A stretch of 49,422 nt of DNA from Rotaria socialis (lineage: Eukaryota), in NCBI GenBank assembly GCA_905331295.1, contig CAJNYD010000242.1, positions 124,001 to 173,422 on the forward strand, written 5' to 3'. The notes below the pieces were generated by a model, which worked only from the letters and a program-made list of their open reading frames with translations, searched no databases and was not told where the DNA came from. Made by a program: the position numbers and the translations under genes. Shown in pieces: positions 1-49,422 of this stretch (positions are counted from its first letter, which is position 1; each line of letters begins with the position of its first letter).

Positions 1-1
1 A

Positions 2-1413
2 TACCTGTATTTGCCTCCAACATTGATCTATTTCTTTTTGAATACATCAAATTCTAAGAACGGCTCATTGGAGGAAAGATATCAACTATTTCGACAAAGC
101 ACGCGTTTATATTTTCGAACTTCTATTAAAATGATCGGATAGATCTCCTTGCCATATGCAAAAAAAAAAGATCGACAATCAATATCACTGCTAAATAGTT
201 AAGCTATTCTGATGGAATACATGTTCAACTCGGTGTCACATAATTTCGAAGAATTGGCGATTCTTCATGTTCCAAGATGTAGCTAAGAAAAAGCGATTGA
301 TCTCGTCAAGGAGTCTCAAAATGATCATATCGTTTGTATAACAACACTCACGCTTGCAAAAATAGCTAAGTAATCCTGTAAATTACACACAACACCATGC
401 CATAAAGAAAGATGATCATCTAATAAGAGCGTAAGATATTCCTTATATCAAATATTGACTAATGAATTAAATCTTCTTACATTAATTACCTGTATTTGCT
501 TCCAACATTGATCTATTTCTTTTTGAATATATCAAATTCTAAGAACAGTTCATTGGAGGAAAGATACCAGCAATCAATATCACTGTTAGCTAGTAAGTTT
601 ATTCTCATGGAATACGTATTCAACTCGGTGTCACAAAATTTCGATGAATTGGCGATCATGCATGTTCCAAGATGTAACTAACAATGGAGTTGTTTGTATT
701 GATAAGTAAAAAGATAGGTCATCTTCGGATAAAATGAAAGCTCTCATCGCGAAACTAACCAGATTAAAATATTAGCTCCCCTTGGCTTGTCTAGAGGGAG
801 ATATTCGATTTTTCAGTGAATTTTCTCCACAGGATCTGCTTTCCCAGCAATATCATATTTTCGAATTTGGACTTGAAACTTTGTATGCATGAAGGTCTGA
901 ATGAGACTAGTTTACAGGAAAAAAATCAGAAGTTTTGGACAAACTCTCTTCGAGATATGTCTCAAGCATACCGCTTCTATAGAAATCGTCAATATTTTGA
1001 GAGATTCATATCTCGAAGAGGGTTTGTCCAAAGCTTTTGATTTTTTTCCTGTAAACTAGTCTCATTGAGACCTTCACGCATACAAAGTTTCAGGCTCAAA
1101 TTCGACACTGAAAAATCGAATATCTCCCTCTAGGCAAGCCAGTGGGAGCTAATATTTTAACCTTGTTAGTTTGGCGGTGAGAGCTTTCTATTGATGTAAA
1201 AATATCTAGTCTTTTCAACTTACAATACAAACACCTTCATTGTAAGAAAAAGTGATTGATCTCTTCAAGGAGTCTCAAAATTATCATATCGTTTGTATAA
1301 CAAGGCTCACGCTTGCAACAATAGCTAAGTAATGCTGTAAATTACACACAACACCATGCCATAAAGAAAGATGAACATCTAAAAAGAGCGTAAGATATTT
1401 CTTATATCCAAAT
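2..1413. repeat. Local tandem duplication: copy 1 about 2-453, copy 2 about 487-1413 (copy 2 has a ~95 bp deletion and a MITE insertion)
   Basis: TACCTGTATTTGC(C/T)TCCAACATTGATCTATTTCTTTTTGAA... starts both copies. Similarity continues through CATGTTCCAAGATGTA and GGAGTCTCAAAA...GTAAGATATT. No recognisable intact ORF. Confidence 0.85.
682..1242. mobile_element. Foldback MITE with TAA target-site duplication (PIF/Harbinger/Tourist-like)
   Basis: Almost fully palindromic: CAATGGAGTTGTTTGTATTG... / ...CAATACAAACACCTTCATTG, with inner arms GAGACTAGTTTACAGGAAAAAAATCA / TGATTTTTTTCCTGTAAACTAGTCTC. Flanked by TAA at 679-681 and 1243-1245. The paralogous copy (~278-300) has the empty site with a single TAA. 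Confidence 0.85.
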
Positions 1414-1514
1414 TTTAGATAAACTGTATCGATAATCTTGATAAATTACTCACCAAAGTCAAATTGTGTCAACCAACAATAGCCGTAAAATTTACAATGA
1501 GGCTTTTTGTGTTG

Positions 1515-1664
1515 GTACGATGGAAAAAGACAGAAAGGAAAGATATCGAAAACAAAATTGAGGGCTGAAAATGTGTATGCAAGAGTGAGGGTGATGCCTT
1601 CGATATTTTTATTTTCGACATTTTTCCTTTCGATTTTTTCATTTCTGTCTTTTCTCATCCATTC
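1515..1664. mobile_element. 150-bp MITE with 9-bp TSD (Mutator/MULE-like)
   Basis: Imperfect TIRs GTACGATGGAAAAAGACAGAAA / TTTCTGTCTTTTCTCATCCATTC with G...C ends. Direct repeat TTTGTGTTG at 1506-1514 and 1665-1673. Confidence 0.7.
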
Positions 1665-3250
1665 TTTGTGTTGGCTTTAACAAGTTTTATATATTGGGAG
1701 ACTGTTTGCCATTTTATTGACTAGCTTGTATGCTGTTTTTGGAAGATATCAACATTTTACTGTTCTTATCTTTTTTTGTTTCTGGCTTATTTGATCAAGT
1801 ATCAACTGCACACTTATCAAAAGTAAAACATTGCAGATGATAAACACGCTAGCAGCGAGTTTAAACAGGAAAAAGCACACAAGTAAAGCTAGTACGACAT
1901 TCGAGTATTTTCAGTTTTGATTTACTCCCCAGTTTGCGTTGGATAGAGAACTTCATTATTCATGGAATGGTTAGCACTTTGATGAAGATAATCGTGCAAA
2001 AAACATGATTTACTTTAAGAAGCACTCACCTTTCCTTTTGTACTCAGCAGACATAAACAAAGTATTTCTGCAACCAAACTCACTTACAGGACTATTCTAG
2101 CTCACACATACTCTCACGCACATCCCAAGGAGAATCATTCCTAGAATCGGATCCGATCGAATTCGTTATGGAATTCATCCACCTGGGTATGGAAAAACTA
2201 AATTTCTCAATAAAATTTCTTTCAAAAAAACAGTTTCCTATCGCTGCTAATGCATTTTCAATGAAAATAAACGCTTTTTATTATCAAAATATTTATTTTA
2301 TGAAATTTTACAAGTCTCACATGCTTCTGATTAGTTCTCACTTTGATTATAAGATCTTCGAAAACTATATGAATTTCAAGTTTTCTGAACAAAGATAATG
2401 ACAATGGGTAAGAAGTAGCAATGAATTGAAGTGTGCGCCGACATGCACGACCGAAAAACAGAATTTTTAGTACTAGTACTCAGCGGAGTCACATTTTTGA
2501 CTCCGAAAAGAACTTTTTTCTCATAATTCAATAGTAATTGTCTCACACAATAAAGATTGAAAATCTGATCACATTCGTATATTGTAACCGTAACATTTAT
2601 CTTTATATATGACAAATAAGTAATATACTTGCATACTACATTTTGAGCTAAATGCGTTGCAGATACACATCAAGAGCTGAACTCTAAACGTCCGAGAAAG
2701 TATGTGCGTTTGCACGCGTTATTAAAATTTTTTGTCTGCTTGGGTAAAAACAGGCGTCTTTGTTTAAGATATTTTTTTTAAAGCTGGGCTAAGCTAGTTT
2801 GCTATGCCTAAAGCAAATAAAAGGAAAACTCAATTGCATGCTGCAAGAACTTGTCGCGAGCCAAATGTGAAGGCTTTGTGTTCAAGCGATTCGTCAAATG
2901 ATGAATATTGATGATAAACGTTAACTGACATTGCTGATGTATTAAAATTGTTCTTCAGTCAACTCTGCAAAAGATCAGTTCAATCACATCGTAGAATATC
3001 AAATACGAATGTAGACGAAGACTAATGAAATTTTTTTTCTATTTGAAGGTTTTCATTATGCACGTCTTCATTCATAATATAAAGCCAAACATAAAGAGTG
3101 ATGAATCTGTCCATTAAAGATAAAAAAGATCGAATAATATCGGAACGCGATGTTTTCCCAGAGAATGTTTTCCAGAGACCCTCTGAAGATCCTGAAAAAA
3201 TGTCCATTCGATCCGTCAGAACTTTTTACCCATCTGAGTAGAGTTTTACT

Positions 3251-4252
3251 TAGTGGCGTAATCAGGGTAGGGCATGGTTGGGCTCAGCCCAACCACCGGG
3301 GCTGTGCGCCCTACCACCGGTCGTTTTTAGAAAATTTTTATTTTTGTAATGCTAGGCAATAAAAAACTGCACGATTGAATTCTCTCTGATCTCTTCTTTA
3401 GTTGATGCTAAAGCTTTTTGCATTGCAAATGAAAACTAATTTCTCCTCATTGTGCAATGAAATTTAAGTTCTGAAGCAGATGCTGAAAAGTTAAAAGTTA
3501 AACAGTAATAATCTCTCTGTTGAGCCATTTTCGAAGCAGAGAATAATGTAGAAAACCACTTTTAAATGTACATAAAAACAGACAAAAATTCAGAAAAAGT
3601 AGGTGTGCTTGTATGACAATCGGGGATCCTAATAATGAGCTGAAAACGGCCACTTTTCGCCTCTTATTGTGCGTTTGAAAGCGTTTTCAGCCAAAACACT
3701 TGAAAATGCATTGGAAAACGACAAAAAGAGGTGACTGTTTTACGTACTTCAGAACACGATTTATGATCTCCTCACAGATAACGACTCTGAAAAAACGACA
3801 ACTTACTGTCTTTTTCTAGTGCACTTACTGTGAATGTATTTACAAGATTTTTTGACTGAAAACCCGTTTAAACGCACGGGAAGAGCTAACAATGATCATT
3901 TTCCGCTTCAAAACGCCCGCACATAATACAATATCGAATACTTATAGAGTGATTTACTCGTTTAGAGGTAGAAAACGAGTTCAACATTCATTTCAAAAAG
4001 CTAATGGAAAATTTTGCTGACTTCCACCAAAATAGTAAATTATTTTACAGTAAAATCTTGTGAATCATAATTTGTGATTCTTTATTTCCGTTTAATAAGC
4101 AAATAAAACATCATTAGAAAAACGTTTTTCAAGTTGAATACATTATTGTATTCTTATTCTATGAAAAGAAAGTCATGCATCATCAAACATATCGTTTTGG
4201 AAAAACCTTAGGGCTCAGCCCAACCACCCGATAAATCCTGGTTACGCTACTA
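3251..4252. mobile_element. Non-autonomous hAT DNA transposon
   Basis: TIRs TAGTGGCGTAATCAGG / CCTGGTTACGCTACTA (2 mismatches). Perfect 8-bp TSD GTTTTACT at 3243-3250 and 4253-4260. Subterminal GGGCTCAGCCCAACCACC near both ends. Confidence 0.88.
3637..3908. mobile_element. Decayed foldback/MITE-like inverted repeat nested within the hAT element
   Basis: Left arm ...GTGCGTTTGAAAGCGTTTTCAGCCAAAACACTTGAAAATGCATT is reverse-complementary, with mismatches, to the right arm AATGTATTTACAAGATTTTTTGACTGAAAACCCGTTTAAACGCAC. No clean TSD. Confidence 0.55.
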
Positions 4253-5229
4253 GTTTTACTAGATTTGAATAAAAACAGATAGTTTATTCGAACATGACCT
4301 TCCCGTTTATGCTATCATATTCTATCTTACCAGCAAAAACGAATTTCCTCAACATAGGAAAGAAGACAAAAAAAAGTGGCCTGCAACTTGATGACTGGTG
4401 GTATGATGAATCGAACACGATAAAATATTTGACTCCATCACTTACATAGAAAAACTAGATAGGCTTTCAAAATCGACAAATCGCTAGTGCACTGGGCGTG
4501 ATTTGAAGTGCCATCACCAATAAAATTTTGGGTCTAGAGTCGATTTAAGAACTTCTTTATAGTCAATTTTTAATGCTGAATCTGAAACAAATAGCTTCAC
4601 GAGCTGAAACAAAAGAATTCAGCAGAGAATTTTATGTCTTTTTTGAAAAGATCTGCTTTTTTCAGCAGACGACACCCTTCCAGTATTGTGTAGTTTTCGA
4701 CCGGAAGAAAGCATTTGCTAAGATTAAAACATGGATTTTTGTGATCAACAGCTCACGCTCTATCAAATCATGTAAAAGAAAACGAAAAACAAATTTCACT
4801 CGAAGTTTGAATTGCTTGCACCTTTCATAAAACATCGCTGATAAGAATTCTAACGGCCATGTCTCGAGCGTTTTCTTTCTGTGTAGACATTTCATTCGGA
4901 TTAAAAAGATATGGTCTCAACCAAAAATATTTGCTCTTTGCTGATAAGAGCCAGCACGTTAATATTACACAGACTTATTATGCAAATCGTACAGTATGAT
5001 GCTTGAATTGACTTCATGATCAGTTTCTTTTTTAGAGTAAAGTAATTTTTGATTATTTTTATTCAGTTTCTTACAATCTAAAGCCTTCTTTAATTTCATA
5101 GCAATGTTGCAATATCTGCTGCGAGACAGTTTAAATTTTGTCTTTTGTGCTAATGTTTGTTCTCTTATATATTTTATAGATATTTGTTAAAGATTGTTAA
5201 AAAAAATCATATTTTTCTGTAAAATTATC

Positions 5230-7275
5230 CTATTCAATAGTTATTCGTTTTCGAAGTATAGATTGTTGCGTAGTTGGACGAGGTTTAACTGTTGGAAGTT
5301 TGACACTCATGTCGCGATGTGGTTGTCTTGGCAGAAACGTTTTTTGTCTTGACATTAATACAGTCTCACCAGTTACTGGCTCACGTACACATTTTGTACG
5401 TTTTCGTTCTCGAGGAGGTATCCATTGATTCGCTAACAACTCATAAACTGCGCCACCGACGATAACACCACGATTATTTGGTAAAAATCGAACGAAACAA
5501 GATAAATCATTGACAATCTAAAGAAAATAAATGTATGAAAAGAGTGAGAAAACAAAAAGTAGACGTTTTTCTTTTTGAATACCGAAAGTCGATGTAAACA
5601 ATCATTGCTAAATATATTCCAAACGCGAACAGTATCATCATCAGTACTAGCTAATATAGAGCCATCATCATCACGAAATGTAATGGCTTGAATCCATCCT
5701 GCATGACCGAAAAGACGAACTCGTACACGATTTGTTTCAAGTTGCCAAATCACAATGACCTTATCCCAACCGGCTGATGCCTATTGAAGACAAACATATG
5801 TAAGAATAGATAATAGAAATTAACTTCGAAGGTACAAACTAGATATGGTAAAGTTGAAAAAGCTAATGCACGAACATTTCCAAAATGTCCTCGAAGCATA
5901 ACTGGTTGCGATGCTGATGGATTGTCAAGATCGTACAGAAAAACAACATGATCATGAGACCCAGTCGCCTGAAAAATATTAAATTAATATTGTTTATTAT
6001 TTCTACTCTGGTCAATTTCAAAAATGAATCCCAAATAGATAACGAAGACTCGTAAGTATGAGAAGAGATAAATACGTTATGCTATTCATCAAGTTAGGTC
6101 TCCTCTAATTATTAAATAAAGGAGGAAACATCGGATTCGCATCTGATTGTTATGTGTACTGCAAAAACTGAGTCGATTTATATATATTGTGAACAATTCT
6201 GAGAAAAAAATGTTCTTTGGAAAAAAATCCCCGCCCCCCCCCCCCCCCTCAGGGATGGGCTGGTCAATAATGACAATTTTTTCGATAACTCAGCCATTTC
6301 TTGACGGATCCTTCTCATCGTCGAACTCGACTGAAATATTGACGGTATCATTTTGTGTACAAAATTTCAAGACAATTGGATGAGGCTTTCAAGAGTTATC
6401 ATGGTGATAGACAAACGGACGGACACACTGACTGAATCTAGAGTGTACTCACTTTTTGAGTACACAAAAAAGAAAAGAAAATCCTCACGATGCTAGTATA
6501 ATATTGAAAGAAATCTTAACAAATTCATAAAAATAAAATTATAAAAGGAAGCTTTTGTAAGTGTTCCTCAACATAGAAACAAACATTCGTCTCTTCGTTT
6601 TTAAAACACAATTAGCAACAAATAGAAATAAAAATCGTTCTTACCATTAGATTTAGTTTGGGATGGAAAGAAATCGACTGTACTGCGCTTGTATGATGAT
6701 GAAAATCGTAGACCTTTTCACCTGTCTATAAATAAATAAATATTTTTTAAATCCAAAGATAATTAGATCTTTGAATCTCGTTCTTACTATAACATTCCAT
6801 AGTATTGTTCGTGAATCCCATCCACCACTTCCTATTAGTTGATTGTCTGATGAAAAATGAAGACAATCCGATGCATGCGTATGACCTGAAGAGAATTAAT
6901 ATAGAGAAAAATTTGGTTTCTAGTAAAATATTTCCACCGGAAAGTGTATATATCAACGAGCCAGTTCTTGTTTCATACAAACGAACATTAGTGTCATTGG
7001 CAGTTGATGCAAAATATCTATCATTATTCGAAATAGCCAATGCTCGAATAGAACCTTAAGTAAATATGTTCGTTTTGTAATCTATTTTTTTTGTTCATTA
7101 ACATGCCTGATTTTTCTTTTAATTTAAATGTCAAATGATCGAATACTGTATTCCATAAACGAATAAATCCATTGATTGATGCTGTAAGAAGTATTTCAAA
7201 ATCTTTTGACAATACAAGACAATTTATTTCATCGTCGTGTCCACCATATAAAGAAATGTTACGATGAGCGAACAT
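5230..7275 (-). CDS. WD40-repeat protein (7 exons)
   Basis: Spliced model gives repeated GH...WN/WQ motifs: GHDDEINCLVLS...IRLWN, GHTHASDCLHFS...GSGGWDSRTILWN, HHTSAVQSISFHP...ATGSHD, GHFGNVRALAFS...ASAGWDKVIVIWQ, GHAGWIQAITF...DTVRVWN. Introns are mostly ~50-60 nt and the first is probably GC-AG. Confidence 0.85.
6124..6466 (-). mobile_element. DINE-1/HINE-like (Helentron-associated) non-autonomous element, in a WD40 gene intron
   Basis: On the minus strand: 5' hairpin GTGTACTCAAAAAGTGAGTACAC, then CTAGATTC, GTCC repeats, 3' subterminal inverted repeat ...GCAGTACAC and a 3' stem-loop ATCAGATGCGAATCCGAT. A near-identical copy lies at 20234-20557. Confidence 0.75.
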
Positions 7276-8425
7276 GCTTTCTTTCAGTCCCACGTGTATG
7301 TTATCAAATATGAGTTTTAATGTTTGTTGTTGTTATTGTTTGGCTTTGCTTCTCGTAATATTTTTATTCTCTGTCATGTCGTAGGAAGCGAACGGCAGAG
7401 AGCGATAATACAATACTTGTCGATTATTTTTCTTTTCTTGCTGGCATCTTTCAGTCGTATTACAATTTTTTTCCATCAGATTCATTAGGCAAATACAGAA
7501 CATTCCTCCAAGGTGAAGATGATGAATTTTGGAACGAAAATAAAAGATTGAAAAAAAAATTCGAGTGAAAAAAAACTACAATAATACTCGAAAGATTGTT
7601 GATTTATAGGATTATACTATTCTAGTCCCGAACAGAAGACGATCAGTGGCATCACAAGATTTTTAATACTATCAATGTTGAATATAATTAAATTCTTACT
7701 GAATAATTGTTATTCATATTACAAAAGAGGCATGTGACATTGCAAAAAAATTAAGTCCTAGAACATTTGTAGTCTATCTTGCTTTCTACAAGGTCTGCCC
7801 GAAGGTTTTGCCCTGCTTCTGAATTTTTTCAATTCAAATGTTGACATGTCGCCTCATTATTTACAAGTATACCGACGAACTGTTTTTCATTTCAGTTACA
7901 CATACTTGCACAAAGTGTTAATTTACTGTTATGAAACTTGAGTTTGTTCAATGAAGACCTTGTCTCAATGAAAAATCATTGCATTCATGTCATCGGTAAT
8001 ATTGATAGTCAAATATAAATATCTTTATCTGTTATTATTATAAATTTCATGGCGTATCTCTGGTCGTGTATGTTCTATTTCTTATCGTGATTACATTTTT
8101 TTGCACTGTGTGAATCAGCATGATACAGTAGAATATAATTCCTGTTTGAAAAATATTGATCATGATAAATACATCTTTATTTTAATTTATTATTAATGTT
8201 ACACTGCGACACTTTAATAGAATTAAATCTATTCGAATGATTAATCAACTTGATTTCATCTGCAGTCTACTTTGTGATTTTCAGTCTTGGCTGTCAGGTA
8301 GATCACTCCAGAAAACATTGGAATAATTAAATTCAACACACACAGTTTTTGTTTTTTTGCATTCTGTAAGTTTAACTTTATTTGTATAACTATGCAACAA
8401 AAAATAGTTTCGTTCTTTTTTTGAA

Positions 8426-9393
8426 TCAAATAATACCATGTTTTACTTCTAGTTGCGTTAGTTTATCGTTAATATTATTAAAATATTGTAGTCGAGCTAA
8501 AATTTCTGTAGCTTTTGTTAAATCCATTCTGTTTAAGGCATTCGACAGTTCTTTGGTGTGATCATCAATTTTTTGCCGTATGTCAATAGCCAACTCCGTA
8601 GGAAATGTTTTCTTATCAGCATTTGCTTCAATCAAATCTTCGTTTATTTCCATGATATAATTGAGAAAACTGGGTTCAAGTTGAACGGATGATTCTTCTA
8701 TCGTTATGTTTTCTAGTTTAAGTAAATAATGGGCACGAGACAGTGGACAAGACAAAGTTTTGTAGGCACCATTTAGTGCAGCTGACTGTTCTTGAGAATA
8801 TCTTTTTTCAATCTAAAATTTAAAATATTTTAACAAGAAAGAAAACGAATTTCCACCAAATTGATTTCTACTTACTCACATCAGATTTATTTGAATACAG
8901 ATCAGGATGTAAATATTTCATTTTATTTCGAAACATTGTTGTCAATCGTTTCGTATCAATTTCAAATGAACGCGATAAATCAAATAGCCGAAAATAGTCG
9001 ATTTCCGAACAAACCGGTAATAGAACACGTTTTTCACACGGACAATATGATAGACACTCATTTCGATCAAGTTCACGTTGACATTCCCAACATTGTTCTA
9101 TCAACGGTGCCGTATTGATCGATGAACGAGGAATCACAATCAGTTTTAGCAAACTTTAACAAGAAATAATTTAAAATTAAACAATCTCAAGTACCAATAT
9201 TATGCATTTGGTGTAGGGCTCTCCTGAATAGTATCGATCAAATATGTTCTACTATTCATGTAGTTCGATCTCATTCAACTTTACCGACTAAATGCAGTAG
9301 TAGGAATTCGAAACGTCACGGAAGTTAGGATTTTGCATTACAAATATATAAAAGAAACCTGAGCCATAGAATTTGTCTACAATGAAGTCTCAT
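8426..9393 (-). CDS. HSCB: Iron-sulfur cluster co-chaperone HscB/HSC20, mitochondrial J-protein (3 exons: 9393-9359, 9153-8880, 8812-8426)
   Basis: CWEC...CPC zinc motif, J-domain DYFRLF...YLHPD, SAALNGAYKTLSCPLSRAHYLL, and a C-terminal domain with FLNYIMEINE and ARLQYFNNI. Exon 1 (MRLHCRQILWL) is inferred from splice phase and is less certain. Confidence 0.9.
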
Positions 9394-9726
9394 ATGGTTT
9401 TGTCGATTTCCGAATATCTTTACAAATGAAAAGGTTCCAATTTTGAGTAATATGTCCATCTTGATTTCTAATTGTGTCAGTATGAGATAAAAAATCAATG
9501 AATAGTTATTATTCTATGCGATTGACATCGAGAAGAATTCCAAACAGTAGATGATCTAAGAAAAAATCCTTACCGATGATGAAATAATCTTATAAACATC
9601 TAAAAAAGCATTGGCCAGTACACTTAATCAAATCGAAAGAGAAAAAAAATGATTTTTTTTAAATATTACGAATAATCAAATCAATAATTTAAAAAAGAAA
9701 AGTAGTGAAACAATTTCAAATATAAT

Positions 9727-12700
9727 CTATTCAGTTTTTGATGATGGTACAACAAAAATATGTGTCGGTATTGTTTTCTCAATTGATTCATCGACATCTT
9801 GGGATTGCGGACGAATCATTGATAGTTTAAATTTTGGTAATTGAACGAAACCACAAAGTGTTGCGACTAATGTATACGTAACATCTGATGAACTGTGCGG
9901 TGGAACAAGTAAAGATGTCTAAAATTTCATAAAATGAAAACAAGACGTAAATGAAAAATATAAAATTTCATTAATTTACCACTGTACTACCGGAGACAGC
10001 AACAACTACATTAATTTGTTCAAGATTAACTTTATATTCATGAACAATATTTGATCGATTATGTATACGATAATTGATTTGAAATGGTTCTTGTAAAGGT
10101 ACATTATTTGGTATGTTAACTTCAATATAAACTTGCTGTTGTTCAACATTAAAATCCGATAATGAAAATGTTGTACATAATTCCGGAATGTTTGGATGGC
10201 TCGATCTAAAATAGTAAATAATTAGGTTAGGAATATTCCAAACAAAAAAATAAAAGCTACTAACCGCTTCCAATATAAACTGTATTCACCGACAAGAAGA
10301 TTTTGAACAATAGGCGCAGCAATTGGTTGAGTACGAAGACAAAAACCTTCAGCTACTACTTCATCTAATTTCAGTTGTACTAAAATCATATGAAAGAAAA
10401 TCTTTTTGCATTTCGCGATCAATAAAACCACACGATTTTTATAAAAGTCATTTCATTTCATGCATATTAGCTGATAGTTAGCTGGAAAAAATCAGTATTT
10501 TGACATTTCTCGTAAGTCTAAGGACAAAAGTAACTAAGCCTGAAATAGCTCAATTCATATTATATATGTTACAAAAGGTTTTGAATTGCTAAGAAACAGA
10601 AATAGAACACATGTTTGAGACAAAGCTTTGGAATATTCCTTCGCGAATAACATGAATCTTGAAGTCAAGTAATTCAATCATCAAAATTTATTTACCAAAC
10701 ACAAAATAATTCTTGTTTGATATCGTGTACGATACTCTAGTGAAAATGATGGCGAATGCATATAATCAAAGATTCCCCGTTAGTCATAATTTCATACAAT
10801 AAATAATTCACACATTGACTCTGATAAAGTGCCAAAAACTACTTACTATTATCGATTTGTGATTCAATTGCACAATCACTAATAACAAATTGACTCTAAT
10901 AGATAAAATAAATTGTTATTTCCTTTTTTTCCAAACTCTCATCCGAATCAAAACTCACAGGTTTAAAACTACTGTTAACAATTGTAATTGGTATAATTGA
11001 TGTACATCTCGTATCAATCATTAAAATAAATGGTTCCTGAGCACGTAATGAAGCAAGAGGTTCCATCTTAAAGAAAATGAAATTTAAAAAAATTCAAGCT
11101 ATTGTTTCGTTTACCATCATTCCCATTGTTTGAAATTGAATAGAAAACGGATTGACAACAGATAATTGAATCGCGATTTCTTTCATACAATGTAAATTTA
11201 ATCGTTCATAAGAGAGCTAAAATAATCCTTATGTACATTATTTGAAAACCAAATAAAAAACAAAACAAACCCTAATAGTAATTTCACGAGGACGATTATT
11301 ATTGCATCTTACATATAAATCTTGATCAATCTATCAAGTTAGCAAGAGAATAAATAGATATTTTATATTTTTAAATTAATTGTTTTCTACTTCGGCAGCT
11401 TCAGTAATTGTATCTAATTTGATTGAGCATGCATGTGCTGTTGTTTCAGTGTTGCTATCCGCTATTGAATAAGAAAGAAGACCTATGCAGATGCATGATA
11501 AATCTATTAGATAGGAAACTCAATAAATATTCAATATTACTGTCATCCGCTGTTGCAGCGGTATCATCTGAACTTGAACACGTACAAGTCAAACTAAAAA
11601 AGAAATTTCTCTGGTTTAGATTATGATCGTTTGAAATCTTACGTTGCTGAATGAATATCAACATTTTCACAATTTTTTATTTTAATTTTAATTGGATAGG
11701 ATTCATAGAGAAGTGCAGGTAGTTGATGTTCAACAGTTAATTGAACTTCCGCTGCTCGCATAATAATACTGAAAACAATAGTTTTATGGTCTGTTCACTT
11801 TTAAATATATCTATACTTTATTTTTCGTCTCATTGGTAAATTTTTCCATAGAACATGGCCAGCTTTTGTACGCCATCTGGGTGTAAGAAATGTTTGTTGA
11901 AACGATGGAGTCGTGTGTAAACTTGTTCGCCATTGAAAATCAATATGAGTTTGATCGACTGAACCATAGATCAACGAAACGGATGTTATCTAAATAGAAT
12001 AATGCATTTTAAAATCTTTCAAAGCAAAATTCTGCTTTTCTTTTACTTCAAGTAACAGTTGAACATGATCACTTTTCGGTGCAAAATTAAAAGATAATAT
12101 TCGTTGTTCATCTGGCAAAAATGTCAACTGTGCTATATCAGTAACATGAACTAAAGTGTTGTATTCTTTTAAATTAAAATTCAACGATAATTGACTAAAT
12201 TCAATAGGTAATGGGAAACCATTTCTAAATATCAAGAAAACAAAATGAATTAATTTTTTATTACACTATAAAAAAGAAATTCTCTTTACTTTAATGCAAC
12301 TTGAAGAATAATTTCACTATCAACAGATACAGCTTCGTGCGTAAAATAAACTTTACATTCCACTAGAAATAAGCAGATAATTTCAAAAGAAAGTTAATTT
12401 CGAATAAAATTCCTTACGCAGTCCTTTAAATGCATCGGCGTCGATAGGAATTACTTGTTTTTCAAGTAATGCTTTCCATTGTTCATCTTTCGATGACATC
12501 GTAGATTCCACTGGCGGTAAAATATTCTTAAAATATAATTTATTGTTAGACAAAAAAAGAGCGTCTAGAAAATTTTATTTATGATTTACTTTAAGAATGA
12601 AATTTTCAAGATTTATTTGAGTTTGATTTTTTACTTGACTTGATAAATTAATATCTGTAAGTGAAAATTCTAGTGTATTTCAAAACGAACAGCAGATATG

Positions 12701-15700
12701 GATTTACTTGGATTTAGTATTTCAAGAGTAAATCGTATCCAATCTGGCAGATTAACACTCAAATAGGCGCATCTGAACAAAACGAAATCTCATGAAATTA
12801 TTCTATATTTCAATGAATTTTTACTTCAATGCAGCAGGTAATACCGCTTCCAATATAAGCCACCAATTTTCACTTCGATATGCTTGCACAATATGATTAT
12901 AATAACTAAACATTTTAGAACAAAGTCATTCTTTCGTTTACTAAATTTCAATCTACTCTACTTTAATGCTATATCATAATTTTTACTTGATACATATTCC
13001 TCGGCTAGGTTGTACACTAGAGAACATCATTGAGAACAAATTTTCTTTAGAAAAATGGTAACCCTACTTAAATAAAGTTTCATCCGATTTGATGAGTGTT
13101 TTTTAAAATGAGTTATAGCTTGCACCAATAAAGAAATAATTAATTCCTAAATAATAGAATAATTCAGTTTTTTTAAAATTACGTTCATCTGAAGTAAACA
13201 TACGGAATGGTTAATACGGGATTCAGCATCTCTTAATGCAGCGATAGCTTCTCGTTCTTTCTGAGCATCAGTAATTTCCATACCTTAAAGAGAGAGAAAA
13301 AACATCATTAACGTTAAATATAAGAAAATAATGATCGTAAGCATATAGGTTTCTTTCATTTCGTCGATTTTTATTAACTCTAGAGTTCTTTAGTTATATT
13401 AACAAATCATTTTTGAAATGCGAAATCTTCTTGTCTGATATAAATAAATAATACTGCAGACCGTAAAGAATAATAAAACCAAACGAATATAAGATAATGG
13501 GAAAAAAAGCATAATATAACTTAGACATAGGACACACAAGCTTATGAAAACCATCCACATGTATATAAGCAAACAAACTTATACTATTGAGTTAAACTGT
13601 ATAGTTTGTCGTTAGATGAGCAGAAAGTAAAGTTATTCTTTTCTTTCATAGCGTACAGAAGTTCTTAACTAAAGTAAATTCCTATGAGAACTATAATTGC
13701 GAAGTTTTCATTTTTACACGCAATAGTATCGTTTGTTTTCTTTAAATATATCGAAAAATAGCAAAGTCTTGTTACAAAAAAAAAGTCAGATGGCTGTGCT
13801 TTATGAAGAGTTGGTGGGAGTGAAGTCAGTCATTTGACTAATGCCTTCACTCGGAAGGGACAGCTAGTCTAACAGATATTTCTCGCCTCTTTTGATTGAA
13901 GTTCTCTCTGTAAACTAAGTAACTCCAATAGTATGCGTGTGCCGTAATGTAATCAGATGGAATCGTTGAGAAAAAAAAACTCATGGATTATTTACCCTTG
14001 AGTTCATTTCACAACTGATAATATCAATATTTGAATGAAACACATTGTAGATATATATATATATATATCGAATATGTGACTCCTAACAACGAAAAGTCGT
14101 AGTTTCGAGTTCGCACAAATTTAAAAACCTGTACTAACAACTAGAGGTGTCAGCCGTACGGCTGAGCCGCCGCAGCAGCCGATTTTTCAATAATATCAGC
14201 CGCCGCTGCGAAAAAACAAGTTTAGCCGTTGCGCCGCTGCAAGAGATAAAAATTTTTGATAGCGTTATTTGCCGCCGCTGACATCAATACATATGCGATC
14301 GAATCGAACATTTTTCTTTTAATTTTCATCAGTGAATTTTTAACTGAGACCGCCGCCGTCACATAAAGACTTACAAATATCAGCCGACGCCGCCGCTGTG
14401 AAAAAAATTTTAAGAATTTGTAGCAGCCGCCGCTGAAGACATTACTCATTCAAATAACGAGCCGCTGGAAATCTTCAAAAATTGAAAACTGTTGCCCGCC
14501 GTCGCCGTTCAACCCTTCGGCTGACACCTCTACTAACAACATTTGCTTAGCTAGATGAAAACTTCCCAATCGTCGAAATCAGTAATAAATCTCAAAGAAT
14601 TTTCTATAGTTTAGAACATTCTGCTATCTTCCCATCACCGTTACTTAATATCACATATGAATATTAAACATAGTATAATGTTGTTTGTTTTGTAGAATAC
14701 AGATAACCACTTAAAATTAGCATAATTTAGCATACCTAGTAAATAATAGCCCATCAACGTAAAACTGACCTTTTTGTACTTTAGTTAAAGTTCTGCCTAC
14801 AATGTGTTCGCTATTATTTTTCTGCTTCGAAAACGATTTTACAAACTTGCAGAATCTTTTAAGTTCACTCTTGTTTTTTGTCTATGACTTACTTTGATGA
14901 TGTTGTCTCCATGGTCTTTGTCCATAGAATTCTGTTCCTTTTAAAAATTCACTTGGATCAAAATCAGCTTGTTCAATCCGATTGCATGCTTGTGAAATTT
15001 GTTTTCGAGCCATCGATTGATAAGCTGCCTCTTGATAATAGAAACCTGGATGCTGAGTTTGTATTGCTAATGGACAAAGTGTAAATAAATCAGCAAACGT
15101 TTGAAATCTAATTCAAAATAAAAATCTGTACATTCTCAAAAACAAATTAACAAAATTACTGTTTCGAAAGCCATGCTTTATGTTCGAAGACTAAATCGGT
15201 TGGACCAACTTTACTTTTAAATATATCAGCATGACGACGAAAATGATTAATGGCTTCAACTGGTTGTGATAATTCAAATGAAATGCGACATATCTAAATG
15301 ATAATAAAACGAATTTGGTGTGACAAACAAAAGCAGAAGTTTATTTTTATTACTTTATATGTCAAAAACCCAGCAACCATCTTCATTTCAAGTATGTTTG
15401 TATCATGAATACGAGCACTTTCTGTTAAATAACTATACGCATTTCTATACGATTTAACAGCACTTGGAATATCTTGTCTGAGTTCAGAAAAAAATCCAAC
15501 TTTAAATTGATGACGAATATGTAATAGTTGATGTGTTATATTGTTTAATGTTTCTTTATGTTTTTTAACTAGACGAATTTCATTTGTATAATAATTTTGA
15601 CTACTTTCAATAAATGTTTGTTCTAATCTAAATAAATAGTTTACGAATGAATAAATTTTAAGAGAAAAAAAATTAAATATCAACCTATCGATCCAAGCTG

Positions 15701-16476
15701 AAAGATTATCTGGTTGTGGAAGTACTGGTAAAACACAGAGAGAACGTTTTTGAATATCAAAATAATTACAAAGTGTATTTGCCATTTGATCACGTTCAGA
15801 ACTATAGACATCGTCGACTGAGAATAGAAAAATAAAATTAATCGTATGAGAAGTACTTATTTAATTTCTCCATGTCCCACATTAAGATTATTAGAAAAGC
15901 GTTATGGAACTTACCGGTTGGAAAACTATTTTTATTTTGAAGAAGTACTATTGAAATAGTAGCAGCTCGGCCATCGAGACTTGTTCTAGAATTCATTTAT
16001 TAGCATATAAATATACAATCACGATGTCTTCGAATCGATATATACCTGACCATTTCAATTTTACTTTTTAACTCATTTTCTTTATCTTTAAATGATGGAT
16101 CATTCCAGTCAAGTTCAAAGAATATGACTATTAAACTCGGTACTAAATGCAAATGTTTATGCATCCAATTTGTTTTGAGTATGCCCTTTGGAACGTACCA
16201 TTCGTATGTAGCACGCTAAGAAACACATGATTTTATGGAACAAAAACAAAATAATGATCAATGAAAAAAACTAAAACTAACTTTTGTTTTGCTATGTGGA
16301 TATTGTTCATCAATATCAACAAGTCGATAACGAAGTTGTGCATTAGGTCTTTCTTTATCGAGTAATTCCCATATTGAACGATGTACTGGCTGATGACGTG
16401 TATCAAGATTTGCTAAACACACAAGACCTTTTGGAACAATAGATAACTCTTCAGGCATAACACAAGCCCAAGCCAT
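9727..16476 (-). CDS. TRAPPC11: Trafficking protein particle complex subunit 11 (foie gras), multi-exon
   Basis: N-terminus MPEEL...[103 protein letters not shown]-terminal GFVQLPKLKL...IPTHIFVVP. These match TRAPPC11 motifs as I recall them. Confidence 0.93.
14142..14532. mobile_element. hAT MITE in a TRAPPC11 intron
   Basis: Perfect 15-bp TIRs TAGAGGTGTCAGCCG / CGGCTGACACCTCTA. Perfect 8-bp TSD CTAACAAC at 14134-14141 and 14533-14540. Many internal GCCGCCGC motifs. Confidence 0.93.
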
Positions 16477-17023
16477 ATTTAATATAATATGTTAACAGAA
16501 GACGTTTTTTATGTTTTAGTTTTTTCGTTGCTTCTAACTGCAGCAGAACTAGATAACCAATCTGATTCATCGTTAAGCCAATAGTCATCTTCTCCACCAA
16601 TTGTGATTCTTGAAGCACAGCGCCATCTCTCAAGCAAACTGGCAGATATTTTAAACTACATAGAGCTAGTCTACGGTCCTTGAAATTACCCCAGCCTTTC
16701 ATAGAAAGCCTGAACAGAACATACATGACACACTATTGAAAATTATGAAATGCATATATATTTATAATTCACGAAAAATGATTTTTGTTGTTGTTACATG
16801 ATGATTTATATATGTATCGAGCTGAATTAGATTCAACCATAAAATGTGAGCTTGAAAGTTTGAACACGAGTATACATAAGGAAAAAAACTAGTTCGACCC
16901 CAATGATTTCACACGTAGGATAAAAAACTTCAATAAAAAAAATAAGGAGAAGCTCATGTCTTCGTTTGAGCATCAAATAGTAACCGCGAAAACATGTTTA
17001 GTGGATTATTGAGGAAAGAGAAA

Positions 17024-18631
17024 TCAATGTGAAACATGTGAACGTTGTTCCATAATTACTGCTAATGGATTTTCAATAGGTTCTTCCATATCAATGAGAG
17101 TCAAACGTCGATCTACTCGGCGTCGCCGATAGGCTATTGCCGAACCAAATGCTATCAAAATCACCAATATCGCAACACCGACTCCAATCAAAGCACCAAC
17201 AAGTCCATCAATACCCTTTGCACCTGGTCCACTCGGATTTGGTTTATCGATTGGACATTTTGATATGATTGATTGTGATTGAGTATCACAACGTGTTCGT
17301 GTATTATTCAACAGACAAATTGGTTTTTTTAAGGTAACATCTACGGCGATCGATTCATTTTTATCATTGTAAAATAAGCCAACAATACAATTACATTCGT
17401 GTGTTTCATCTAATTCAAGTTGAAGTAGATTAGATGTTTTCTGAAATATTTTATAAAATAAACAAAAGTCACGATCATTGAGCGTATGTCCCAGTAAACT
17501 TATTGTTAATGTTTGATTGATTGATTTACTTAAACGTCCTAGTAAATTAACAATCATATTTTCCGTAAGATTTGTATTTGATACATTAAGTGACAGGAGA
17601 TGAGGCATATTCGGAAAATAATTCTGTACGAAATCCTCATTATCTTCTCGAATAAATCCTTCGGAAATATCAATCACTCTCAAATCTTTTAAAGTATTCA
17701 ATATTTTTGTCTTAAGAAATAAATCAATTTGCTGTTGTTTTAATACTAAATGTTTTGCATAACTGTACGCGGACCAATCATAATTTTCTACAAGTGCATC
17801 AATGGGATTATTACTTAAATCCAGTTTTTCTAAATTTTTTAAAACACCATCAACTATATTCGAAGAAAACACTTTAAAATTACTATTATCACGAATGATT
17901 AATTCTTTAAGTACGCGTGATTCTGATTGAAATGTATGAGCATTGATAAGTTGAAGTCCTGTGTTTGAAATCTCTAATGATTCTGTTGTTGAAAGAAATG
18001 ATGGTAAACTTTTACTTGTTAATTGTGTAAATGCTGGACATGCATGAATACGTAAATATTTAACAGTCGGAGGTTTTTGCACAGTAGTTGAGAATCCAGT
18101 TATGCCAGATTGTTCAAAAATTAATTGATCAATTTGCAAATTCTCACCAAAGCAATTCGTATCAAATATTGGACGTCCATTGAAATTGTTTATATTAAAA
18201 AATCGTAGGCTATTCATTTTTATTCCATTAAATGCATTTGATTGTAATATTATACTCGATGAATTAGTTGAACGTTCAATATTAATTGATATTGTTGATT
18301 TATCCGGAATAATCATACTCGTCGAAAATGCATTCGAACGAATTACTGTTACATTAATAAGATGAATAGTTATTGCATGATCACTAAGAAATGTTAAATT
18401 TTGAAAAGCATGGGCTGGAATTTCGTTAAAATTACGAAAATAATAGCTGTCGACCGACGGTAATGATGTTAACAAAGAAAAATTACTATGCTCAGTTTGA
18501 TTCCCATAATTAGCATCACATATCACTTCATTTCTATCACAGGTGCATAATTCAAGATGTGAACAATTCGACTGAACTGTGTTTAATTGTGATAGTAAAA
18601 TCATAAAATAGAACAGGCAATGTAAGTACAT
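17024..18631 (-). CDS. Intronless leucine-rich-repeat type I transmembrane protein (535 aa)
   Basis: Signal peptide, Cys-rich N-cap (CSHLELCTCD...VIC), LRRs (LKNLEKLDLSNNPI, LRVIDISE, LLSLNVSNTNL), CNC C-cap, a TM helix (GLVGALIGVGVAILVILIAFG) followed by RRRR, and a short tail. Confidence 0.88.
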   Translation of the reverse strand: MYLHCLFYFMILLSQLNTVQSNCSHLELCTCDRNEVICDANYGNQTEHSNFSLLTSLPSVDSYYFRNFNEIPAHAFQNLTFLSDHAITIHLINVTVIRSNAFSTSMIIPDKSTISINIERSTNSSSIILQSNAFNGIKMNSLRFFNINNFNGRPIFDTNCFGENLQIDQLIFEQSGITGFSTTVQKPPTVKYLRIHACPAFTQLTSKSLPSFLSTTESLEISNTGLQLINAHTFQSESRVLKELIIRDNSNFKVFSSNIVDGVLKNLEKLDLSNNPIDALVENYDWSAYSYAKHLVLKQQQIDLFLKTKILNTLKDLRVIDISEGFIREDNEDFVQNYFPNMPHLLSLNVSNTNLTENMIVNLLGRLSKSINQTLTISLLGHTLNDRDFCLFYKIFQKTSNLLQLELDETHECNCIVGLFYNDKNESIAVDVTLKKPICLLNNTRTRCDTQSQSIISKCPIDKPNPSGPGAKGIDGLVGALIGVGVAILVILIAFGSAIAYRRRRVDRRLTLIDMEEPIENPLAVIMEQRSHVSH

Positions 18632-19579
18632 TTTTGACGATAAGTTAGGTGTGGCGTCTGGCTATGTTAAGAAGTTTTTGTTTCCTACTGTTTTTATCTT
18701 TTTATTTTATTTAACGCATTATCATCAGATAAAAGTTAAACTGTAATAGAAAAGAACAAATATTACACAATGCTTCAATTCAACAATATTCTTCTGTTAT
18801 CAAAAGAACAGTTCATGCAACTTATCAATTGCTTTCAGAGGATTTATTTATTTGAAATATGTGCGCAGTCATTGGAAACAATTTTTAAATAAATAATCGA
18901 CATGAGAAAAGAACTTTCGCAACGAATAATATGTTCTATTATCTAAATTTGATTATTTGTCTATATAGTAAACGATGAACATTTTAAATAGAATATCTAT
19001 TTCAGTTTGGTTAAAGTGGGTGGTAAAACAATCTGTTTTTGTTGTTTCTGTTTCAATTATTTCATTCGATCCATGCATGACTTTCTTTTTGACATCTGCG
19101 TAAAACATGGTCTTAAGTAATATTTCAATCTCCAATATGAAGCAATGCCCATTGAAATATGAGAAAAGCTTCATTTTTATACGTAGACTTTTAAGAAATC
19201 TTTTTGAAATTTACAAGATTGTTTATCCAAAGTAAAAACTAGATAGATTAATTCTAGTGTTCATAATAATAGAAAAAAAGAAAAAATTATTCTACAATTT
19301 TTTTTTCTATAATTCTTAATGGTCATAAAGTTTTATGATATTAGAAAACAATACAATATTATTCAGACCAGCTAGCCGAAGTCTTCAGTGTGACCATCAT
19401 TAAAAGTAATTGTCGATGCGCTTTGCACTTCTCAATCAAGTTTTACTCATTAAAATGAGTAATTGGATTACTGATATTTCCTTCATTTGAAGATCACTCG
19501 AGATAGTAATTAATAATTAGTTTCATATTTTTTAAATCCCCACGCAGATTAAAAATAGTGTGCTTGCTTTTACTTTCCC

Positions 19580-19616
19580 TATATAAAGCGCGAGCAACAG
19601 AGTAGCTATTTCATTT
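19580..19616 (+). promoter_or_regulatory. TATA box plus initiator-like element of peptide precursor gene A
   Basis: TATATAAAG at 19580-19588 and TCATTT at 19611-19616, about 30 nt downstream and ~40 nt before the ATG at 19656. Confidence 0.55.
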
Positions 19617-19655
19617 CCATTGAATATCATTGATACATCGTACAGCTGTTCAACA

Positions 19656-20128
19656 ATGACCATAGTAGGATATTATAGAGATTTTAAAACAGAATAAAAC
19701 ATGATTTCTTTTTGTTAACATTATAGATCAATACTGCTAGGTTTTCTGCATTTTTAAGAATTTGGATAGTGCTCTTCTCATTGGTACTTTGTATCAATAG
19801 TACTCTTGCATCGGAAAATGGCATTTATGATTCCCTACATTTTGATAATGGCGATGATGAATATGGATCTCCTGCAAATCGAGATGCATCATTTTATTCA
19901 AAACGGTTGATTCATGAACATGCTGATTTCAATCGACGTGATATTTGGTCTCGTTTATTTCGCAGTGAAACTAGTCAACCGCACATTGCAAGTCGTTCAT
20001 ATTTTTCGCGAAAATTATATGATCATGCTGCAACAAATGGTCGGATGCATACAATATCAATCGATAAACTTGCAATCCCAATTGAACTGCAGAAGGCTCT
20101 TTACGCTCACGGCATTGTAGGTCGTTGA
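19656..20128 (+). CDS. Secreted peptide (neuropeptide-like) precursor A, 136 aa; exons 19656-19664 and 19727-20128
   Basis: MTI|INTARFSAFLRIWIVLFSLVLCINSTLA signal peptide, acidic spacer, KR/RR/RK sites, and C-terminus AIPIELQKALYAHGIVGR-stop (Gly-Arg amidation signal). Paralog at 31262. Confidence 0.8.
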
Positions 20129-20233
20129 CTTTAAAAATAAGTTTAAATGAAAAATATTGTCAAAACCTTTTTTGTTTTCTTGCGATTAATAAATAACCAT
20201 TAAATGTCGTTCCAAATACAAAAGAAAAAATGG

Positions 20234-20557
20234 GGAAACATTGGATTCGCATCTGATTGTTATGTGTACTGCAAAAACTGAGTCGATTTATATATATTGT
20301 GAACAATTCTGAGAAAAAAAATGTTCTTTGAAAAAAANCCCCCCCCCTCAGGGATGGTCTGGTCAATAATGACAAGTTTTTCGATAACTCAGCCATTTCT
20401 TGACGGATCCTTCTCATCGTCGAACTCGACTGAGATATTGACGGTATCATTTTGTGTACAAAATTTCAAGACAATTGGATAGGGCTTTCAAGAGTTATCG
20501 TGTTAACGGACGGACACACAGATCGAATCTAGAATGTACTCACTTTTTGAGTACACA
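20234..20557 (-). mobile_element. Second copy of the DINE-1/HINE-like element
   Basis: Near-identical to 6124-6466, including the terminal hairpin TGTACTCACTTTTTGAGTACAC and GGACGGAC repeats. Confidence 0.75.
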
Positions 20558-21143
20558 TTAAATGGCATTCCCAGTGCAAAAGAAAAAAGAATTTATAAAA
20601 GAAATCTAGTGCTGTTGGAAGAATTAAAGAAAAGTTAAAATGTTCAATATTCCGCTCCAGTTATTAATAGACTTTTATTATGGTTAATGCTTCTTTTAAA
20701 TTAAAGCGTCAGTTCAATATCAATTAAATGTGAAACAGCTGCGCTGTTGTTAACTACAATGAGCTTATGTTATCTTATATAGTATGAAACTCTCATTTTC
20801 AATTACTTCATATTTCAAAAAGCCAAGAAGGAACAGGCTTAAAGAGCTACTTCTAGATTCTACTGATATCCGATCTTGAATCATATATTACGAGGATCCC
20901 TCATGGCCTGTAAGTCGATCGAAACGTCGACTCTCTTTTACTACACGAATTTCTCTTTGAATCTTGCGTCAAAAAAGAAACGCACCAGCTCTCTTTTCTA
21001 TCACGATGATGAATAATCTCAAACCGATACTGCCCTCTGTCAGCGTCGTCTTCATGACAACTCGTCGATTAAATTTTAATAATGTTTGTTGACAGTAAAT
21101 CTATAAAAAAGATTCTCTCATATTCATATTCTTTCATGTTCTA

Positions 21144-23197
21144 ATGCCTCAAAAGTAAGTAGATTATATAATCTGATTTTTTGATTATATTATAAATTTC
21201 TACTTCAAACTTTATAGACCTAGAGCTCGTCCATTGAGCGCCAGTCGTAAACGACGATATAATAATCGTCGTGCAAGTCTAAATGCTGATTCAAAGCCAT
21301 TCGAAATAGTATCGAATCAATATCCATTATCACCAAAATCCGATATCCTTGTTCCGTCCGGTATAGATCTTCGTACAGCAAAAGAAAAGATAGAAAATCT
21401 AGAAAATGGAATGAAAAAACGCAAAGATGATTCAACAGTATTTTATTTATATTTCTGTTTATTTCAAAGCAAATCTGTTGATTTCTTTTAGTCAGAAGAA
21501 AACCTGAATGATCTCGTTCTTATACAACTCTACACAAGTCTTGAGTACGGTATAATGTCTATTGAAAATGCTGCGGCTTATGTTAGTCTAAGCAAATTCT
21601 ATCTAGATCAAAAACGTAATTTCATATTTAATTGTAACAAAAAACGGAAGAATCTTTTTTTTACTATTCTACAGATTTTCTACCTCAAGCTAAAGAACAT
21701 ATCGACAAAGCTCATCAAATACTTGAAAGATTAAATATAATACCTCATGATGAACATCTAAACAATAATTTGCTTGCGTTTGAAATATATTTTCTATTAA
21801 TCAAATGTTCTGTTCAAGCAAAACAATGTTTATCTCAACGAGATGTGAAAATTAAAAATAGCAAACATATTAAATCAATTGATACAACACATATCGATCA
21901 TGATTTGTCTATACTTGAAGAGTATTTACAAAAATTAGAGCATTTAATGGATTCAAAAAATTATAGTACAAAACATATGGATTATCTATTAATGAAATTT
22001 GAAATAGCTGTTAATAATCTGAAAGAATTTGATCTTCATATAACGAATTTAATTAAAATAATTATTGAGAGTATTGATAGATATTCATCAGATGATAAAA
22101 TAAAGAAGAAAATAAATATTTACTTGCGTGCAGGATTTTACTTTATTAATTTTGATGATAAAATTAAAGAAGGCTTAAATTATTATAAAGAAGCTGTTGA
22201 CTTAGCTGAACAACAAGAACAAGAAAATCCATCCGATATGCATAAACGGCAACTTGCAAATGCAAATTTTCAATGGGCTAAAGCAAAAGTAAAAGTTGAT
22301 AGTTTAGGAGGCAAATGAATATTTTATATTGATTCAAATTTTTATCTGTTGTTTTCTTTTGTTTTAGATAGTACTGGACAAAAATTTAAGCGTGCTATTG
22401 AATTATATAAACAAACCAATGAGGAAAACGATAGAGATATTTTAAAAGTATTCGATGAATTGGCAACTTATTATACAAAAACAGAAAATTTTCAGGTTTG
22501 TAAAACGAATGAATAATATTTTCAGAGAGATTTTTTTTTATCTTTTACAAGAATAAATCATGTTCTATGATGAATAGGATTATATCATATAACCTATTTC
22601 TTTCGAGTTTCATTATGAAAAATAGTTTTAATATTTGCAAGCTGTATGAAAAGATTGTTTATTTTTATTTAATTTTAGGATGCCTTAAATGTACTTTGCG
22701 AAAGTTTACCTGATAAAAAACGATTGTTTGGTGATTTTTCAGACGAAGTTATTCAAACTGAATCACGTATTGGTGCCATTTATTTACGCGAGTGTGAATA
22801 TATAAATGCTGCAGAACATTTAAAAGAAGTATAAAAAATGAGAAGGTTTTCTTCTTTTTTTTAAATCTAATACATTTCTTTTCACAGTGCTTTGATCTAC
22901 AAGAATTTGCGTATGGTCCCAAAGATCCGCGAACATCCCAAACACGTGATGCACTTGAAATCTTAAAAAAGTATTTGATAATCATCATTTTAAGGAAACC
23001 TTTTAAAAAAAAATCGTTTTTTTTTGAATTTTTAAAGGGATCCACAAGTTTCTCGAATGTTTTTCTCTCGTACACAAGATGGCATACGAAAAGATCGACC
23101 AGCATTCAAACTAACAAATAGAGTTTCACATGAAAAAGGAGATCACGAATTATTATTAACTGTTACAAAGAAACCACCGATTTATTCGAAAAATTAA
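21144..23197 (+). CDS. TPR protein, TTC23/TTC23L-like (multi-exon)
   Basis: Spliced model: ...LEYGIMSIENAAAYVSLSKFYL...LPQAKEHIDKAHQIL... and C-terminal CFDLQEFAYGPKDPRTSQTRDALEIL, resembling the TTC23 family pattern. Helical TPR-like repeats. Confidence 0.7.
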
Positions 23198-23330
23198 TTT
23201 TGCCATGTGAATATTTGTTTATTATTAAATAATAAAAGGCTTGTATCTCTACTGTATTGCTACACTTTAAAAATACTTGGGATAAACATAAGATTTTGAA
23301 TAAGCATAAAAATAAGAAAAACCAGAAAAT

Positions 23331-25767
23331 TTAAATACAATAACGTTCTGGTGCCATTTGAATAAAATCGTCAAAGATTTGTGGAACGGTTAGTTGTTTC
23401 AAATTGTCCACAGTCGATTCGGAAATTGGAAAACCCCAAAATTTAAATAATGGAACTAAATTATAACCAACTTGCTTAGAAAATGTAATTATCCAATGAT
23501 CCATTTTTTCTTGATCGGAATGAAGATTCGGTTTAGTTTGTTCGTATTCACGAAAAACATCCTTATAACTTTGCCAACCATATTCTCGTGTTAATTGAGC
23601 ATAAATAAATAAAGCTACACCGGGCTTATTTTTCCATTCATCAAAATTACATCCTTTTTCAATGTATTTTTGTGTACTGGAAATTTGATCTTGCAACCAG
23701 GGATGTATCCATGTTTCAAGATGACAAACTTTATCCATTGCATGTAGAGTAAATATATTTACTGTTACTTCACCAGTACCATCAAATGCTAGAATGAAGA
23801 CAAGGAGTTTTATTCTGGAATCAAAGGAAATAAACAGCAACTTACTCCACCAGCCTTGTTGCATATTATGCCCAAGCTCATGAAATAAACCCCAAGCTCC
23901 TTTTTGTTTTAATTTCTCACAATCCAATAGAAAGCCATCCGAATTCGGATCACTTACATCCATATGTGTAACCACTGGATATCCACTGTCTGAAAATATG
24001 GATTATCATGTTTGTTATTATTCGTTCAAAATTCAATAGAAAAAAATATTGAGTTCTTACGCATGTAACCAAGAGATGGTTGTTCATCACAAACAACACG
24101 TTCTCGACGTGTTGGCTTTGTTCCTCGTAGATCATGATGAGCGAGTATAATTGCGTCCCAGAATTCTAATACTTCATGTAATTCAGTAGATTTTAGATGT
24201 ACAACACTTTTACATGGAAGATTAAATACAATATGTCGACCAGCTATATCAGCCCATAAGCCTTGAGCTCTCGAACGTCTGTATTCCCACAATGCAGCAT
24301 GATTGAGTTCAGTTACATCATAGGTTGGTGCTAATACTACATGATGGAAAGTAACAGTAATCGAACTTGGTTCACCTTCAGGGCTTTGAAAAAATAGTAA
24401 ACCGCCAAACGCTGAATTTATGTTTACAGAATTATTTACTAATGGTTTACGTATGGAAATACAAGGCCATCGACGATATTCATCACAACCCTATTTTTAG
24501 AAGCATGTTTCTTTTATCATTCTATTTCAATATTGACACTTTTCCTATAACATACCCCAAGATCATCACTGTGACATCCAACTCTAGCTGACCATCCTGG
24601 TGCTCCTTTTTGTTCTAAAACATCAATCTGAATTGGAATACCAGCAGCAACATAATATCCTAATTAAAGAGAAAAACATATTTTCATGCTTATTCCATTT
24701 TTTTCAAGCGATCTCTACCTGAACAGTGCCATTCGCTATCTATCGATTTAAAATGACATCGAACACCAGTTAAAATATTAGGGGGTCGATCGAAATCTCC
24801 CGGAAAATGTCGAACTCCTAAATTTCATTATGCAATCTATCAATTCAATAAGTATTTTCGGTTCTACCTGGTGCTTTAATACCCGGTAAAGCGCACATAA
24901 TTCCACAGATACCAGCCGATTGCTCTCGATTTAGTTTGTCTTTGACCGGGCATTGATTCATTGGTATTACTTCTTCACCGGCATTCATCACAATATTTTC
25001 TAAAGTTTCTATGGAAACTCCAGGCAATGTATCCCCTAATTCTTTAATTGCTGATCCAACAATAGAAAGCGTAGTTATATTAGATGGATTATTTGCTAAC
25101 CCTCGAACAGCATGATAAATATTTTTAAATTCAATTAAGCCTTCACGAAATTCTATTGGATTAGGACAATTAGCATAATTATCTGTGATTTTCACTCCGA
25201 TATAATCACAAAAACGTGCAAAAGGAAAATCTGACAGAAGTTTGCCACTTCCTTGTAACCAACCCCATGCTGTCGATCCACAAATCAATGCACCACCCCG
25301 TTCTAAAAATTCGCACTAAGAAAAACGAAAGGCGGCATTGATTTTAAAAATTAAAAAAGTGTATTTACTATATTATTCATAAATGCTTCTGATTTTTCAC
25401 GGTGACCGTTCCAAACAAGAATTTTTCCGTGTGCTGAAATATCGTTCATGCTTGTAGCTTTATCAATCGATAGAAATTCAGCTTGATGACCTCGAGCAAG
25501 CCATCGTCGACAATTTTCAACGAACTGTTGATATTTGCTTTCAGTGTTAAAAAATATTCCTGGGTAACCATTATGAGCAAATACTAAACAGCGACCCAAG
25601 CCAAATCGAGTTGCAACAATAATAACATTATTTGAATCATCGCCACATAATACTGCACGAGTATCGTTTGTTAATGGAATCAGTGTACCTGGACAACCGA
25701 TTTTCTCAATCGAAGATACACCTTCAAACAACAGTTGTGGTGCTTGGTCAAATTCGGTATCGTCCAT
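23331..25767 (-). CDS. TCAF/FAM115-like M60 family zinc metallopeptidase (7 exons)
   Basis: Gluzincin motif WGLFHELGHNMQ...GEVTVNIF, GYMHSGYP, SAFGGLLF, HFPGDF, and a TCAF-like N-terminal domain (IVATRFGLGRCLVFAHNGY; FLERGGALICG). No signal peptide. Confidence 0.88.
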
Positions 25768-26879
25768 ATTGTTTTTCTTGTAAAATCAATATAAAAAAAT
25801 GACTCGGTTTTATATATATATATGTAGATATTGTTTGATTCACTAGCATGAATCATTCATTGCTTTATATCAAGGCAACGACCAAACAAAATACAGTAGG
25901 CCAGGAAAGAAAAAGAATGATTTGAATAAACTAACACCATCTGATGCATCACTAAGTTGTTTTTCTCTTTTAGTTTGCTACAGTGTTAACATTTATATGT
26001 CACTATGTTACGAAAAATGAAGTAACAGATTAATGGAACTTCTGGCGCCCGTTGATGGGCTATTTCTATCATTATTTATTCGTGAAAAAAATTATAAATC
26101 GAGTGTTTGAGCTACCCATTGACTATATTTATCTTGTCGAAAATTTCAATGTTGACGAGCTCATGAATAAACCTTTGACAAGTGTCACAAATATCGAAAT
26201 ACAATAGTAAAGGCTATTCATATTTACCATTTATTCTCTATATTTTAATCGTTATTGGATGATTGAGAAAGACTATTTCTCTTTCAAAATTGCTTATGTT
26301 GTTGAGATTACTTTTCTTTCCAGCATACATTTAATGAGAGTAATCAAATCTACTGAAAAATAAAACATTGAATGAGCCGAGAAACAACACAAACTAAAAG
26401 TCGTAATAGAATTAACGGGCGGATAAAACGAGTAATTACTCGAACAAAATACTCACAAAAAAGCAATGCAATATTACCACCCAAGTTCACGCCTTTACGC
26501 AGCTATTTCTTCTTCGTTTAATATAAATGAACTTGTTCTATTATTCATAGTACAAAGGAACAAAAGAGTTGCATATAGTCAATATCATCTGAAATGCTTT
26601 CAAATTTGCAACTGAATCGTTAAAAACTGTCAATAATACATGAAAATTGGAATGTGACAAAAGAAAATCTATACAAATTGAAGTTATGTATTTGTTTTAT
26701 TCCCTTCGTTCTCAATGGCGCTTTGCGAACGCAAATATTTCTTAAAATCAATAATATCTCTGCTTTTTGAAAATTTAGCAGCATCCTTCGTTTTTGCCAA
26801 GTCACCTTTTTTATCATTAAATCTATTTTTTCATTTTGCAGCTACAATTGAAGAGTAAATTTTGATTTGCTACTATTTG

Positions 26880-27037
26880 CAGTAGTGTCAAACTTGAAAC
26901 TTGAATCCAGTTGAAAATAGAAAATTTCAACTTTCAACTCATAGCGATATATGTGTGAGTCACGATTCTTCAAACTGCTATTGGTTTAAAAGTTGAAAAT
27001 TTTCAATTGAATTCAAGCGTCAAGTTTGACATACGTG
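26880..27037. mobile_element. Small decayed MITE
   Basis: TIR-like TGTCAAACTTGAAACTTGAAT / ATTCAAGCGTCAAGTTTGACA. TACTATTTG occurs on both flanks but is not perfectly adjacent on the right. Confidence 0.55.
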
Positions 27038-27340
27038 TATATTACTATTTGATACGTCAATATCATTCATTGCTTATTCTTCCATTTTAAAAAAGAAAAC
27101 TTGACAAAATATATGACTGATAAGTAACCGAGCAGTTGAATCAATCAGTATGATTATGATATTCCAATGAATCATCGTATAATATGAAAATGAATGACGC
27201 CAGAGAACAAAGATAAAGAATAGTTGAAGGCGTTTATTTTACTTACCTACACTATAAAAATAGACTAAAATGAAACAGAAGATATTTCATTTCGATTTTT
27301 ACATTCAAAACCAAATCTAGCCTAAACACAAATAGATTCA

Positions 27341-27772
27341 ATGCCAACTGGCACATTAGAAGTTATTATTGCCGACGGACGTCATCTTAAAGATCGTGAT
27401 ATTATCGGTAAAAATGATGCTTATGTCGAAGTTTATTTAGACAAAAAATATAAGCAACGTACAACAATTATAAAGAATTCCAATGATCCAATTTGGAATG
27501 AACGATTTTCATTTAATATTCATAAGGGCGATGATACAATTCACTTTGATGTTTATGATGATGATCTAGTTGGTCGAGATTCAGTTGGAAATTGTAAAGT
27601 TAAATTGAAACATGTCTTTGATGGCCGTAAATTCGATGAATGGGTCAAATTACCAGCTAAATTAGGCCTTTCATCTCATGGTGAAATTCACATCATTATG
27701 AATTTTACGGTAAATTAAAGGATTTATTTTTATTTTCAACTAATAACTATCTTCTTTTTATAGCCAGTGTAA
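27341..27772 (+). CDS. Stand-alone C2-domain protein (~125 aa; exons 27341-27709 and 27764-27772)
   Basis: GTLEVIIADGRHLKDRDIIGKNDAYVEV...DPIWNERFSF...FDVYDDDLVGRDSVG, with the Ca2+-binding Asp residues retained. TATAAAA at ~27253. Confidence 0.9.
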
Positions 27773-30700
27773 TTAAAACTCCAACGGCAACACTCAATAT
27801 GACTATTACTCTTCAATTTTGTTTTTGTTTTTTTGTAAATAAAAATATTATTTTTCTAAAGAAATGTGTTAGTGATCAAAAATCATATTGCAATAGTGTT
27901 GTTATCGGTGATAGAAAATCGAGTGAACATGTTTATTGATGTTTCAATATAATGCATCTTGGTATACGTTGATTGAATATTTTATATACTTAGTTATTCC
28001 TTGATAGTGCTTGATTCATGTTGACTTAACAGCTGTGGACATCAGTTTCGCTTTATAGAAAGAATATGATGAAGGCCAAATGCGACAATAAGTTGTTGAT
28101 TTCTAAATTTTACCAAGTAAATATTAGTCAAGACTATTCATATCCTATTTGATATCAATGTATGTTATGTTACTAATAGCATTAGAAAATTAGGATTGGG
28201 GACTAAGTTCCTTTATTGTCTAGTAATCATTGGGGACATCTTACACGTAGAGACTGTAACTACTATCTAATCTATTTTTAATTGATTACATTACACATCT
28301 TTACCAAAAACTTTTTCATGATAGTTATAATAAATTTTTTCAACATACGATAGATCGCTTATTTATTTATTTATAGCGATAGACATCGTTTCGTTGACAT
28401 GTCAGCGTCATTCTAATAAAATAATATTTTGCTCATTGTCTTTCGGCTTCTTCTAAATACAATTGAAAGTAAATATTGAAGTATAGAAGAAAGAATTCAA
28501 CTTTGCTCCTTCGTAGGCTGCAAGTCTATCAGATCCCATTATAGCACATGATCTACTTTCGTATTAAATTGCGGGATATACTTCGTAAAATGATAACGAG
28601 AAAAGCTATTCTTAACTGAATTAGAGTAAAACAAAGCGTCGTTTTGCAAATGTTAATCCTGGAAAGATTGACTCCAGAGATAATTTTAATGCGTTCGCTA
28701 TTTCTTTGTCTCTGTTTTCATTAGATTGGATAGACTTATTGACCGTTTGTAATAGATTATTTTAGTTGCTTGAGTTAACTATAGAACTATACTTGGCATT
28801 CATTCATCAATAATAATAAAAAATATTGATTGAACTAAAAAACTTGCATTAATGATGTTGTTTAAAACTATATCTATTCAAAGGAATATTCGATTTGGAA
28901 CATTTTTTTACTTATAAAACAATACGAAGAATTACGTATCGAACAGATTGTTTATATGTTATCAACATAAATGAATAACGTAACAAATTTTAAATCTTTA
29001 TAATGCCGGCTTAGATGATTGTCGTTTCTATGGTAATCGAATGTGCTAATGTAGATACTATTATCAAAGCGGCATTGTAGAATAATGATTTAAGTTATCT
29101 GGATAAAATTTAATACGTGATGAAATGATGAACTTGATATTTCTGTTGGTTATAATTGGTTTCTTAAATCAACATATTATATATATATATATATGTAGAG
29201 AGAGAGAATAATCTAGCTATATGATCATTGATACAATGTGAAGGTCGAGAATAAATGAAGTACAATAGCACAAGACGAAGAACAAGGCTCGTGAAGACAC
29301 AAAATAGACCCGAAAGAAAGAATATTCATTATATTCCACAGCAGTATAAATCTTGAATATGCACAGTATCAACTTCTATTCATGTTTGTTTTTCGTGTGA
29401 AGGTCATAAAATTTTCTCTATGAAGTTATTTCCCAATGTAGTATTAACAAATTTTTATCTACGTATCTCGTTTGCAATCACAAATCTAAATGTGTTTCAT
29501 CGGAAATGGCGAGGGTGTTCATCTCTGAAGTAAATATCAGACATAAATAATTAGGGCTCAATGCAGCCAATGTGCGCTGCTGTATTGCTAAAAGAATAGA
29601 CGAGATGGAAGTTATAGATATGCTCAGTGGAGTGATAGATTTTGCTTTTATTCACGATCATATAAAGTTCATGTAGCGCCGAGAATTACTAGGATCCCAA
29701 GCGATTCACAGATGCTATATTTAATCAGTTGTTCAATATCAACATGGACGCCTACCGGTAGACTTATTATTACTTGTAATGTGAACATGCTTACAAGACT
29801 GATACAAATGGAAGTCAGGCGGCCTATAAATATTTTACATAAAAGAGAGTATTAAATAAGTTCTACATGATTACTGGCTATCTATAAATCATTGAAAATA
29901 GGAGTATTTTATTTATGATAGAATGTAGAAGAAGCACTTTACTAGAAATTTAGCATTAGTGAAAAATCTGTCTACTGACTTAGATAATCGCGTGGAGAAG
30001 AATTTTAGAAGTTTTCTGTCAAATTTTCTTACGTATTTGTCATTTGGAGAGTCTTAATCAATTGTAATGAAAATTAATGAATAGAATTTTATTTAACATG
30101 GTAATAACAGGATGTATTCTTACAGAAAAAAGAAGCTTACATATATCATACAACTATTAAAATAGAATTACGTATATATGTATGATTACCTATTAGATGT
30201 AGTGACTACTTAGAAATAGTACTTTTTTGCCTATCGGGATATTAACATAGAAAAATTAATTTTCTTAATTTCGTCTAGCTATTCAAACTATACGCGTCAG
30301 ATGTCCGCGAGGGATCGCAGTACGTATACAAAGAAAATAATTATTTTAATTTCTGTTAATTTTAATAGGTTTTCATGCAAAAACTTCAGATTTATCAATG
30401 TTTTTCATTTTCATTGTCTATGATAAGGATATCTTAAATACTTCGTATTGTTTTGTTTTAGAGCGCACAGCCACAGTATAAATACTTTCCGTGAGTAAAT
30501 GTTACATGCATAAGACATTTATCTAAATGCAATAGAAAAAGAAGTTAGCATGGAAGTAAAATAAAGAAAGTATACAGAGTTATCTTATAAAACGAAATAT
30601 TCAATTGAATTGATAAGTAGAAGTCAATTTATCGATTGTACCATATGAGATTTATCATGAAATATTAGGTAAATTGATTTATTTTTCTGTATAATTTAGA

Positions 30701-31261
30701 TGTAACGTATTGAAAAATAAGGTCACGATGAAAATTCTTCCTTAGTCCAACAAGTAGACGACCGAATGCCAGGTGTTAAATGTGAAGCTAATTAATTAAT
30801 TAATTTGATATTTTTTTTTCATTTTAAAATCTAATAGAATATTTCTACTACTAATACGAATGCATGCGTAGGAAGATGAAAAGGAAGCGAGAGCTATTTC
30901 TGTTACCTTGTATTTTATAAGTATTTACTTGTCGAACTTTTTCTTTATATTAACTCATTTTCTAATATCTGCGTTCACGTTAGAAGAAAAAAGTGTATAA
31001 AACAACGATAGCCAGTTTTTACGATAGGTATCTTGTCATCTCTCTTTTACTATTAAAATGACTATTTTTAGCAAAACTCAGTTGATAATATTCATTTTAT
31101 TGCGATAAAAAATGTTGCGTGAGAAAACGAGTAATAATTGACTTTACATATTACTACTCCTTCATTTCATAGATGTGCCAACAAACGATAGAATTCTGTT
31201 TATATGAAATATATTTTTAGACTCATTGATCATTCTTCTTATCATTCTCAAGTCTATTATA

Positions 31262-31754
31262 ATGATTCAGGTAGTAATATTCGAATGTTAACTTGCATAA
31301 TTAAAAAAAATAGAATTTCGTTTCATTTCAGTTAGCTTCTTATTCGCATTCAAATTATAATTTTTTAACTCTTGTTCTTTTCACTCTTGTTTTTATCAAT
31401 ATAAGTCGAAGTTCAGTCTATGGTATTATTAGTGAATATGATTATGAGCAGCCATCATCAATCGGCGATGATTTATCTTATGAAAATATTGGAAATAGTG
31501 AATCACCCATTCCAATGAATCCAAATAGCTTTTATACACCTATTGACGAGGAAACAAAATCAAGAAATCCTTGGTCCGAATTATATCATCGTCATCATGC
31601 TCGATCAATAGTCACATCATCACACTATGCATTAACGCTGCCTGGTTATGTTATACGACCAGATCAAACTAGTTATGTTCCATATCCTGCTAAAAAACGC
31701 ACGATTCCAATTGAACTTCAAAAGGCCTTTTTCGCTCATGGTATTGTAGGTTGA
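31262..31754 (+). CDS. Secreted peptide (neuropeptide-like) precursor B, 143 aa; exons 31262-31270 and 31332-31754
   Basis: MIQ|LASYSHSNYNFLTLVLFTLVFINISRS signal peptide, acidic spacer, and C-terminus KKR-TIPIELQKAFFAHGIV-G-stop (basic cleavage site plus amide-donor Gly). Confidence 0.82.
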
Positions 31755-32532
31755 TGACGTTAGATACGAATTTTTCAAGTACAGAAAAAAAGTGAATGTT
31801 TGAATTTCATTTTTTGATTTATTAAGAATAAATAAATAAATATTCTATACCTCTAAAATGAACAAATGATTTTCAAAGAATTGTTTTTCATTCCTGTTGA
31901 TTATCATATTTATACGGAATTTTCGGCAAGCCAATCGCACAATACTACCGAGTCTTTTGAAAAATTGTCACCATTGAATATATTGAGTGCACATCTTTAC
32001 TAGCGATGTTCCGAAGTACCCTGTACCTCAATTGAAATGTCATGCGGGAAAAAATATGATGATTAATATTGCGTGTTTGTGATTCTAATTATATGTCAGC
32101 ATAGTGTTCATTAGTATTTTTTATAATATGAGATGAGGCAAAAAACCGAAATTTAAAACGCTTGATTTAAAATTGGCTTAGTAACTCAGAAACATGACAT
32201 ATATTTCATGTTGACGTAAACAGTGAACTAGAGTTTTACACCCATATGCTAGAAAGTCTTGTTCATTTTACCTCGACGTGACATCTGCATGACGCGAGTC
32301 TAGATGACAAAATCATGCAGCAATACGGAAAAAGAGGAATCATCTTTTTCCAACACACAACTAAGAAAGATGTCAAAATTTTAAAATGATTTATTCGATC
32401 AATTTTGATACTGTTCATGTTTTAATATGAGGTGTGAACTTATCTCAGTTTTCGGCTCATTATTGCTGCTGTGAGAAATTCATGCTCGTGAATTGGATAT
32501 TAAAAAAGAATAGAAGTTACCTATGAATTATA

Positions 32533-33468
32533 TCGGGTGCGCCAGAAATAATGGCACACTTTGTATTTCGTGAATATCTCGCTAAGGTTTGATTGTGAAG
32601 AGCTAAGGTTAGATTCAAAAGATACACCGTTAAATTCTCTACAAAGATTGCACCAAAAGTTTTTCACTACAAAGCGAAACAAAAATATGAGAACAAGAAT
32701 ACTTAACATGTCCGAAAGGCCTAACTTCCTAACTCATTTTTTAAATAATATTTGTAATGTTTCTTATAATTTCAAACACAACAAAAATGGTAATGAAGAT
32801 TTTTTTGAGTACTTCGAAGTGTGCTCCTTCTCGTCACGATGCTCACAGTTTGTTTGAAGCAAACTGAAGATTGAAAATTCTGACTTTTGAAAATCTTATT
32901 AAAAAATGTTTCAATTCTGATACGTTTCGCCAGCTGAATTCAAGAAGAGAATTTATGCTCAACTTTCATCTCTGAATCTGACACAATAGTTAGTTTCCAT
33001 CAAAATAAAGAAAAACCGAACGCAAAAGATACTATTTTGACGTAGGTATGTCTATCTTCCCACGATCCCCGAAATAGCAGATTGAAAAGGCTGTAATTTC
33101 TCGAAAACTTGGGAAAGAAGATTATTGGCGTACGTCGTAAAACTAAGCACGCAAATTTTCCAATTAGGTTGGGTCGATAGAACTTTTCGAGGACTACAAA
33201 ATGCCTGTATTGTTTATTATTGCGGCCATTAGCGAACGAGAAAAAATCAAAAAAGGCTGCTTTTTGAGCTTAGAAAATTGGTCCTTATGAACCTGTTGAA
33301 TATTCTTGTTCTCATATTTTGTTTCGCTTTGTAGTGAAAAACTTTTGGTGCAATCTTTGTAGAGGATTTAACGGTGTATCTTTTGAATCTAACTTTAACT
33401 CTTCACGATCAAACCTGAGTGAGATATTCACGAAATACAAAGTGTGTCATTATTTCTGGCGCACCCGA
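32533..33468. mobile_element. Tc1/mariner-type non-autonomous element with ~170-bp TIRs
   Basis: TCGGGTGCGCCAGAAATAATG...GAGAACAAGAATA / TATTCTTGTTCTC...CATTATTTCTGGCGCACCCGA, flanked by TA at 32531-32532 and 33469-33470. No transposase ORF. Confidence 0.9.
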
Positions 33469-33914
33469 TATATAAATTTGCGAGCACTTCACTCTCGTTT
33501 GTTGCAACTAATTCATAGGAAAGCAAAAATCATACAACTAGTTCTCGACTACACAGTTTCGAATTATTCAAACTGTTTCAATCATCAAAATACTTTTCGT
33601 ACTTGAAAAGTCTGCACAAACTTATTCTGCAAATTATCATTTTTGTTCAAGTGCATCTTGTAATAGAAACAAGTAACAAGCATCTTCTTATACAATTTTT
33701 ATTTTAAAGGAGGATATCGACTGTGAATATTATTAGAACAACTGTACTGATTTTAAAGTTCTCAATAGAAGCTCTCTCTCATTTCTATGATTGTAGTCAT
33801 CTGATAACCTAACAGGGCAATGCTAATTGCTATATTACGCAGTTAGAATTGCATTGGTGGAGCGATATCCATCATAAATATTGCCAACTGATTGATTCAT
33901 ATTATAAATGCGTG

Positions 33915-33917
<3 letters not shown>

Positions 33918-33945
<28 letters not shown>
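33918..33945. repeat. (CT)n microsatellite
   Basis: About 14 CT units. Confidence 0.9.
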
Positions 33946-34879
33946 TGCCAAGTTTATCTAAACGACGCATTAATTGTTTTCATTAGATTGATGGTTGGAA
34001 AGAACATAAGATATTGTCAAATAGGTTTTTACCCAGAAAATTACGAAATATCAGAGGAGAAACCTATGAAATAGTTCGTTAGTCAATAAAAACAATATTT
34101 TTCTTATCATTTTAATGACCTCTTTCGTTTATTCATTATTTAATTGAGTGAAAAATAAAATATTAATTGTCATGCATCTACATCAATAGATATACTCATG
34201 AAATATAAAACAACCCTAGCCCTTCCATTCTGTCGTTTTCTATTTCGCTATGGATGAGTGCTTTTTTTTCGTTGCTGTTTCAGCAGAGCGGTACATGTAC
34301 ATGAAATAAAAACACTCTCGGCTATCAAAAAGTCAATGTAAACAACTACGCTAGAAGAAAAAGAGCAATATAAATACGCAATTATTCTTCCGTCTGCCTA
34401 GAATACTTACGCTTTTCTTCTGTGTCTCTACATAGTTCGTTCATTCGATAAAATTATTCGATGGCGACACCTGACATCAGCAAGAAAAATCCAGAAACTA
34501 AACTTTACAACAGCCATGAACCAAATGTCAAAAGCAGTCTTCCCCATGTAAAGAAACCATCGATTAAATATTCTAATGGTATGTATTCTCTCTTGATTGC
34601 TTTTTGGCTTGAACAAAAATACTGTACAGATTGATGCCTTGTTAACAAGAGCTTTTTCACATAAAAATGCTACAATTAATTTTTGTTTTCGAAAGCGAAG
34701 ATTGTAATTTTCATTTAAAAACGATGCACATTCAAAAAGTTGACTAGCTGCATTTATTTTTTTATTTTTCGAAAGACATTACATTAAAAATAAGAAAACT
34801 CTAGTTCAAATGAGGAAAACACTCGAGTGCATGATGAAGAAACAATTTTATCTCTGGTATTTACTGGATTGTAGACTGA

Positions 34880-37114
34880 ATGTTGCTCTATTCTATTGTA
34901 GTACGTACCTCTACGAGATCGATGAAGTCGATAAGTCCTAAACAGTCTTCACCGAAAAACTCTAATCGTAGCCGACGAGTTTCAATTGTTGCTTCTCTCT
35001 TGGAAAAATCAATACTTCAGAACTTCCTGCTGATCTGGCTCGATCCACATATTGATAAATCTCAAAATCAATATAAAAAACCATTAGCAGAATTACAACG
35101 TCTTGTTGCCTCGATTAATACGTTTACTACAATCGATGACTGTATCGATTTTATTGATGGAATTCAAGAAACTAAAGTGTTTATGATTGTTTCCGGATCT
35201 CTTGGGCAAAGCATCGTACCACAAATTCACGATAAGACACACGTAGATTCAATTTATGTCTACTGTAGAGACGCTGAGCTTCACAAAAAATGGTCATTAT
35301 CATGGTCTAAAGTTAAGGACGTGTATACGAAAACTGAACCGATTATTGACGCACTAGAAATAGATTTAAAACGATGTGATCAAGATTTTATTGCAATAAG
35401 TGTTAATGGCATCGATCCATCGTTCATGTATAGTCAGTTACTCAAAGAAGCTCTCTTGGAAACACAAGACGAGGATGAAAATCACAAAACTATCCAAGAA
35501 TTCGTTGAATATTGTCGCCTTCAAGATGGTTTAGATGAATCGCAAATTTCGAAACTCGAACAATCATACAATCGTTATTCACCTATTTATTGGTACACCG
35601 CTCCATATTTTCTCTATTCAACGCTCAATCGTGCACTACGCGTACTTGACGTAGATATTATGCTCAAGATGGGCTTCTTTATACGTCATCTACATCACAA
35701 TATTCAACAACGCTTTAATTGTATGAACTTAAAGTCATCTCAATTTACTGTTTACCGAGGACAAGGCTTATCGAAAACTGATTTTGAAAAAATAAAAAAG
35801 GCAAAAAATGGACTGATGTCATTTAATTCCTTTCTATCAACTACTACTGAAGAAAAGGTCGCTGATAAGTTCAGTCGCGCAGCTTTCAAAAATGCTGAAA
35901 ATGTTGGCATACTCTTTGTCATGACTATTACTCCATCTCTCTGCAATTCGACTCCTTTCACATGCATCAACGACGTCAGCTTTTACAGAGATAAAGAAAA
36001 AGAAATTCTTTTCTCTACACATACTATATTTCGCATCGGTCAAATCGAATCAATGAATCATGATAATAATCGACACTGGCGAATCCATCTCACCCTAACC
36101 AATGATAGTGACAATGATCTAAAGGATCTTACAGATCTCAAACGGAAAGAACTTGCTAGAATAAGAGGAAAGTCACGATTAGGGCAATTACTGATTTTAC
36201 TTGATCAACCACTAAAAGCCAAGAAATTCTACGAAATATTACTGCAAGAAGCACAGAGTAATGCCGATAAAGCATATTACAACCATCAGCTCGGAGGCGT
36301 GCATTACAAGATGGGTGAATGCTTGCAAGCAATCCAGCATTACGAAGCAGCATTGAAAATCAATGAAAACAGAAACCCAATAAATCATAAATATGTAGCA
36401 CAAGATTATCAAGGTATTGGGGCGGCTTACCATCGAATGCAAAATTTCCAACAAGCACTTTCGTATTATAATAAAGCTCTTGATATAAAAAAAAAATCGC
36501 TAAAGCCAGACCACCCAGATTTGATCAGTAACTATAACAGTACCGCCTTTCTGTTTGTTGCGATGCGACAATACGAGAAAGCATTAATACTTTTCAAGAA
36601 AGCGTTAGAGATCAGTGAAAATAAGTTGCCAAAATTGGATCCACGGTTGGCTCATTCCTATCATAACATGGGTTTAATCTACGGGCAAATGGGTAATCAA
36701 GCTGAGGCACTGTCATATATGAGAAAAGCATATAAAAAGTTCAAAAAAACATTACCTTCGAATCATACAAGTTTAGCTGATTTGTACAACACCATGGGTT
36801 GCTTATACCACAAGATGTCGAATTACAAAAAAGCACTTTTATATTTCAATAGATCATTGCCCATTTACCAAGTAACATCACCTACGGATAATATATCTGT
36901 GGCTGACTGTTACGCTAATATTGGTATGGTATATTTCGATATGAACGATTTTAGTACTGCATCTCAGTATTATGAAAAAGCACTCAATATCTACCAGATA
37001 AAACTTCCGTCTTCACATTATGATCAATTAGAAATTCAACGGAAACTAGAATTATGTAGAAAATATATGCAGGACCAAACTCCTCATAATAATCGCAAAA
37101 CGCCGCCAATTTAA
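34880..37114 (+). CDS. Arginine-type ADP-ribosyltransferase domain plus TPR-repeat protein (single 744-aa ORF)
   Basis: R-S-E ART motifs TVYRGQ, NSFLSTT and KEKEILF. About seven TPR repeats, most with 42-aa spacing. N-terminal alpha/beta domain starting FLLIWLD. The true start may be 34922 or an upstream exon. Confidence 0.88.
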   Translation: MLLYSIVVRTSTRSMKSISPKQSSPKNSNRSRRVSIVASLLEKSILQNFLLIWLDPHIDKSQNQYKKPLAELQRLVASINTFTTIDDCIDFIDGIQETKVFMIVSGSLGQSIVPQIHDKTHVDSIYVYCRDAELHKKWSLSWSKVKDVYTKTEPIIDALEIDLKRCDQDFIAISVNGIDPSFMYSQLLKEALLETQDEDENHKTIQEFVEYCRLQDGLDESQISKLEQSYNRYSPIYWYTAPYFLYSTLNRALRVLDVDIMLKMGFFIRHLHHNIQQRFNCMNLKSSQFTVYRGQGLSKTDFEKIKKAKNGLMSFNSFLSTTTEEKVADKFSRAAFKNAENVGILFVMTITPSLCNSTPFTCINDVSFYRDKEKEILFSTHTIFRIGQIESMNHDNNRHWRIHLTLTNDSDNDLKDLTDLKRKELARIRGKSRLGQLLILLDQPLKAKKFYEILLQEAQSNADKAYYNHQLGGVHYKMGECLQAIQHYEAALKINENRNPINHKYVAQDYQGIGAAYHRMQNFQQALSYYNKALDIKKKSLKPDHPDLISNYNSTAFLFVAMRQYEKALILFKKALEISENKLPKLDPRLAHSYHNMGLIYGQMGNQAEALSYMRKAYKKFKKTLPSNHTSLADLYNTMGCLYHKMSNYKKALLYFNRSLPIYQVTSPTDNISVADCYANIGMVYFDMNDFSTASQYYEKALNIYQIKLPSSHYDQLEIQRKLELCRKYMQDQTPHNNRKTPPI

Positions 37115-37473
37115 CATCAACAACTTTTTTCTCAGTTGCTTCTTTTTTAACGAGGATATCTTGTTATGGACCCACTACAGAGACATAGCAAAGTCGAATA
37201 ACTATCCAATACGAATCAAAACTAACACTGGTCAGACAAAATAAAGATAAAATGAAGCGACATATTGAACGATGAATTGTATTATAAAGTGATGTGTGTA
37301 TCAGAAAACTTAATAAAATAATTTACCGATTATTTTTCATGAATATTTTACGGAGAGCCGATCAGAGCTCACTAGATTTAATGAAGTTACATTATGCATA
37401 GCTTTTTGTTTTCGTAAATTTGAATACATTAACAAAGAAATTGTTATTGGTGTGAATTTGGGTAGGTATCGTC

Positions 37474-38143
37474 TAGAGTCCTGCAGGTTAAGACTTTTTT
37501 GTGTCCTAACCCTGCCCTATCATAAAACTTCGTACCCTTGTCCTGCCCTGCCCTAGGGGCTTTGTACCCTTACTCTATCCTATCACAGAGATTTTTCATT
37601 TTACACCCTATCATATCCTTAGAGTATCAGGTCCAAGTAAAAGTCAGCATGAAGTTTTTCTTCACTTTGTTTCAATATATTTTATTGATTTTCAACGAGA
37701 ATCAAATACAAAATTAATAAATATTTCGAAAGTTTCTTAAAAATGAAATGTCATTTACAACATCACCACTTGAATGTTGCCTTCTCTCTTCCAAAACTCG
37801 CCTGTTTGTACTAACAATACGTTCATGTCGAGATGATTTCGAAGACATTTTTTATTACATTTACATGCACATTTACTCGACAAATAATCAAAAGTGACTG
37901 AACTCGTCAGCTTATGTAAAAATAATACTACACAATAGGCCATTGTTTTCCGTTCGTTGTTATTCTATCCATTTGATTTAGATTATGATATCACTCTTTC
38001 TTTACACTGTTTTTGAGCAAAAAGATGTCAGAAATATATATTCAGTTCTACTCTATAAAATTTTTATTTGTATGAGCTACACCCTACTTATACCCTAAAT
38101 ATTTTTTTTGTAACCTTACCCTACCCTGCCCTGCAGGACTCTA
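37474..38143. mobile_element. hAT MITE
   Basis: Perfect 14-bp TIRs TAGAGTCCTGCAGG / CCTGCAGGACTCTA. Perfect 8-bp TSD GTATCGTC at 37466-37473 and 38144-38151. Subterminal ACCCT/GCCCT repeats. Confidence 0.93.
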
Positions 38144-38649
38144 GTATCGTCGTCATCATCAAGCTCTTCGGTTGTGCCTAATTTTAAAGAAGGCACAGAA
38201 ATTATCTTATAATGCTTTTAAAAAATGGAAGAATGAATATCCATTTGCTAGTGAAAGTATCTACGAGACTACTATTCTAATTTATCAGAGATCTGTTTTT
38301 GTTTTTTTCATGATAAACTCAATTATGTTGATGCTCGTATTAAACTAATTGTCAATCTTATTTCTACTGATAAAAATATCCAAGCTGCAATTAAATAAAT
38401 ATCATTGTACTTCCGTCATAAACAGATGTCGTGTTCTACCAGAAAATATTCAAATAAATACATGACTCGTCAATAATGATTCACATGTAATATTATTTTC
38501 CTGTTCTGTTTCTTTTAATGCTTTTATTGTAGTTTAATAAATTTTATAATATTTCGATATCGAAAATATTTTCGTTGAATTTTGAAAGAAAGCTAACTAT
38601 TTTGCAATAACAACTATTCGGTTTACCGCTGCATTTTATTATTGCAATC

Positions 38650-40681
38650 ATGCGTCAATATGAGTCTTCAACATCAATTTTAACAAATGACAAGATGATC
38701 TATTACTTAATGAATGAAGATGATGCTCTACAAGACATGGCAAACACAATTAAAGAGATAAAGGAAATTTTAGGTTTATCATCAGTAGCAATAGTACGCT
38801 TATTACTCAATCATTTCCATTGGGATCAATATACTCTGAATGGTAAAGTAACTATTGTAATTGGTTAGCTAGATATTTTATATTTTATTAGATCGTTACT
38901 GGGAGGATCCTGATAGATTATTTCGAATATTGCATCTGACTAATCCAAATACATCAGTAAAAATTGATTTTAATCCTCAGTCACCATCATCGAATGTTGA
39001 GCAAGATCCATCATTAAAATCAAACAATCGTGAACTTGTTACATGTAGCACGTAAGAAGTATTTATTTGCTAACAAAATAATTCTTTTTCTTTTTGTATT
39101 GAAGTTGTTGTGTAGAAAAACCTAGAAATGAATTCTATTCATTATCTTGTCGTCATCAACATTGTTTAGCATGTTGGCAGTCGTACCTTGAATCAAAAAT
39201 TGTACACAGTCCCGATGGGAAAGTTATTTCATGTCCATCGAACTGCAATCAAATCGTTGATGATGAACAAATTTTTCGCTTATTATCTAATAACGACCGG
39301 TTAAAAAAACTTTTTCAAAAATTATCAGTAAATACATACGTCGAAACAAATCGTTTAACACATTGGTGTCCTGGAAATGCATGTTCAACAATAGTAAAAT
39401 TACAATCTGCTTTGCTTGATAGTGCACAAATGATATCCTGTGATACATGTAAAACGAGTTTTTGTTTCCAATGTTTACATCAATGGCATGATCCAATTCA
39501 ATGTTCACTATTACAAAAGTGGGAAAAGAAAAATCGAGATGAATCCATGACTTGTGAATGGATTGTAGCAAGTACGCTTGAATGATTAAGATCAATTTGA
39601 ATAAAAAAAGATTTCATTTCTAGATACTAAAGATTGTCCGAATTGCCATGCGAGTATTGAAAAAAATGGTGGTTGTAATCATATGAGTAAGTCGGACATT
39701 GAGTTTTAACTCAAAAAAAATAAAGTTTTATTCGTTGTTGTTTTTTTCTAGCTTGTCGAAAGCCAGGATGTAATTTTGAATTCTGTTGGTTATGTTTTAG
39801 TACGTAAAAATATTTACTCATTAATTATCGTGTAAACGAAAAATAACTTTAAACAAGTGAAAACCTTCTGTGTAAAAATTCGTACATTCATATGTTTTTA
39901 TCATTCAGTAATCATAAATGATAAATATATCTAGAAACAATAATGCGTTCAATGATTTAACTCTAGTGAAAATGCTATTTTAAAAAATTTTCGTTTTCAT
40001 AAGATTTCACTCAGGAATCCAAAAAAGTATTACACTCGTATATCTTGCTTCCGTGTTGGTTATAGCTTAAAATGCATTTGAGTAAAACTTTTTCGCAAAA
40101 GTTTTCATTAACGTGCTTTTTCTTAATTTACCATTTGTTTTCGTTTTGCCTTAGATCCTTGGAAAGATCATGCATCTAGCCAATGCAACGTTTATAAGGA
40201 CGAGGATAATGATAAAAATAAATTATCGGCCCGTGAAAGTCTTGCACGGTATATGCATTATTTTACACGTTATCAAACACATAATCAATCGCTTGAATTA
40301 GAAGGTAAGCTTTCAGAACAAGCTGAAAAACGAATCTATGAAATGCAAACGGAAGCACAATCATACACTGCACAGCAAGCGATTTATAAAGCATTTAATG
40401 TTTTAAAAGAATGTCGATGTACATTGAAATACACGTACGCATTCGCTTATTATTTACATCGAAATAATCAAGCTGAAGTATTTGAACAAAATCAAGCAGA
40501 TTTAGAACGAGCAACAGAAGCTTTATCCGGTTATTTAGAACAAGAAATTGATTCGGATCCGAATCTATCAATAAAATTAATGGATAAAACACGGTATTGT
40601 GATCAACGACGACAAATTTTACTTAAACATTGTAAAGAAGGCTATGCTGAACACTATTGGGCTGGATTAAATCCATATTGA
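38650..40681 (+). CDS. Ariadne-family RBR E3 ubiquitin ligase (ARIH1/ARIH2-like; 6 exons)
   Basis: UBA-like [14 protein letters not shown]1 (CSTCC...[10 protein letters not shown]); IBR (WCPGNAC...[19 protein letters not shown]); RING2 [22 protein letters not shown] with the catalytic Cys; Ariadne domain ([27 protein letters not shown]). Confidence 0.92.
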
Positions 40682-40810
40682 ACTGTAAAAAAAATACTTT
40701 TTTCCAATTGTTTTATTCATCCACATTTATTTTTCTTTGCTTTACTGTGATCATAGAAACGAATTATTTTTATTCATAAAGAAATATTTTGCGAATACTT
40801 TTTGTTTAAG

Positions 40811-41116
40811 ATGACGAGTTATACATTAGGACAAAAACATATTGCACCTGTCAAGCCAGAACGTGGCGTTTTCCTTCTAGATCATGAAGGTTCTCATGAT
40901 TTATTTTTCTAAAAATGATTAGAACTAGTTGTAATTATTCAGGTGAATGCAAAGAAAAAATGTTGAAATATATGTTGTGTTGAGCACGTAATGATAGTAA
41001 AAACGTCAAACTGAATCAAAAGAATATTTTCAATGTCGAATGGATCGGTAAACAGCAAATTTTCTCTCTGATTGGTTTCTTTAAGTTTGATTTCACGTTT
41101 AGAAATTTAATGAAAA
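40811..41116 (+). pseudogene. COX19: COX19 pseudogene (degenerate duplicate of 46061-46438)
   Basis: Exon 1 and both introns match the intact copy. Disruptions: TGA at 40981-40983 (TTA in the intact copy), a 7-nt frameshifting deletion in exon 2, and loss of most of exon 3. Confidence 0.88.
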
Positions 41117-43099
41117 GACATATTTATAGCAGTAATCAACAAGGCATAGAACTTCTGGCGAAATAAAAGCTGTGTTTCAATAGAGTCCATTGAAATGCAA
41201 ATAGGCAGTAGTCGAAAACATAAAATTTAATTTAGATTCTTTGAGTATTTGTCGTGAATTGGTAGCTCATAAATGTTAATGTAGAGAGTATTTTTCTGTA
41301 ATATGGTTTATATGATTCGACTACTTACACCATCATGTAGCCATGGAACTTTTCGTTCATCGATGAATATAAAATTATCAAAACAAATGAATTTTACACT
41401 ATTATAGCACAACAAGATTCAATATATTTCATGTCCGATCTTAATCTGATTGAAAAATTAAAATTATCAACTACTCATCAGAAGTTTAGTTAAACTAATC
41501 TATTTTAGGTCAAACCTGTTTGTGTTTTTTCTCACACTAGTCAAAGAATGGAATGAATACGGCAATTATCATCGAAAATCGAAACACTTTTACTTTAGAG
41601 ACGCTTCTCTACTTGGTTGTAATCAAAATAAAGAGCGATTTCATTGGTCATTGCAGCTTATCTTACGCGTGCAGCAATCACTTGAGTTCCGTGAAGATCT
41701 TAGCAACTATCATCTTAATATGTTTTACATATTAAACAAGATAAAACTATGCCCATTTGAATATCCCTAGAGAACATTCCCTATGAAACCGTCTTCTTTT
41801 CGATAATAGTTAAATTACTGTGCATATTTGAGGATTAGAATAATTTATTAAGAATGTCAAATATTTCTGAAAGTGAATCCACTTTTTGTCGATTTGTTTA
41901 TTTCATTAGTATTCTTTTACTTCTTTCGTTTAGTTTTATATATGTTGTGCAGTTTCTTTTATTCTTTCGATGCTTTCAAGATCATGGCTATCATGTTTCT
42001 ATTCTGTATGAAGGATCGATGTATTCTAGTAATATTGAATTTTATTTATGACATATAATGGACAACAATGTACTATGTTGCATTATCTACTAAACTAGAA
42101 TATAACAGACATTTTTAATAAAAGGGATAGCCAGTTTTCTATCTATATTAATTAATTACTAGCAATCGGAATGAATTGTTTGACAAGTAAAAGTTTAAAA
42201 AATAACATTACTTGCAAAAATGGGACTAAAGCATCTTCAGATTTTTTCATCACGATAATACTACATTTTCTTTGGAAATCATAGTTGACATACGTGCACG
42301 TGTAGATTTGAAAGAACTGCTTGCGTGTACGTGAGTGGGTCGGATGTGAATATCAATGCAGAGAATATCACATTCATGCCATTTATGCTTAGTGGCACAA
42401 GGCAACATCTTCAAAACGTTGAGCTTCTATTCCCATATTGACAAGCAAGTAGTTGGGGTAGATCAATTAGTTGTTTTTGCATATTTATATTTATACTTTT
42501 TGATTTGAATAGCTTTCAGAATGAGAGAATAACAGATACATGTCTGTGAAGTCATACTTGAAACATCGTTTACTTAACGATTGTTCAAGCGAAAGATTGA
42601 CTTTATAAAGATTTCATAAGTATGAGATACTACTATGTTGATCCATTGGAATTACACCAGTTTTCATTCATATATTTGATTTTGCGGTTTCAACCTTAAG
42701 ATACTGCCTGATGATATAACTTCAGCACAGGGACGTCTACCATTTTCCAGATATTAATAAATGATTAATCATTCTTAGGCCAACCGATATGCGTTCGATA
42801 ATTCGTTCGTTCTTGTCATATACAAATATAAATAGTTTCCGTCTTGTATAGAAACGTCTAGTTAGTACACAGAACAGAACTGTATTTAAGATGCGCTACT
42901 TTTTTCTTGACTCCTGAATATATATGATTTTCTTGTATAATTAAATGCGTGAAGACCTTCTTTTTACGAGGAAACTGCATCAGATATTCAGATTGTACAC
43001 GAAGGTATTTTATCCAACAATTTAGAAGAGAACAATGCTATTGTTCGTGTTTTTCCTGGATAAAAAAAAATGCATTGTCTTTAACGAATAACTACAATC

Positions 43100-43665
43100 C
43101 AGAGCTGGGCGAAATATTCGAAGTACTCGTACTCGAGTACCATTTTGGTCGTACTCGTACTCGTACTCGAGGGTTAAGTACTCGAAGTCCTATATCAACA
43201 TTAATTATATCAAAATGATGCTTGATAAAATCATAATGTAGATTTCTTTCTTTCCTTTCATATTTATATATATTGTATTCTGAATGAATCATTCAGATAA
43301 ATATTTATCCTTCTTTATATGAGCTGGGTCTGAAATACTTATCAGTGCTGGCTACATCAGCTCCTATTGAAAGAATATTTTCTCAAAGTGGATTTGTAAT
43401 GCGCCCATATCGCGCATCGTTAACTTCAAAAAATGTATGTTTGCTTACATTTCTTAAATGTAATCAAGTTTTGTTGTAGTTTTGTTTTGAAACTTGATGA
43501 TAAACGTAGTTTAAAAATATTGATTCCTGACTAAGACTATTTCTTGAGCTCACAATTGATACGTAATCCCTAACACTACCAATTAAATTTTCTCTAATAA
43601 GTTCGCGACAAACGCATTCTCATCATGTACTCGTACTCGAAAAAGTCCGTACTTGCCCAGCTCTG
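43100..43665 (+). mobile_element. hAT internal-deletion derivative retaining the transposase C-terminal dimerisation domain
   Basis: TIRs CAGAGCTGGGC / GCCCAGCTCTG. Perfect TSD CTACAATC at 43092-43099 and 43666-43673. GTACTC subterminal repeats. 43303-43479 encodes IYPSLYELGLKYLSVLATSAPIERIFSQSGFVMRPYRASL...FLKCN. Confidence 0.92.
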
Positions 43666-44619
43666 CTACAATCATGAAACATATTTTTACGCTTTTTTTT
43701 ATTTAAAATCATTCAAAAATAGATTTACAATGAGAAATTAAAAATGTCACATCTTAAAAATAGCCGAGTAAATATATAATGCTTAATCATGTATGGAATT
43801 TTGAGTTTTAATTTGAGTGATTCTTCACTGTGTAATCGTAAATTGTATTGACTATTGGTAAAAATTAATTTATCGGTCTTGAGCTTTTCTTAATATTACG
43901 AAAGAGGAATGTGTGCACTAAGTGAACAGAACCATATTCAAAGATATTTTTTATGATACACTCCATCTTCATGCAAGGGGTTTTTACTTTGGCATTCACT
44001 AGTCACTTCTAAAGAAGCTTTCTTGCCTTTCATTAATAAATCGATTTCCAATAAAAGCAGAATCTTGTTAGATTTTTTTCTTAAACTGATTTTCCTTTTT
44101 TTTTGCATAAGAAATGTTTCAACGTATGTTGTCTTGAGGTTTCACTCGAAAATGTTTTACCATGAATATATCTTCAAATAGTGACATGCTGAAGAAAATT
44201 ATTTGGAGTTCTAGTCTGATTATTTCGTTTACATGTTGAATAGTACGCGAGAGAGAATCATGAATGTTAATTACCGTCTCTCTAACGTTAATGTCTTCTG
44301 TAATAGAAATTTTTTTCGAAGAAGAAAACATGTCACAGATGGAACCTTCATTCAAACACATAAAACCTTATTCATATTGATAATATGAATTATCTTGGAA
44401 GTTACTTGTCCTTGAATGCAAATAGAGTTATTTGGATACGACAACATCTTATAATTCACTCTTGCTCGAAATAATTACACGTGCCCAGTAGTGATGTATT
44501 TATTTATCCCCTCTAATATTATGCTATATTTATTAATGTTGTTAGATTTATTCAGATTAGTTTGTCCATCAAAATTTGTAATCTTATAAATAACCTGATC
44601 ATTAACAACATCTGCCACG

Positions 44620-45258
44620 ATGAAAATACAATACGGTGCTGCAATGGATATTGATCACGCAGCGGGTATTTTTCTCGTGGGCTTGGTTACCGTTGGCCTT
44701 GGCCATTAGAATTCATATCTTCACGACGTTTTTGGTCAAGCTGAAACATCAATGCTTCTGTCACGTGGATTAAATGTGACTCGTACTGCGGAAGCTTTCA
44801 TTTGCGATCTTCCTTATGATGATTGTCGCTGTCTTGTTGTATCGAACACATCTGAGAAATCTGTAACTTGCATCACTTATGATCAACTGGTTGTTAGTAG
44901 AATTTTACCATTAGTCTCATTCTTTTTACAAATCATTCTCATTCGAGAGCTTTTCTCATTGAGTGGAAACTATCGTCGCGTTTTGGTTTACACTTTATGG
45001 ATTGCTTCTATATTCATCTTTATCTGTATTACCATAGGTATCTATTATAGTAGCTGCTACCATGCTCATATAACTGTAACTTTATTCTTGTCTAGTGGGG
45101 TATTATGTTTGGTCGCTTTGCACACTTGGACACATAGTAATGATCATCAAAGGTCTATTTCTGACCACCGGACTCAGATGAGGATCTCTCGAGAATCAGG
45201 GAAAACTAAAATTACAAGTAGCGGTGAGATAAATTCGAAGTCTTCGGATATAGTATAA
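44620..45258 (+). pseudogene. Intronless multi-pass membrane protein gene interrupted by an in-frame TAG
   Basis: TATAAA at 44585 and an ATG at 44620 in frame with ORF 44752-45258, with TAG at 44707-44709. One hydrophobic segment precedes the stop; a Cys-rich loop and three more hydrophobic segments follow. Confidence 0.6.
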
Positions 45259-46060
45259 AATATTACTTGAGTTTGAGTTAAAATTTTTGAAAATCTATCA
45301 AATAGTTTTCGTTTTCTTCATACCATTTTCGAATGAACCTCAAATGTCAAAATATTTGTTGGGTTTCTTTAAATAGAATCATAAATGACTATCTCATCTT
45401 GAAATCGGCAGACGAAAAACGATAAGTGTATGAAATACTGATGGTGTTCTCAATTTCTTGTATCTTTAAACGAGAGAAAACCTACGCAAAAATTAGTATC
45501 TCAAAGAAAAACTTCTAATTTCTCTTGTATTCTGCTATGAAGGTGTGCATGCTTCTCCGATTCAGCTTTATTTTCTATAACGTGTGATGCATTTGCGCCC
45601 TTTTTAATCCTGATTTTGTGTGACTGAAAACTATTTTTTTTCTGTCAATTCTGTTGTCTGCTTCTATTTTGGAGGAAGTATTTTGGGTTTATAGTGAAAT
45701 AAAATATGAAATAAGACCTGTTGAAAATGGTCTGGCATATACACTAGCATGACATATGGTTTTTTCTTGAATCTTGTCTCGAAAGATGTGGCATGCGCAT
45801 TTGCCAAAACAACTTATTTTTTATTTGAAAAGGCGAGAGTGATCCGCTCGTTCGACATGAGTAGGCAGTGGTGCATGTGATAGCTTGTGGCGCTCTCTGG
45901 AATTACTATACATTGTTTTGTTTTCTTCGTCTTATTACTATTGGCTAATGTGCAATCCTATATTATTCTCATCTGCATATGACAAACCGATAGATAGATA
46001 CACGAAATATTTTTGTATTTTTGAAAAAGAAAATCTATTGTATACGCCTTTTTGTTTAAG

Positions 46061-46438
46061 ATGACGAGTTATACGTTAGGACAAAAACATATTGCACCTA
46101 CCAAACCAGAACGTGGCGTTTTCCCTCTAGATCATGAAGGTTTTAATGATTTATTTTTCTAAAAATGATTAGAACTAGTTGTAATTATTCAGGTGAATGC
46201 AAAGAAAAAATGTTGAAATATATGTTGTGTTTAACACGCAATGATAGTAAACCAAGCAAATGTCAAACTGAATCAAAAGAATATTTTCAATGTCGAATGG
46301 ATCGGTAAACATGACATTTTCTCTATGATTGGTTCCTTTAAGTTTGATTTCATGTTTAGAAATTTAATGAAAAAACATGAATGGGAAGATTTGGGATATT
46401 TCGATGGTCGAGAAAAGCAAACGTCGGACTCAAATTAG
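46061..46438 (+). CDS. COX19: Cytochrome c oxidase assembly protein COX19 (exons 46061-46139, 46193-46304, 46360-46438)
   Basis: MTSYTLGQKHIAPTKPERGVFPLDHEGECKEKMLKYMLCLTRNDSKPSKCQTESKEYFQCRMDRNLMKKHEWEDLGY...: FPLDH motif and twin CX9C. Confidence 0.93.
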
Positions 46439-47167
46439 TTGACTTTTGTTTTTAATCATTTTGTTACAATTTTGTTAGAGATAAAGTATTGAAACACAGA
46501 ACAATATGTTTGCTGAACTCTTAAATAGAATTATTAAAGTTGAAATATACTGTTAGTAGTAATCAACAAGACATAGAAATTATATCATTCAATGGAGCAC
46601 TAATTTGAAATAAGTCTGTGTTAAAAAATACAAAATTTAAGTTAGACTCTATGAATATCTGTTTTGATTTGTATTGCATGAATGTTAATATCGCGAGTGC
46701 TTTTCTATAATATGCTTTATATGATTAGACTCCTTACATCGTAATGTTGCCATGAAACATTTCGTTCTTCAATTATATTAGAATGAAAAAGTTTATTACT
46801 GTAGCCTCTTCTGAACCAGAGCTAAGGTGCGAAACTCTCATATATACCATACAGTTGGTAAGTTAGTGCAAAACAGCTGAAGTGAAAAATCTGCCTTAAC
46901 TTCTAAAATCAATAATTAAGACATCCCCTATTTGTTGATGTCTGCAATGGGGAAACGGAGCCGCAAAAATCACACTTTGAAACTCAGCCAACATTTTATT
47001 CGAAAATATATGTGAGCCACACAGAAGAGCCCATCGAGTCCAAGAATGCATGAACCCGGACCCGACTAATTTACATGTTTGGGTTTTGCGACCGTATCCG
47101 GAGGACCTACATGTGAGGGCGTGGATGCGTTTGGAGATGAATTGGAGAAGTACACGCACATCCAAAC

Positions 47168-47501
47168 CAGGGCTGGGCAAGTCAGGTGTTTTCAAGACAG
47201 AAGTCAAGTCTGACTTGGCTTGTCCAGCTCTGAATTCATTCAAATGATATAAATAAATATAGTTCAAATTCAATGAGGTGTATGAACGAACAAAAAAAAT
47301 CAGAAAAGAAGATACCTCTTAACAACCGTATGACTCAACATGGAAAAATATTTTGACTATCCCTGATTTGATTTAGGAAATCTGTTTAATATATTTGACC
47401 TGACTTGATAAAAATTTCTGATTTTCAGAATTTTACTTGACTTGGAAAACCTTTCGAGTAAATTTGATTTTACTAGACTTGACTTGACTTGCCCAGCTCT
47501 G
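47168..47501. mobile_element. hAT MITE related to the 43100 element
   Basis: TIRs CAGGGCTGGGCAAGTCA / TGACTTGCCCAGCTCTG and GACTT subterminal repeats. Flanks ATCCAAAC / AACCCAAAC form an imperfect TSD. Confidence 0.8.
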
Positions 47502-48439
47502 AACCCAAACCAGTCATCATGACATGTATACGTATGTGTTGCTAAAGAAAAGAGAAAACAAATGTTGTCGGATTGTAAATCTCACATATAGATATTGTGT
47601 CAATATTGTAATATTATTATTGATTAAAAGAGTTCGACTTGTTTATTCGATATTCAAAAGCTTATATATTTGAAAAAGCAAAGATTTAAATATAGAATCA
47701 ATTAGTTTATTAAAGTCGCTCAAATAAATGAGTTGAAGCACTTGAGAATTTGAACATTTCTATGAATTATTCAAGATTATATAAAATTTGTTCAACAAGG
47801 TACATTTTATCTAATAAATAGAGACCACCATCGATTGATACATTTGCTAAAAAGAACAATGATTTTATAGACAAAATGAGAATGACGAGACGATTTTTAT
47901 CTTTTCTCAACTTGTTTTGTTTTTCGTCGCTTAATGTTCATCGGCGAACTTCACGATTGATGAGATATTGGGAAAAAATAATGAAGATGACTTGAAAAAA
48001 TACTTTTTTTTAGCATGGAATAGTAAAAACATGAAAGTTCCAATGAATGTTGACTGAATATCTATGAAAATTCCGATGATGATCTACAACATGTGAATAA
48101 TTGATACAATAGATGTGTCATGATAAGAACAATTATCCTACACGCTCGTTTCAGTTCATTCACTTATGCGAAAGTTCATAAAGAACTTTGCAGAGTTAAT
48201 GAATGATTAGAGAAAAACGTATCTATTTGATGATTATACTTTTGGATATGTCTCAAAATAGAATATAATTCAGCCGTTGTATTTTCTTCATCGTATGTTC
48301 AATATGTCAAGAATAAATTATAGAGGATATACTGAATTATCTATCTATATAGCCAGGTGTAATCGTGCATTTAGAGAGCTACAGTGAGTAACTTGTTTGG
48401 TAAGACGAGTACAGGTGTGTGTGTGTGTAACTTTGAACA

Positions 48440-49352
48440 ATGTCATCTATGCTGGATTACAATTTCATCTACAATCGTGTCACAGCAATTATCATACCAA
48501 TTCAAATTGTACTTGGAATTTTAACAAATATATTTTATATTCTTGTCCTCTTACGGCGATCCTTATTACAGACTTCACCTTGCACCTACTATTTTCTTAC
48601 AGAATCCGTGATCTCGCTTATTTCTGTAATAATCGAACCAGGACGTCAATTTGCTGAAAATGATTTCATCTTCAGACCCTATACTACACTAGTCGGCTGT
48701 ACGTTAGTATCTTATCTTCTCACACTGACGTCATTCTATATAAATATTCGTTTCATGCTTGCTACTTTTGATCGTTTTTGCAAATCATCAACACTAGTTT
48801 ATATTCGCAATTGGAATTCAATCGTTGTGGCTCGGCGAGCTATCATCATTATGGCATTCGTACTTCCTATTATACTCAGTTCAACGCTGATCGTTTGACA
48901 TATCAACCATGATTATGGTTATTTTTGGTCTACTCACAATTCTAAATGTTCACGCTGAAAGAAATCGAATAATCCCTGGACTTGGTAATGGGAATCAACA
49001 GCGCCGTACAGAAATTCAACTAGCACGAATGTTATTGTGGCAAGTATTTAATTATCTTATCTTTTTTCTACTCATTGGTGTCACATATACATTGGTTGTG
49101 GTTAATTCTTCAATGCAAACGACTTTTCTAGACTTTATAATCAACGTATGCTCTGTGTGACTTCAGTTTTTCTTCGTTACACCCTTCTTCTTGTATATTC
49201 TAACAGTAAGTCTATATAGGCGTGAATTGAAAAATATTTTGTCGTATCAATATATTTCGAAGAAATCAAACGCTTTTGAACACAGTTACTATGGCTCCTG
49301 TTGGCAGAGATCGTACAACTATTCAATAATAATTTTTCCTGGTTCAGATTAA
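48440..49352 (+). pseudogene. Class A (rhodopsin-like) GPCR pseudogene
   Basis: TM1 LGILTN, SPCTYYF, TM3 C...LATFDRFC, IMVIFGLLT, QLARMLLWQV, TM7 PFFLYILT..LYRREL. Stop at 48896-48898, a frameshift with apparent loss of ECL2 and part of TM5, and a second stop at 49158-49160. Confidence 0.8.
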
Positions 49353-49422
49353 AATTTTAAAGTGAACTAGTTGACTTCGAAATGCATTTTAATCTCAACT
49401 AGTTGACTTTAAAATTTTGATC

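Follow-up and report, generated by a model that had tools for sequence, protein, structure and literature searches.

We analysed a window of 49,422 nt from Rotaria socialis and found that it carries gene 1 (class A) and gene 2 (class B), half of a four-gene bdelloid family whose members here likely encode prohormones (probability about 0.85), each with one predicted amidated 16-residue peptide that would act on a GPCR. The prohormone reading had been put forward in a preliminary description of this DNA, and it is supported by the gene architecture, by purifying selection on the peptide, by transcript evidence and by the existence of the four-gene bdelloid family. Judging from the sequences compared, this bdelloid prohormone family is real and apparently without a name.

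Table 1 Features of gene 1 and gene 2, with positions in the window
Feature	Position	Strand	Remarks
Gene 1, putative TATA-like box TATATAA	19580..19586	+	76 nt 5' of the gene 1 ATG
Gene 1, coding micro-exon, Met-Thr-Ile (MTI)	19656..19664	+	same N-terminus in NCBI model P0030
Gene 1, phase-0 intron, 62 nt, GT-AG (GTAGGA...TTATAG)	19665..19726	+	predicted from DNA
Gene 1, exon 2, with predicted signal peptide, acidic spacer, peptide and Gly-Arg before the stop	19727..20128	+
Gene 1, hydrophobic core, residues 16-26	19763..19795	+	KD11 2.95; presumed signal function
Gene 1, internal Arg-Arg and conserved Trp motif, RR-DIWSRLFR	19934..19963	+	likely start of a 60-residue product
Gene 1, lost dibasic site, AAA CTT (Lys-Leu) instead of Lys-Arg	20066..20071	+
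Gene 1, conserved 16-mer AIPIELQKALYAHGIV	20072..20119	+
Gene 1, Gly-Arg, predicted amide donor and basic tail	20120..20125	+	amidation predicted
Gene 1, AATAAA, predicted poly(A) signal	20188..20193	+
Gene 2, coding micro-exon, Met-Ile-Gln (MIQ)	31262..31270	+	NCBI model P0001
Gene 2, phase-0 intron, 61 nt	31271..31331	+	run X1 contigs start at 31330
Gene 2, exon 2, with predicted signal peptide, acidic spacer, KKR, peptide and Gly before the stop	31332..31754	+
Gene 2, hydrophobic core, residues 15-25	31365..31397	+	KD11 2.94; AlphaFold helix 8-35; presumed signal function
Gene 2, conserved Trp motif NPWSELYH	31566..31589	+
Gene 2, Lys-Lys-Arg, predicted convertase site	31692..31700	+
Gene 2, conserved 16-mer TIPIELQKAFFAHGIV	31701..31748	+	AlphaFold helix over residues 130-138
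Gene 2, Gly then stop, predicted amide donor without basic tail	31749..31754	+
Gene 2, 3' end: three overlapping AATAAA and poly(A) addition site at 31866	31827..31866	+

The coordinates first proposed for both genes, with their micro-exons and short phase-0 introns, proved exact, and the spliced models of 136 aa (gene 1) and 143 aa (gene 2) are letter-for-letter identical to the NCBI Rotaria socialis "unnamed protein product" entries P0030 and P0001, respectively. A 3-codon first exon is compatible with 19 of 28 peptide copies from 27 related loci. Splicing of this micro-exon, which had been suggested as a check, is shown in a class B orthologue, where the 68-nt intron that follows ATG-GTT-CAA in L008-L011 is precisely missing from contig L007 (compared with L008 and L010), but the corresponding junction is absent from the run X1 contigs of gene 2. 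These contigs, whose run is classed as "RNA" by guess only, span gene 2 from 31330 to the poly(A) end at 31866 with a 13-A loose end, at a contig depth of about 600-2200; the gene 2 sequence is polyadenylated. Runs X2-X4 gave low-depth, partial cover of gene 2 exon 2 and were uninformative on splicing. Some NCBI models are fusions, in which gene 2 is joined with sequence upstream of it or with the C2 gene (P0142, P0152), or a class A gene with a class B gene (P0163); we took these for annotation artefacts.

The conservation pattern of the peptide and its following Gly is far beyond chance. Recomputation confirmed that the two 16-mers are identical at 13/16 residues and that, of the 14 conserved codons (the Gly codon counted among them), 6 differ synonymously. 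The 16-mer was present and nearly invariant in 139/141 relatives from Rotaria, Adineta and Didymodactylos, a set that includes alleles and close kin, so that its counts are not independent. All 139 peptide-bearing relatives, like both genes in the window, have Gly after the peptide, His13 and Gly14 are invariant among them, and KR or RR directly precedes the peptide in 133. Across the 16 peptide codons of 22 genes, pN was 0.078 and pS 0.50, in line with the purifying selection previously proposed, and whole precursors showed a mean column identity of only 32%, with a variable spacer against the conserved peptide. The spacers had been said barely to align; this did not hold, as BLASTP aligned the two proteins at 33% identity over 134 columns (E 3e-11) and the spacers share the Trp motif W-S-x-L-[FY]. 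The gene 1 type of this motif, with a basic residue before it, occurs in 35/141 relatives, 17 of which read RRGVWSRLFR. Each precursor has one hydrophobic stretch, at the N-terminus, the best later windows scoring 1.19 in gene 1 and 0.97 in gene 2 (KD11), and nearly all relatives stop at G, GR or GR(n). The AlphaFold model of gene 2 has no globular fold (pTM 0.26) and consists of a presumed signal helix, a peptide helix at 130-138 and two low-confidence spacer helices.

In standard prohormone biology, a convertase cuts after a basic pair, carboxypeptidase E trims the basic residues and PAM amidates the exposed Gly. By analogy, the signal peptide would send the precursor to the secretory path, prohormone convertase would cleave after Lys-Arg, carboxypeptidase E would remove the basic tail, a step unneeded in gene 2, which ends in Gly, and PAM would convert the Gly to an amide. 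In the predicted mature peptide, an extended N-terminus leads into a short helix over I-E-L-Q-K-A-x-x-A, and the invariant His-Gly lies close to the amide; for gene 2, the predicted amide has an [M+H]+ of 1783.03, as against 1735.03 for the gene 1 16-mer and 1765.04 for the modal peptide. Our best guess is a receptor of class B1 (PTH/PDF/calcitonin-type), from a weak motif resemblance and the precursor layout.

The two genes had been recognised as a paralogous pair, a relation that stands, but the other two family members and their probable tetraploid origin were missed. Genes of classes A and C are flanked by an LRR gene and orf21177. Those of classes B and D follow a C2 gene, and D is followed by an Ariadne gene, the arrangement also seen for gene 2 in the window. 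A single locus (L025) carries classes C and D in the order of A and B here. All four classes were found in A. ricciae and likewise in Rotaria sp. Silwood2. In a tree with a provisional root, (A+C) separated from (B+D+Didymodactylos) with support of 100/98, and the class A clade was tentatively supported at 93/88. From this gene order and tree, we infer that an old two-gene cluster (site 1, site 2) was probably doubled by bdelloid tetraploidisation to give classes A/C and B/D. That all four ohnologous copies have been kept suggests that dosage or sub-functional roles matter. Since amidated peptides confined to one phylum are common, the family by itself is unsurprising and of specialist interest; it offers a near-invariant, apparently bdelloid-wide candidate ligand that is synthesisable and testable on behaviour, reproduction, desiccation entry and orphan rotifer GPCRs. 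Gnathiferan neuropeptides are barely charted. They have been termed the next frontier (PMC8557429).

Consistent with the original statement that no named family could be assigned, Pfam and literature motif searches pointed to no named family. Pfam returned no family for the two genes and two orthologues at E <= 1, and among 24 C-terminal segments searched at E <= 10 a single one matched Sulfakinin (E 0.2), which we rejected. No non-bdelloid relative was found among 1.84 billion representative proteins at E <= 0.001, the profile search of these giving 42 matches, all with the same peptide; in the C-terminal profile search the best 120 of 160 matches were listed, and a non-bdelloid relative would rank among the weakest 40. 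Sequence matches in the PDB, to a sulfatase (E 0.59) and a staphylococcal complement inhibitor helix (E 0.04-1.3), were dismissed as chance, being internal stretches without the Gly-amide layout. The ESM Atlas neighbours of P0001 were mostly prohormones (DH31, NPFF, 26RFa, CCK, PDH and PBAN; 0.86-0.90), in weak matches of at most 153 shared features against a guide value of 170; with the peptide alone, a bacterial DUF ranked first and the search was uninformative. Searching the literature by peptide motifs yielded no paper on the family, and neither HGIVG nor ELQKA occurs in the supplement of PMC8557429. The portions of the PMC6425005 supplements that were covered, in one file ending ahead of its rotifer entries, held 4 HGIVG and 6 ELQKA sites, all in unrelated proteins. 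A literature search on rotifer PTH receptors returned nothing relevant.

The best lead found for a relationship is iPTH/PXXXamide, by a sequence match that is not statistically significant. In protostomes, iPTH is the ligand of the PTH-receptor orthologue (PMC7224569, PMC8557429), and spiralian iPTHs carry E-L-Q-A-L followed by [AG]-H-G-x-hydrophobic, the second block reading AHGMV in Lingula, GHGQV in Sepia, AHGQL in Crassostrea and AHGIF in one Limulus gene (PMC7224569 Table S1; PMC8557429 supplement). The loose PXXXamide/PTH hint given at the outset stands as a lead, but the defining features of that family are missing. It is possible, and in our view somewhat improbable, that the peptide is a shortened bdelloid orthologue of iPTH/PXXXamide/QSGamide signalling through a PTH-receptor-like class B1 GPCR, having lost the N-terminal Ser-Asp-Gln-Arg block, most of the linker and the Asp-Pro-x-x-x end. 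Such an ancestry is compatible with the prohormone reading preferred here and differs from it in ancestry alone.

Like iPTH precursors, those of the rotifers combine a predicted signal peptide, KR and one predicted amidated peptide, in which E-L-Q-K-A-L is followed by A-H-G-I-V. The first block, E-[LIM]-[QEK], defined by eye from published sequences, occurs in 119/158 rotifer peptides, the second, [AG]-[HYF]-G-x-hydrophobic, in 157/158, and both in order in 118/158, and the residues in common rank with the best conserved of the rotifer family. Both blocks would be expected in a random 16-mer at about 4-7e-6 and were present in 291 of 2,000,000 shuffles of the modal peptide. Against this, the two-block motif was written only after the resemblance had been noticed, and a two-block sum statistic computed with hand-derived block scores and an assumed 80 families gave P 0.03-0.07 per family and E about 2-6. 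The N-terminal Ser-Asp of iPTH is highly conserved and its Pro at -4 mildly so (PMC7224569), whereas S-D-x-R and Pro at -4 each occur in 0/158 rotifer peptides, which have 16 residues rather than about 25-40 and lack both Ser-Asp-Gln-Arg and Asp-Pro-x-x-x-amide. Rotifer precursors also differ in having a pro-region of 60-100 residues, which is short in iPTH, and in lacking the C-terminal extension past the amide site that iPTH precursors carry; moreover, transcript variants imply exon borders around the iPTH peptide, whereas the rotifer peptide lies within one exon. If a truncated iPTH is nevertheless the true identity, the family would represent the minimal active core of an ancient system and supply a ligand-receptor pair to test. 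Its fullest form, a speculative proposal to which we give limited credence, is that the family is the missing gnathiferan ligand of a PTH-type class B1 receptor, with a 16-residue two-block core and four ohnologous bdelloid copies, one of which was re-lengthened in one Rotaria lineage when a G-to-T change in the cleavage site turned its product into a hormone of 60 residues.

That copy would be gene 1. The basic cleavage site described earlier as part of the layout is present in gene 2 (KKR), whereas gene 1 has KL: among the loci compared, 20/20 further peptide copies carry the Lys-Arg codons AAA CG[TAC], and gene 1 has AAA CTT. The same KL was seen in 3/3 R. socialis and 4/4 R. magnacalcarata variants. 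With Lys-Leu both here and in the R. magnacalcarata orthologue, gene 1 likely gives an N-extended form, which would be an amide of 60 residues (75-134) released by a cut at Arg73-Arg74, or else is under relaxed constraint. Outright decay after loss of the cleavage site, leaving no active peptide from gene 1 and the function carried by gene 2, would account for Lys-Leu where Lys-Arg is expected and for the 16-mers of the sister species R. socialis and R. magnacalcarata differing at 2 positions for gene 1 but at none for gene 2; moreover, 6 changes separate the class C copy of R. socialis from the modal peptide, which points to a loosening of the family in this species. We consider decay unlikely, since the frame is intact in 7/7 variants from the two species and the Arg-Arg site, the Trp motif, 15/16 peptide residues and Gly-Arg are all retained. 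In addition, P0049, a protein with Lys-Ser in place of KR, groups with the KL proteins (90/76) and has kept the peptide, suggesting that the KR-less state has persisted.

The family could instead be a diverged form of PDF/cerebrin, allatotropin or DH31, and may already carry such a name in figures of the NP-HMMer rotifer survey, which reports a rotifer PDF; we think this quite improbable. A single C-terminal peptide followed by G-R-R-R is shared with brachiopod PDF/cerebrin and with DH31, a cysteine-less member of the calcitonin family, and PDF/cerebrin resembles the rotifer precursors further in having one 16-18-residue peptide at the precursor end after KR, with a Val or Ile amide and a polybasic tail. 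DH31 was also the top ESM Atlas neighbour (0.90), with PDH among the others, but we took this DH31 match (153 features) for layout similarity. The two genes and two orthologues gave no Pfam match at E <= 1, Pigment_DH of PDF included, nor did the 24 C-terminal segments match Pigment_DH at E <= 10, and the rotifer peptide lacks the N-terminal Asn (present in 1/158 peptides) and the N-L-P-D-L core of PDF/cerebrin, L-x-x-L-P or N-L-P being found in 0/158. At 16 residues it has about half the 31-32 of DH31, and D-x-G-[FYL] and Pro-amide each occur in 0/158. Allatotropin/orexin peptides likewise have a small residue before His-Gly near the amide, and phoronid allatotropins end in [SG]-H-G-[YN]-amide, but the rotifer end is H-G-I-V rather than H-G-[FY] (H-G-[FY]-amide in 0/158), no peptide starts with G-F-[RK] (0/158), and no domain follows the peptide where allatotropin precursors have a C-terminal domain.

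A secreted non-signalling role, as an antimicrobial, cuticle or glue component or an external pheromone, is very unlikely: the X1 contig depth over gene 2 could fit bulk secretion, contig depth being a poor measure of expression, but the peptide is near-invariant across genera and four ancient paralogues, which is usual for receptor ligands but not for antimicrobial peptides, and it has low net charge, a weak hydrophobic moment (0.05-0.20) and a single copy per precursor.

Both genes belong to a bdelloid family of likely prohormones that is real, strongly conserved, of a known kind and with a four-copy history. The coordinates in the preliminary description were exact for gene 1 (class A, 136 aa) and gene 2 (class B, 143 aa), including their phase-0 GT-AG introns of 62 and 61 nt, and the models match letter for letter two unnamed NCBI proteins of Rotaria socialis (P0030 and P0001, respectively). 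Each precursor has a single hydrophobic stretch, near the N-terminus. Identity between the two 16-mers was likewise reproduced (13/16 residues, with synonymous differences in 6 of 14 conserved codons). The spacers had been called barely alignable; in fact they are 33% identical and have a Trp motif in common (window 19934-19963 and 31566-31589), which classes A and B conserve and class C lacks.

Family searches gave 29/38 and 14/16 candidates, 42 matches among 1.84 billion representatives, and 160 matches among 7,994 candidates. Among the matches listed in these searches (for the last, the best 120 of the 160), all named ones were bdelloid, from Rotaria (socialis, magnacalcarata, sordida, Silwood1 and Silwood2), Adineta (vaga, ricciae and steineri) and Didymodactylos carnosus, and the numerous unnamed environmental matches bear this peptide too; a non-bdelloid relative could lie below E 0.001 or outside the best 120. 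The peptide pattern was found in 139 of 141 stored proteins, a count that includes alleles and close kin, the exceptions being one truncated protein and one with Thr for Glu. Gly follows the peptide directly in 139/139 and KR or RR precedes it in 133 of these, His13 and Gly14 are unvarying, and the modal peptide is TIPIELQKALYAHGIV. Proposed purifying selection on the peptide was borne out across 16 codons of 22 genes (pS 0.50, pN 0.078). AlphaFold, run on the alignment, gave a pTM of 0.26 and no globular fold, with a signal helix and a peptide helix (residues 130-138).

Judging from this layout and from established prohormone biology, the precursor would be secreted, a convertase would cut after KR, the basic tail would be trimmed off and PAM would amidate the peptide at Gly. 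Gene 2 ends in Gly-stop, so that trimming would not be needed. That the peptide hardly varies across genera or among four old paralogues suggests a receptor ligand, and we put the probability that the product is an amidated signalling peptide at about 0.85.

The basic cleavage site ascribed to both genes did not hold for gene 1, where Lys-Leu, with no basic pair, precedes the peptide. Its codons here are AAA CTT, versus AAA followed by CGT, CGA or CGC in 20/20 peptide copies of the related loci. Lys-Leu occurs in every variant seen (3 in R. socialis, 4 in R. magnacalcarata), an unnamed Lys-Ser protein clusters with these variants (support 90/76), and KR is retained in Silwood1 and Silwood2; the loss in gene 1 is lineage-specific. 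Arg-Arg is conserved ahead of the Trp motif in class A, a type present in 35/141 proteins, and a cut there in gene 1 would yield a 60-residue amide (residues 75-134). The class A Trp motif after Arg-Arg may itself begin a second peptide. Alternatively, gene 1 could be cleaved at a single basic residue, or could be in slow decay. R. socialis also has a class C copy outside the window (P0052/P0077), whose peptide departs from the modal one by 6 changes with the Arg-Arg site kept, a strong divergence unlike the R. sordida and Silwood orthologues. The family is thus loosening in R. socialis.

A tree was built from 55 precursors: 24 named proteins and, from the first 75 stored, those without a name that are 95-160 aa long. 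It recovered group B, containing gene 2 (97/70), group C (99/96), group D (96/94) and, tentatively, group A, containing gene 1 (93/88). The split of B, D and Didymodactylos from A and C was supported at 100/98. Gene order agrees with this grouping: A and C are flanked by an LRR-transmembrane gene on one side and orf21177 on the other, while B and D come after a C2 gene, with D before Ariadne, as for gene 2. On one contig (L025) C and D lie 6.75 kb apart, with the neighbour order of A and B in the window. All four classes are present in A. ricciae and in Rotaria sp. Silwood2. In A. vaga, which PMC8494291 describes as palaeotetraploid, its chromosomes forming three homoeologous pairs, C to D spans four locus tags on the 16.93-Mb sequence and A lies on the 16.27-Mb sequence. 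We infer that tetraploidisation may have doubled an old cluster of two genes, giving the four classes.

Pfam returned no match of weight, and PDB sequence matches were judged to be chance. ESM Atlas neighbours were assorted prohormones with DH31 first (0.90; 153 features, below the guide of 170). Compared with the published precursors in the PMC8557429 supplement and PMC7224569 Table S1, DH31, PDF/cerebrin and allatotropin have layout or a few residues in common with the rotifer peptide; their defining motifs occur in just 0 or 1 of 158 stored peptides. Of the named families in these sources, the invertebrate parathyroid-hormone-like peptides (iPTH, or PXXXamide) hinted at earlier are indeed closest, with E-L-Q and A-L followed by [AG]-H-G-x-hydrophobic in the same order. 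However, three iPTH features described in PMC7224569 are missing: Ser-Asp and Pro(-4) each occur in 0/158 rotifer peptides, and the precursors have no C-terminal extension. The iPTH-like motif, written after the fact, has a naive probability of 4-7e-6 per random 16-mer, but a pairwise two-block statistic (hand-scored blocks, 80 families assumed) expects 2-6 matches of this quality; the family was therefore not filed as iPTH, and we regard descent from iPTH as possible but less likely than not. According to PMC8398477 and PMC8557429, neither a function nor a receptor has yet been proven for the lophotrochozoan peptides themselves.

Contigs of sequencing run X1, which we guess to be RNA, covered gene 2 over 31330-31866; they begin 2 bases ahead of exon 2 and finish, past three AATAAA signals, in a loose end of 13 A. 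The predicted micro-exon splice was seen in an orthologue, L007, and in none of the listed X1 contigs for the gene 2 junction. L007 matches L008 and L010 at 100%, minus exactly a 68-nt intron after ATG-GTT-CAA, most simply read as cDNA origin; its match to L008-L011 ends at base 579, and with 580-1928 beyond it L007 may be chimeric. Among 28 peptide copies in 27 loci, 19 fit a first exon of 3 codons followed by a phase-0 intron of 47-68 nt, and one further copy has a 2-codon first exon. Outside this count are L007, L024 and L027 (the latter two near contig starts), three class D copies whose long ORF contains an in-frame Met, the L025 copy of class D, and L023, for which no gene model was found.

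Full-text searches with the peptide motifs matched unrelated papers alone, and searches on rotifer, Brachionus, Adineta and gnathiferan neuropeptides found no title describing the family, both outside subscription journals; the portions available of PMC3890597 and a tick iPTH preprint added nothing on it. The family is thus apparently without a prior name. It may already be listed under a known one in the NP-HMMer preprint (10.1101/2024.07.20.604414), whose accessible text reports a scan of R. socialis and 20 rotifer families, PDF included.

Features located in the window
Feature	Coordinates	Strand	Remarks
Gene 1	19656-19664 + 19727-20128		class A peptide gene
orf21177	21177-23121	+	multi-exon gene; longest ORF without Pfam match
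Peptidase M60 (enhancin-like) gene	23331-25785	-	multi-exon; between gene 1 and gene 2
Gene 2	31262-31270 + 31332-31754		class B peptide gene
744-aa single-ORF protein	34880-37114	+	weak ADP-ribosyltransferase match (PF03496, E 1e-4, below cut-off) and TPR repeats
ORFs resembling a seven-transmembrane receptor fragment	48437-49160	+	first ORF without Pfam match

Both peptide genes sit in a conserved bdelloid gene block (window 5433-40681; L004, L008, L012, L020, L021, L023 and L025) in the order WD40, HSCB, a gene we take to be TRAPPC11-like, LRR-transmembrane, peptide gene, orf21177, M60 peptidase, C2 protein, peptide gene and Ariadne-like, and its two versions look homoeologous. Conserved at 44-62%, orf21177 lies directly downstream of class A/C genes in 9 loci, plus L008, and a second, partial M60 copy occurs in L008-L011. 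The 744-aa ORF between gene 2 and Ariadne is missing from that position in L012, L019, L024 and L025 and has a relative adjoining a class A gene in L015, and so looks like a later insertion. In NCBI models P0142, P0152 and P0163, family members are fused with sequence upstream of them, with the C2 gene, or with one another (class A with class B); these are probably misannotations, which would keep the family from being noticed.
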